Assembly: GCF_030028105.1 (NCBI RefSeq)
Contig: NC_092398.1
Span: 28,614,424 to 28,678,423 of the forward strand
Reading direction: 5' to 3'
From: Mobula birostris
Taxonomy: Eukaryota
Length of the DNA stretch: 64,000 bases
Part shown: in pieces, positions 1 to 64,000 of the stretch
Numbering within the stretch: position 1 is the stretch's first letter
Layout of the letters: each line of letters begins with the position of its first letter
Made by a program: the position numbers and the translations under genes
Notes under the pieces: generated by a model
Database searches by the model: none
Seen by the model: only the letters and a program-made list of their open reading frames with translations
What the model was told of the DNA's origin: nothing

Positions 1-336
1 TCAAATGTAAATCCAGGAGCAGACTAGAAGTGGAACATGTAGATGATCTGATGAGGGCTCAGAAGTATCTTTCATCTGGATGTGAAATTAATCTGGATGA
101 CGTTTACAGGCAAAAGATTTGTAATAAAGACAGACAAGAGAAAGTTTATGAAACTAGCAAGATTTCCTTTGTTGTGCTGTATTTAATTATGCCCTTCAAT
201 TAATACATAAAATAAAATGTATGTGATTCTAAAAATGCAAACACGAGAAAATCTGCAGATGATGGAAATTCAAGCAACACACATCAAAGTTGCTGGTGAA
301 CGCAGCAGGCCAGGCAGCATCTATAGGAAGAGGTAC

Positions 337-372
337 AGTTGACGTTTCGGGCCGAGACCCTTCATCAGGACT
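337..372 (-). ncRNA. Minimal type I hammerhead ribozyme motif (Penelope-associated)
   Basis: Reverse complement reads AGTC-CTGATGA-A-GGG-TCTCGG-CCC-GAAAC-GTC-AACT. Core CUGANGA/GAAA, stem II and the palindromic ACGU stem III are intact; stem I has one mismatch. Confidence 0.7.
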
Positions 373-756
373 AACAGGAAAAAAAGAGATAGTAAGAGAT
401 TTGAAAGTGGGAGGAGGAGGGGGAGGGGGAGATCCGAAATGATAGGAGAAGACAGGAGGGGGAGGGATGAAGCCTAGAGCTGGGAGGTTGATTGGCAAAA
501 GGGATACAAGGCTGGAGAAGGGGGAGTATCATGGGACGGAAGCCCTTGAAAGAAAGCAGAAAAGGGAAGGGAGCACCAGAGGAAGATGAAGAACAAGCGC
601 CTGTAGTCTCCCTTCTCTAGCCTTGTATCCCTTTTGCCAATCAACCTCCCAGCTCTTGGCTTCATCCCTCCCCCTCCTGTCTTCTCCTATCATTTCGGGT
701 CTCCCCCTCCCCTCCCCCTCCCACTTTCAAATCTCTTACTACCTCTTTTTTCCGTT

Positions 757-792
757 AGTCCTGAAGAACGGTCTCGACCCGAAACGTCGACT
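757..792 (+). ncRNA. Minimal type I hammerhead ribozyme motif (Penelope-associated)
   Basis: AGTC-CTGAAGA-ACGG-TCTCGA-CCC-GAAAC-GTC-GACT. Stem I AGTC/GACT is perfect, the core and GUC triplet are intact, and stem II has one mismatch. Confidence 0.65.
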
Positions 793-1112
793 CTACCGCT
801 TCCTATAGATGCTGCCTGGCCTGCTGTGTTCCACCAGCATTTTGTGTGTGTTAAATGTATGTGATTGTTCAGTTTTCATTCTAAATATTCATAGTATGTT
901 ATTTACAAAAAAAAATTAAAGAGCTACGCAGTTTTCAGGACATGTAAAAATTTCCTGCTCAGAACAATGGTTGGTCCGTGCAGCTGTAAAAGATATTAGA
1001 GCGAGCTTTGCATCCAATTCACCCACCTGCCACCTCCATCCAGTGTACCTGAGTGCCCCCAATACCCTCTGCGGCCATCCAGCTGCCCACATCTCTGCAC
1101 CCACCCAACCAT

Positions 1113-4100
1113 CCCCATCTTCTGCAACTGTCTATCCCTCACCCCTCCCATCCTCTACAACTGTCTATCCCTCACCCCCATCCTCTACAACTGTCTATCC
1201 CTCACCCCCATCCTCTACAACTGTCTATCCCTCACCCCCATCCTCTACAACTGTCTATCCCTCATCCCTCCCATCCTCTACAACTGTCTATCCCTCACCC
1301 CTCCCATCCTCTACAACTGTCTATCCCTCACCCCTCCCATCCTCTACAACTGTCTATCCCTCACCCCTCCCATCCTCTACAACTGTCTATCCCTCACCCC
1401 TCCCATCCTCTACAACTGTCTATCCCTCACCCCTCCCATCCTCTACAACTGTCTATCCCTCACCCCTCCCATCCTCTACAACTGTCCATCCCTCACCCCC
1501 ATCCTCTACAACTGTCTATCCCTCACCCCTCCCATCCTCTACAACTGACTATCCCTCACCCCTCCCATCCTCTGCAACTTCCTATCCCTCACCCCTCCCA
1601 TCCTCTACAACTGACTATCCCTCACCCCTCCCATCCTCTACAACTGTCTATCCCTCACCCCCATCCTCTACAACTGTCTATCCCTCACCCCTCCCATCCT
1701 CTACAACTGTCTATCCCTCACCCCTCCCATCCTCTACAACTCTCTATCCCTCACCCCTCCCATCCTCTACAACTGTCTATCCCTCACCCCTCCCATCCTC
1801 TACAACTGTCTATCCCTCACCCCTCCCATCCTCTACAACTGTCCATCCCTCACCCCCATCCTCTACAACTGTCTATCCCTCACCCCTCCCATCCTCTACA
1901 ACTGTCTATCCCTCACCCCTCCCATCCTCTACAACTGACTATCCCTCACCCCTCCCATCCTCTACAACTGTCTATCCCTCACCCCTCCCATCCTCTACAA
2001 CTGTCTATCCCTCATCCCTCCCATCCTCTACAACTGTCTATCCCTCACCCCTCCCATCCTCTACAACTGTCCATCCCTCACCCCTCCCATCCTCTACAAC
2101 TGTCTATCCCTCACCCCTCCCATCCTCTACAACAGTCTATCCCTCACCCCTCCCATCCTCTGCAACTGTCTATCCCTCACCCCTCCCATCCTCTACAACT
2201 GTCTATCCCTCACCCCTCCCATCCTCTACAACTGTCCATCCCTCACCCCCATCCTCTACAACTGTCTATCCCTCACCCCTCCCATCCTCTACAACTGACT
2301 ATCCCTCACCCCTCCCATCCTCTGCAACTTCCTATCCCTCACCCCTCCCATCCTCTACAACTGACTATCCCTCACCCCTCCCATCCTCTACAACTGTCTA
2401 TCCCTCACCCCCATCCTCTACAACTGTCTATCCCTCACCCCTCCCATCCTCTACAACTGTCTATCCCTCACCCCTCCCATCCTCTACAACTCTCTATCCC
2501 TCACCCCTCCCATCCTCTACAACTGTCTATCCCTCACCCCTCCCATCCTCTACAACTGTCTATCCCTCACCCCTCCCATCCTCTACAACTGTCCATCCCT
2601 CACCCCCATCCTCTACAACTGTCTATCCCTCACCCCTCCCATCCTCTACAACTGTCTATCCCTCACCCCTCCCATCCTCTACAACTGACTATCCCTCACC
2701 CCTCCCATCCTCTACAACTGTCTATCCCTCACCCCTCCCATCCTCTACAACTGTCTATCCCTCATCCCTCCCATCCTCTACAACTGTCTATCCCTCACCC
2801 CTCCCATCCTCTACAACTGTCCATCCCTCACCCCTCCCATCCTCTACAACTGTCTATCCCTCACCCCTCCCATCCTCTACAACAGTCTATCCCTCACCCC
2901 TCCCATCCTCTGCAACTGTCTATCCCTCACCCCTCCCATCCTCTACAACTGTCTATCCCTCACCCCTCCCATCCTCTACAACTGTCCATCCCTCACCCCT
3001 CCCATCCTCTACAACTGTCTATCCCTCACCCCTCCCATCCTCTACAACTGTCTATCCCTCACCCCTCCCATCCTCTACAACTGTCCATCCCTCACCCCTC
3101 CCATCCTCTACAACTGTCTATCCCTCACCCCTCCCATCCTCTACAACTGTCTATCCCTTACCCCTCCCATCCTCTACAACTGTCTATCCTTCACCCCATC
3201 CTCTACAACTGTCTATCCTTCACCCCTCCCATCCTCTACAACTGTCCATCCCTCACCCCTCCCATCCTCTACAACTGTCTATCCCTCACCCCTCCCATCC
3301 TCTGCAACTTCCTATCCCTCACCCCTCCCATCCTCTACAACTGTCTATCCCTCACCCCTCCCATCCTCTACAACTGTCTATCCCTCACCCCTCCCATCCT
3401 CTACAACTGTCTATCCCTCACCCCTCCCATCCTCTACAACTGTCTATCCCTCACCCCTCCCATCCTCTACAACTGTCTATCCCTCACCCCTCCCATCCTC
3501 TACAACTGTCTATCCCTCACCCCTCCCATCCTCTACAACTGTCCATCCCTCACCCCTCCCATCCTCTACAACTGTCTATCCCTCACCCCTCCCATCCTCT
3601 ACAACTGTCTATCCCTCACCCCTCCCATCCTCTACAACTGTCTATCCCTCACCCCTCCCATCCTCTACAACTGTCTATCCCTCACCCCACCCATCCTCTA
3701 CAACTGTCTATCCCTCACCCCTCCCATCCTCTACAACTGTCTATCCCTCACCCCTCCCATCCTCTACAACTGTCTATCCCTCACCCCTCCCATCCTCTAC
3801 AACTGTCTATCCCTCACCCCTCCCATCCTCTACAACTGTCCATCCCTCACCCCTCCCATCCTCTACAACTGTCTATCCCTCACCCCTCCCATCCTCTACA
3901 ACTGTCTATCCCTCACCCCTCCCATCCTCTACAACTGTCTATCCCTCACCCTTCCCATCCTCTACAACTGTCTATCCCTCACCCCTCCCATCCTCTACAA
4001 CTGTCTATCCCTCACCCCTCCCATCCTCTGCAACTTCCTATCCCTCACCCCTCCCATCCTCTACAACTGTCCATCCCTCACCCCTCCCATCCTCTACAAC

Positions 4101-6705
4101 TGTCTATCCCTCACCCCTCCCATCCTCTACAACTGTCCATCCTTCACCCCTCCCATCCTCTACAACTGTCCATCCCTCATCCCTCCCATCCTCTACAACT
4201 GTCTATCCCTCACCCCTCCCATCCTCTACAACTGTCTATCCCTCACCCCTCCCATCCTCTACAACTGTCTATCCCTCACCCTTCCCATCCTCTACAACTG
4301 TCTATCCTTCACCCCTCCCATCCTCTACAACTGTCCATCCCTCACCCCTCCCATCCTCTACAACTGTCTATCCCTCACCCCTCCCATCCTCTGCAACTTC
4401 CTATCCCTCACCCCTCCCATCCTCTACAACTGTCTATCCCTCACCCCTCCCATCCTCTACAACTGTCTATCCCTCACCCCTCCCATCCTCTACAACTATC
4501 TGTCCCTCACCCCTCCCATCCTCTACAACTGTCTATCCCTCACCCCTCCCATCCTCTACAACTGTCTATCCCTCACCCCTCCCATCCTCTACAACTGTCT
4601 ATCCCTCACCCCTCCCATCCTCTACAACTGTCTATCCCTCACCCCTCCCATCCTCTACAACTGTCTATCCCTCACCCCCTCCCATCCTCTGCAACTGTCT
4701 ATCCCTCACCCCTCCCATCCTCTACAACTGTCCATTCCTCACCCCTCCCATCCTCTACAACTGTCCATCCCTCACCCCTCCCATCCTCTGCAACTGTCCA
4801 TCCCTCACCCCCATCCTCTACAACTGTCCATTCCTCACCCCTCCCATCCTCTACAACTGTCCATCCCTCACCCCTCCCATCCTCTACAACTTCCTATCCC
4901 TCACCCCTCCCATCCTCTACAACTGTCTATCCCTCACCCCTCCCATCCTCTGCAACTGTCCATCCCTCACCCCCATCCTCTACAACTGTCTATCCCTCAC
5001 CCCTCCCATCCTCTACAACTGTCTATCCCTCACCCCTCCCATCCTCTACAACTGTCTATCCCTCACCCCTCCCATCCTCTACAAGTGTCTATCCCTCACC
5101 CCTCCCATCCTCCACAACTGTCTATCCCTCACCCCTCCCATCCTCTACAACTGTCTATCCCTCACCCCTCCCATCCTCTACAACTGTCTATCCCTCACCT
5201 CTCCCATCCTCTACAACTGTCTATCCCTCACCCCTCCCATCCTCTACAACTGTCTATCCCTCACCCCTCCCATCCTCTACAACTGTCTATCCCTCACCCC
5301 TCCCATCCTCTACAACTGTCCATCCCTCACCCCTCCCATCCTCTGCAACTGTCTATCCCTCACCCCTCCCATCCTCTGCAACTGTCTATCCCTCACCCCT
5401 CCCATCCTCTGCAACTGTCTATCCCTCACCCCTCCCATCCTCTACAACTGTCTATCCCTCACCCCTCCCATCCTCTACAACTGTCTATCCCTCACCCCTC
5501 CCATCCTCTACAACTGTCTATCCCTCATCCCTCCCATCCTCTACAACTGTCTATCCCTCACCCCTCCCATCCTCTACAACTGTCCATCCCTCACCCCTCC
5601 CATCCTCTACAACTGTCTATCCCTCACCCCTCCCATCCTCTACAACTGTCTATCCCTCACCCCTCCCATCCTCTACAACTGTCTATCCCTCACCCCTCCC
5701 ATCCTCTACAACTGTCTATCCTTCACCCCTCCCATCCTCTACAACTGTCCATCCCTCACCCCTCCCATCCTCTACAACTGTCTATCCCTCACCCCTCCCA
5801 TCCTCTACAACTGTCTATCCCTCACCCCCATCCTCTACAACTGTCTATCCCTCACCCCTCCCATCCTCCACAACTGTCTATCCCTCACCCCTCCCATCCT
5901 CTACAACTGTCTATCCCTCACCCCTCCCATCCTCTACAACTGTCCATCCCTCACCCCTCCCATCCTCTGCAACTGTCCATCCCTCACCCCCATCCTCTAC
6001 AACTGTCTATCCCTCACCCCTCCCATCCTCTACAACTGTCTATCCCTCACCCCTCCCATCCTCTGCAACTTCCTATCCCTCACCCCTCCCATCCTCTACA
6101 ACTGTCTATCCCTCACCCCTCCCATCCTCTACAACTGTCTATCCCTCACCCCTCCCATCCTCTGCAACTGTCCATCCCTCACCCCCATCCTCTACAACTG
6201 TCTATCCCTCACCCCTCCCATCCTCTACAACTGTCTATCCCTCACCCCTCCCATCCTCTACAACTGTCCATCCCTCACCCCTCCCATCCTCTGCAACTGT
6301 CCATCCCTCACCCCCATCCTCTACAACTGTCTATCCCTCACCCCTCCCATCCTCTACAACTGTCTATCCCTCACCCCTCCCATCCTCTGCAACTTCCTAT
6401 CCCTCACCCCTCCCATCCTCTACAACTGTCTATCCCTCACCCCTCCCATCCTCTACAACTGTCTATCCCTCACCCCTCCCATCCTCTGCAACTTCCTATC
6501 CCTCACCCCTCCCATCCTCTACAACTGTCTATCCCTCACCCCTCCCATCCTCTACAACTGTCTATCCCTCACCCCTCCCATCCTCTACAACTGTCTATCC
6601 CTCACCTCTCCCATCCTCTACAACTGTCTATCCCTCACCCCTCCCATCCTCTACAACTGTCCATCCCTCATCCCTCCCATCCTCTACAACTGTCTATCCC
6701 TCATC
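1113..6705. repeat. 33-bp C-rich minisatellite array (~5.6 kb) with 30-bp variant units and higher-order structure
   Basis: Unit ccctcacccctcccatcctctacaactgtctat. Variants include loss of ctc, tgc/tac, tgtcca, tgact and ttcct. Diagnostic variants recur at an exact 750-bp offset (1541/2291, 1741/2491, 2131/2881). Confidence 0.98.
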
Positions 6706-7210
6706 CGCCCTTCACTACACCTGCCCCCCCCATCCCGAGTCAGCCAGGCACCGCTGATTGGCTGCCGCGTCTTCCCGCCAGACAGCCCACCCCCACCACC
6801 ACACTACTCCCTCCACCGGGCGCGCGCATCACCGCCGGCGGGCCGCTCGCGCTCCCCGGGCGCGCGCCATCACAGACGTCGGGCCAGTCGCGCTCCCGCC
6901 GGAGGCTTGGCTTGGGTGGAGGAGGAGGAGAGTGAGGTCGGTGGGCGGGCTGAATGGCGGCGGCGTCTCCTCCTCCTCCCGCCGCTCTTTTGCTTTCGGG
7001 ACGGTTTCTGCCATGGGTCGTTATCCCGCTGCTTGGGCGCTCCTCCTGCTCCTCCGCCCCTGTTCGGGGACGACCTACAAAGTGGCCGGTGAGTCGATTC
7101 CTGTCGCTGCGATCGCCGCCCGGTCAACTTGCTGTAAAGTTGTTGCTAAGGGTGGGATCTTGCTGAGTAGACGTCCCTGGGGTCATCAACCGTGTCTTGG
7201 GGTGGGGAGG
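6706..7210 (+). promoter_or_regulatory. CpG island / putative promoter of the WA gene with Y-box (inverted CCAAT) and GC boxes
   Basis: The only strongly CpG- and GC-rich non-repeat segment in the window, and it spans exon 1. CTGATTGGCT at 6754-6763 matches the MHC class II Y-box consensus; a GGGCGG box lies near 6943. Confidence 0.65.
7013..7088 (+). CDS. WA: MHC W-category alpha chain, exon 1 (signal peptide MGRYPAAWALLLLLRPCSGTTYKVA)
   Basis: GCCATGG Kozak context and a hydrophobic leader. The phase-1 donor G|GTGAGT at 7088/7089 is in frame with exon 2. Confidence 0.85.
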
Positions 7211-9899
7211 GCGGTAGCGTTCGGATCTTGCGAAGCACATTCTACTTGGCGTCTTGCTGGCTTGGTGTTAAACTACCTGGTTCGTCCAAACTTGGAAAAT
7301 TGTGTGAAGGATGGGAACCAAGTTTAATATCAAGATATTGAAATTGGGATGTGGAAGCTCGAGAAAAAGATGCACAGGAGATTTACCAGGATTAGAGATC
7401 AGGAGCAGACTAGGGCTTTTCTCTTTGAAGTGAAGGAGGATGAGAGGTGACTTGATAAAGGTGTACGAGATGACAAGAAACACCTATAGTGGAGTGGACA
7501 GTGGAAGACTTTGCCCCAGGGTGGCAATGGCTAACAGGAGGGGGCATACCTTTAAGGTGCGTAGAGGAAAATACAGGGGGAATGTCAGAGGTCGTATATT
7601 TAGGTGCGTAACCTGGCACTGCCAAGGTTGTCATTAGGGACATTTAACAGATCTTAGATACGCACATAGCTGACAGAATAATGGAAGCTGCTGTATGAGG
7701 GAAAGTTTGGATTGACCCTGGAGTAGATCAAGGGGTCGGCACAACAATGTGGACCAAAGAGCTGGGACTGCGATCTACTGTTCTATGCACATGGTTGGTG
7801 AGATCTTGCTGTGGGCGTGCAGGGATGGGGAGGGAGGAGTTGTGTTGTGGGATCTTGCCCTGCACCTGTTGGGTGGGGCCCGTACTATGGATTGAATGGG
7901 AATTTGTTTGATTGTGCCTTGCCCGTGTTGCATGGATGCTTGCCATGTGCAGACTGGATGGGGATTGTTGTCGTGTTATAGACTTGTACAACACACAACT
8001 GGACCCTTTTGCCCACCATGTGTTTGCTGACATTTTTTCCCATGTATGCTAATTCACCTCCCCCCCCCCCACATTAGGACCATATCCTGATGATACATGT
8101 ACTTTGAATATACTTATACACCTTGCCCCTTTACGTGTCTGTCCAAATACCTTTTAAAAATAATGATTGTGCCTATTTTCACAGCCTCCACTGGCAGCTC
8201 ATTCTAGATATCAACCATTCTTTATATAAGGAAAAAAAAGCGTACCCCTTCGGATCTCCTTTAAAACTCATTCCTTTCACTTGAAATCTGTGCCCTCTTG
8301 TTTCCATTGTGTATGGATTGGTTGGGATGTTGTTGTGTAACTGCTGAGTGGGATCTTGCCATGTACACAAGGTTGGAACTTGTCACAGAGTAGGATCATG
8401 TTTGTGCTTTGTGCATGTATGTAGATGGGTGAGTTATTTTTGGGTGAGTCATAAGACACACTACATAAAGAGCAGGGTAATTTCTCTCAATATCCCAAGG
8501 CCAATATTTCAAAAAGGATATTGTGCTTTCCCGGCATATATGACAAATAAATTCCTCTCGGGCTTCAATTGGTACCTGTATCTGGTTTGAAACCTGAGAA
8601 GAGTTGATTTGACAAATGATTTTGTTCTCAATTTCCTGTTTGTGCTCTATATCTCATGGCTCCCCTGTAGATCAAACATCTACCTTTATCTTAAATATAT
8701 TCAATGGCCCCGGCTCCTTAGCTCTCTGGAGTACAGAGAGTAGAAACTCCCAGCCCTCTTGAAAAGAATTCCTCATCTCCATTCTCAATGAGCAATACCT
8801 TATTTTGAAGCCGTGCAATCCAGATGTGAATTCCCTCAGGAAGCCCTGGTTGGATCACGCTTGAAGTATTGTGTTCAGTTCTGGCCGCCTTATTATAGGA
8901 AAGATGTGGAAGCTTTATACGGGGTGCAGAGGAGCTTTACTAGAATTTGAGAACATGTCTTATGAAAATAAGTTGAGCAAACTAGGGCTGTTCTCTTTTG
9001 AGACAAGGAAGACGACAGATGACTTGATAGAGTTGTACAAGATGGATGGGCAATTGATCTGCACCTTGTATTTTCACTTGCTTCATTCATGAGTTCAAGT
9101 CTTTTGTGTCATTCGATATGAGAGGTTAGTGGAGAATGGCCAGACTGGTTCAAGTCGACAGGAAGGCGACTAACTCAAATAACCATGTGTACCAACAGTG
9201 GTGTGTAGAAAGACATCTCTGAACACCCAACACGTCGAAACTTGAAGTGGATGGCACAGCAGAAGACCATGTACTTACACTCGGTGGTCACTGTATTAGG
9301 TACAGGAGATACCTAATAAAGTGGTCACTGAGGGTGAGTAGATGTTTGTGTGTGTCATGTTTAATGTCCATACTTAAGGTCCGGTCTCCAGTTGCATTGG
9401 AATTCCTCATCATTGACCAAGACCTCACTCTTGTCAACATCACGTGGCAAATGATGTACAAGAGCCACTCCACATTAAAAATATTCACAATCTGTAGTAG
9501 CATATCACCCTTAGCCTAAGAAGACATGATGGTAAAAAACATTGGTATAATGCAAGTAATTCTAAGATTCAAAGTACATTTATTATCAAAGTGTTTGTAC
9601 AGAATACGCTTGGGAGTGGACAACACATAGAATTTCAAACATCAAACCAGGGGTCTAGTAGTATTCAGTTCAGTGCCCTGCCGCTAGCTGGCTACAGGCT
9701 GCAGGGAAAAGCATTCTTTGCTAAGCGATGCAGATCGCATAGATTGCCCCGATCAAATCACTCAAAGGTAGCAAAAAAAGAGTAACCAGAATCCAGGGAC
9801 ATATGCCCAAAGCATGGCAACACTTGTGGCTGTCCAGCACAATCCTCGGACTGTGTTGGTAGTTGACATCAGTGACGCATTTCTCTGTATGTTTTCATT

Positions 9900-10375
9900 C
9901 AATTTTTAAATCTTTTTATTAATTATTATTGAAAATTGACAAAGAAAAATACATTAAAATAATCAAGTCAATATATCAATAGATATAATAAGAGTCAAAC
10001 TATTAACCAAACTAAATAGTATATCAACAATAATAATTAAAAAAAACAAAATGTTAAAGCTATTTTTTTTGAAAAAAGGAAGAAGGAAAAGAGAACCCCT
10101 ACTAACTAAAACAAAAAATCCCCAACAAACAACCAAAAAAAAACGAGAAAAAAAAACCCATTTGGAGCACAAACTCGGAGCTATACGCCATACAAGCTTC
10201 TATTAAAAAAAAGACATCAATCGGCCAACCAAATCCATTTACCCAAGAATCAGAAGGGAACCATCTTAATTAACTGAAATCAAATGATAGTAGCAGGCAA
10301 AGGAGCCCCACTTTTTCTCAAAAGTCAAATCGAGGATCAAAAGTTCGACTTCTGATATTTTCCAAACTAAGACCT
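9900..10375 (-). mobile_element. L1-like LINE 3' fragment in WA intron 1
   Basis: The minus strand encodes an ORF2 C-terminus-like stretch (SLENIRSRTFDPRFDF..KKWGSF), followed by a T-rich 3' UTR and AATAAA. Confidence 0.55.
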
Positions 10376-10739
10376 CTGTATGTTTTAATGTCTCAATGTA
10401 CATGTGACAAATAAAACTAATTTATATTGTTTACTTTTAATATCTGTTAGCTTCACCAAAGAGCATTTTACAGACATTAAATCTGCCCTCTCACATGCGA
10501 ACATCCAGCATTTTTCCTTGCTGAGTTGCAATGACTGCTTTGGTAGGGTCTGAGGAGGATTTGGGACTGTGAAACACAATAAGCACTCTGCACTCCGTGG
10601 CCACTTTATGAGGTACCTCCTGTACCTCCGGTACCTCATAAAGTGGCCACTGAGTATATGTTCATGGTGTTCTGCTGCTGCAGCTCATCCACTTCAAGGT
10701 TCAACATGCTGGCCTGAAACTCCTGTAATTTACCTATCG

Positions 10740-11195
10740 CAACACTAGGTCTACAGTGGAGACATTCTCACTGGCTCTCCACTCAGTCTTGCAGCACCTG
10801 GACATCAGCAATACCTACATCAGGCAGCTGTTTATTGATTGCAGCTCAGGGTTCAACACCATCATGTTCTCAGTACTAATCAACAAGCCCCAAAATCTGG
10901 GCCTCTGTACTTCCGTCCGCAGATGGATCTTTGACTTCCCATAGTCAATGCAGATTGGAAATAACATCTCCTTCTCACTGGCTCACTTCAAGGATGTTTG
11001 CTTAGCCCACTGCCCTACTCTACACCCACAACTGTGTGGTTAGGTACAGTTTAAATGCTACCTAGAAAAATTGCTGTTGACACAACTATTGTTGGCAGAA
11101 TTTTAGATGGCGGCAAGGAGGTGTACGTGATTGAGATAGATCAGTGGGTTGAGTGGTGTCGCAACAGCAACCTTGCACTCAATGTCACAAAGACA
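10740..11195 (+). mobile_element. Rex1/Babar-type LINE RT fragment
   Basis: Translates to TYIRQLFIDCSSGFNTI and WCRNSNLALNVTKT, typical of degenerate Rex/Babar RT. Confidence 0.65.
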
Positions 11196-11199
11196 AATT

Positions 11200-12320
11200 G
11201 CGTGTCTTACCCATGTACACCAAGGTCCATCTGTCCTTTGATACTCCCCACCATTCATAGTGTGTGTGTCCTACAATTGTGAAGTGAAATCCCATTGTCC
11301 CTTGACACTTAACGACATTCACTGTGTGTGTCCAACCCTTCTACAGTGAGGTCCCTCTGTTTCTTGATACTCTACACCATTGGTGGTGTGTGCCCTACCT
11401 TTGTATACCATCTGGCCCAGGATATTCCACATCATTCACGGTGTATGCCAACACCCTTGTACTGCCAACACTCTCTGAATCTCAACACTGCCCACTGTTC
11501 ACTATATGTCTCTTACCCTTGTACACCGAGGTCCCTCTTTCCCTCAATTCTCCACACCATTCATGATGTGTGTCCTACCCTCGAAGACCGAGGTCACTCT
11601 GTCTCTCGACTCTCCTCACCAGTCACATAGTCTCTCCGACCCTTGTACATAGAATTGCACTTGAACCCTGACCCTCCCCGCCACTCATGGTGTGTCTTTC
11701 CCTATACACTGTGATGCCTCTGTCCATGACAATCCCCACCATTCAATATGCATATCCTACACTTGTACACTAAGATCCCTCTATCCTTTGATATTCCCTA
11801 TAATAAACAGTGTTTGTCTTATCCTTCCAATGCACACAAAATGCTGGAGGAACTCAGCAGACCAGGCAGCATCTATGGAAAAAGTACAGGCGACATTTTG
11901 GGCCGAGACCCTTCAGAAGGACCCTTTATCCCTCTGCTATAAGGTATTGGCCTGAAACGACGACTGTACTATTTTCTATCGATGCTTGTTTGATTTTCTC
12001 TTGTTTGTCCTACGCTTGTACACCGAGATCCCTCTATCCCCCGACACTCCCTATCATAAACAGTGTTTGTCCCACCCTAAAACACTGAGGACCCTTTATC
12101 CCTCAGCACTCCCTAGTATAAACAGGGTTTGTCCCAGCCTTGGACATTGAGGTCTCCCGTCCCTTGACTTCCCACTACTTATGGATTTTGCCTTTTGGAT
12201 TTTGCCCTTGTACAGTGAAGTCTCACTATCCTTGGATACTCCCCATAGTTCACTCTGTGTGCAACCCTTCTACACCAAGGTTCCTCTGCTCCTGGATACT
12301 CCACACCAGTTACGACGTGT
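11200..12320. repeat. Degenerate ~62-bp minisatellite, split by a Penelope-tail insertion (~11825-12000)
   Basis: The motif ccttgtacaccgaggtccctct...ccattca recurs at ~62-bp spacing (11459, 11521, 11583, 11646; 12018, 12080, 12142). Confidence 0.75.
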
Positions 12321-12503
12321 GCCAGCTGAACCTCTTGACCATTTTTGCATGTTTTTATGCTGCCACATGATTGGCTAATAAGATATTTATGTTAATGAGT
12401 ACATATACCTAATGTGGCCACTGAGTGTTGTTTAAACATTAGTTGCAAAAACTGACAATGTGATTAAAAGTGTTCTTTTACAATAATCTTTTTATCCTTT
12501 CAG

Positions 12504-12767
12504 AGACAGACACATTGGAAGTCACCATCTTCTTTGCAGATGACCCCAGCCTACCAGAGGGGGCAGCCGAGTTGAAGATTCAGGATAGAAGCATTGGTTA
12601 CTATGACACCACGTTACCGAGAGCTCAGTTTCACTTGGCTAACTTAGAACGCTTCCGTAAAGCTATTGATAGCCTGTTGGAAGAAGATAAGGACAACACA
12701 ATCGCATTGGCAAAGAGCCTGATGGATCAGGCAAAGTTGTTAACCAACGACTCTCTCCCCCCAAATG
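12504..12767 (+). CDS. WA: MHC W-category alpha chain, exon 2 (alpha1 membrane-distal domain)
   Basis: Acceptor tttatcctttcag, donor G|GTGAGT, 264 nt, phase 1-1. The open frame ETDTLEVTIFF...KIQDRSIGYYD...AKLLTNDSLPPN has a beta-strand then helix pattern and a C-terminal N-x-S sequon. Confidence 0.85.
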
Positions 12768-14368
12768 GTGAGTCAAGATAGGAATGTAAACAGCTCAGTG
12801 TACTGACTACCATCAGCCCAATAAAGCATCCTCAGTATGGATTTAGCTTACAGTACAGGCCCTTTGGCCCACCGTGTTGTGATGACCTTTCAAACTACAC
12901 CAAGATCAATCTAACCCTTTCCACCTACACAGTCCTCTAATTTCCTTTCATCTGTGTGCCTCTCTAAGAGTTTCTTAAATGCCCCTAATTTATTCACATC
13001 CACCACCACCTCTGGTAGGGTGTTCCAAGCGCCCACTAACTAGAGTTTTGTAGAGCTGCAACATTACCTCCCAGCTCTTGAACTCAAAACTCTCCATCTG
13101 ACATTACCTCTCCACCTGCCCCCACCCCCCGCCGTACTTTCTTCCAAACGCCTCAAAGTTATGCCGTGTTGTATTAGTCATTTCCACCCTGGGAAAGAGT
13201 CTTTGGCTGTCCACTCTGTCTATGCCTCTTATTATCTTGTACACCTCTATCAAGTCACTGCTCATCCTCCTCTTCTCTGAAGAGATAAGCCCTAGCCTAC
13301 TCAACCTATCCTCATACTGTAAGAGATGTTTTCTAATCCAGACACCATCCTGTAAACCTCCTCTGCACCCTCTCTAAAGCTCTGCATCCTTGCTATAATG
13401 AAGTGACTAGAATTGAACACAAACAAGTGTGGTCTAAACATTACCTCGCGGCTCTTGAACTCAAACCCTCAACTGACAATGGCCGACACATCGCAACCCC
13501 TTCTTAACAATCATTTCACTGGAAATACTTTAGCTGGAAATTTCAGTTAAGAGTGTGTGCACAAATGGCTGGCACTGTGGTACACTGGCATAACTAATCC
13601 TTTCTCGTGTCAGGATACCACTGGCAGTTAGTTTCTCTCCCAGGGCTCCATCAGGTGACTGATGTGAATGTTGATTGTCAAAGTGGGTCCAATGGCAGAT
13701 CATCCACCTGCCTGCAACAAAATGTTTCTGGCTGCCTTATTTCTCTGCAGTAATACTGAAATTCAAAAGTAATTTTATATCATTGGCATTGCTAACAGGA
13801 ATTACATGGACTTGGTTCACTATCTTCCCAGTATGGTTGTGCTGCCGGCAGTGAGTTGGCAATCTCGGAGAACAGTGGATCATTTACTCTCCTTGCTGCT
13901 GCTGTCAGGAAGAGATATAGGAGCCACCATATTCAGGAATAGTTGTTGCCCATCAACCATCAGGCTCTTGAATCACTGGTAATAATTTCACTTGCCCCAT
14001 CACTGAAATGTTCCCACACCTATGGACTCGCTTTCCAGGACTCTTCATCCCATGTTCTCAATATTTATTGATTATTATTTCTTGTTTTTTTTTCCTTCTG
14101 TATTTGCACAGTTTGCTGTGTTTTACAGACAGGTTGTTTGTCCACCCTGTTGGGTGTGGTCTTCCATTGATTCATTTATGGTTATTGGATTTACCAAGCA
14201 TGCCCACGAGAAACCAAATCTCAGGGCTGTATATAGTGAAATATATGTGCTTTGATAATAAACTTACTTTGAACTGTAGAACTTTGCATCCAGGACTGAT
14301 ACGAATTAATAGATAATAATCATCATCTAGTACAACTGACAAAAGAAATCTTTAATTTGTCCTTTTAG

Positions 14369-14650
14369 AAATCGGTGAGCTCTATCTGTACTTAGAGAAA
14401 CCAGCTGTCTTCGGGAAGGTAAACACTTTGACCTGTTTCGTCAGCGGCATTTTCCCACCGGCCATAAATGTAACGTTACAGAAGAACGCGCAGCCTGTCA
14501 ATGGCGAAGTTAACTCCTCACACCTCTCATTTGGCAAAGATTGGCGATTTCAAGTGCTCCACTACACATACATCCAGCCAGCGGAAGGTGACATATACTC
14601 CTGTAGAGTGCTCCATAAAATCAGCAAAGAGGAAAAAGTAATTTACTGGG
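14369..14650 (+). CDS. WA: MHC W-category alpha chain, exon 3 (alpha2 Ig C1-set domain with beta2m-like motifs)
   Basis: Acceptor ttgtccttttag, donor G|GTAAGA, 282 nt, phase 1-1. NTLTCFVSGIFPP and GDIYSCRVLH are C1-set motifs; LSFGKDWRF aligns to beta2m LSFSKDWSF. Confidence 0.93.
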
Positions 14651-14772
14651 GTAAGAGAATGTTATGGTTGTTATTCTATAGATTTATTGAGTATGTCCAC
14701 AGGAAAACGATAGGTACTTTGATGCTAAAGTTACTTTCTGAACTTTGAAAATACTCTGGGGTAAGTGATACA

Positions 14773-15060
14773 GGGCAGCAGAGTAGCATGGCAGTTAGTG
14801 CCGTGGTTTACAACACCAACTGTAAGATCAAGGTTTGATTCCTACTGCGGACTGTGAGGAGTTTCTATGTTCTCTCCGTGACCGCATAGGTTTTGTCCAG
14901 GCACACTGCTTTCCTCCCATGTTTCAAAGATTATGGGTTAAGGTTAATGAGTTCTGGGTTGCTATGTTGGCACCAGAAGTGTGGCAGCATTTGCGAGCTG
15001 CCCTCAGCACAATCCTCACTGTTATGATTGGATGCATTTCTCTGTATGTTTTGATCTTTC
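14773..15060 (+). mobile_element. tRNA-derived V-SINE-like element (similar copies on - at ~15440-15690, ~39200-39410, ~42280-42390)
   Basis: Degenerate A/B-box head followed by the central ggagttt..tgttctc.ccgtg...tttcctcccat block typical of V-SINEs. Confidence 0.6.
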
Positions 15061-16254
15061 AACGTACACATGGCAAATAAAGCTTATCTCTGAAATCCAG
15101 CTCATTGCCTGCAGTGCTGACCGACAGTATTTTCCAGTGGAAGTGTTGAGATCAGGAGCTCAGCAAATACAAGGACAAGCTTCCCTTAGCACATTTCAGC
15201 TAGCGTTGTACCACTCCAACCCAATCTGGAGCCGAGCCATGGATTCACTAATGAGGGGTAGTGCTGAAGCACTCCAACTGGATGAGATTGCTTTTAACCC
15301 TCGTGTTGCTCTGTTAGGTCAGTGAGAGGAAAACCAGCTCATGTTCCTGTTTACACTCAGTATCCAGCAATTCCCAGTGGAACGTGAGGATGCAATGTGA
15401 CTATTTCGGTTTTCTGTTGATCAACCCTGCTGCCAATATTGATACAGCACAGAATAGACCCTTCCAGCTGCACCACCCAGCAACTCCCAAATTTAACACT
15501 AGCCTAATCACAGGACAATTTATAATGACCAATTAACCCATCAACTGGTACACCATTGAACTGTGGGAGGAAACCGGAGCACTTGGTGGAAACCCATTTG
15601 GTCATAAGGAGAACATACAAACGACTTGCATACAGCTGCAGGAATTGAACCCAGTCACTGGTACTGTATGGTGCTAACCTCTGCACTACAGTGTTTTCGT
15701 TTATTGATAGCCATTTAGTCATTTAGTCATGGAAAAGTACAGCACAGAAGTAGGACATTTGCCCCACCTAGTCCATGCCAAACAATTTAAACTGCCTACT
15801 TCCCTCGACCATAGCCCTCCAAACCCCTACATCCATATACCTATCCAAACTTCTCTTAAACGTTGAAATCAAGCCTGCATGCACCACATCTGCTGACAGC
15901 TCGTTCCACACTCTCACAATCATCTGAGCGAAGTAGTTTCCCCTCATCTTCCCCTTAAACTTTTCACCTTTCACCCTTCACCCATGACCTCTAGTTGCAG
16001 CACCACTCAACCTCGGTAGAAAAAGCCTATCTATACTCCTCATAATTTTGTATCTAAAATCAGTCTAGGGCTGATCCTAGGAAAACTTTGGACACCTGGA
16101 ACCTTTGGAACACCTGCTTCGCTATTGGAAAGTATATTCAGCTGAGAAAAGGAAACGGGGAAGAGGACAATTTAGTTTTGCCAGCTCATCTTTGTTCAAA
16201 CTGATTTAAAAACTAGTTCCTCGTTCAAAATGTGAGTATGTGCTTTGTTCACAG

Positions 16255-16427
16255 AACCAGAAGAGCAAAGTAGTGCTGAAGAAATGGATACAAGCCAGAT
16301 TGCTGTTTTGATCTGTGGGCTGATTATAGGAATACTTGGCACAGCAGCTGGACTCTTCTTATGTTTTCAGTTGCGACTGTCTGGCTGCGACTCTTGGATA
16401 GTCCGGATCAATCCCTCTTCTCAATAA
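16255..16427 (+). CDS. WA: MHC W-category alpha chain, exon 4 (connecting peptide, TM, cytoplasmic tail, stop)
   Basis: Acceptor tgctttgttcacag. The TM ICGLIIGILGTAAGLFL carries the class II-alpha C..GxxxGxxGxxxG pattern. Stop TAA at 16425-16427. The four exons sum to 795 nt, i.e. 264 aa plus stop. Confidence 0.9.
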
Positions 16428-17812
16428 GAAATGAGTCTGCAATGTTTCACAGTCATCTGTACCTTGCTCTGTCACAATTAGGTGCACTCGGATTTGTAAA
16501 TATCATTCTCTTCCGTCTTAAGCTGTTGATTTTAAATACCATGTTCCGATTCTGAAATTCTGTATTTCATCTGTCAGTTGTCCATTTACATGCTTAATAC
16601 TACAGCAATCTCCTTCAGATAGATAAGGTCACAGGCAGGTCGGGTCATAAAACAAATGGCATATTCGCTTTCATAAATTAAAGTATTCAGTACAGGAGTT
16701 GCGATGTTATGTTGAAGTTGTACAATACACTGGTGAAGCCTAATTTGGGAGCATTGTGTTCAGTTCTGGTCACCTACCTACAGAAAAGATTTCAATAAGA
16801 TTGAAAGAATGCAAAGAGAATTTACAAGGACGTTGCTGGAAGTTGCAGGCCTGAATTAGAGGAAAGGTTGAGTAGGTTAACACTGTATTCCCTGGAGCAC
16901 AGGAAACCAAAGGAGTTTTGATAGAGCTGTACAAAGATATGAGGGGTGTAGATAAGGTAATTGCAAGCGGGCCTTTTCCACTGAGGTTGGGTAAGGCTAG
17001 AACTAGAGTTCATGGCTTAAGGGTGGAAGTGAAATGTTAGGGGAATTAATTTGCTAAGGAATTTCAATTCAAGTTGGTTCACAAATACATTGGACACGGA
17101 CTTCAAAGTGACTAGAGAATATCTTTATTCATGAATAAGGAAGAATGATTTGCTAACAGTGAGATCGCCAAGTTTTCCAAAGAAAAATAGTCATAGCCTT
17201 TTTTATACTTACACACAGAAAGTCAATTACATCAAAGTTAAAGAAAGTTCAATCCTGCTGAAGGGTCTGGGCCCAAAACATCGACTGTCCCTTTTTCTAT
17301 AGATGCTGCTTGGCCTGCTGAGTTCCTCCAGCATTTTGTGGATTATTGCAAGCGTGATGAGAGCCGGGTGGCCCCACCAACACCTTCCCCACTCCCACAG
17401 AGGGGTCACCCTGGAATCATTGTCTACAGCCATAGTCTCTTCACCGATGGAAGGGACGACAACTACAACTAAATGCAATAAGGCTTGTTACAGGGCAAAA
17501 ATGAAATTCGCTGTTACCTTATTTGTTTGCCTTTACTTCTGCCATGTCTTTCTGTATTATTTTGCTGTATTTAACATGTGCAATAAAATGAGTTACTGGG
17601 CAAAAGTGATTTTATTTTTACATGAGTAAAAGTGAAACTTACAATTTTCCTTTTTTGGCCTTAACATTTTCATGTCTATGACAGGTGGCGTTGTGGATAA
17701 TGAAGTAGGCTTTCAAAACTTGCAGAGAGATTTAGGCCAATTAGAAGAGTGGGCTGAAAGATGGCAAATGGAGTTTAATGCTGATAAGTGTGAGGTCATA
17801 CATTTTGGTAGG

Positions 17813-18699
17813 TGTTACATAACTGGCAACAATGAATATCAATCGAGACAGGTTATATAAAAACAACCAAACATTTATTAAACATGGTTAAACGATAAAC
17901 AAAAAAAAACAAACGAAAACCTTAACCGGAAGTTAACCATTATGCAGCCGTTCAACAACTCGTCACTCGGCACTGGCTCTTAAAGTGTTAAATGCAAAAA
18001 CAGTTTTTAAAGCAATAAAGTCAGATATAGTTCTTAAAATGGTAACTTTGAAAGTCCAACAGATTTATACGTTCAATTGGGAGAGATTTCTCTGGAGAAG
18101 GATTTCTTCATAGACGCGACTTTCCTGCTGGTTCTGTCCACAGGATTCACGATGCAGTAAATAAACAGTTTAAAACAACTGACCTTAAATTCTTTTGGAG
18201 AGAGCAAACCTTTGCATGAACTCTTTTGTCTTTTGGCAAGAGTTATCTTTAATGGATTTCGCTACTCCTCCAACAAAGACCCAATAAGGTCGATCCTTTG
18301 TTAAACTGCCGAACGATGCTGACTCCTCTCAATCCTTCGGTCCTGTACTTTGATAAAGTCTTCAGTCTCCCTTCTACTGCTAGAATAAGGTAAATCAGCA
18401 CATCTAGCAAAAATTTCCAGTCCAGAAATATTGTACCTTGCAACAGAATGCAACACTCCGTTTTAAAAATGAAACTGCGTCACAAAAACAAATACGCAAC
18501 AGAAACGGAGACACAGCATGTTCTACCTGGAAATCTACAAACTAAAAACTAACTGCGTCATCTGGGGTTTTCCCTTATATACTCAAGGTGCACGTCATCA
18601 CGTGACCTCACATCGGCGGGAAAATCACATCAGGTGACCTCCAAAAAACCATTAGATCATTCTCACACAAAAAAACAGATCTCCTTGAGGCATGTAACA
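17813..18699 (-). repeat. 3' LTR (887 bp) of the Gypsy element
   Basis: Bounded by the perfect inverted 7-mer TGTTACA...TGTAACA. Its left end matches the remnant at 23544-23591. It is adjacent to the PPT and has a TATATAA on - at 18575-18581. Confidence 0.85.
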
Positions 18700-19017
18700 C
18701 CTCCCTCCACAAAAAATTGGTCTCTTAAAGAACAAAATTTTAACAATTTATACAAAAAAAATACAAAGGTATAAAATTTACAAAGTACACAATATATACA
18801 GTCTTATCTTTCAGCCCTTTACACTAATGTACAGTAGGAGTGTTACAAATGTTAAAATATCACTCCATAAAAAAAATATTTTCATTGTACATTTAACATC
18901 TGGACAGACAATCAGTGATCACATTATCTTTACCCTTAATATGAGTGATCAAAATAATGTATTCCTGTAACATTAGACTCCAATTTAATAATCTTCTATT
19001 TTTGCTTTTCATCTTAC

Positions 19018-22000
19018 TCAAAACACTAATGGTTTATGATCGGTATAAACTGTGAGTGGTTTATGAGTAGAACCAACATATACTTCAAAATGTTGTAAAG
19101 CCAAAACAAGAGATAACAATTCTTTTTCTATTGTTGAATAATTTCTTTGGTGAGCATTAAATTTCTTAGAAAAATAAGCTACCGGACGATCAACTTCATC
19201 ACCATCATCTTTTTGAAGTAACACTGCTCCTGCAGCTTCATCACTAGCATCTACAGCTAACAAAAATGGTTTTTCAAAGTCAGGAGATTTAAGTACAGGT
19301 TGACTACATATTATAGCTTTCAATTTATCAAATGCCTCCTGACAAGGCTCTGTCCAAACAAACTTCATTTTTCTTCAAGAGATTAGTTAATGGAAGAGCA
19401 ACGTTTGCAAAATCCTTACAAAATTTTCCGTAATATCCTACCATACCCAAGAATCTTCTGAGAGTTTTTCTACCAGTTGGAGTGGGTACTTCTAAAGTTG
19501 CCTGAACTTTTGCTTGAACAGGAGCTAATTTTCCTTGACCCACAACATAACCAAGGTAAGTCACTGTGGCATGACCAAATTCACTCTTAGCTAAGTTAAT
19601 AGTTAAGTTAGCTTTTGAAAATCTCTCAAATAATTTCTCCACCTCAGTAATATGTGCTTTCCAAGTATTATTTCCAGGAACTAAATAATCAATATAAGCA
19701 TCTGTATCTTTTAATCCCTGAATCACGCTATTAATCATCCTCTGAAAAGTACCTGGTACATTCTTCATCCCAAATGGAAGAACATTATATTCATATAACC
19801 CAGATGGGGTTACAAATGCTGAAATCTCTCTACCTCTATCCGTCAATGGAACACACCAATAACTTTTTAACAAATCAATTTTTGTAAGGAATTTGGTCTG
19901 TCCAACTTTATCTACACAATCATCTACCCTGTGGATTGGATATGCATCAGTTTTTGTCACAGCATTCACCTTTCTGTAATCCGTACAAAACCTAATACTA
20001 TGGTCAGGCTTAGGCACCATAACACACGGTGAACTCCAATTCGAATTAGAATGTCTAATAATATCATTCTCTAACATATACTTAATTTCTTGTTCAGCAA
20101 GTTCACATTTTTCCCTGTTCATTTGATATGGATGTTGTTTTATGGGTTTTGCATCTTCAACATCTACATCATGCGTAGCTACGGTGGTTCTTCTAGGGAC
20201 GTCTGGAAACAAATTTCTATATTTAAAAAATAACTGTTTCATCTGCTCTGGCTGTAAATGAGCTAATTTTTCATCAATACTTTCCAGAATTTTTGAATTT
20301 GGTAACCTGGCTGAAATAATGTTGGGTTTAAAATGAGTTTCAGATGAATCCCCCATTAAGTTTTTATCAAGATCAGACTCATTATTGATCACAACAGTCA
20401 TAGTAGCAACTTATCTCTGATAATACGGTTTTATCATATTTATATGACGCAGCTGTGTTGTCTTTCTCTGATCTGGGGTTTTTACCACATAATCTACATT
20501 ATTTACCTTAGATTTAATCTCATAAGGACCATGAAATTTGGCTTGTAATAGGTTCGTTTGTACTGGGAGAACCAAAACCTTATCTCCAGGCTTAAATGAT
20601 CTCATCTTAGCTTCCTTATCATACCAAGTCTTCATCTTCTCTTGAGCTAATTTAAAATTTTACTTGGCCAAGCTACAAACTTTATACAATCTTTCTTAAA
20701 ATTTCAAAACATAATCTAGCAAATTAGTGTGTACTTCTTTATTAATCCACTGTTCCTTCAACAAGGCCAAAGGTCCTCGAACTCTATGCCCAAACACAAG
20801 TTCAAAAGGACTAAAACCTAATGATTCCTGCAAAAAGTAGTAAATGTATACCTTCATCCCAGTCCTTTTCATTTTCCACACGATATGTCCTAATCATAGT
20901 TTTTAGTGTAGAATGAAATCTCTCCAAGGCTTCTTGTGATTTGGGATGATAGGCTGAGGAAATAATCTGTTTTGCTCCCAGTTTACAAACTATCGGCTGA
21001 AACAACCCGGGCATAAAATTACTACCTTGATCTGATTGTATTTCCTTAGGCAACCCAAAATCAGTAAAGAATTTTATAAGAGCCTTTGTCACAGTTTTGG
21101 CTGTTATATTCCTAAGAGGTACTGCCTCTGGAAACCAAGATGCTGTGCACATAATAGTTAATAAATATTGATGTCCAGTTTTAGTTTTTGGCAAAGGATC
21201 TACACAGTCTACAATGATTTTTGAGAATGGCTCACCCAATACTGGAATAGGTTGCAGTGGGGCCACTGGAGTAACCTGATTAGGTTTACCCACAATTTGA
21301 CACATATGACACGTTCTACAAAATGTCGCCACATCTTGTCTTAAACTAGGCCAATAAAAATGTTTAGAAACTTTGTTCATAGTTTTCTTCACACCTAAAT
21401 GACCACCCACTATGAGCTATAGTTAAAATCTCATTTCGGTAAATTTTAGGAATTATTACGTGATGATTAACTTCCCATTCCTCACTAGCAGGAATTGTAG
21501 GCAATCTCCACTTTCTCATTAATACCCCCTTTTCAAAATAATATCCTCCTGGTACTTTTCCAATTTCACTATCTGGAAGAGCTTGTTCTTTTAATTTAAC
21601 TATCTCAGGATCTCTATCCTGCTCTGCTATCATCTCCTTCCGAGATAAAGACAAATCTTCCTGGTCAGACTTACCACCAAAATCCTGATCAAATGATGTA
21701 GGTAAGAAAGTTTCTGATACATCCACAAAATTCGAATCTTGATTTGAGCTGTCATGGGTAACAACCTCATCCTTTACATCAGTCTTTTTAGCTATAGCTC
21801 TTGTCACGACACAGGAAGAATCTGTGTTAGAATCCCTCTGTGGTTCCTCAGAATTTAAATTTATTGTCAAATGCATTTCAGGAAAAACTTGTCCATCTGC
21901 TAAATCATTCCCTAACAAAAAAGAAACATCATTCACAGGTAAACTGGATTGTAGTCCTACTTTGACAACCCTGTAACTAATCCCGATCTTAAATTTACTC

Positions 22001-22304
22001 TATGTAAATATACTGGCATAAGGGCACTCCCTACTCCTCTTATATAATTTACCTCATCAGGGTCAGACTCATCACTAAACCTTAGCACACTGTCTAATAT
22101 TAGTGATTGAGGTGATTGAGAAGCTCCAGTATCTCTAAGTATTCTTATTGGTACTGAATTGGATCCTTCGATCAAGGATACAAATCCTTCTGTTATAAAA
22201 GTTTCATATCCCTTCTTAACTTGGTCAGACTCTGACACATCTTCATTAGTATTTTCTGAACCCTGTGGCTTCACAGGTTTTTCCAATATGCTGCACACAA
22301 ACAT
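19018..22304 (-). pseudogene. Frameshifted pol (PR-INT-RT-RNase H) of the Gmr1-like element
   Basis: ORF fragments 21957-22304 (PR), 20811-21410 (INT), 20411-20635 (INT C-terminus), 19328-20401 (RT), 19018-19368 (RH). Confidence 0.9.
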
Positions 22305-22584
22305 CTGGGACCACTTCTTTCTCTTTCCTTTTCAATCGGAAGCAATTAGCTACTACATGTCCAGGTTTCTTAAAATAATTACATATAATACCAAAATGTC
22401 TTTCCTTCACATGGCTCTCTTCATCCTTACTTTTCTCACTAACTTCAGGTTTAATTTCTGGTTTACCTTGACTCTCTATTTTCCCTTTTAAAAATTATAC
22501 CTGGAGAAAATTTATTCTTGTGAATTAAAACATACTCATCAGCTAATTTAGCGATCTCCTGCAATGTAGCAGTGTCCCATTCAT

Positions 22585-23415
22585 TTAAATATGTCTCACT
22601 TCAACAGGAATGCTTCTTTTAAATTCCTTCTGCAAAATCAGCTCTTTTGATTTATTATACTCCCCATTCACATTTTTAGAGGAAACCCATCTCTCAAAAC
22701 ACACAGATTTCTCATAAGCAAATTCCACATAAGTTTTTTCCACCAATTTCTTCAAACTCCTGAATCTTTCTCGATACGCCTTTGGAACCATCTCATATGT
22801 CTTTAATATATGCTGCTTAACAATATCATAATCCAGTGCTTGCTCAGCATCTAAAGCCGTATAAACTTGTTGTGCCTTGCCTTTAGTTACACTTTGTAAC
22901 ATCACTGGCCATTGGTCTCTCGGCCACTTTAAACCCAGAGCAACAATTTCGAAATGCTGGAAATATTTGTCCACTTCAGCTTCATTAAATGGAGGAGCCA
23001 AAACAACCTCACGACTAGCAATAAACTGTTTCGTAGAACCAGAAGACTGACTCCCGAACTTTAATTTCTGCATCTCTAGCTCAAATTTCCTGTGGTTTTC
23101 AGCCTCTCTTTCTTCGAATTTCCTTATTTTATTAGCCTCTCTTTTGGCCATTTCCGCTTTGAATTTTTCAAACTTTAAGTGTTCAAGATGTAACTGCATT
23201 TCCAGATTACTTGCTGGAAACTTATCTAACACCTCCTGATCAAATAATTTCAAAGTAATATAATGCTCAGCAATTATTCTTTGTATGAAAGCCTTGGTGG
23301 AATTTTTCGTAATTCCTTTAATATCCAACTTCCTAGCAATCTCCAATACCTCAGGTTTTCTCGCATTCTCTAAAGACCCCGAGTTAGGCGTGTCCAAAAA
23401 CCCATCAATACCCAT
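22585..23415 (-). pseudogene. gag of the Gmr1-like element with SCAN-like capsid C-terminal region
   Basis: 276-aa ORF with YFQHFEIVA..KWP and PKAYRERFR..FERW..ELILQKEFKRSIP, resembling SCAN-related retrotransposon capsid. Confidence 0.75.
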
Positions 23416-23518
23416 TGTTGCTGAATACTACTCACACCAATCAAACCAAAAAAAATCAGATATTTCCCTTTTCCAAATCAAAATGACAATTACCAGCACT
23501 TAAACTCAAATCTGGAAC

Positions 23519-23536
23519 ATCCCGGACGAGCCCCCA
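23519..23536 (-). other. Primer-binding site complementary to tRNA-Pro 3' end
   Basis: The minus strand reads TGGGGGCTCGTCCGGGAT, the 18-nt tRNA-Pro PBS, 7 nt inside the 5' LTR remnant. Confidence 0.92.
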
Positions 23537-24790
23537 CAGATTATTTTATGTAACCGGCAACAATGAATATCAATCAAGACAGGTTATATAAGGCCAAATT
23601 TGGAGTTTGTGTACAGTTCTGGTCCCCGAATTATAGGAAAGATGTCAACAAAATAGAGAGAGTACAGAGAAGATTTACTGGAATGTTACCTGGGTTTCAG
23701 CACCTAAGTTACAGAGAAAGGTTGAGCAAGTTGGGTCTTTATTCTTTGGAGCGTAGAAGGTTGAGGGGGGCTTGATAGAGGTATTTAAAATTATGAGAGG
23801 GATAGATAGAGTTAATGTGGATAGGCTTTTTCCATTGAGAGTAGGGGAGATTCAAACAAGAGGACATGAGTTGAGAGTTGGGGGGCAAAAGTTTAGGGAT
23901 AACACGAGGGGGAACTCTTTACTCAGAGAGTGGTAGCTGTGTGGAATGAACTTCCAGTAGAAGTGGTAGACGCAGGCTCGATATTGTCATTTAAAATAAA
24001 ATTGGATAGCTATATGGACAAGAACGGAGTGGAGGGTTATGGGCTGAGTGCAGATCAGTGGGACTAGGTGAGAGTAAGCATCCGGCACAGACCAGAAGGG
24101 CCAAGATGGCCTGTTTCCGTGCTATAATTGTTATATGGTTATATGTCTATCCCAAACATAAGCTACTACTTAAAAATGACATTTTGGAAGTAGTGACAAT
24201 TGCATCTATTGAATGTTTGCACAAGCAGTACATTAATAAAGCACCTTGTTAAAAATGGGTTAAATTCACAGGGTCCTCCCTACAATTTATGAGCTTCACT
24301 GTCTTGTTTACACAGCTGTGTTATGCACTATGGCCAGCACTAGGCATATTGCTAATTAAAGGAAGGTGCAGGGTTTTAACTCAGATAACCCTTTATTCAA
24401 AATTTTCTTCCACACTCTCCAACCTATGTTTGCCCTTTTGCTCTGCTGTGCAAACCACTTCCTTACCACCAATTCCTCTTTTCACTTCTCTTGAGCATTT
24501 CTTTATATACCATTACTGTTGTTGTAAATTAAGCCTAATCATTAAATCAGTGGATTCGCTGTAAATCTGCATTGTTTGTGGAGAATAAAATGTTTGCACA
24601 CCATCTGCAGTTCCTCTCTTTTGCAGCTAATGCCTCTCTGTAAAACACCACTTCTGTTCTCGGAGCAGCTGGTAATAATTACCCTCTTCCTCAGTAGCTT
24701 TTAGGTGAGTCAAATAGCACGTTCTCTTGCACTTCAGACAAATGTGACTCCTTCTGAGTTTTTAGTGCTTGACTCTTGCCAAATGATCAT

Positions 24791-27003
24791 AAACACAAAA
24801 TATTCTGCAGGTGCTGGGGTCAAAGCAACACTCACAACACTCCGGAGGAATTCAGCAGGTCAGGCAGCATCCATGGAAAAGAACAGTCAACGTTTTGGGC
24901 CGGAACCCTTCTTCAGGACTGAAGAGGGAAGGGGCAGAGGCCCGATAAAGAAGTTGCGGGAAGGGTGGGAAGGAGATGGCTGGTAGGTTCCAGGTGAAAA
25001 ACCAGTAAGGGGAAAGATCAAGGGGTGAGGGAGGGGAAGCAGGGAGGGGATAGGCAGGAAAGGTGAGGAAGGAATAGTGGAAAACATAATGGGTAGTAGA
25101 AGGAGGTGGAACAATGAGGGAGGTGATAGGCAGCTGGGGGAGGGGGCAGAGTGAAACTGGGATGGGGGAAGGGAGGGGCAGGGAATTACCGGAAGTTGGA
25201 GAATTCAATGTTGATACCAGGGGGCTGGAGACTACCCAGACGGTATGCGAGGTGTTGCTCCTCCAACCTGAGTTTAGCCTCATCATCGCAGTAGAGGAGG
25301 CCATGTGTGGACATATCCGAATGGGAATGGGAAGCAGAGTTGAAGTGGGTGGCAACCGGGAGATCCTGCCTATTGTGGCGGACGAAGCAGAGGTGCTCGA
25401 CGAAGCGGTCCCCCAATCTGTGTTGGGTTTCACTGATGTAGAGGAGGCTGCACCAGGAACACCGGATGTAACGGAGATGGAGGAACTATGGGCACAAGCA
25501 TGGGCCCCAGCTATGTCTGCCTCTTTGTTGATTATGTGGAACAGTCTGTGCTTCGAACCTATACTGGTACTGCTCCCCAACGTTTCCTTCGCTACATTGA
25601 CGACTACATTGGTGCTGCTTCCTGCACCCATGCTGAGCTTGTCAATTTCATTGACTTTACTTCAAACTTCCACCCAGCCCTCAGATTCACTTGGTCTATC
25701 TTGCACACTTCTCTCCCCTTTCTCGATCTCTCGGTCTCCATCTCTGGAGACAGACTGTCCACAAACATCTTTTATAAACCCACTGACTCTCCTAACTACC
25801 TAAACTATACCTCTTCCCACCCTGAAACATGCAAAAATGCCATTCCCTATTCCCAGTTCCTCTGTCTCCGCCGCATCTGCTCCCAGGATGAGGATTTTCG
25901 TTCCAGGACATCTCAAATGTCCTCTTTCTTTAAGGATCGTGGTTTCCCTTCTGCCATCATCAATGATGCCCTCACCTGCATCTCCTCCATTTCCCGCACT
26001 TTGGCCCTCACTCCATCCTCCCGCCACCACAACAAGGACAGAGTTCCCCTTGTCCTCACCTACCACCCCACCTGCCTCTGGATCCAGCACATTATCCTCC
26101 ATAACTTCCGCCATCTTTAACAGGACCCCACCACTAAGCACATCTTTCCCTCTCCACCCTTCTCCGCTTTCCGCAGGGATCATTCCCTCCGTGACTCCCT
26201 GGTCCACACGTCCCTTCCCACAGATCTCCCACCTGGTACTTATCCCTGTAAGCGTAAGTGCTTCACCTGTCCCTACACCTCCTCTCTTGCCACCATTCAG
26301 AGCCCCAAACAGTCCTTCCAGGTGAGGCAACACTTCATTTGTGAGTCTGTTGGGGTCATCTATTGCATCCGGTGCTCCCAGTGCGGCCTCTTCTACATCG
26401 GTGAAACCCCATGCAGATTGGGGGACCGCTTCGTCGAGCACCTCTGCTCCGTCCGCCACAACAGGCGAGATCTCCCGGTTGCCATCCGCTTCAACTCTGC
26501 TTCCCATTCCCATTCGGATATGTCCAAACATGGCCTCCTCTGCTACCATGATGAGGCTAAACTCAGGTTGGAGGAGCAACACTTCATATACTGTCTGGGT
26601 AGTCTCCAGCCCCTTGGTATGAACATAGAATTCTCCAACTTCCGGTAATTCCCTCCCCCTCCCTTCCCCCATCCCAGTTTCACTCTGCCCCTTCCTCCAG
26701 CTGCCTACCACCTCCCTCATGGTTCCGCCTCCTTCTACTACCCATTGTGTTTTCCCCTATTCCTTCTTTACCTTTCCTGCCTATCGCCTCCCTGCTTCCC
26801 CTCCCCCACCTTTATCTTTCCCCTTACTGGTTTTTCACCTGGAACCTACCAGCCTTCTCCTTCCCACCCTCCCCCCACCTTCTTTATAGGGCCCCTGCCC
26901 ACTCCCTCTTCAGTCCTGACAAAGGGTTCCGGCCAAAAACGTTGACTGTTCTTTTCCACGGATGCTGCCCGACCTGCTGAGCTCCTCCAGCGTGTTGTGA
27001 GTG
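24791..27003 (+). mobile_element. 5'-truncated Penelope-like element (RT C-terminus + GIY-YIG) with inverted 3'-end copy upstream
   Basis: 25488-26120 reads MGTSMGPSY..FLRYIDD..LPFLDL (PLE RT); 26322-26648 reads VIYCIRC..YIGET (GIY-YIG). An inverted copy of the 3' end lies at ~24791-25450. The 15-bp direct repeat ttgccaaatgatcat occurs at 24776-24790 and 27004-27018. Confidence 0.92.
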
Positions 27004-27459
27004 TTGCCAAATGATCATGCTGTGATTTTTAGACCATACAAGAGACGCACAATGGTCAGGGATTTACAAAAGTGTCTAAACAACTTCAAATTAAAATAGG
27101 ATTGCTGTTGTCTACAAATCACTCGATTCCCTGGGGGGGGGAGTTAGTGGTGCCCCATTCACAGAAATCCCCCGTTGTGCCATAGACATTGCATGTTAAC
27201 CACTCCATGGACACTCCAGCTCGAATGTAATACTGGAAGAGGGACAGTCAGTCAGCTCAAGCAGAGACCTTGACTGCCTGCTGCCTGGAACTGCGCGTGG
27301 CCATTTTGGCAAGGCCCAGGATCGAGCCTACCAAGAGATCCCTGAGTTACAGCCCCCACCCTCCCACGCTGTGGGACTGTGGTTGATGAGCATGGGGTTG
27401 AAGTGCAGTCAGACCTTGAGGAGCAGCTCCTTTGAGCATACAAACAGGAGCTGCAACTT

Positions 27460-28410
27460 CTCACACTCCATATACATTCAGTGGCCACTTTATAAGGTAC
27501 ACCTGCTCGTTCATACAAATATCTAATGAGCCAATCATGTCACAGCAACTCAATGCTTAGGAGCATGCAGGCATGTTCAAGAGGTGCAGTTGTTCTTCAG
27601 AACAACTTCAGAATGGGGAAGAAATGTGATCCAAGTGACTTTGACGGTGGAATGAATTCTGGAGCTAGTTGGGATCATTCGAGTATCTCAGAAGCTGCTG
27701 AGAAAAGCTTTCCCCACCATTGAGCACATCTACTTGAAATGCTGTCGTAGGAAAGCAGCATCCATGATTAGGGACTCCCACCACCCAGGACATGCTCTCT
27801 TCTCGCTGCTGCCATCATGAAGGTGGTACAGGAGCCGCAGGATAACTTCACTTGCCCCATCATTGTAAATGCTGACACAACCAATGGACTCATTTTCAAG
27901 ATTTCTTCATCTCTTGATCTTGGTATTTATTGCTTATTTATGATCATTTCTTCATTTTAGTATTTGCAGAGTTTGTCATCTTTTGCACAAAGTTCCCCCG
28001 AGTTGGTGCGGTCATTCATTAATTCTTGTATGGTTATTGTATGCCAGCAAAGGAAAATATCCCAGGGTTGACATATGGCGTATATGTACTAAATTTACTT
28101 TGAAATTTGATCTCTGTTGGATTTTCATGCACAACAGTTTACAGAGAATGGTGTGAAAAAGGAAAAAAAGCCAGTGAGTGTCAGTTCTGTGTCTGAGAAC
28201 ACCTTGTCAATCAGAGAGTTCAGAAGGGAATAACCATACTGTTTCAGGCTGACAGGAAGGTGACAGTAATTCAAATAGCCATGCATTACAACAGTGGGGT
28301 GCAGAAGACCATCTCTGAACACACAGCATGTCGAACCTTGAAGAGGATGGTCTACAGCAGCAGAAGACCAGAAATATACAAGCGATATCTAATAAAGCAG
28401 CCGATGTGTG
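27460..28410 (+). mobile_element. Short Tc1-like element family (HTH-only, internally deleted); other copies ~9128-9332, 10591-10700, 49120-49400, 49880-50370, 53860-53985, 54825-55200, 56080-56545
   Basis: TIR cactcagtggccactttattaggtac. Internal sequence encodes the paired-like HTH MGKKCDLSDFD.GM.VGAR. Confidence 0.7.
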
Positions 28411-28727
28411 TATTTTAGTTTTCTGAACTTGAATCATCATACTGCTGGATGACAAAGTGTGTTGTACAGATTTTATTTGAATCCACAGACATTCTTCATT
28501 CTTCCAAGCAGGTGCGGCAACAGAAAGATTTTGCTCAGAGGTTAATTGTACCTTAGGATGTAGGATTCGGCACCTCTTGATAACTGCTTTGCAGGCACTG
28601 ACAACACTGGTCTCCAGCACTGCAGTTAAACATAGGCAACGAGATGCTGGAAATCCAGAACAACAGACACACACAAAATGGTGGAGAAATTCTGCAGGTT
28701 AGGTAGCATCTATGGAGGAAAATAAAC

Positions 28728-28763
28728 AGTTGATGTTTCAGGCTGAGAGCCTTCATCAGGACT
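28728..28763 (-). ncRNA. Hammerhead ribozyme motif variant in a Penelope fragment (~28620-29210)
   Basis: AGTC-CTGATGA-AGGC-TCTCA-GCCT-GAAAC-ATC-AACT. Core intact and stem II fully paired with a different sequence; stems I and III each have a mismatch. Confidence 0.55.
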
Positions 28764-30094
28764 GGAAAGGAAAGGGAAAGAATAAGGAGGGGAGAAGAAG
28801 AAGCTGCCAGGCCATAGGTGAAGTCGGAGAAAGGTGGTTGGGTGGAGGAGGCTGGATGAAGTGAGAAGCAGGGAGGTGATAGGTGGAAAAGGAAACAGCT
28901 AAAGAAGGAGGAATCTGATAGGAGAGAATAGTTGACCATGGAGGGAAGGCAAGGAGAAGGAGCACCAGAGGGAGGTGATGGGCAGGTGAAGATAAGCAAA
29001 GAGGTAAGAGGGGAGGCAGATTGTGGAATATATGAGGAAAAGGTTGGGGAAGCAATTTCCTGAAGGTAGAAAATCTAAATTTATGGTATCAGGTTGGAGG
29101 TAACCCATAGAGAATATGAGGTGTTGCTTCTCCAGCCTGAGTCTGACCTCATCATGGGAGTAGAGGAAGTCGTGGACAGACATGTGGGAGTGGGAATCAT
29201 GATCATCATCATGTGCCATGTTGTTGGATGCGGATGATCATGGTCATAGGCTCTTGGCAAATTCTACAGAAGTAGTTTGCTATTGCTTTCTTCTGGGGAG
29301 TTGTTTTACAAAACGAGTGATTCCAGCCATTATCAATACTCTCCAGAGATTGTCTGCCAGGCTGTTGTCAATTGTCAATGGCCACAAAATCAGGATTTAT
29401 GCCCCATGAATCTGACAGGGGGCTAAGCAGGTGCTACACCTTGCCCAGGGGTGACCTGCATGCCAGCAGAGGGAAGGAGCACCTTACACCTTTGGTCAAC
29501 ATATGTGAATAGGAAATCAAACTGAAATGGGTTAAACACAAAGTAAAAAGCGGCATTGTGAGGCAGGTGATTTCCAATGCATGCCAGACAAACGAGAACG
29601 GAGACGGCAGTCACCAGGTATCCAAGTACCAGCAAGTAGTGAATTTGACAGTTCGATTTCAAACTTCTGTCGTGCATTCAGAGGCAGGCCTCGGCATCTG
29701 GCCAAGTTCTTCACACAGACGGTCGTTCTCACCGTGTGAGCAGAGTTCTGAGAAGAAAAGAGAAGAGGGATGATGAAGATATGGACTGTGTAATAATTAA
29801 GACAACACCAGTCAACAGCAGTATGTAACATTTCAGGATATAATGCTAGTGCTTTATAATGGATTAGGCAATCTGCATTTGGAGCATCGCGAGCAGTTTT
29901 GGACCTAAGCTAAGAATGGATGTACTGACAGTGGAGTGGTTCCTGAGGAGGTTCACGAGAATGATCCTGGAAATGAAAGGGGTAAAGTATGATGAGCATT
30001 TGACAGCTCTGGGTCTATACTCACTGAAGTTTAGAACAATGGCGAGTGGGATGTCATCAAAACCTACTAAATATTGAAAGGCCTGGTTAGAATT

Positions 30095-30240
30095 GCCGGC
30101 TGGTGGCGTAGTGGCATCAGCGCCGGACTTGGGAGCGAAGGCTCCCGAGTTCGAATCCAGCCGACTCCCTTGCTCGCTTTCCATCCATGCTAGCAACTCG
30201 GCCTCGTAAAAACCAGAAAGTCTGCTAAAAAAACGCCGTT
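30095..30240 (+). mobile_element. tRNA-derived SINE (tail shared with 33395-33475)
   Basis: A box TGGCGTAGTGG (30104) and B box GTTCGAATCC (30149), followed by the non-tRNA body agcaactcggcctcgtaaaaa. Confidence 0.7.
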
Positions 30241-32850
30241 ATAGAACATAGAATAGTACAGCACAGTACAGGCCCTTCGGCCCACAATGTTGTACCGACC
30301 CTCAAACCCTGCTTCCCATATAAGCCCCCACCTTAGATTCCTCCATATACCTGTCTAGTAGTCTCTTAAACTTCACTACTGTATCTGCCTCCACCACTGA
30401 CTCAGGCAGTGCATTCCACGCACCAACCACTCTCTGAGTAAAAAACCTTCCTCTAATATCCCCCTTGAACTTCCCACCCCTTACCTTAAAGCCATGTCCT
30501 CTTGTATTGAGCAGTGGTGCCCTGGGGAAGAGGCACTGGCTGTCCACTCTTATCTATTCCTCTTATTATCTTGTACACCTCTATCATGTCTCCTCTCATC
30601 CTCCTTCTCTCCAAAGAGTAAAGCTCTAGCTCCCTTAATCTCTGATCATAATGCATACTTTCTAAACCAGGCAGCATCCTGGTAAATCTCCTCTGTACCC
30701 TTTCCAATGCTTCCACATCCTTCCTATACTGAGGTGACCAGAACTGGACACAATACCCCAAGTGTGGCCTAACCAGAGTTTTACAGAGCTGCATCATTAC
30801 ATCGCGACTCTTAAACTCTATCCCTTGACTTATGAAAGCTAACACCCAATAAGCTTTCTTAACTACCCTATTCACCTGTGAGGCAACTTTCAGGGATCTG
30901 TGGACATGTACCCCCAGATCCCTCTGCTCCTCCGCACTACCAAGTATCCTGCCATTTACTTTGTACTCTGCCTTGGAGTTTGTCCTTCCAAAGTGTACCA
31001 TCTCACACTTCTCCGGGTTGAACCCCATCTGCCACTTCTCAGCCCACTTCTGCATCCTATCAATGTCTCTCTGCAATCCTCGACAATCCTCTACACTATC
31101 TACAACACCACCAACCTTTGTGTCGTCTGCAAACTTGCCAACCCACCCCTCTACCCCCAGATCCAGGTCGTTAATAAAAATCACGAAAAGTAGAGGTCCC
31201 AGAACAGATCTTTGTGGAATCCTCCAATCTGAATGTACTCCCTCCTTTATCTCTAATCAGTCCTACCTTCACTCCTGTCATCCTTTTGTTCTTCACATAA
31301 TTGAAGAATGCCTTGGGGTTCTCCTTTACCCTACTCACCAAGGCCTTCTCATGCCCCCTTCTTGCTCTTCTCAGCCCCTTCTTAAGCTCCTTTCTTGCTT
31401 CCCTATATTCCTGAATAGACCCATCTGATCCTTGCTTCCTAAACCTCATGTATGCTGCTTTCTTCCACCTGACTAGATTTTCCACCTCACTTGTCACCCA
31501 TGGTTCCTTCACCCTACCATTCTTTATCTTCCTCACCGGGACAAATTTATCCCTAACATCCTGTAAGAGATCTCTAAACATCGACCACATGTCCATAGTA
31601 TATTTCCCCGCAAAAACATCATCCCAATTCACACCTGCAAGTTCTAGCCTTCTAGCTTCATAATTTGCCTTTCCCCAATTAAAAATTTTCCTGTCCTCTC
31701 TGATTCTATCCTTTTCCGTGATAATGCTAAAAGCCAGGGAGCGGTGGTCACTGTCCCTCAGATGCTCACCCACTGAGAGATCTGCGACCTGACCCAGTTC
31801 GTTACCTAGTACTAGATCTAGTATGGCATTCCCCCTGGTCGGCCTGTCCACATACTGTGACAGGAATCCGTCCTGGATACACTTAACAAAGTCGGCCCCA
31901 TCTAAACCCTTGGAACTAATCAGGTGCCAATCAATATTGGGGAAGTTAAAGTCACCCATGACAACAACCCTGTTATTTTTGCACCTTTCCAAAATCTGCT
32001 TCCCAATTTGCTCCTCTGTATCTCTGCTGCTACCAGGGGGTCTATAGAATACCCCCAGTAGAGTAACTGCTCCCTTCCTGTTCCTGACTTCCACCCATAC
32101 TGACTCAAAAGAGGATCCTGCTACATTACCCACCCTTTCTGTAGCCCCTTTCTGTAGCTGTAATATTATCCCTGACCAGTAATGCCACCCCTCCTCCCCT
32201 CCCCCCCATTCCAGGAATATTGAGAATCCATTCCTGCTCTCGTGCCAGCCAAGTCTCGGTAATGGCCACAACATCATAATTCCATGTATGTATCTAAGCT
32301 CTCAGTTCATCACCTTTGTTCCTGATGCTTCTTGCATTGAGGTACACACACCTCAGCCCTTCTACCTTACTGTCTTTACACCCTTTGTTCTGCTTCTCTT
32401 TCCTCAGAGCCCCTCTAAGATCTGGCTTTACTCTATGCACTTCTTTCACTGCTCTATTGCTCCGGGTCCCATCCCCCTTGCAAATTAGTTTAACCCCTCC
32501 CAGACCATGCTAGCAAACCTACCTGCAAGGATATTGCTCCCCCTCGAGTTCAGGTCCCACCTTCCCCAGAAGAGATCCCAATGATCCAAAAATCTAATAC
32601 CCTGCCCCCTGCACCAACTCCTCAGCCACGCATTCAACTGCCATCTCCTCCAATTCTTACCATCACTGTCACGTAGCACTGGCAGCAATCCTGAGAACGT
32701 CACCCTTGAGGTCCTGTTCTTCAGCCTTCTGCCTAGTTCCCGAAACTGACACTTCAGGACCTCATCCTCCTTCCTGCCTACATCATTGGTACCAACATGT
32801 ATCATGACTTCTGGCTGCTTTCCCTCTTGTACCAGGATGTTGTGCACAAG
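30241..32850 (-). mobile_element. CR1 LINE with ORF1 esterase (SGNH), APE endonuclease and RT fragments; internal deletion
   Basis: 32485-32847 VMIHVGTND (esterase); 31171-32277 GVFYRPP..VMGDFN (APE); 30486-31184 IFINDLD..KFADDTK (RT); (ttctat)n-type tail at 30241. Confidence 0.9.
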
Positions 32851-32942
32851 TTTAGTGGTGTATACTTCATATCAGAATCGCATATGCTCAGTGGAGTGCA
32901 GAATTATTATTATTATTATTATAATACAACATAGAAATACAA

Positions 32943-33400
32943 CAGGATCAATGTGGACGTGGTGGAGGATTACAAATACCTGGGGATACGAATTGACAAT
33001 AAACTGGTCTGGTCAAAGAACACTGAGGCTGTCTACAAGAAGGGTCAGAGCCATCTCTATTTCCTGAGGAGAGTGAAGTCCTTTAACATCTGCCGGATGA
33101 TGCTGAGGATGTTCTATGAGTCTGTGGTGGCCAGTGCGATCATGTTTGCTGTTGTGTGCTGGGGCAGCAGGCTGAGGGTAGCAGACACCAACAGAATCAA
33201 CAAACTCATTCGTAAGGCCAGTGATGTTGTGGGTATGGAACTGGACTCTCTGATGGTGGTGTCTGAAAAGAGGATGCTGTCCAAGTTGCATGCCATCTTG
33301 GACAATGTCTCCCATCCACTACATAATGGACTGGTTGGGTACAGGAGTACATTCAGCCAGAGACTCATTCCACCGAGATGCAACACAGAGCGCTTTCCAT
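32943..33400 (+). mobile_element. Rex1/Babar LINE 3' fragment
   Basis: YKYLGIRIDNKLVW..LYFLRRVKSF..FYESVVASAIMFAVVCWG. Confidence 0.8.
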
Positions 33401-34329
33401 CTGTGCTGGGTTGAGCGTCGAGCTAGCAACTCGGCCTCGTAAAAACGTGAAAGCCTGCTAAGAAAACGCCGTCATGACTGAGTCCCAATGACTCCACTCG
33501 GAGTCAAGGGGTTTCTTCTTTCTTCTTCTGGTTAGAATGGATGTGGTGAAGATGTTTCCTATCGTGGGGGAGTCTAGGACCAGAGGGCACAGAATCAGAG
33601 TGGAGCGATGTCCCTTTAGAACAGAGATGAGGAGGAATTTCTTTAGCCAGGGGGTTGTGAGTCTGTGGAATTCATTGCTACAGGTGGCTGTGGAGGAGAA
33701 GTCATTGCGTATATTTAAGGTTGAGCTTGGAAGAAAGGAAGTTGACGTTCCTTCCTGAACTTGATGAGTTCTTGATTAGTAAGGGCGACAAAGGTTATGG
33801 GGAGAAGTTAGAAGAATGAAGTTGAGAGGAATGATAAATCAGCCATGGTGGAATGGCAAACTGGACATGATGGGCTGAATGGCCTAATTCTGCTCCTATG
33901 TCTAATGGTTACGTCTTCCTGACCCCAGGTTCCTGTGTGCATAGTGTGCCCTAGTTAGCTTTTCTGATGTTTACCAGATACAAAATGGGGTGTATGAGAT
34001 GTCCAGGGAGGGCTAGCACTGCTGGTGAAGGAGCTTGTCGTGTCCATTCTGGGGCAACTCACTCACATTGGTCTCCGACTGACACTCAGCTCTCACCTGT
34101 GGCTCCAAGTAGCTGTATAGGTGTGACAGCAGCCACACCCCAGGACATTGCTTCGATGGACAGGTTAAACCAGGAGAGGGTAGCCGGCAGCCTCACACCA
34201 CAGTGAGATGGGAACATGCCCATCCGAGCATGCAAAGTGATGCGGACTGAGTGGATGAGGTCAACAGTGAGATGCAACAGCCACATTTCATGGAGAGGTA
34301 TAGAATTGAAAATACACATGGACTAAGAT

Positions 34330-36560
34330 GTTAACCGTCCTGTGATATCACCAGTGGGAGCATCAATTGATCTGCCACCTGTCTTCAGGAGCTTCGGCCC
34401 GTTTATGATCAAGACTCCCTCGAAGTGGTGGGCCAGCAGTGCTAAAGCACCACCTCCCACTGGTGAGCTTAAAAACTTGGCACCTGCCTCTATCAGAGTT
34501 GTTGGTCACTTCCATCCAGCAGACAGTCTGCTCTTCAGGTGTCTATGCAACTACTGAAGGGTTTGCAAAAAATGTATACACTGTCTGACTATCTGTCCCT
34601 CTGGAAATACTTGTCCACACCTGTGCTGATCCTGTCTCTGCTGCCTCAACTACAGCCCTGCTGGTTGACTTGATCTCCCTTCTAGTGAAGCCAAGGTCAC
34701 GCAGCCACTTCCGGAAAGTAAATGCAATAAACCTACGACAGACTACTTCAAATGGATAGCACGAGACCTTCCACCCTTTGTCTCTGCACTCTGAACTTAA
34801 TTCTGCATACTTCGTTAACTTGCGCTCATGGGCTTCATCGAAATTATCTTCCCAGGGGACTGTGAGTTCACCAATAACCACTTCCCTACTGGTGTCAGAC
34901 CATACGATTATATCTGGACGTAATGTGGTGAAAGCTATTTGTTCCGGGAAACTGCCTTTCCCATCCAGGTTGGCCTTGACACACCAATCATTGGCTGAAG
35001 AAAGTATGCTTGATCGTGAGCCTGCGCTGTACACCCTTGACTTGGAGCCTTGTTTCACAAATGATATGCGATGTTCTGTGCAGCATGGGGCAAGTTGTGC
35101 TGCAGTACTCTCTGCTCAACTGCTTCTGTTACAACTTTGAGAACGTTATTATGTCTCCAAATGTACATGCCGTTGGAAAGATTGACTCTGCGTGCACTCA
35201 AAATATGTTAAAGTGTTCCCTTCTCGCCACAAGCAGCACACCTGTCTGTCTTACCTTCATACCAGGTGCTGAGGTTGGCAGGTGTTGGGAGCAGATCGTA
35301 CGCTGCTCTGTATAGAAAAGAAATGTGGAGCGGTTCCATCTGCCACAGAACATTCCAAGATAGATGTCGTTGTTCAACACTTTCCCTCTGGGTCCAAGCT
35401 CCTTGTTTGGCCAGGCCAGCTGTTTTAGTTAACCTCTTCTCCTCTTCTACCTCTCGTATTTCCTGTGTTACAAGCTCACAGCCCTCCTTACCTGTAGAAG
35501 ATGACCACCGTTTGTGGGTTGTCCATCCAAGTCCCTAGCGGCCTAGCTGGATAGCCCCAACCATTTGCTTGTGCTTCAATCTAGACTCTGCCTTGTCAAC
35601 TGCTACATGGGCTGACCACTTCCTGCCTGATCTCTCATCTGGCTGGGTGTTCTTCATGACAGGGTCTTTTGAGTCTCAAAGCATCAAGAATGATCTTACC
35701 TTGGCTACCTTGACCTCTTCAACAAAGGATTGCACTGGGATGGTAAGCTTTGTCTGGCTACTGTGGATTGCAACATTGGTGAGGCTGCTCGGTACTCCAA
35801 GCCACTTCTTCACATACTTGTTGATCTTCCATTCCATTGCCTCAACATGAGACATTGCCACTTCATAGACAGTTAGTGGCCACATTATCGTGGCATCAGT
35901 CTATGTACTGCAAGCACCACAACTTCAACTTGCCAGGCAAGCCACACTTGTCAACAGACATCAGACCTCTGCTGATCTGTTCTCCTGCCTCTTGAACCCT
36001 CTTGGTGTCTCTCAGCTCCTCTGTGTACCATCGCCCGAGACTCTTACTGGTTGGTCCTGAATGGATGGAATCTCCCCTCCACGAAGGGTGAAATGAAATT
36101 CAACCAGCTTTCCTCGCCTAAGAACAAGGCTGCTTGACTTCTTGGTCTTGAACTTCATTTTTCCCCAATCCATTAGCTCCTCCAGTCGAGATAATACATT
36201 TTCCACTGTCTTCGTGCTGGGACCCAAAAGGGTGAGATCGTCCATGAACGCTTGTATTGGTGGTAACTCCCCTCCGCCATCAAGTGCGTCACCAGGTCCC
36301 ACTGATTCTGCAGCCCTCACAATAACCTCCATGGCTAACACAAAGAGGATGGGTGAAATCGCACATCCCATTGGGATTCGAATATCCAAGCCCTGCCACC
36401 TAGTTGTAAACTGCTAAGTGGAAAACCTCATCCAGAAATCGTTGTAGTACTGCATAACAAAGTTCCTCACCTTAACAGGAATCCATAGGAATTCCATCGC
36501 AAACTCAATCAGGACATGGGGAACAGAACCATACGCATTTGCCAGATCAAGCCAAACTAC
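34330..36560 (-). mobile_element. Hero-like non-LTR retrotransposon with restriction-like endonuclease, 5'-truncated
   Basis: RT: IPMGCAISPILFVLAMEV..QAFMDDL (36012-36389). RLE: LRPDIIVWS..IGELTVPWEDN..AHERKLTKY (34543-35058). Confidence 0.8.
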
Positions 36561-36818
36561 AGCCAGTCTTCAACAGGACTGGAGAAAAAAAGATGAGGAG
36601 TAGGTTTCTTCTCAACCAGATGAAGTCATGGTTGTCTACTGCAATGAAGGAAGACCTCAGTTATGACAAGTACTCATACCACTGGTCCCGGACCTTCAAA
36701 TTTCAGAGAGTGGTTCTGCCCCAGTGCAGCAGTTTTTCCACTTTAAAAACTCTCCTGCACTGGTTTCAAACTCATCGTCAGATATGACAGATATCCAATC
36801 AATCATCCAGAAACAAGG

Positions 36819-37079
36819 CAAACAAGAGAAAATCTGTAGATGCTGGAAATCCAAGCAATACACATAAAATGCTGGAGGAACTCAGCAGGCCAGGCAGCAT
36901 CTATGGAAAAGAGTAAAGAGTTGACGTTTCAGGCCAAGACCCTTCAGCAGGACTGGAGAAAAAAAGATGAGGAGTAGAGTTCTGGGGGGTCCTGTTGAAG
37001 GGTCTCAGCCCAAAACGTTGATTCTTTTCCATAGATGCTGCCTGTCCAGCTGAGTTCCTCCAGCATTTTGTGTGTGCTG
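36819..37079. mobile_element. Hairpin of two inverted Penelope tails
   Basis: caaaatgctggaggaactcagc... is inverted to ...gctgagttcctccagcattttg. Flanks tccagaaacaagg (36806-36818) and tccggatacaagg (37080-37092) match at 11 of 13 positions. Confidence 0.7.
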
Positions 37080-40000
37080 TCCGGATACAAGGTATTACTG
37101 ACACTGGTGAAGTGATTGCACAGCAAAAAATTTGCACTGACTCCAATATGCTGACTTAATGTCACTTTCCGCCATATCAGACAGGATTAATTGTTACTCT
37201 TGATGACATGGCTGTGGACAGCGCAGTAGGTTGTTGTAGGTTACAACAGGACATTGGCAGAATGCAGAGCTGGGCCCAGAAAACTGAAATGATTCACATT
37301 GGAAGGTTGATCTTGAAGTCAGAGTGCAGGGTTAAATGGCAGTATTCTCAGCAGTGTGGAGGACAGAGGGATCTTTGGTCCATGTCCCCAGTCACCTCAA
37401 CGTTGCTATGCAAGTTGAAATTGTGGTTAAGAAGGCATATGGTATGTTGGCCTTCATTAGTCGAGGGATTGAGTTCAAGAGCTGACAGGTAATGATGCAG
37501 TTCTACAAAACCCTGGTTATACCACACTTAGAACAGGTTGTTCAGTCCAGGTCTCCTCATTATAGGAACGATGAAGAAGCTTCAGAGAGAGTGCAGAGCG
37601 GATTTACCAGGATGCTGCCTAGATTGGGGAGCATGTCTTGTGAGAATAGATTGAGTAAGTCAGAGCAAAGGAGGATGAGAGGCTACTTGAGAAAGGTGTA
37701 TAAGGGGTAATGATTGAGTGGATAGCCAGAGACTTTTTCCCAGGGCAGTAATGACTAATACAAAGGGCATAATTTTAGGTGATTGGAGGAAAGTATAAGG
37801 GGGATCTCAGGGGTGGGCACTAGCCTCCCCAGCATCCATCATTAAGGACCCATCACCCAGGACATGCCCTCATCTCATTGCTATCATCAGGGAGAAGGTA
37901 CAGGAGCCTGAAAGCATACACTCAACCATTCAGGAATAGCTTCTTCCCCTCTGCCAGCCAATTTCTGAATGGACATTGAACTCTGGAAAACTACGTCACT
38001 ATTTTTTTCCCCCCCCTCTTTTTATATCTCTTATTTAATTTAAGTACTTACTTACTATAATTTACAGTTTTTTATTACTTTGTATTGCAATGTACTGCTG
38101 CCACAAAGACAAATCTGACAACATATGCCGATGATATTAATCTTGATTCTGATAACTTAGTTGGCCTGGATGAGTTGGGCCAAAAGACCCTGTTTCTACC
38201 AAAATCAGACCTAGGTTTAATATCATCAGCATATTTCGTGAAATTTGTCTTTGCCGCAACAGTAAAGTACAATACACAATAACAGAAAAAATGTGAACTA
38301 CCGTGAGTATATATATATTACATAATTAAATTAAAGAAGTAGTGCAAAAATAGAAATAATAAAGTGGTTGAGGTAGTGTTGAAGGGATCAATGTCCATAC
38401 AGAAAGTGGATGGCAGAGGGGAAGCGGCTGTTCCTTAATTGCTGAGCGTGTGCCTTCAGGCTCCTGTACCTCCTTCCTGACGGTAGCAATGAGAACAAGG
38501 CATGTGCTGGGTGATGAGGGGCCTTAAAGAAGGATGCTGCCTTTTGAAGCATCACTCCCTCAAGATCTCTTGAATACTACAGAGGCTGGTGCCCATGATG
38601 GAGCTGTCGAAGTTTACACCCTCTCCCCATACCAGACGGTGAAGCAGCCAGTTAGAATGCTCACCTTGGTACATCTGTAAGAATTTGCAAATGCCTTTGG
38701 TGACACAGCAAATCTCAAAATCCTATTGAAATATAGGCAGCATCATAAATGCTTCGATACGTTGGGCCCAGGACAGATCCTGAGAGGTATAGATATCCAG
38801 GAACTTGAACTTGCTCACTCTCTCCACTTCTGACCCTTTGATGAGGATTGGTGTGTGTTCCCTTGCATTACCCTTTCTGAAGTCCACAATCAGTTCTCTG
38901 GTGATCACATTCCTCAAAGTTGGCCTTGCACCTCTATCTTCGCCCGACCTGTCAGCATAGCTCAAGACTAAAAACTTCAAACTTTTTTTGTTCTGTGAAA
39001 TACTGGAGGGCCATGGAGCAAGATTACAGTGTCTCTCCGAAAGAAGGTGGCATAGTTCCAGTGACCTTGGTTCTATCCTGAACCATCCAACCCCGCACGC
39101 CCCCCCCACCCCACCCCACCCCACCCCAGGACTGTCTAATGATTCAGATCCAGATTTATTTATTTTATTTAGAGCTACAGCACCCATCAAGCCACACCGC
39201 CCACCTATTTAACATTAGGCTAATCACAGGACAATTTTCAATGACCAATTAACCTACTAATTGGTGTACTTTTGAAACCAGAGCATCAGGAGGAAACCCA
39301 GGCATTTGTGGGAAGGACATACAAACTTCTTGCAGGCAGCGCTGGAATTGAATTCTGAACTTTGGCGCCCCGAGCTGTAATAGCGTCGCACTGACCGCTA
39401 CACTACCTTGGCGTCCGTGAATCACGTCGTTTGTTCAAACAACCTAACGAAGTGATGGGGGCAGCCCGCAAATGCCACACGTTCTGCCGCCAACGGAGCA
39501 TGCCCGTGATGCTCGGCAGAACGGCACGGAACACAACAAGCAACAAAACTACAATAGCAGAAGGAGACCCGTGTGACCAACACAAAATGCTGGAGAAACT
39601 CAGGGCAGGCAGTCTCTGTGGAAAGGAATAAGGAACTGATGTTTTAGGTTGAGACTCCTCTTCAGCAAACAAGCCCTGTTCCTCCATTTCCTCCCACCCA
39701 CACACACTTCCCCCAGGTGCTCCAGTTTCCAACCACAATCCAGAGAAGCACAGATCCAGTATAGCTGATTCATCATCATTACCACCATGTGACATGGACA
39801 ATCACGGTCTCATCACCATGATTGTTCTTGGCAAATCTTTCCACAGAACTGATTTTCTATTGCCTTCTTCTGGGCAGAGTCTTTACAAGATGAGTGACCT
39901 AGCCATTATCAATACTTTCCAGAGATCGTCTGCTTGGCGTCAGTGGTTGCATAACCAGGACTTGTGATATGTACCAGCTGCTTATACAACCATCCACCAA

Positions 40001-40261
40001 CTGCTCTGATGGCTTCACGTGACTCCGATTGGAGTGGTGGGGATTACAGTGTCTCACCTCGCCCTGGGGTGACCTACCGGCTAGTGGAGGGAAGAAGTGC
40101 CTTACAACTCCTTTGGTACAGACACATCTCCACCTCGCCACCTAACGTAGTTGATCGGCCACTGTAACTTGGTCCCAGTGTGGAGGTGACTGGCGGAACA
40201 GGGAGGAAAATTATGAAATAAAAGAAAGAAGGGCTAAGTCTACTAGAGGTATATATGTACC

Positions 40262-40292
40262 CTGATGAAGGGTCTCGCCTGAAACATTGACT
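40262..40292 (+). ncRNA. Partial hammerhead ribozyme motif
   Basis: CTGATGA-AGG-GTCTCG-CCT-GAAAC-ATT-GACT; the 5' strand of stem I is missing. Confidence 0.4.
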
Positions 40293-43200
40293 GTAAATTC
40301 CTCGCTCTAGATGCTGCCTGACTTAGAACATAGAATGTAAGACCACAATCTCTATCATCCCGTATTACCAGGTAGGAGGTACCGTAGCATTAGGGCAAGG
40401 ACTGTTAGGATGGGAAAAAGTTTCTTCCCCCTGACTGTAGACAATTGAACACCCTGCCATCACCCAGGTATCATCACTTATGAAGCACCAGTAGTGTTAT
40501 ACCATTTACTTTGCACCTAATGCAATATGTCAATCTTGTGGAATATATTTTATTAATTGTTAATTTATTTGTGGTAATATTACTTTGTGAGTTAAATGTA
40601 CTGTGTTGTGCACCTTGGTCTGGAGGAGCATGGTCTTTGTTTAGATATATGGTTGAGTGATAATAAACTGAAACTTCAACGTCAACAGTACAAGCCCTTC
40701 ACTCCAAGATGTTGTGCCGACCTTTTAAACTACTCCAAAATTATTCCAGCCCTTCCCTCTTACATAGACCTCCATTTTTATATCACCCATGTTCCAATCT
40801 AAGAGTTTCTTAAATGATCCTAATGTATGTGCCTCTACCACCACTGCTGGCAGCGCGTTTCATGCAGTCATCACTCTCTGTGTAAAAGCACAAACCTCTG
40901 ATACTCTCGACTATACTTTCTTTCAATCACCTTAAAATTATGCCCCCATTCCCACCCTGGGACTTGCCGAGTTCCTCCAGCACTTTGCTCAAGATTTCCA
41001 GCATCTACAGAATCTCGTGTACATACAGGTGATATACCCCGATGGTCAGTAAGGAATCAAGTTAACAAAGGATGGCGCACATGTGGAATAAACTGCCAGT
41101 GGAGGTGGTGATTGCAGGTTTGATTTCAACACTTAAGGGAAGTTTGGATAAGTACATTGATGGGGGTGGTGTGGAGCGCTATGGTCTGGTTGTGGGTCAA
41201 TGGGAGTAGGCAGTTTGGCATGAAATTGATGAGCCAAAGGGCCAGTTTCTGTGCTGTGATGCTCTGGGACTCCACAGCTATCATTTTTGATATACATTCG
41301 AGAGACAGCACGGTAACAAGCCAAACAACAGGAATTCTGCAGATGCTGGAAATTCAAGCAACTTTGATGTGTGTTACGGTAACAAGCCCTTCAGGTCTAA
41401 AGAGCCTGCACCACCCAATTACACCCATGTCAGCAATTAACCTTCTTCAGCCAGAGAGTGGTGAATCTGTGGACTTCATTGCCACAGACCGCTGTGGAGG
41501 ACAGGCCATTGGGTATATTTAAAGTGGAGGTTGAAAGGTGCTTGATTAGAAAGGGCTTCAAAGGTGATGGGGAGAAGGCAGGAGAATGGGGAGAGGGCTA
41601 ATAAACCAGTCATGATGGAATGACAGAGCAGATTCGATGGGCTGTTTTCTGCTCTGATGTCTTATAGGCGGGAGGAGAAGATGGCAGCGTGCGCAGCTCT
41701 CCGGTGAAATGATATCGTATCTGTAAGTAGGACGCCGTGCACAATTCTGATTTCATGAAGACAGACGTGAGAAGCAGAGGAACATCTGGAGAAATTTCTG
41801 AAATGTCCGGTTCACTGCCGCTGCTACTGTGCGATCAAGAATCTCCAGAGGGAAGGCCCCAAAATCCTCAGCTTCTCCCGCTGCTGGTGGCCGGGGCTGG
41901 GGTCGAAGCGTTTGGGTAGAGATGGTGCTCGGTGTCGGAAGGCTGATCAGAGCTTGAAGTTTTCGGACGGACTCAGAGTCAGACTGTGGTCGGGCATGGC
42001 AGGGAGAATTTTCTTCCTTCTCCCGTCTGCGTGAGATGTGGGACATTCGAGAGACTTTGAACTTTTTTACCGTGCCCATGGTCTGTTCTTATATGGTATT
42101 GTTGCACTGTTGTGACTATATGTTATAATTATGTGGTTTTTATTAGTTTTTCAGTCTTGGTCTGTCCTGTATTCTGTGATATCACACCGGAGGAATATTG
42201 TATCATTTCTTAATGCATGCATTACTAAATGACAATAAAAGAGGACTGCGTGTCCTCATAATCTAATAATCTAATTTGGAATGTGGGAGGAAACCCACAC
42301 GATCAGGAGCAGACCGTACACTATTCCTCACAGGCAGCAGTGGGTTTGAACCCGGGTTGCTGGTTATGCCACTGCGCTACCCATTCTTAAGGCTGTGTGT
42401 GCGCGAGTGATTAACATACTAAAGCAACTGTGGGCTGCCCACAGGTGACTAAAGTGAAAGGGGCAAGTGATTAATTCAAGGAAGGCCCTTGCAGACTCCA
42501 ACGCTTGTTAATGGCGATATGCATCTTGTGCTGAAGAAGGTATTACCTGGGTGTGTAACAGAGGCACTTGCATTTGAACATATGAAGCCTTGAATCCAGT
42601 TCATCCCACGTTGAGAGCCACAACCATGGTGAGCTGGAGAGAAATAATCAATGCTATTATGGGTTTACTGAGTATGCCCACAAAAAAATTGAATCTCAGC
42701 GTTGGTTATGGTGACATATACGGTATGTACTTTGATGATAAATTCACTTTGAACTTTGATAAGCATTGTGAAGTCACTGAGGTGTCTGCAAGGGAATGCT
42801 GCTGAGGGGCACAAGGCAGTACGGGAAAAGACTGCAATCTAAAGTCCGCTGGAATGGGACACTTTGAAAGCACTGAGACATGGCCCAGCAAGGTAGTGAA
42901 AGAGGGAAGTTCATCACAAATGGTAACTGTTGGTCTTACCATTGACACACAGATTCTCAAAAAATGAATTAAATACAACACTTGTGGTTAAATTAAAGGC
43001 GTTGATGAATCGGCAGATAGGAGCAAGATTAAAAATCTCGTTGATTGCTGCCATACCAACAACCTCTCATTCAAATTCAGCAAAATCAAAAAACTGATTA
43101 CTGACTACAGGAGGAGGAAATCAGAGGTCCATGAGCCTGTCCTCATTGGGGGATCAGTAGTGAAGAGGGTCAGTAACTTTTCAATTCCTTCGCATTGCCT

Positions 43201-44375
43201 TATCAGAGGATCTGTGTTGGAACCAGCACATTGCGTTGTCACAAAGAAAAGACTGCAGCATCTCTAATTTCTTAGAAGTTTATACAGATTCGGTACGTCA
43301 TCAAAAAATTTGACAAACCTCTATAGAAATGGAAAAGTCAACGGAAAGTGGTGGACACAGCCCAGTCCATCACAGGTAAAGCCCTCCCCACCACTGAGAA
43401 CATTTATAAGGAGTGCTGTTGTTGGCCATGAAGGAATTAAATTATGGAATAAAACACTGAATTTGAATGGGTCAAGGACAGTGGAAGTAGATAAACCAAT
43501 TGTCTGTTCTTGCCATGTGCTTGAAGGAATAGAGGTTGCCATTTTGTGAAGCTCCTCCGTAACCTCCATTTTGTGAACTGTTTGATGAACTGATTCTTTC
43601 TGTGGGATAACTTAATCAGAACAATTGAATGTGGACACAAGAATTTTCTGCTATTGAACTGAGATCATACATAGACTATGTATTGTGTACAATGGCATGC
43701 TTGCAGAAGTAATCTCAGAGGAGATTTATAAGGATGTTGCCTGGATTGGGAGCATGCTTTATGAGAATAGGTTGAGTGAACTCGGCCTTTTTTCCTTGGA
43801 ACGACGGAGGATGAGAGGTGACCTGATAGAGGTGTATAAGATGATGAGAGGCATTGATCGTGTGGATAGTCAGAGGCTTTTCCCAGGGCTGGAATGGCTA
43901 GCACAAGAGGGCACAGTTTTAAGCTGCTTGGAAATAGGTACAGAGGAGATGTAAGGGGTAAGTTTTTTTTTGCGCAGCCAGTGGTGAGTGCGTGGAATGA
44001 GCTGCCAGTGACAGTGGTGGAGGCAGATATGATAGGGTCTTTTAAGAGACTCTTGGACAGGTACATGGAGCTTAGAAAAATAGAGGGCTATGGGTAACCC
44101 TAGGTAATTTCGAAGGTAAGGACATGTTTGGCACAGCTATGTGGGCTAAGGGCCTGTATTGTGCTGTAGGTTTTCTGTTTTTAATTTTGGCCCAGTTTCT
44201 GGGTGACCTGGTTTGAACCAGTGTTGAAGAAAACTAAGGAAGTTACCTAAGGCATGATGTTGTGTAGCCCTTGTACTACATCCAATGGGAATCAGTTATT
44301 AGGGCAGTCAGAAGACCTCGAGCCAACAAGATAGAAGTGCATTATTTGAACTGACAAGGAAGACAATAAGACCTA

Positions 44376-46039
44376 CAGTGGCATGCAAAAGTTTTAGAAC
44401 ATATAGAACATAGAATAGCACAGCACATTACAGGCCCCCTTGGCCCACAATGTTGTGCCGATCCTCAAACCCTGCCTCCCATATAACCCCGCACCTTAAA
44501 TTCCCCCATATACCTGTCTAGTGGTTTTGGCACCCCTGGTCAAAATTTCTGTTACTGTGAATAGTTAAGTAAGTAGAAGATGAACTGATCTCCAAAGGTC
44601 ATAAAGTTAAAAATGAAACATTATTTTCAATATTTTAAACAAGATTAGTGTATTATTTTTGTTTTGTACAATTTTTGAGTGAAAAAAAGGAAAAGAGCAG
44701 CATGCAAACATTTGGGCGCCCCAAAAGATGTGAGGTCTCAGATAACTTTTATCAAGGTCTCAGACCTTAATTAGCTTGTTAGGGCTATGGCTTATTCACA
44801 GTCATCGTTAGGAAAGACCAGGTGATGCAAATTTCAAAGCTTTATGAATACCCTGACTCCTCAAGCTTTGTCCCAACAAACAGCAGCCATGGGCTCCGCT
44901 AAGCAGCTGCCTAGCACTCTGAAAATTATAGTAATTGATGTCCACAAAACAGGAGAAGGCTATAAGAAGATAGCAAAGCGTTTTCAGGTAGCTGTTTCCT
45001 CAGTTCGTAATATAACTAAAAAATGGCAGTTAACAGGAATGGTGGTGTGCAAGTTGAGGTCTGGAAGACCAAGAAAACTTTCTGAGAGAACTGCTCGCAG
45101 GGTTGCTAGAAAGGCAAATCAAAACATCCGTTTGACTGCAAAAGAGCTTCAGGAAGATTTAGCAGACTCTGGAGTGGTGGTGCACTGTTCTACTACACAA
45201 AAATGACCTGCATGAAAGAGTCATCAGAAGAAAACCTTTCCTGCATCCTCACCACAAAATTCAGCAACAGAAGTTTGCCAAGGAACATCGAAACAAGCCT
45301 GATGCATTTTGGAAACAAGTCCTGTGGACTGATGAAGTTAAAATAGAATTTTTTGGCCGCAATGAGCAAAGGTATGTCTGGAGAAAAAAGGGTGCAGAAT
45401 TTAATGAAAAGAACACCTCTCCAACTGTTAAGCACGGGGGTGGATCGATCTTGCTTTGGGCTTGTGTTACAGCCAGTGACACGGGGAACATTTCACTGGT
45501 AGAGGGAAGAATGAATTCAATTAAATACAAATTCTGGAAGCAAACATCACACCATCTGTAAAAAAGCTGAAGACGAAAAGAGGATGACTTCTACAACAGG
45601 ATAATGATCCTAAACACATCTCAAAATCCACAACGGACTACCTCAAGAGACGCAAGCTGAAGGTTTTGCCATGGCCCTCACAGTCCCCCGACCTAAACAT
45701 CATTGGGAATCTGTGGATAGACCTCAAAGAGCAGTGCATGCAAGATGGCTCAAGAATCTCACAGAACTGGTAGCCTTTTGCAAGGAGGAATGGGTGAAAA
45801 TCCCTCAAACAAGAATTGAGAGACTCTTAACTGGCTACAGAAAGCATTTACAACCTGTGATACTTGCCAAAGGCGGGTGTGACTAAGTACTGACCAGGCA
45901 GGGTGCCCAAACTTTTGCTTTAGGTCCTTTTTCTTTTTTGTTATTTTGAAACTGTTAAAGATGGAAATAAAAAAGTAATCTTGCTTAAAATATGAAAGAA
46001 TTGCATCATCTTTAACTTTATGCCTTTTGGAAATCAAGT
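44376..46039 (+). mobile_element. Tc1 transposon copy 1 (degenerate DD34E transposase 44889-45886); left TIR interrupted by a CR1 tail (44395-44521)
   Basis: TA at 44374-44375, then cagtggcatgcaaaagttt. The transposase reads [43 protein letters not shown]. The outer part of the right TIR is missing. Confidence 0.9.
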
Positions 46040-48502
46040 TGGAGAGGTGTTCTTCTCATGAAATTCTGCACCCTTTTTTCTCCAAACATACCTTTGCTCA
46101 TTGTGGCCAAAAAGTTCTATTTTAACTTCATCAGTTCACAGGACTTGTTTCCATAATGCATCAGGCTTGTTTCGATGTTCCTTTCCAAACTTCTAATGCT
46201 GAATTTTGTGGTGAGGATGCAGGAAAGGTTTTCTTCTGATGACTTCCATGAAGGTCATATTTGTGCAGGTGTCGATGCACAGTAGAACAGTACACCACTA
46301 CTCCAGAGTCTGCTAAATCTTCCTGAAGGTCTTTTGCAGTCAAACAGGGGTTTTGATTTGCCTTTCTAGCAATCCTACGAGCAATTCTCTCAGAAAGTTT
46401 TCTTGGTCTTCCAGACCACAACTTAACTTCCACCGTTTCTGTTTACTGCCATTTCTTAACTACATTACAAACTGAGGAAATGGCTACCTGAAAACGCTTT
46501 GCTATCTTTTTATAACCTTCTCCTGCTTTGTGGACATCAATCATTTTAATTTTCACAGTGCTAGGCAGCTTCTTAGAGGAGCCCATGGCTGCTGATTGTT
46601 GGGACAAGATTCTTCTTCTTCTATTTCCGGCTGTTTAGACGCATCTAGGCATATTACAGCCCTCTGCAGGATGTATAATTAATTATAGAACTTCAAGGAA
46701 CTCAAATTCTCGAATACAACCTAGTCTCATGTATAAACTGAATAATAGTCTTCAATCAGATGTTGATTCTCTTGATGGCCAAACGAAGATTTAATAGAAA
46801 ACCAAAATAAATTTAAGCCAGACAGCCTCTTGAACAAGATGCTTCTTTCAATTTTGTATCGATTACAGCTCAGCAAAACATGCTGGACTGTCTCTGGACT
46901 ACCACAGTCACATGTAGGATGTTTTCCTATAATCTTTAAATAATAATTTAGTCCACAATGCCCCAACCTAAGTCTTGTAAATTTCACCATATCTCTACGA
47001 CTTAAAAGGTAACAGTCTGAGACCTTTTTAACTCATGGGTGACTAGAAAAATAATGCCTGCCCCTCAATTCATTTTTCCAATCCTCCTGCCGCTTCTTCT
47101 CTAGACCTTTTTTAATCCCACTTCTCAATTCTGCTCTGCCTAGGAGAACTCTAATTTATACTTGCCCGGTCTGTAAGGAAGACTTTGCAATGCCATCCAC
47201 AATTTCATTTTCCTCCACCCCAGCATGCCCAGGTATCCAAGAAAATCTAATTGCACAACCCATCTTCCCTACTCTAAACAGCACTAAGAGAATCTCAATA
47301 ATTATCTCAGGACGAGCTTTTGATTTACTCCCTTTTATAGACTCGAAGGCAGCAGCAGAATCCGAACAGATGATAACCCTGCATGGTTGAGAGTCTTCTA
47401 TCCACCATAAGGCCCAGAGGATTGCTAATAATTTTGTAGCAAAGACAGAAACACCATCTGAAACCCAGTGATCAATCTTAACTCCAAGTTGAGACACATA
47501 CATCTCAAATTCTGCCCTACTGCTCTCTGGGTCCACTGAGCCATCAGTAAAAATCTTCAGATAAGATCCCCATTTATTATTTAAATATTCATTTGTGATC
47601 AACGTTGATGAAATTGCACTGCTTCTTGAAGCTGAAAAGGGAGGATTATATCTACTTCTGGTTCTGGAAAGAGCCAAAAAGGGATGGGTGGTAAGAAAAT
47701 TTGGTGAACTATGTCTTCCTCAGTCAGTTTCAATTTCACAGCCCAGTTAGTAACCAAATCTAAAAATGGGTATCTTTTAATTTTACTTTGGCGCTCTGAC
47801 TTCCCCTGCAAAAGACACCTTGATGGACAGCAGTGATTGAATCCATTTAGTTTTACCCAATACTGCAGGCCCAACTGAATTTGTCTTAAATGCAGAGGCA
47901 GTTCTCCCATCTCCACACATAATGCTGGGACTGATGTTGTCCTAAAAGCTCCACAACAGCATCTAAGTGCTTTGGACTGCACACCGTCTAGTTTTCCAAG
48001 CACTGCTGTAGCAGCGGGAACCATAAGCAATACAACCATAATCTATAACTGATCAAATCATAGCTAGATATATTAAGTACATAGTTTCCCGCCCTGCTCT
48101 ACAGTCGCATCCAGCAATACTTCTCATAACATTTAAAACTTTCTCACACTTTTTGGGACAAGTTTGTGGAGTCAGGGTATTTATAAAGCTTTGAAATTTG
48201 CATCACCTGGCCTTACCTAACGATGATTGTGAACAAGCTAATTAAGGTCTGAGACCTTGGGAAAAGTTAAATGAGAGCTCAAATCTCTTGGGGTGCCCAA
48301 ACTTTTGCATGATGCTCCTTTCCTTTTTTTCACTCTAAAATTGTACAAAACAAAAATAATACACTGATCTTGCTTAAAGTGTTGAAAAGAATGTTTCATT
48401 TTTAACTTTATGACTTTTGGAGATTAGTTCATCTTCTACTCACTTAACTATTCACAGTAACAGAAATTTTGACCGGGGTGCCCAAACTTTTGCATGCCTC
48501 TG
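46036..48502 (-). mobile_element. Tc1 transposon copy 2 (5' half, inverted), interrupted by a LINE
   Basis: 46036-46608 and 48153-48502 are the reverse complement of copy 1's 5' half. The TIR ends ...tgcatgcctctg followed by TA (48503-48504). Confidence 0.88.
46609..48152 (-). mobile_element. 5'-truncated I-group (I/Nimb-like) LINE with RNase H and CCHC knuckle
   Basis: RNase H: IFTDGS..SDS..WIPGHAGVEENE. C-terminus: RLRLGH..CDCGSPETVQHVLLSC. (GAA)n tail and exact 10-bp TSD ttgggacaag (46599-46608, 48153-48162). Confidence 0.88.
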
Positions 48503-48955
48503 TATGTTTTTATTTGCACAATTAGTCTTCTTTTGCACATTGGTTGTTGATCAGTTTTTGATTATGTATAGTCTTCATAAATTTGATTGTAATTATTTTC
48601 CTGTAAATGCCCGGAAGAAGATGAATCTCAAGGCAATATTTGATGGCATATATGTACTTGGATGCTATATTTAAATCACAAGGCATAGAAGCAGAATTAG
48701 GGCATTTGGCCTATTGAGTCTGTGCTGGCCATTTCATTGCAGCTGATTTATTATTCATCTCAAACCCATTCTCCTGCCTTCTCCTGCCTTCTCCCCATGA
48801 TCTTTGATGCCCTTACTAAACTTTAATTTTAACAAGTTGTAATACAAATCACAAATTTACTCTGACTTTGGTGGTTACACTGCTCAGAAGAGGCCACATG
48901 AAAATAGTATGCACAGAATGGAAGACACAATCAAGATGCTGATTTGATGACACAA

Positions 48956-48999
48956 TCAATCTAGAAAGGGGCATCTACCAATCATATTGTATTTCCTGC
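48956..48999 (-). CDS. Candidate cytoplasmic-tail exon of the WB gene (GRKYNMIGRCPFLD*)
   Basis: Acceptor ctttattcatttaaattatag in apparently non-repeat DNA. It is phase-compatible with the TM exon and ends in TGA. An ATTAAA on - at 48822-48827 is a possible poly(A) signal. Not uniquely determined. Confidence 0.4.
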
Positions 49000-50660
49000 C
49001 TATAATTTAAATGAATAAAGGTATGTTTTAGAAACAAAGAAAAGTACAGCTCAGAACCAGGCCATTCCGCCCACATTTGTACTAGCCACGATACCAAATT
49101 ACACAATCTCCTTTTAGTCTTCACTCAGTGGCCACTTTATTAGATATTTGCTTGTTAATGCAAATATCTAATCAGCCAATCATGTGGCAACTCAATGCAT
49201 AAAAGCATGCAGACGTGGTCAAGAGGTTCAGTTGTTGTTCAGTCCAAACATCAGAATGGGGAAGAAATATGATCCAAGTAACTTTGACCATAGACCAGGC
49301 AGGGTGGTTTGAATAGCTTAGTAACTGCTGATCTCCTGGGATTTTCATGGGCAACAGTCCCTAGAGTTTATAGAGAACAAAAAAAAAATCCACGGAGCAG
49401 TTCTGATGGGCTGAGTGGACTAATTGTACTCTGATGTCTTACGTCCTATCTCTGAAGATTAAAACGCTTTAATCCACAGCTTTGGGACCTGAGTGGTGCT
49501 GGCTACACAAAATGTCTCCTTCAGACTTAATGACTGGTCTTGGCCCAAAATGTCAACTGTTTATTCCCCTCCATAGATGCTGCCTGACCGACTGAATTTT
49601 TGCAGCATTGTGTGTATGTGTCTGTGTGCGTTGCTCTGGATTTCCACCAACTGCAGAATCTTTTGTGTTTCGAAACCGTCCCCTGGCCGTTTGCCACTGA
49701 CCAGGAGAACGGTTCTTTCAGACACTCCCAAGTCACATGAGGCTTCCAAGAACAGTTGGTAACCCGAAGTTTCAATGAAATGGAAATACTGTCAGCCGAA
49801 ATATCAAAAGTTACATTGTGAAGTTAATTAGCTACAGGTTAGTGCAGATCAGAAGCAGGTTTAATATTAATAGAATTAATAGAAACATCTAATCAGCCAA
49901 TCATGTGGCAGAAACTCAATGCATGCAGACAGTCAAGAGGTACATTTGTTGTTCAGACCGAGCATCAGAGAGGGGAAGAAATGTGATCTAAGTAACTTTG
50001 ACTGTGGAATGATTGTTGGTGCCAGATGGGGTGGTTTGATTATCACAGTAACTGCTGATCTCCTGGGATTTTCACATACAACAGTCTCTAGAGTTTACAG
50101 ACAATGATGCGAGGAACAAAAGTGGGGCGGCAGTTCTGAGGGTGAAAACAATTTGTTAATGGGTGGGGTCAGAGGAGAATGGCCAGATTGGTTCAAGCTG
50201 ACAGGAAGGCGACACTAACTCAAATAACCACACGTTACAACAGTGGTGTGCAGAAGAGCATCTCTGAACACACAACATGTCAAACTTTGAAAGTGATGGG
50301 CTGCAGCAGCAGACCATGAACATAAACGTTATTATATTCCTCATGCACCCTTAATAAAGTGGCCACTGAGGGTATAATGGCTCCACTTCTTGCTTGTTCA
50401 CTCGTCTGCCAAAGTGGTCTTAAACATTGCTTTCATATCTGGTTCCACCACCTCCCCTGGTACCCCAGGTCCTGACCGCTCTGTGTAGAACAGTTCTCCT
50501 CACAACTCTCCGTTCACTTTTCCTCTCTCACCAGGAATCTGCACCATCGGACATTTGATAAACACAAGGGGTTCTGCAGATGCTGGAAAATCCAGAGCAA
50601 CACACACAAAATGCTGGATGAACTCAGCAGGTGAGGCAGCAATGATGGAGGGGAATAAAC

Positions 50661-50696
50661 AGTCAATGTTTCAGGTCAAGAACCTTCGTCAGGACT
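50661..50696 (-). ncRNA. Hammerhead ribozyme motif variant in a Penelope fragment (~50560-50945)
   Basis: AGTC-CTGACGA-AGGT-TCTTG-ACCT-GAAAC-ATT-GACT. Stems I and II are fully paired and the core is intact; stem III has a C-A mismatch. Confidence 0.6.
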
Positions 50697-51170
50697 GGAT
50701 TGGAAGGGGACAGAAGTAAGAGTAAAGCATGAGGAGGGAAAGGAATACATGCTGGCAGATGACGGTGAGTAGCATCGATTTCTCTAACTTCTGGAAATTT
50801 CTCTCCCCTTCCCATCTTATCTTTATCCGTTCCCCATTTGGGCTACCCATTACCCCTTCACTTCTCCTTACTGTCCAGCGCCTCCCTATGGTGTCCCTCC
50901 ACCTTCCGTTTCTCTCAAGGTCCACTCTCCTCTCCTATCAGATTAGTTGAGTGTGGGGAGCTGATGGGAATGTCTCTAGTGTGTAGGTGTGGGGGTGGGG
51001 GGGAGTGGAGTTTAATTGGAGCTAATGGAAATGTTGGAAGAACGAAGTTGGATAAACGTACATGGATATTTGATGGCCAGTGTGAACCAGGGGTCTGTTT
51101 CTGTCTTGAACTACTTCTTGTTCTCTGGCCTGCCCTTATGTTCTACCACTCTTAGTATAGATTTTGGTGT

Positions 51171-51706
51171 GAGGGGTCCCCAACCTTTTTAACACCGTGG
51201 ACTGGTTTAATATTGACAATATTCTTGCGGACCGGCCGACAGGTGTTCAAGTAGGGTTGCCAACTTTCTCACTCCCAAATAAGGGACGGAAGTAGCAGTC
51301 AAATACAGGACACTTGTGTTTACCCCGAGAAAGACTACAACTACCATGAAGCCTTGCGCGGGCACCTGTGTCCACATGCGTGTACATGCAGATTTCTTTT
51401 TCTACAAATTCGGTTTTGGCTTAATCTTCCCGATTCTGTTAAGCGAAACTACACTGTACATACATTATTTCTAGTTTATATAGGCTGTGTATTTATCATA
51501 TCATTCCTGCTTTTACTATGTATTGGTGTTATTTTAGGTTTTATGTGTTATTTGGTATGATTTGGTAGGTTATTTCAAGTTTAACAGTGCGTGACAGGGA
51601 ATGAGGAAAGCTGCAGCTGACTCATATCGTTTCATATCGCCAAATCATATGGTTTCCTCGCGGCCTGGTAGCACATGCTTTGCGGCCCGGTGGTTGGGGA
51701 CCACTG
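51171..51706. mobile_element. hAT/Charlie-type MITE
   Basis: Ends gaggggtccccaacc ... ggttggggaccactg are inverted. No coding capacity, and no TSD is recognisable. Confidence 0.65.
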
Positions 51707-51847
51707 TTTAACCCATGCTGTATCACTGGGTCTCAGATGACCAGACTGGGTATTTGGCCAACTGGGTATCTGTGGCTTTTTTTTTAATGAAGTGTATGAA
51801 GGAAAAGTGTTCACCGGACTGATGAGTACATACAAAAATACTCCTAC

Positions 51848-51949
51848 CTTTCCACCTGATCATTCCTCCGAACACTGCAGTCAGTATGCCAATTATTCCA
51901 GCAATTATTCCAATCACATATCCATAGACTGGATAGGTATTCTTGGGAA
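51848..51949 (-). CDS. WB: MHC W-category beta chain, TM exon (VPKNTYPVYGYVIGIIAGIIGILTAVFGGMIRWK)
   Basis: Acceptor tactgattttcctag, donor G|GTAGGA, 102 nt, phase 1-1. Gly-spaced hydrophobic helix followed by basic RWK; in frame with the C1 exon. Confidence 0.82.
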
Positions 51950-52379
51950 CTAGGAAAATCAGTAAAACTGGGGTCAGAAGATATTACAGCAGAGAGCAGT
52001 TTGGCCGCAGTTGTTCGCACTTCATTGTCTTCACCAGACTTCTCTAGTCTTGGTCCAATACAACAGCAGAGAATGGCCCCTTGTCGAAGAAGGATGTGCT
52101 GGGTTTGAACCCAGGTCACTGGTAGTTAAAGTGTTATGTTACCTGCCAGTTAGACTGCTGGAATGTGCCGGTTGTCTTATGAGAAAGGGTCAGACAGGCT
52201 GAGCTTGTATCCACTGAGGATAGAAGTGTGCTAATTGGCTTATTACGATACACCGAGGTAGAGTAAAAAGTATTTGTGAGCCTGATATCCAAACCATCAT
52301 TCCATATATACAAGGTAGTACAAAAGCAAGTACTTGGGAGAACTCGTGGAGGGTTCCCTTAGTGTTAATTTATCGATTG

Positions 52380-53760
52380 AATCAATGGTAAGGGAGGCAA
52401 ATACAATGTCAGCATTCTTTTCCTATGGACTCGAATATGAAAGCAGGAATCTATTGCCGGGCCTCATTAGGCATCAGTCAAATCCGCACTTGTAGTATTA
52501 CGAGCAGTTTTATCTGGGAATGGATGTGCTTGCATTGGCGAGGGTCCAGAGGAGGTTCACGGGAAATTATCCTGGGAATGAATGGGTTAACATGCAGGGA
52601 ACATTTCACAGGTGAAGGGCAAGTAGCGTCAAGGAAGCAGGGTGTCTGTAGAAGGACTTAGATTGGGAGAATTGGCAAAGAAGTAGCAGATGGAACACAG
52701 TGTCGGGAAGTGTAGTTTGGCAGAAGGAATAAAGGCGTAGACTATTTTTCTGAATGGGAGGAAATTCAGAACTCTGAGGGGCAAAGGGACTTGGGAGTAC
52801 TTATGCAGGACTTCCTAAATGTTAATTTGCAGTTTGAGTTGGTACTGAGGAAGGCAAATGCAATGTGAGCATTTGTTTTGAGAGGACTAGAACATTAAAA
52901 CAAGGACGTGATACTGAGACCTCACTTTAAGTATTATGAGCAGTTTTGGGCCTCTTATCTCAGAAAGGATGTACCGAAATTAGAGAGGGTCCAGAGGAGG
53001 TTCATGAGAATGATCCCAGGAAGGAAAGTACGAACCAAGAGAAAACACAAATCCGAGGTGCAAAGGGAATTGGAGGTCCTCGAACAGGATTCCCGAAAGG
53101 TTAATTTGCAGGTGGAGTCAGGAGTAAGGAAGGCAAGTGCAGTGTTACCAATCTTTTATGCTGAGGCTTCACAAGAGATTGGTCTGATGTAGTTTGAGTA
53201 CTGGAGAGGGTCCGAATGAGATTAACCAGAATGATCCTGACAATGCACAGGTTAACATATGATGAGAATTTGATGGCTCTGGGCCGGTACTTGGTGGAGT
53301 TTAGAAGAATGATGGGGGTGGGGGGGGTGGGGGTGTAAATCTCATTCAATCCTATTAAATACTGAAAAGCCTAGACAGAGTGGACGTGGAGAGGATGTTT
53401 CCTCTCGTGGGGGAGTCGAGCACCAGAGGACACAGCCTCAGAATAGAAGGACATCCCTTTAGAACAGAGATGAGAAGGAACTTCTTTAGGTAAGTCCCTG
53501 AATTCATTGCCACAGACTGCTCTGGAGGCCACTTCACTGGGTAGATTTAAAGATGAAGTTGAAAGGTTCTTGATTATTAAGGGTGTCAAAGGTTACGGGG
53601 AGAAGGCAGAAATACGGGGTTGAGTGGGTAATAAATTAGCCATGAAATGCCAAAGCAGACTCAATAGGCCAAATGGACAAATTCTGCTCCTATAATTTAC
53701 GACCTTATGATGATCAGCATGGACCAGTTGGGCTGAAGGGCCCATATCTGTATTACTCCA
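52380..53760 (+). mobile_element. Cluster of degenerate CR1 3' fragments in a WB intron
   Basis: Repeated CR1 RT C-terminal translations (QFWASYLRKD..ERVQRRF) and the CR1 3' UTR. Confidence 0.75.
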
Positions 53761-54397
53761 TGACTGATGCAGAAAGGGGAGATACTGGTCCTCACCAGGT
53801 TACAGCAGGATTCTGTTCCTGCAAAACAATCGTAACCTGAATGGGTTGAAAATGTGAACCAAATCACCCAATCATGTGGCAGCAACTCAATGCATCAAAG
53901 CATGCAGACATGGCCAAGAGGTCCAGTTGTTGTTCAGACCAAACATCAGTTTGGGGAAGAAATGTGATCTGAGTGACTTTCACCATATGGAATCTAGTCA
54001 AGTTGGCGCCTGTGTACAACGTCCCCCTGGTCGACATCTACCAGATAGTCCATGAAACTGTTTATTTCACTTCTTTTACGTCTGCTTTTCATTTTAAATG
54101 TGTTTCTAGAACTGTTAAGAGCCTGTGATTTACAATTTGGAGATCAATTGAGTGATCTAGTGCTTTGCTGTCTCCAGGAAGATTCCAGGAAGCTCAAACA
54201 GCCTCAAGGCGAAGCAGCTTAAAGATAAGGCAGGGGCCAATGATCGACTCCATTTTGCCAATTAAAGTGTCGAGGAAGATTGAATCTGACGCAACTGCTT
54301 GCCTTTTGATTGCAGGGATGGATTTCTCTGCTGTCAGAGGAGTTTGTGTGGTGCCTTTCACTCACTGCTGTTGGCGGGTAGGCCTCTGTGTTTGAGT

Positions 54398-54399
<2 letters not shown>

Positions 54400-54429
<30 letters not shown>
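54400..54429. repeat. (CT)n microsatellite
   Basis: Direct reading of the sequence. Confidence 0.9.
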
Positions 54430-54435
<6 letters not shown>

Positions 54436-55279
54436 GGTCAGAGGATATTACCAGGTTCTGAATTTATGGATTGGACTATGGACTTTCAGTCTTATGATTT
54501 TTATATTCTATGTTTTCCCCTGTTCTTTCACCTTGTTATTGCAGAGCATGTTTTGTTAGTTTTTTTTTACATGAGGGAGTGGGGTTTTGGTGGGTTGATG
54601 TTCTTGTAGCATTTTGATTTTTTTGTGCAGGGTGGGGGTTTGGGGGGGGTTGATGTTCCTGTTCAGTTTTGTTTTTTTTGTGCAGTGGAGGGGAGGGGGT
54701 TTGATGTTTATCTTTGAATGACTTCCATGGATTTCTTTTTTTCATGGCTATCTGGAGAAGATGAATCTCAGAGTTGAATACTGAATACATAGATTGATAA
54801 TAAATGTACCTTTGAACGATGCTGATGCACGACGGGGTGGTTTGAGTATCTCAGAAATTGTTGAGCTCGTGGGATTTTCAGGTACAAGTCTCGAGAGTTT
54901 AAAGTGAACAGTGTGAAAAACAAACAAAAAAAAATCATCTACTGAGTGGCAGTTGTGGGCAAAAGTGCCTTGTTAGTGAGATTTCAGAGGAGAATGGCCA
55001 GACTGGTTCACGCTAACAGGAACACGACAGTAACTGAAAGAACCGCCTGATACAATGTTGGTGTGCGGAAGAGCGTCACTGAACGCAAACATTTCCAACC
55101 TTGAAGCGGATGAGCTACAGCAGCATAAGACCACGACCTTACACTCAATGGTCACTTTATTATGTAGAGGAGGTGCCTGATAAAGTGGCCACTGAGTGTA
55201 TAATATAGTGTTGGACAGAGTGTGAACCAGATCATCACCAGTACACTGCACCCCAAATTACTCAGACTCTGAGCCTTAC

Positions 55280-55561
55280 CCCAAACTGCATGCAGCTTGT
55301 CAGGGACGCTCAGATGCTCGATTTCACAAGTGTAAGTGTCACCCTTCCCGGGGTCAATTTCGACCTGTAGCCGGACTTGGAACGTCCCATCCCGGTTGGG
55401 TAAAATGCTTGTATTTAGCACTTCCCGATCGATCGCCACACCATTCCGCAGCCACATTGCGTGGATTTTCTTGGGATAAAATCCATGCACTTGGCATGTC
55501 AGGGCCAAGTTATTCTCTCTATTCTTCATGTGTCTTGAGGTTATTGTGATAGTCGGCTTCA
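55280..55561 (-). CDS. WB: MHC W-category beta chain, beta2 Ig C1-set exon
   Basis: Acceptor tttctgtccactgcag, donor G|GTAAGG, 282 nt, phase 1-1. LTCQVHGFYP, MWLRNG, LPNRDGTFQ and YTCEIEH are C1-set motifs. The C1 exon is certain; the WB assignment (versus a nonclassical class I alpha3) is inferred. Confidence 0.85.
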
Positions 55562-56549
55562 CTGCAGTGGACAGAAACACATTGAAGCTGAACTTGGTTA
55601 CGGGATCAAAAAAAGTAGAGTAACAGAATTTCAAAGTTCAAAGTAGGTTTACTATTAAAGCATGTGTATATTATACAATCTTGAGAATACAGCATGATGG
55701 AATGGAGGAACAGACACAATGGGTCGAATGGTCTAATTCTGTTCCTATGTTTATTCACCTCCCTAGATGCTGCCTGGCCTGCTGAATTGTGTGCGCGCGT
55801 GCGCACGCGTGTGTGTGCATGCACGTGCATACGCACATGTTGCTTTGGATTGCCACCATCTGCCGAATCTTCTGTGTTTAGAAACTGTCCCCTGGTCATC
55901 TGCCTCTGACCAGGGGTAGGGTTCTTTCAGTCACTCCCAGGTCACATGAAAGTTTCAAGAACTGTTGGTAACCCAAGGTTTCCATAAGATGGAAATACTT
56001 AGAAATAAAAATTTGCATGGTGAGGTTAATTAGCTACAGGTTAGTGCAGATCAGAATCAGGTTTAATATCACTGACATAGACTCAGTGTCCACTTTATTA
56101 GGTACACCTGCTCATTAATATAAACCTCTAATCAGCCAATCATGTGCCAGCAACTCAATGCATAAAAGCATGCAGACGTTGTCAAGAGGTTCAGTTGTTG
56201 TTCAGACCAAACATCAGAATGGGGAAGAAATGCAATCTAATTGACTTTGACCATGGACCAGATGGGGTGGTCTGAGTATCTCAGAAACTGTTGATCTCCT
56301 GGGATTTTCATACACAACGGTCTCTCGAGTTCACAGAGAACGGTGCGACAAAGAAAAAACATCCAGTGAGCGGCAGTTTTGTGGGTGAAAGCACCTTGTT
56401 AATGAGAGAGGTCAGAGGAGGATGGCCAGACTGGTTCAATCTGACAGGACGGGGACAGTAACTCAAATCACCATGTGTTACAGCAGTGGTGTGCAGAAGA
56501 GCATCTCTGAACGTACAACATGTCACACCTCAAAGTGACTGAGCTGCAG

Positions 56550-58860
56550 CAGTGATTCCCAAGGGGAGTGCGGTATTGTATGATGTCATGGGGGAAGAGT
56601 GACACCCTTACTTGAGGCTCGAGACCTGACCGACCGTTAGTAGACTAGGCACTTCCGACAAAAAGGATGAGGCACTGGAACACAGGAAGAACCACAGCTC
56701 AGCAGGCGGTGAGCACCGTCATCACAACAAGTCTGAAATTTGACAATCTCATCCAACCTTACCAACCAAACAGACATTATTGGGGATGCATAAATTAGCA
56801 AACAGGGTGTCCAACAATTACCCTTGACTGGCAGCACGGAACGAGTTCGTGCAATTTAACGGTTGATAGGTCAAGTACACCCTCTCCACCTTCGTGACAG
56901 ATCTGTGGAAAACAGGTCACGCAACGATACAGTGCTGGCCGGAACCAAATGGAGAAATAGAGTCAATCAGTGAACCCGTCAACACTGAGGAATCCTCTTG
57001 AGGTGTTCAAAGTGACCTCAGCTTCATATGTGCGGTCAAGAACCATCTTTGGGGATTACGAAACTTTACGTGACTGGTCAATCGTGCTGACTGGAATAGT
57101 AAGAAGGTAGCTTCCCAAATACAAGCTCTGTCCCGACTAACATTCGATTCCAATCTGAATCCTTGTCAATGTAATTTTTGCAGTTGTGATCGTCTTCATC
57201 TTTGCCTCGCTGTTCCTTTGCGTGCCACTGCCATCGTTCCATCCGTGTCAACTCACTGCCATCAACATCCGATAGGCATTCCCAGTGGTGTTAATTTATT
57301 ATTTTAATTTAGCCCCGTTAACAATGGGTAAGTATGTACGGTGCGATCTCTACAAGCTTGAAGGCGTTGAAGCCTTGCTTTCTAATCCTGCTAAGAAACA
57401 GAAACTACACAAAGTGTGCCAATACAAAGTTACATACCTGAAATATGTTTTTATTCCATCCCATTAGATCAGCAGCGCCCCATGTTTCCTATTTGTAATA
57501 CTGTACTGTCTAATGAATCCATGAAACCATCAAGATTGCAGGAACGCTTCTGCAAAAGACACCCTGAAAAGGCTACTTATGGTATTACTCGGTTCCAAAA
57601 GATGAAAGGAGCATTGCAAAACCATTGCACACTCAAGTCATTTGCCAAGAAATGACCTTGCTAGTGGTCTCATTGCTTCTTATATAATTTCCAAAATGAT
57701 AGCAAGGTGTGGAAAATCTCATACAATTGGTGAAAGATTAATAATGCCTGCTGTATCAGAAGTGCTCACCCCTGTTCTGAAAATGGAAACCAGTATTTTA
57801 AAATCAATTCCTCTGAGCAATAGCTCATAGTATTGATGAAATGAGTGAAGATAAGGAATATCAACTGTGCACAGAGCCACAAAAAACAGAATTTGGGATA
57901 CAACTGGATGAGTCAACAGTGTAAGGCAACACGGCATTGCTAAAGTCATAAGTACAGTTTATCAAAAAGGGAAAAAGAGATTCTCTTTTGTAAAAAGTTA
58001 AAAACATATCAACAGAGAAACAATCTATGATGAGCTCAAAATGTATATTGAAGATGAAAGTATTTCAATTAGGAACATGATTTCTTGTACAAGAGATGGA
58101 GCACCATAAATGACAGGTTGCCATGCCGGTTTAGTGACATTAATGAAAAAAGAAATTCCAAGTCTGTTTGCAATCCATTGTGTAATTCATCATCGATACC
58201 TTGCAGCCAAAAACCTCAGCTCGTGACCTTTTTCAAGCATGACTTTTGTAATACCTGCTATCAACAAAATTAAAGCTCATCCATTAAATAGCAGAATATT
58301 TCACCATTTATGCCAAGATAACAATGCAGAGGTTGAACGCTTGCTTCTTCACACTGAAGTGTGTTGGCTGTCAAAAGGCTGCTGCTTAAAATGTTTCTTT
58401 GATCTTTTTGACACTGGTGGAAGTCAACAAGATTGAACTTCTATATGAAGATGTGGTAAACAAAGCCGATCAGTATGACAAACTGAACATTCTAAATACG
58501 AAACTGCAGCGTGAAAACTTCAATTTAATCCAGGCAAAAAGTGCAGTGTCCACTTTTATCAGAAAATTGGAAATATGTAAGCAAAACATTGGGAGAAGAA
58601 TGTTCTCAGTTTCCCTGCATGGGAAGTATGGCACTCTCTTTCACAGATGGTGATTTGCAAGAGTGCTCCTTACACCTGCAGTCACCAAAGAAAGATTTTC
58701 AGAATTGATTCAAGGATTTGAACGATCCAGAAATTTTGGACTGGGTAATTAGCCCATTCCTTCGCAAGGTGGAAGGACAGAAAGAGGGCTCGCAAGAACA
58801 AATTACCAAAATTCAGAATAAGGGAGAAGCAAAAATGCTTATTTAAAAATGTCCATTTTG
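56550..58860 (+). mobile_element. Degenerate hAT (Charlie/Buster-like) transposon, 3' end cut by L1
   Basis: TIR-like cagtgattcccaa at 56550. Translations include CNTVLSNESMKPSRL (BED finger), KSHTIGERLIMPA, QLDES and LLLHTEVCWLSKG. Confidence 0.82.
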
Positions 58861-61800
58861 GGACTTCGGGGTTGAGCATGGAGTGACTGGGTGCGTGTGA
58901 GTGTGGCTCCCAACTTTTATTGGAAATCTACCTGTTTATCTTTGCCGTATGCTCGAGATAACTGAATATTTAACATTGTGAACAACCTGGGACGTTGCTG
59001 GACGCTGAAATGGCAAATAAAATGTACCTTCGAAGTAAAACTGGAGAAACAGATAGCGAAGCCTCGAGCAAGAAAGCTGATGTTACAGTAATGGCACCGT
59101 TGCACGTCGCTGGACCTGGACCTGCACTGCCTGATGACTTGGAGAGGCTTCGTTTAGTGCTTCTTACTGACATGATGCAAGTGGTGCATTCTGCCCTAAA
59201 AAGAGAACTTGAAGATGCTTTGTCACCAGTGAATGCTACTATGGAACAAATTATGTCTTATTACGAGTCACACAACCAACGCATTCGTGAGGTTGAAGAC
59301 GGCCTGAATGATTACCAACGCATTCGTGAGGTTGAAGACGGCCTGAATGAGCGCCGAAGCCGCCATTGCAGTGTTGCAGAACAAAAACCCATTTCTGAAG
59401 GGAAAGCTAGATGACCTCAAAAATCGGTCGTGGAGATCCAATTTGAGAGTGGTCGGCATTCCTGAAAATTTGGAAGGTTCAGACTCTGTTAAACTTATGA
59501 CCGAGTTTTTTGACAATGTGCTGGGGACAAATTTCTTCCCAAGGCCTCTTGTGCTTTCGTGTGCTCACCAAGTTGGGCCTAAACCATCCAGTGTCTCTGA
59601 AGCTAAGCAAACAAGACCAAGAACGTCCCTGGTTCTCTTTCACTTCTTTAAGATAAGCAATGCATCAATAGACGGAAACAGGAGCTGTATTTCCGCGGAC
59701 ATCGCGTGTTTTTTTTAATGAAGATTTCAGTGCGGAACTGGGGAAAAGACGAGCAGCTTTTGAGGAGGTGAAATCCCTGCTTTATGGGAAAGGGGTCAGG
59801 TTTGGCCTCTTGTATCCTGCCCAGCTCCGGGTCGTGCATGAAGGTGAAAAGCATTATTTCCATACACCAGAGGCGGACAAAGAGTTTTAACATTTGCGCT
59901 GGGGAGAAGAAGAACGAGAAAAGCAATGACTTTTTTTTTGGGTTATTCATGCAGCATTGAAAGGGGCCTCCTGCCGAGGCAAACTGTTAATTTTCGCAAT
60001 CCACTTCTTTGTTCATTTTTTCCAGTTTAATTTGTGGAACATGATCGGGTCAAATTGCTGTGCTGCCGAAACTGATTAACAAAAACTTTTAACCAGCAAA
60101 ATGTAAATATTTGGGATTTGTATCTCTGGTGTTTAGTTTCCTAGTTTTTTTTAATGGTTTGCTTGACCTGAGTTATCTTTAGCCTATATATATTACAGAT
60201 AGAATAAGTGATGGTATAAATTTTAAGGAGGGGAGCCACCCTAGATTAGATTGAAAGTTTAGTTGTATGGGGAACGCTTTGGAAGTTTTTTGTTGGGTAC
60301 TGCCTGCGACCATCCTCAGTTGGGGAGGTAGATCTAGTTTTCGGGGGTTAATTGGGTTTTTTTGTTGTTTGTGTAAAGGGGTGGGGGTAGTGTTTTAGGG
60401 GATTACCATGGCAGTTTATTATTTTGTGTGTTACGGATTGGCCAGACTTTCTTTTCATTGTGCATTATCATGTGCAGCTTGTGCCCTCGCACTGTTTGGA
60501 TTGTAGGTGCTGTTTGTCTTTTGATATGGTTAACATGAGTGCTGCTGATGGAGGCCACCCTGTGAGGTTTACTTCTTGGAATGTAAAGGGGCTCAGTGGT
60601 CCTGTTAAAAGAGCTAAAGTTTTCTCTCATCTCAAACAATTAAAAGCAGATATACCATTTCTACAAGAGACACATTTAAAAGTATAAGACCATAATAGAC
60701 TTTGTAAAGCGTGGATTAGTCAGGTTTTTCATTCTAGATTTAATAGTAGGTCCAGGGGGGTGGCAATATTAATCACCAAAAGAATGCAGTTTACACCATC
60801 TGATGTAATCAGTGACCTTAATGGTCACTTTATTATAGACTCTGGATCTCTCTTTCAGATACCTGTCATTTTGGTATATGTTTATGCCCCTAATTGGGAC
60901 GACGTCCACTTTGCAAATAAGGTTTTGTCATTAATACCTAACCTGAATACACACCGGCTAATCTTTTCAGGAGATTTGAATTGTGCTATTGACCCACTGC
61001 TTGATAGGTCTAGCTCTAGGGGAACATTTTCCGGTATGGCAAAGGCCTTCTCGATGTTTATGCAACAAAATGGTTATATGGATCCTTGGAGATTTTTGAA
61101 TCCATCATTCTCTTTCTTTTCTCATGTTCAACACTCCTATTCCAGGCTAGACTATTTCTTTATAGATAGCTCCTTGATACCAATGATTAGACAAATTGAG
61201 TATACTGCTGTAGTTATATCTGATCACTTGCCCGTGAAACTGGACCTATGTTTTCCTTTAAACATTAGAGAACGGCCTCTGTGGAGACCCCTTTTGCTTT
61301 CCAATGAGAAATTTTGTAGTTATATCAGCTAACAAAAACACATTTTTCGAGACCAACAAAACTGAGTTGATATCGTACTCTTTACTTTGGGAAACTTTAA
61401 AAGCTTTCTTGAGGGGTCAAATAATATCTTATACTTCACATGCCAATAAAGAGCATAGGAAGGAAATGCAAGTGTTATCGCAATCTATTTTGGACCTGGA
61501 TAGGCAATATTCCGAGGCACCCACTGCAGAATTATATAAAAGCTGGGCTGATTTGCAAGCGAAGTTTAATCTTCTCTTTACAAACCAATCAGAACAATTA
61601 ATTCTTAAGGCATGTGGCCTCTAATATGGTGACAAGGTGAGCCGGCTTATGGCTCATCAGTTGAAGCGTCAAGCTGCATCACAACTTATTCCCCAGATAA
61701 GAGACACGCACCAAAACTTGACAAGCAATCCAAAAGAGATTAATAACATCTTTGCAACTTTTTATTCCTCTCTGTATGCCTCACAGTTCCCCTCAGGTAT

Positions 61801-63900
61801 AACAAATATGGAACATTTTTTAGATAATTTGGAAATACCAACTCTGGAACCAGAGGAGGTGGAGAATTTAAATCGGGCTCTTGGGTAGGAAGAGATTAAT
61901 AATGCCATTACGGCTATGCAGAGTGGTAAGTCCCCAGATCCTGATGGTGATCTGATATAATTTTATAAGAAATTTAAGGTAAGCTGATACCGGTCCTTCT
62001 AGAAGTGTTTCAGGAATCTTTGAAGAATGGTTCCTTACCCCCTACTCTTTCAGAGGCATCTATTTCACTTCTTCTTAAAAAGGACAAGGACCCGACTCAA
62101 TGTGGATCATATCGCCCCATCTCACTTTTGAATGTGGATGTGAAAATTTTGGCTAAAGTGCTTGCGTGCCGTTTAGAACGCTCCCTTCCCTAGATAATCT
62201 CAGATGATCAAACAGGTTTTATTAAAAATTGCCATTCTTTTTTTAATATCCATCGACTGGCTGATGTGGTTTATTCACCGAGTGATTCTCTGAGTCAGGA
62301 GGTTGTTATCTCCTTGGGTGCGGAGAAGATGTTTGATAGAGTGGAGTGGGTATACTTGTTTAGAGTTTTGGAGAAATTTGGATTTGGCAGAATATTTGTA
62401 GCCTGGGTTAAGCTATGATATCACTTGCCTTTAGCGTGTATACAGATAAATTATTTTCGATCGGACTATTTCCCATTAACACGCGGCACTCGCCAAGGCT
62501 GCCCATTGTCCCCTCCTCTTTTTGCAATTGCAATTGAGCCTCTTTCTATTGCACTTTAAGTCAACTACATTATTTCAAGGTGTTAGGAGAGGGAACGTGG
62601 AACACCGTGTATCCCTATATGCTGATGACCTCTTACTTTACGTTAGCGACCCTGTAGGTAGCAGTCCTGCTATTGCGTCATTATTAGGTCAACTTGGAGC
62701 CTTCTATGGCTATAAACTGAACCTTCAAAAAAGCAAATGATTTCCCATTAATAACTTGGCCCTACAGATCCGACAGGAATCTTTGCCTTTTCCTTTATCT
62801 CAAGATGGTTTTGTATACCTATGAATACATGTTACTCGCTCTTTTACATCTCTGTCTGAAGCTAACTACAGGCCTCAGGTTGGCCAAATGAAGGCTGATT
62901 TTGAGAGATGGTGCAGTTTACCCCTTACTATAGCTGGGAGAATTCAATCAGTGAAAATGACTATACTTCCCAGATTTCTTTATTTGTTCCAGTGCTTGCC
63001 AATTTTCTTATCTAAGTTATTTTTCAAATCAGTCGACCAAGCTATAACCTCTTATATTTGGGAAAATGAGGTCCCAAAGGTTAATGAGTGCACTCTCCAA
63101 AGAGGTCATGACGTAGGTGGAACGGGCCTTCCTAGCTTTGTTCATTATTACTGGGCATCAAACATTCAAAAGGTATTATTTTGGCTCCACCGGCTAGATA
63201 TAAACTGGTGCCCGCTTGGGACACGGTCTTGCCACTCCTCGTCTCTCCCAGCTTTAGTGTATTCTTCCTTACCTTTGAAATCCTCTCAATTCACATCTAA
63301 CTCGGTCGTGCTCTCCACCCTCAAAATTTTTAATCAATTTCGCTCCACTGTAAGTTCACATCAGCTTCAGTTTTGGGTCCCATTCATAGAAACCATCTAT
63401 TTCTTCCCTCCACACTCAATTCATTTTTTAGACAATGGGGTTTGAACTGTCTTATACGCATTAAGGATTTGTACACTGATAACATATTTAATAGTTTTGA
63501 TAACCTGTGCAGTAATTATGGCCTTCTGCATAATCATTTTTTAAAATACCTGCAGATTCACCACTTTGTCAAGGAAAAATTTCCCTGTTTTTCTGATCTA
63601 CCCCCTGCTATATTGTGGGAGAAACTCACTCATAGCTTTAATAATAAAGGGCTGATCTCTGTACTATACTCTCAGCTGATGTCCTTGGGAGTTCAAGATC
63701 TAAACAAAACTAAAACTAGGTGGGAGGTTGATCTTGGTATGGATCTGGTTGAGGAATATTGGGCAAAAGCATTGAATAGGGTTCATTCCTCATCATCATG
63801 TGCTAGACTGGGGCTCATACAATTTAAAGTTTTACACAGGGTACATTTATGTAAAACCAGCCTTGCTGACATATATCCTGGGACAGATGCTGGCTGTGAC
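58861..63900 (+). mobile_element. Near full-length degenerate L1 (ORF1 ~58995-59830; ORF2 from ~60527), antisense in a WB intron
   Basis: 5' end ggacttcggg. ORF1: RSWRSNLRVVGIPE. ORF2: APE (FTSWNVKGL, LQETH, YSRLDYF) and RT (YRPISLLNVD, VSLYADDLLL), with many stops and frameshifts. Confidence 0.92.
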
Positions 63901-64000
63901 ACATGGACTGTTCATAAATCTGATGGCAGAAGGGAAGAAGCTTTTCCTGAATCCTTGAGCGTATGCCTTCAGGCTCCTGTACCTCCTCCCTGAAGGTAGC

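What the first reader, a model, noticed from the sequence alone, without database searches (positions are those of the whole stretch)
51848..55561. Beta chain with class I alpha3 motif (P..DG) and a testable prediction for its missing beta1 exon
ILPNRDGTFQ aligns to HLA class I RPAGDGTFQ (P235, G239), not class II beta IQNGDWTFQ. A 102-nt Gly-rich TM exon follows and ends K|G in phase 1, as class II beta TM exons do. No beta1 or leader exon was found in the 8.4 kb to the window end, which is mostly hAT and L1. Inference: a single beta1 exon lies beyond 64000 and should carry the class I alpha2 residues that contact beta2m W60 (HLA Q96, A117, G120, D122 equivalents).
Basis: partly seen in the sequence, partly recalled or inferred. 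Interest (0 to 1): 0.72.

Follow-up and report, generated by a model that had tools for sequence, protein, structure and literature searches.

The report
Manta ray W-category MHC beta-chain gene
These two exons belong to an intact giant manta ray gene for the beta chain (WB) of the "W-category" MHC family described in 2021; it is built like class II with class I-like contact residues, so it is a new species member of a known family, not a new kind of gene.

Summary
An Ig C1-set exon (55280-55561, minus) and a 102-nt connecting-peptide/TM exon (51848-51949) are real, and the motif ILPNRDGTFQ is there.

A single 258-nt membrane-distal (beta1) exon lies 981-1238 nt beyond the window end. A leader exon lies at +2386 to +2536. 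No second distal exon exists, so this is not a class I gene.

The gene has six coding exons over 36.9 kb in Mobula birostris. NCBI annotates it as "class II beta chain-like" (XP_072102492-94). [quoted passage not shown] 2021, so it is a W-category WB gene.

Three of the four predicted class I alpha2-type residues are present (Q, A, G). The D122 equivalent is Ala in this copy.

It is one of at least seven WB_DS1-like copies on this chromosome. Spliced leader-beta1-beta2 RNA contigs exist for paralogues. Expression of this copy is not shown.

This scan had already noted and followed up the W-category cluster in the same genome: the WA gene in this window and the cluster just beyond its end.

Verdict: known family, new member, modest interest.

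The parts
55562..64000 (-). In-window part of the 9.4-kb beta1-beta2 intron. The two 5' coding exons of the gene lie BEYOND the window end and cannot be listed as parts. The beta1 exon is at L009:981-1238 (= window end +981 to +1238 = C34:28679404-28679661; 258 nt, phase 1/1). The leader exon is at L009:2386-2536 (+2386 to +2536 = C34:28680809-28680959).
   Evidence: No WB-like exon lies in 55562-64000 by tblastn. beta1: splice sites ccag| and |gtaag; PF00969 30.9 bits against a cut-off of 20.9; present in NCBI isoforms X1 and X3. Leader: ATG at L009:2536, donor G|gtgag at 2386; 100% match to P0001 residues 1-50. RNA-like contigs join 2386 to 1238 and end near 2609-2660.
55280..55561 (-). beta2 exon (Ig C1-set domain), 282 nt, phase 1/1.
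   Evidence: Identical to P0001 residues 52-144.
55377..55406 (-). Motif ILPNRDGTFQ: P57 and G61 in W-category numbering (HLA P235 and G239 equivalents).
   Evidence: Aligned to MR1 ILPSGDGTYQ. P57 and G61 are named as WB/class I hallmarks in PMC8713811.
51848..51949 (-). Connecting peptide/transmembrane exon, 102 nt, phase 1/1, with GxxxG (GIIAG) and a C-terminal GG.
   Evidence: Closely matches the houndshark and great white shark WB_DS1 TM rows of Dataset S3.
42547..42633 (-). Cytoplasmic exon 1 (AHHGCGSQRGMNWIQGFICSNASASVTHP), alternatively skipped.
   Evidence: Present in P0152 and P0001, absent in P0151.
29659..29747 (-). Last coding exon (ELCSHGENDRLCEELGQMPRPASECTTEV) plus the TGA stop.
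60424..63993 (+). Decayed LINE (L1-like) insertion inside the beta1-beta2 intron.
   Evidence: Fragments of Exo_endo_phos_2 and RVT_1 in several frames, all below the Pfam cut-offs.
14369..14650 (+). alpha2 exon of the neighbouring WA (DS10-like) gene, a candidate partner chain. It carries Y8, L37, L55, F57 and W61.
   Evidence: Read directly. Compared with the little skate WA_DS10-like row of Dataset S2. An earlier follow-up of this scan also covers it.

Best explanation
The two exons are the beta2 (Ig) and connecting-peptide/TM exons of a WB_DS1-like gene, the beta chain of the W-category MHC family, in the giant manta ray Mobula birostris. The gene runs on the minus strand over 36.9 kb: leader, one beta1 exon, beta2, CP/TM, an optional cytoplasmic exon and a last exon. 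All introns are phase 1. The full reading frame is an intact 322 aa.

By homology with the family, the chain should pair with a WA alpha chain; a DS10-like WA gene lies convergently in the same window. The pair would form a class II-shaped heterodimer. Its interdomain contacts would be class I-like. WB beta2 P57 would hydrogen-bond WA alpha2 Y8. G61 would replace the class II tryptophan at the platform/Ig interface. WA alpha2 W61 would insert under the platform against beta1 Q6, A32 and G35.

In this copy the acidic residue 37 that normally hydrogen-bonds that tryptophan is Ala. The ligand is unknown, and the molecule is non-classical.

Shown here: the exon structure, family membership and the residues. 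Inferred: the pairing, surface expression and function.
For: Exon map by tblastn with NCBI models of this gene and full-length relatives, with splice sites read directly.

NCBI isoforms XP_072102492-94 of Mobula birostris match the exons exactly.

Full-length leader-beta1-beta2-TM-CY proteins exist in M. hypostoma (P0153) and Hemitrygon akajei (P0006).

The beta1 exon passes the PF00969 cut-off and beta2 is C1-set.

No PF00129 (class I alpha1/alpha2) match lies on this chromosome.

The best non-ray hits among 1.84 billion representative proteins are P0045/P0155 (53% identity). P0155 equals the 'great white shark WB DS1L' rows of Datasets S1-S3 in Okamura 2021.

P57/G61, Q6/A32/G35 and the TM glycines are present.

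RNA-like contigs are spliced exactly at leader 2386|1238 beta1 and continue past 982 into downstream exons, with no intron coverage.
Against: None of the laid contigs is identical to this copy's beta1; the best is 95%.

RNA-like runs of the source species hold only 0-4% of this copy's beta1 words, so transcription of this copy is not shown.

No NCBI model joins leader, beta1 and beta2. X2 skips beta1, and X1 and X3 start at an internal Met.

Position 37 is Ala. dN/dS among the expanded paralogues is about 1-1.8 in beta1, and one paralogue has a beta1 frameshift. This is compatible with relaxed constraint.

Pairing with WA was not supported or refuted by the complex prediction (see Tried and rejected).
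Confidence: 0.9

Rival explanations
1. An intact-looking but silent or decaying duplicate: a WB gene by descent that no longer makes a functional beta chain.
For: This copy's beta1 words are nearly absent from RNA-like runs of the source species, while paralogue transcripts are present. NCBI gives only beta1-skipped or N-terminally truncated models. The acidic residue 37 is lost. dN/dS is about 1 or higher among the expanded copies. A sister copy has a frameshift, and four copies have G61R. Introns are large and full of transposons.
Against: All six coding exons are open, with canonical splice sites and compatible phases. Contigs drop rare variants, so absence from them is weak evidence. dN/dS near or above 1 is also what MHC ligand-binding domains show under diversifying selection.
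Confidence: 0.25
2. A conventional MHC class II beta-chain gene, as the NCBI product names suggest.
For: Class II beta exon architecture. PF00969 hit on beta1. The weak best PDB matches of beta1 are chicken class II beta chains.
Against: beta2 has G, not the invariant class II W, at position 61, and has the class I/W P57. beta1 has only one Cys, so it lacks the class II beta1 disulfide. It has A32/G35 where the chicken class II beta chain aligned has I and R. Its nearest relatives are published WB_DS1 sequences. It lies on C34, while the class I alpha1/alpha2 hits lie on C6 and C4593.
Confidence: 0.03
3. A class I or class I-like (MR1/CD1-type) heavy-chain gene whose alpha1 and alpha2 exons lie upstream. 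This was my own first reading.
For: The top PDB hits of the Ig exon are MR1 and class I alpha3. Eleven of 30 mid-sized database hits carry PF00129.
Against: Only one distal exon lies between the leader and the Ig exon. No PF00129 match lies on this chromosome. HLA-DR beta scores about as high as single class I chains (68.0 against 69.4 bits).
Confidence: 0.02

Closest known systems
[quoted passage not shown] PNAS 2021, PMC8713811
   Same: The leader-beta1-beta2-CP/TM-CY exon plan. P57 and G61 in beta2. Q6, A32 and G35 and the FNYT glycosylation site in beta1. The GYVxGIxxGxxGIxxAxxGG TM pattern. An AHxCGSQ-type cytoplasmic exon. A linked DS10-like WA gene.
   Different: Only 53% identity in beta2 to the shark sequences. 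Ala instead of E/D at position 37. A 50-residue leader. At least seven copies in two clusters on one chromosome, against one or two loci in houndshark. The WA gene in this window is convergent rather than head-to-head. The gene is stretched to 37 kb by transposon-filled introns.
MHC class I heavy chain alpha3 domain (MR1, classical class I)
   Same: The ILPxxDGTxQ motif with P235/G239 equivalents. The Ig exon's best per-domain PDB match is MR1 alpha3 (59 bits).
   Different: One membrane-distal exon instead of two. No PF00129 domain. The expected partner is a membrane-anchored WA chain, not soluble beta2-microglobulin.
Conventional MHC class II beta chain (e.g. HLA-DRB, chicken BLB2)
   Same: Domain and exon architecture. 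The beta1 exon passes the PF00969 cut-off. A single GxxxG TM motif.
   Different: Lacks the invariant W61 of beta2 and the beta1 disulfide. Carries class I-type interface residues.

Membership tests
W-category MHC, WB (beta) chain | Class II beta-type architecture: signal peptide, one membrane-distal domain exon, one Ig C1-set exon, then CP/TM/CY | tested here: met
   Exon map. Splice sites. Pfam PF00969 plus PF07654. Spliced contigs leader|beta1|downstream.
W-category MHC, WB (beta) chain | beta2 domain has P57 and lacks W61 (mostly G61) | tested here: met
   ILPNRDGTFQ. Criterion from PMC8713811.
W-category MHC, WB (beta) chain | beta1 carries Q6, A32, G35 and D37 (equivalents of HLA Q96, A117, G120, D122) | tested here: inconclusive
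   Q, A and G are present; position 37 is Ala (alignment A1). Shark and skate DS1 have E or D there, so three of four are met in this copy.
W-category MHC, WB (beta) chain | Closest sequence relatives are published WB sequences | tested here: met
   The best non-ray hits P0045/P0155 and P0089/P0158 are shark WB_DS1-like. P0155 matches the Dataset S1-S3 rows.
W-category MHC, WB (beta) chain | Genomic linkage to a WA gene whose alpha2 has Y8, F/L37, L55, F/Y57 and W61 | tested here: met
   The WA alpha2 exon at 14369-14650(+) reads EIGELYLY...INVTLQ...LSFGKDWRF. It is about 15 kb from the last WB exon. The orientation is convergent, not head-to-head.
W-category MHC, WB (beta) chain | Forms a heterodimer with WA that reaches the cell surface | not testable with these tools
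   The complex prediction gave no verdict. It needs co-transfection as in PMC8713811, Fig. 6.
MHC class I heavy chain | Two membrane-distal exons (alpha1 and alpha2; PF00129) | tested here: not met
   Only one distal exon. PF00129 hits lie only on C6 and C4593.
Conventional MHC class II beta chain | Invariant W61 in beta2 and a conserved beta1 disulfide | tested here: not met
   G at position 61. A single Cys in beta1.

The most novel reading that the evidence does not exclude
The manta-specific expanded WB_DS1-like sublineage has at least five copies including this one. It has a 6-residue longer beta1, A/V/T instead of D/E at position 37, G61R in four copies, and dN/dS of about 1-1.8 in beta1. 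On the novel reading it is not decaying but diversifying: a W-category branch that has remodelled the class I-like tryptophan pocket and platform/Ig interface, changing its partner or ligand use. This would be the first sign of adaptive radiation within the W-category.
Probability: 0.15. Interest if true: 0.5.

Novelty: new member of a known kind. Interest (0 to 1): 0.25.

Why it matters
W-category molecules are the proposed intermediate between class II and class I MHC. They have been described in sharks, a skate, some bony fish and salamanders. I found no paper describing them in Mobula, and NCBI labels the manta genes as ordinary class II beta chains.

This report gives a correct identity and a complete exon map for one copy. 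It shows that the family is expanded to at least seven WB_DS1-like copies in the manta. It also shows that one sublineage has lost the acidic residue that anchors the hallmark tryptophan. That is useful for annotation and for choosing copies for pairing or structural work, but it does not change the picture of the family.

Tried and rejected
1. My first reading was a class I or MR1-like heavy chain, from the PDB ranking. I rejected it after the exon map, the PF00129 genome scan and the earlier scan note that pointed to the W-category paper. The top PDB rows were inflated by beta2m-heavy chain fusion constructs. Single class I chains (69.4 bits) and HLA-DR beta (68.0 bits) score alike, so overall similarity of the Ig domain does not separate the classes, as the paper also says.

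2. Complex prediction on the WA alpha2 and WB beta2 Ig exons gave score 0.12 against a mark of 0.34, i.e. no verdict. It is not used as evidence either way.

3. Pfam on small ORFs at 57.4-58.7 kb gave no hAT domain.

4. The look-up of sequencing runs was busy three times before it answered.

5. Read laying could not span beta1 to beta2 (9.4 kb against the 6000-letter limit), so I laid the leader-beta1 stretch instead. No contig identical to this copy was found.

6. I did not build a domain tree, because the paper reports no resolution for the alpha3/beta2 group.

7. I did not run structure prediction, because the class I alpha2-alpha3 and class II beta1-beta2 folds would match equally.

Those exons are now described inside the intron part.
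Full report
**What is at the coordinates**

On the minus strand, a 282-nt exon (55280-55561) is bounded by cag| and |gtaagg. It encodes KPTITITSRHMKNRENNLALTCQVHGFYPKKIHAMWLRNGVAIDREVLNTSILPNRDGTFQVRLQVEIDPGKGDTYTCEIEHLSVPDKLHAVW. This is an Ig C1-set domain (PF07654, E=6e-17).

A 102-nt exon lies 3.3 kb downstream (51848-51949). It encodes PKNTYPVYGYVIGIIAGIIGILTAVFGGMIRWK and ends AAA G|gt. Both exons are phase 1 at both ends.

**First reading and why it changed**

A PDB sequence search put MR1 and class I alpha3 on top, with ILPNRDGTFQ aligned to MR1 ILPSGDGTYQ. I first took the gene for a class I-like heavy chain.

Three results overturned that:
- A genome-wide scan with PF00129 (class I alpha1/alpha2) found hits only on contigs C6 and C4593, none on this chromosome, C34.
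- The highest PDB totals came from beta2m-heavy chain fusion constructs. Single class I chains (69.4 bits) and HLA-DR beta (68.0 bits) score alike.
That led me to Okamura et al. 2021 (PMC8713811).

**The missing exons**

I fetched 30 kb beyond the window end (L009-L011). The window is G000:C34:28614424-28678423.
- **beta1 exon.** A 258-nt exon with ccag| and |gtaag, phase 1/1, lies at L009:981-1238 on the minus strand. It encodes MHISQITFSGKGSEFSMATLQFAYNGEAAVCFNYTTGKFVAISPLVKSFVDDLNRNQKIIRNVARYVNDMPFAMGIVHQAVQTLT. It passes the curated cut-off of PF00969, MHC_II_beta (30.9 against 20.9 bits).
- **Leader exon.** It lies 1147 nt further upstream at L009:2386-2536, running from the ATG to G|gtgag.
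- **Everything else.** tblastn with full-length relatives maps the remaining coding exons: an optional cytoplasmic exon at 42547-42633 and the last exon at 29659-29747 with the stop. It finds no other MHC-like exon of this gene, and none between 55562 and 64000.

The gene thus has six coding exons over 36.9 kb. The joined frame is open for 322 aa.

The 9.4-kb beta1-beta2 intron holds a decayed LINE (endonuclease and RVT_1 fragments). Pfam did not confirm the hAT call.

**Identity**

A search of 1.84 billion representative proteins returned P0001 at 100% identity. Cluster look-up names it XP_072102493.1 of Mobula birostris, on a 40,552,194-bp contig, which is the length of C34. Two sister isoforms are XP_072102492.1 and XP_072102494.1. 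All are called class II beta chain-like.

X1 and X3 contain beta1 (from an internal Met), then the junction codon Met, then beta2. This confirms the beta1|beta2 splice I inferred. X2 joins the leader directly to beta2. No NCBI model joins all three.

Full-length leader-beta1-beta2-TM-CY proteins exist in M. hypostoma (P0153, 320 aa) and Hemitrygon akajei (P0006).

The best non-ray hits are P0045/P0155 (basking shark and great white shark, 53% identity) and P0089/P0158 (zebra shark). P0155 is, residue for residue, the "great white shark WB DS1L" row of Datasets S1-S3 of the paper. The gene is therefore a WB_DS1-like W-category beta chain.

The paper's species list has skate but no Mobula. No paper on Mobula MHC turned up.

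**The residue prediction**

In the paper's numbering, the class I-type features of WB are P57 and G61 in beta2 and Q6, A32, G35 and D37 in beta1. The beta1 four contact the tryptophan W61 of beta2m/WA alpha2.

| Position (paper numbering) | HLA equivalent | This copy |
|---|---|---|
| beta2 P57 | P235 | present |
| beta2 G61 | G239 | present |
| beta1 Q6 | Q96 | present (HISQ) |
| beta1 A32 | A117 | present (FAYNG) |
| beta1 G35 | G120 | present (FAYNG) |
| beta1 D37 | D122 | Ala (NGEAA) |

The beta1 assignments come from an alignment of WB beta1 with the manta's own class I alpha2 exons (A1).

Position 37 across relatives:
- E or D in houndshark, great white shark, bullhead shark, dogfish and little skate DS1.
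- D in Hemitrygon.
- E in two compact manta copies.
- A, V or T in the intact expanded manta copies whose beta1 was read.

So three of the four predicted residues hold in this copy.

The neighbouring WA alpha2 exon (14369-14650, plus strand) does carry Y8, L37, L55, F57 and W61.

**Family context in this genome**

The beta2 exon has six further copies at 91-96% identity on C34, in two clusters (25.1-25.6 Mb and 28.7-29.05 Mb). Matching beta1 and TM exons accompany them.

There are two sublineages:
- **Compact copies**, about 5.3 kb from leader to TM, at 28.75 and 25.39 Mb. They are Hemitrygon-like, with E37.
- **Expanded copies**, including this one.

Within the expanded group, four copies have R instead of G61 and one has a 1-nt deletion in beta1. 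Pairwise dN/dS is about 1.0-1.8 in beta1 and mostly 0.2-1.4 (up to 2.7) in beta2. The counts behind these ratios are small.

**Transcripts**

Runs that look like RNA were found with the beta2 exon. They consist of small contig sets and show no intron coverage.

Laid on L009:900-2750, their contigs align to beta1 exactly from 982 to 1239. They then continue, after 51 letters that correspond to the masked CTC-rich end of the leader (2387-2437), at 2438. This means splicing at 1238|2386 as predicted. They also extend beyond 982 by 234-390 letters into downstream exons.

These contigs are 88-95% identical to this copy's beta1, so they come from paralogues or from a sister species. RNA-like runs of the source species hold only 0-4% of this copy's beta1 words, while its DNA runs hold up to 88%.

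The exon plan is thus confirmed for the family. Expression of this copy is not shown, and contigs cannot show absence.

**How it most likely works**

By homology with the tiger salamander experiment in the paper (WA and WB mature and reach the surface only together), the chain should pair with a WA chain. The result would be a class II-shaped heterodimer with class I-like interfaces.

The paper pairs WB_DS1-like with WA_DS10-like, and the WA in this window is DS10-like. A prediction of the two Ig domains together gave no verdict, so pairing remains inferred.

The Ala at position 37 would remove one of the two conserved hydrogen bonds to the tryptophan. Whether that weakens pairing or reflects drift is open.

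**Verdict**

This is a correctly spotted gene of a family published in 2021. It is a new member of a known kind and of modest interest. The manta-specific expansion and interface changes are the only part that might repay further work.

Noticed in passing
window 1114-6703: A 5.6-kb minisatellite: a 33-nt unit (CCCATCCTCTACAACTGTCTATCCCTCACCCCT) in about 171 copies at 95% matches, C-rich on the plus strand. It lies directly upstream of the plus-strand WA gene and explains the extreme GC skew of the first 6 kb.
   Followed up: partly
L009:1239-2385 and L009:2797-2987: WB intron 1 is a G-rich (sense strand) degenerate repeat. A 35-nt repeat in 5.6 copies lies just upstream of the WB 5'UTR and is C-rich on the gene's sense strand, reminiscent of the minisatellite upstream of WA.
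   Followed up: no
C34: 25.14, 25.39, 25.61, 28.75, 28.85, 29.05 Mb (L002-L007, L037-L043): Six further WB_DS1-like copies in two clusters on the same chromosome. Four have R instead of G at position 61 of beta2. The 25.15 Mb beta1 has a 1-nt deletion. Copies at 28.75 and 25.39 Mb are compact (about 5.3 kb) and keep E at position 37.
   Followed up: partly
L010:1360-1633 and L011:2964-3092 (minus strand): A diverged WB-like beta2 (42-50% identity, split by a frameshift near L010:1458-1470) and a weak beta1-like match, 9-20 kb upstream of this gene. This is consistent with the WB pseudogene noted earlier by the scan.
   Followed up: partly
L009:900-967: A short element just inside intron 2 that is extremely abundant in RNA-like contigs (summed depth above 100,000, with hundreds of contigs carrying unrelated flanks). 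It is probably a SINE or other dispersed repeat.
   Followed up: no
whole gene (NCBI models XP_072102492-94): None of the three annotated isoforms contains leader, beta1 and beta2 together, although the frame is open. X2 skips beta1, and X1 and X3 start at Met17 of beta1. The product names (DLA/rano class II beta-like) hide the W-category identity.
   Followed up: partly
genome-wide: The PF00129 class I alpha1/alpha2 hits cluster on C6 (174.9-180.2 Mb) and on unplaced C4593, while the W-category genes are on C34. PF00969 at E<=0.01 found only WB beta1 exons on C34, not conventional class II beta.
   Followed up: no
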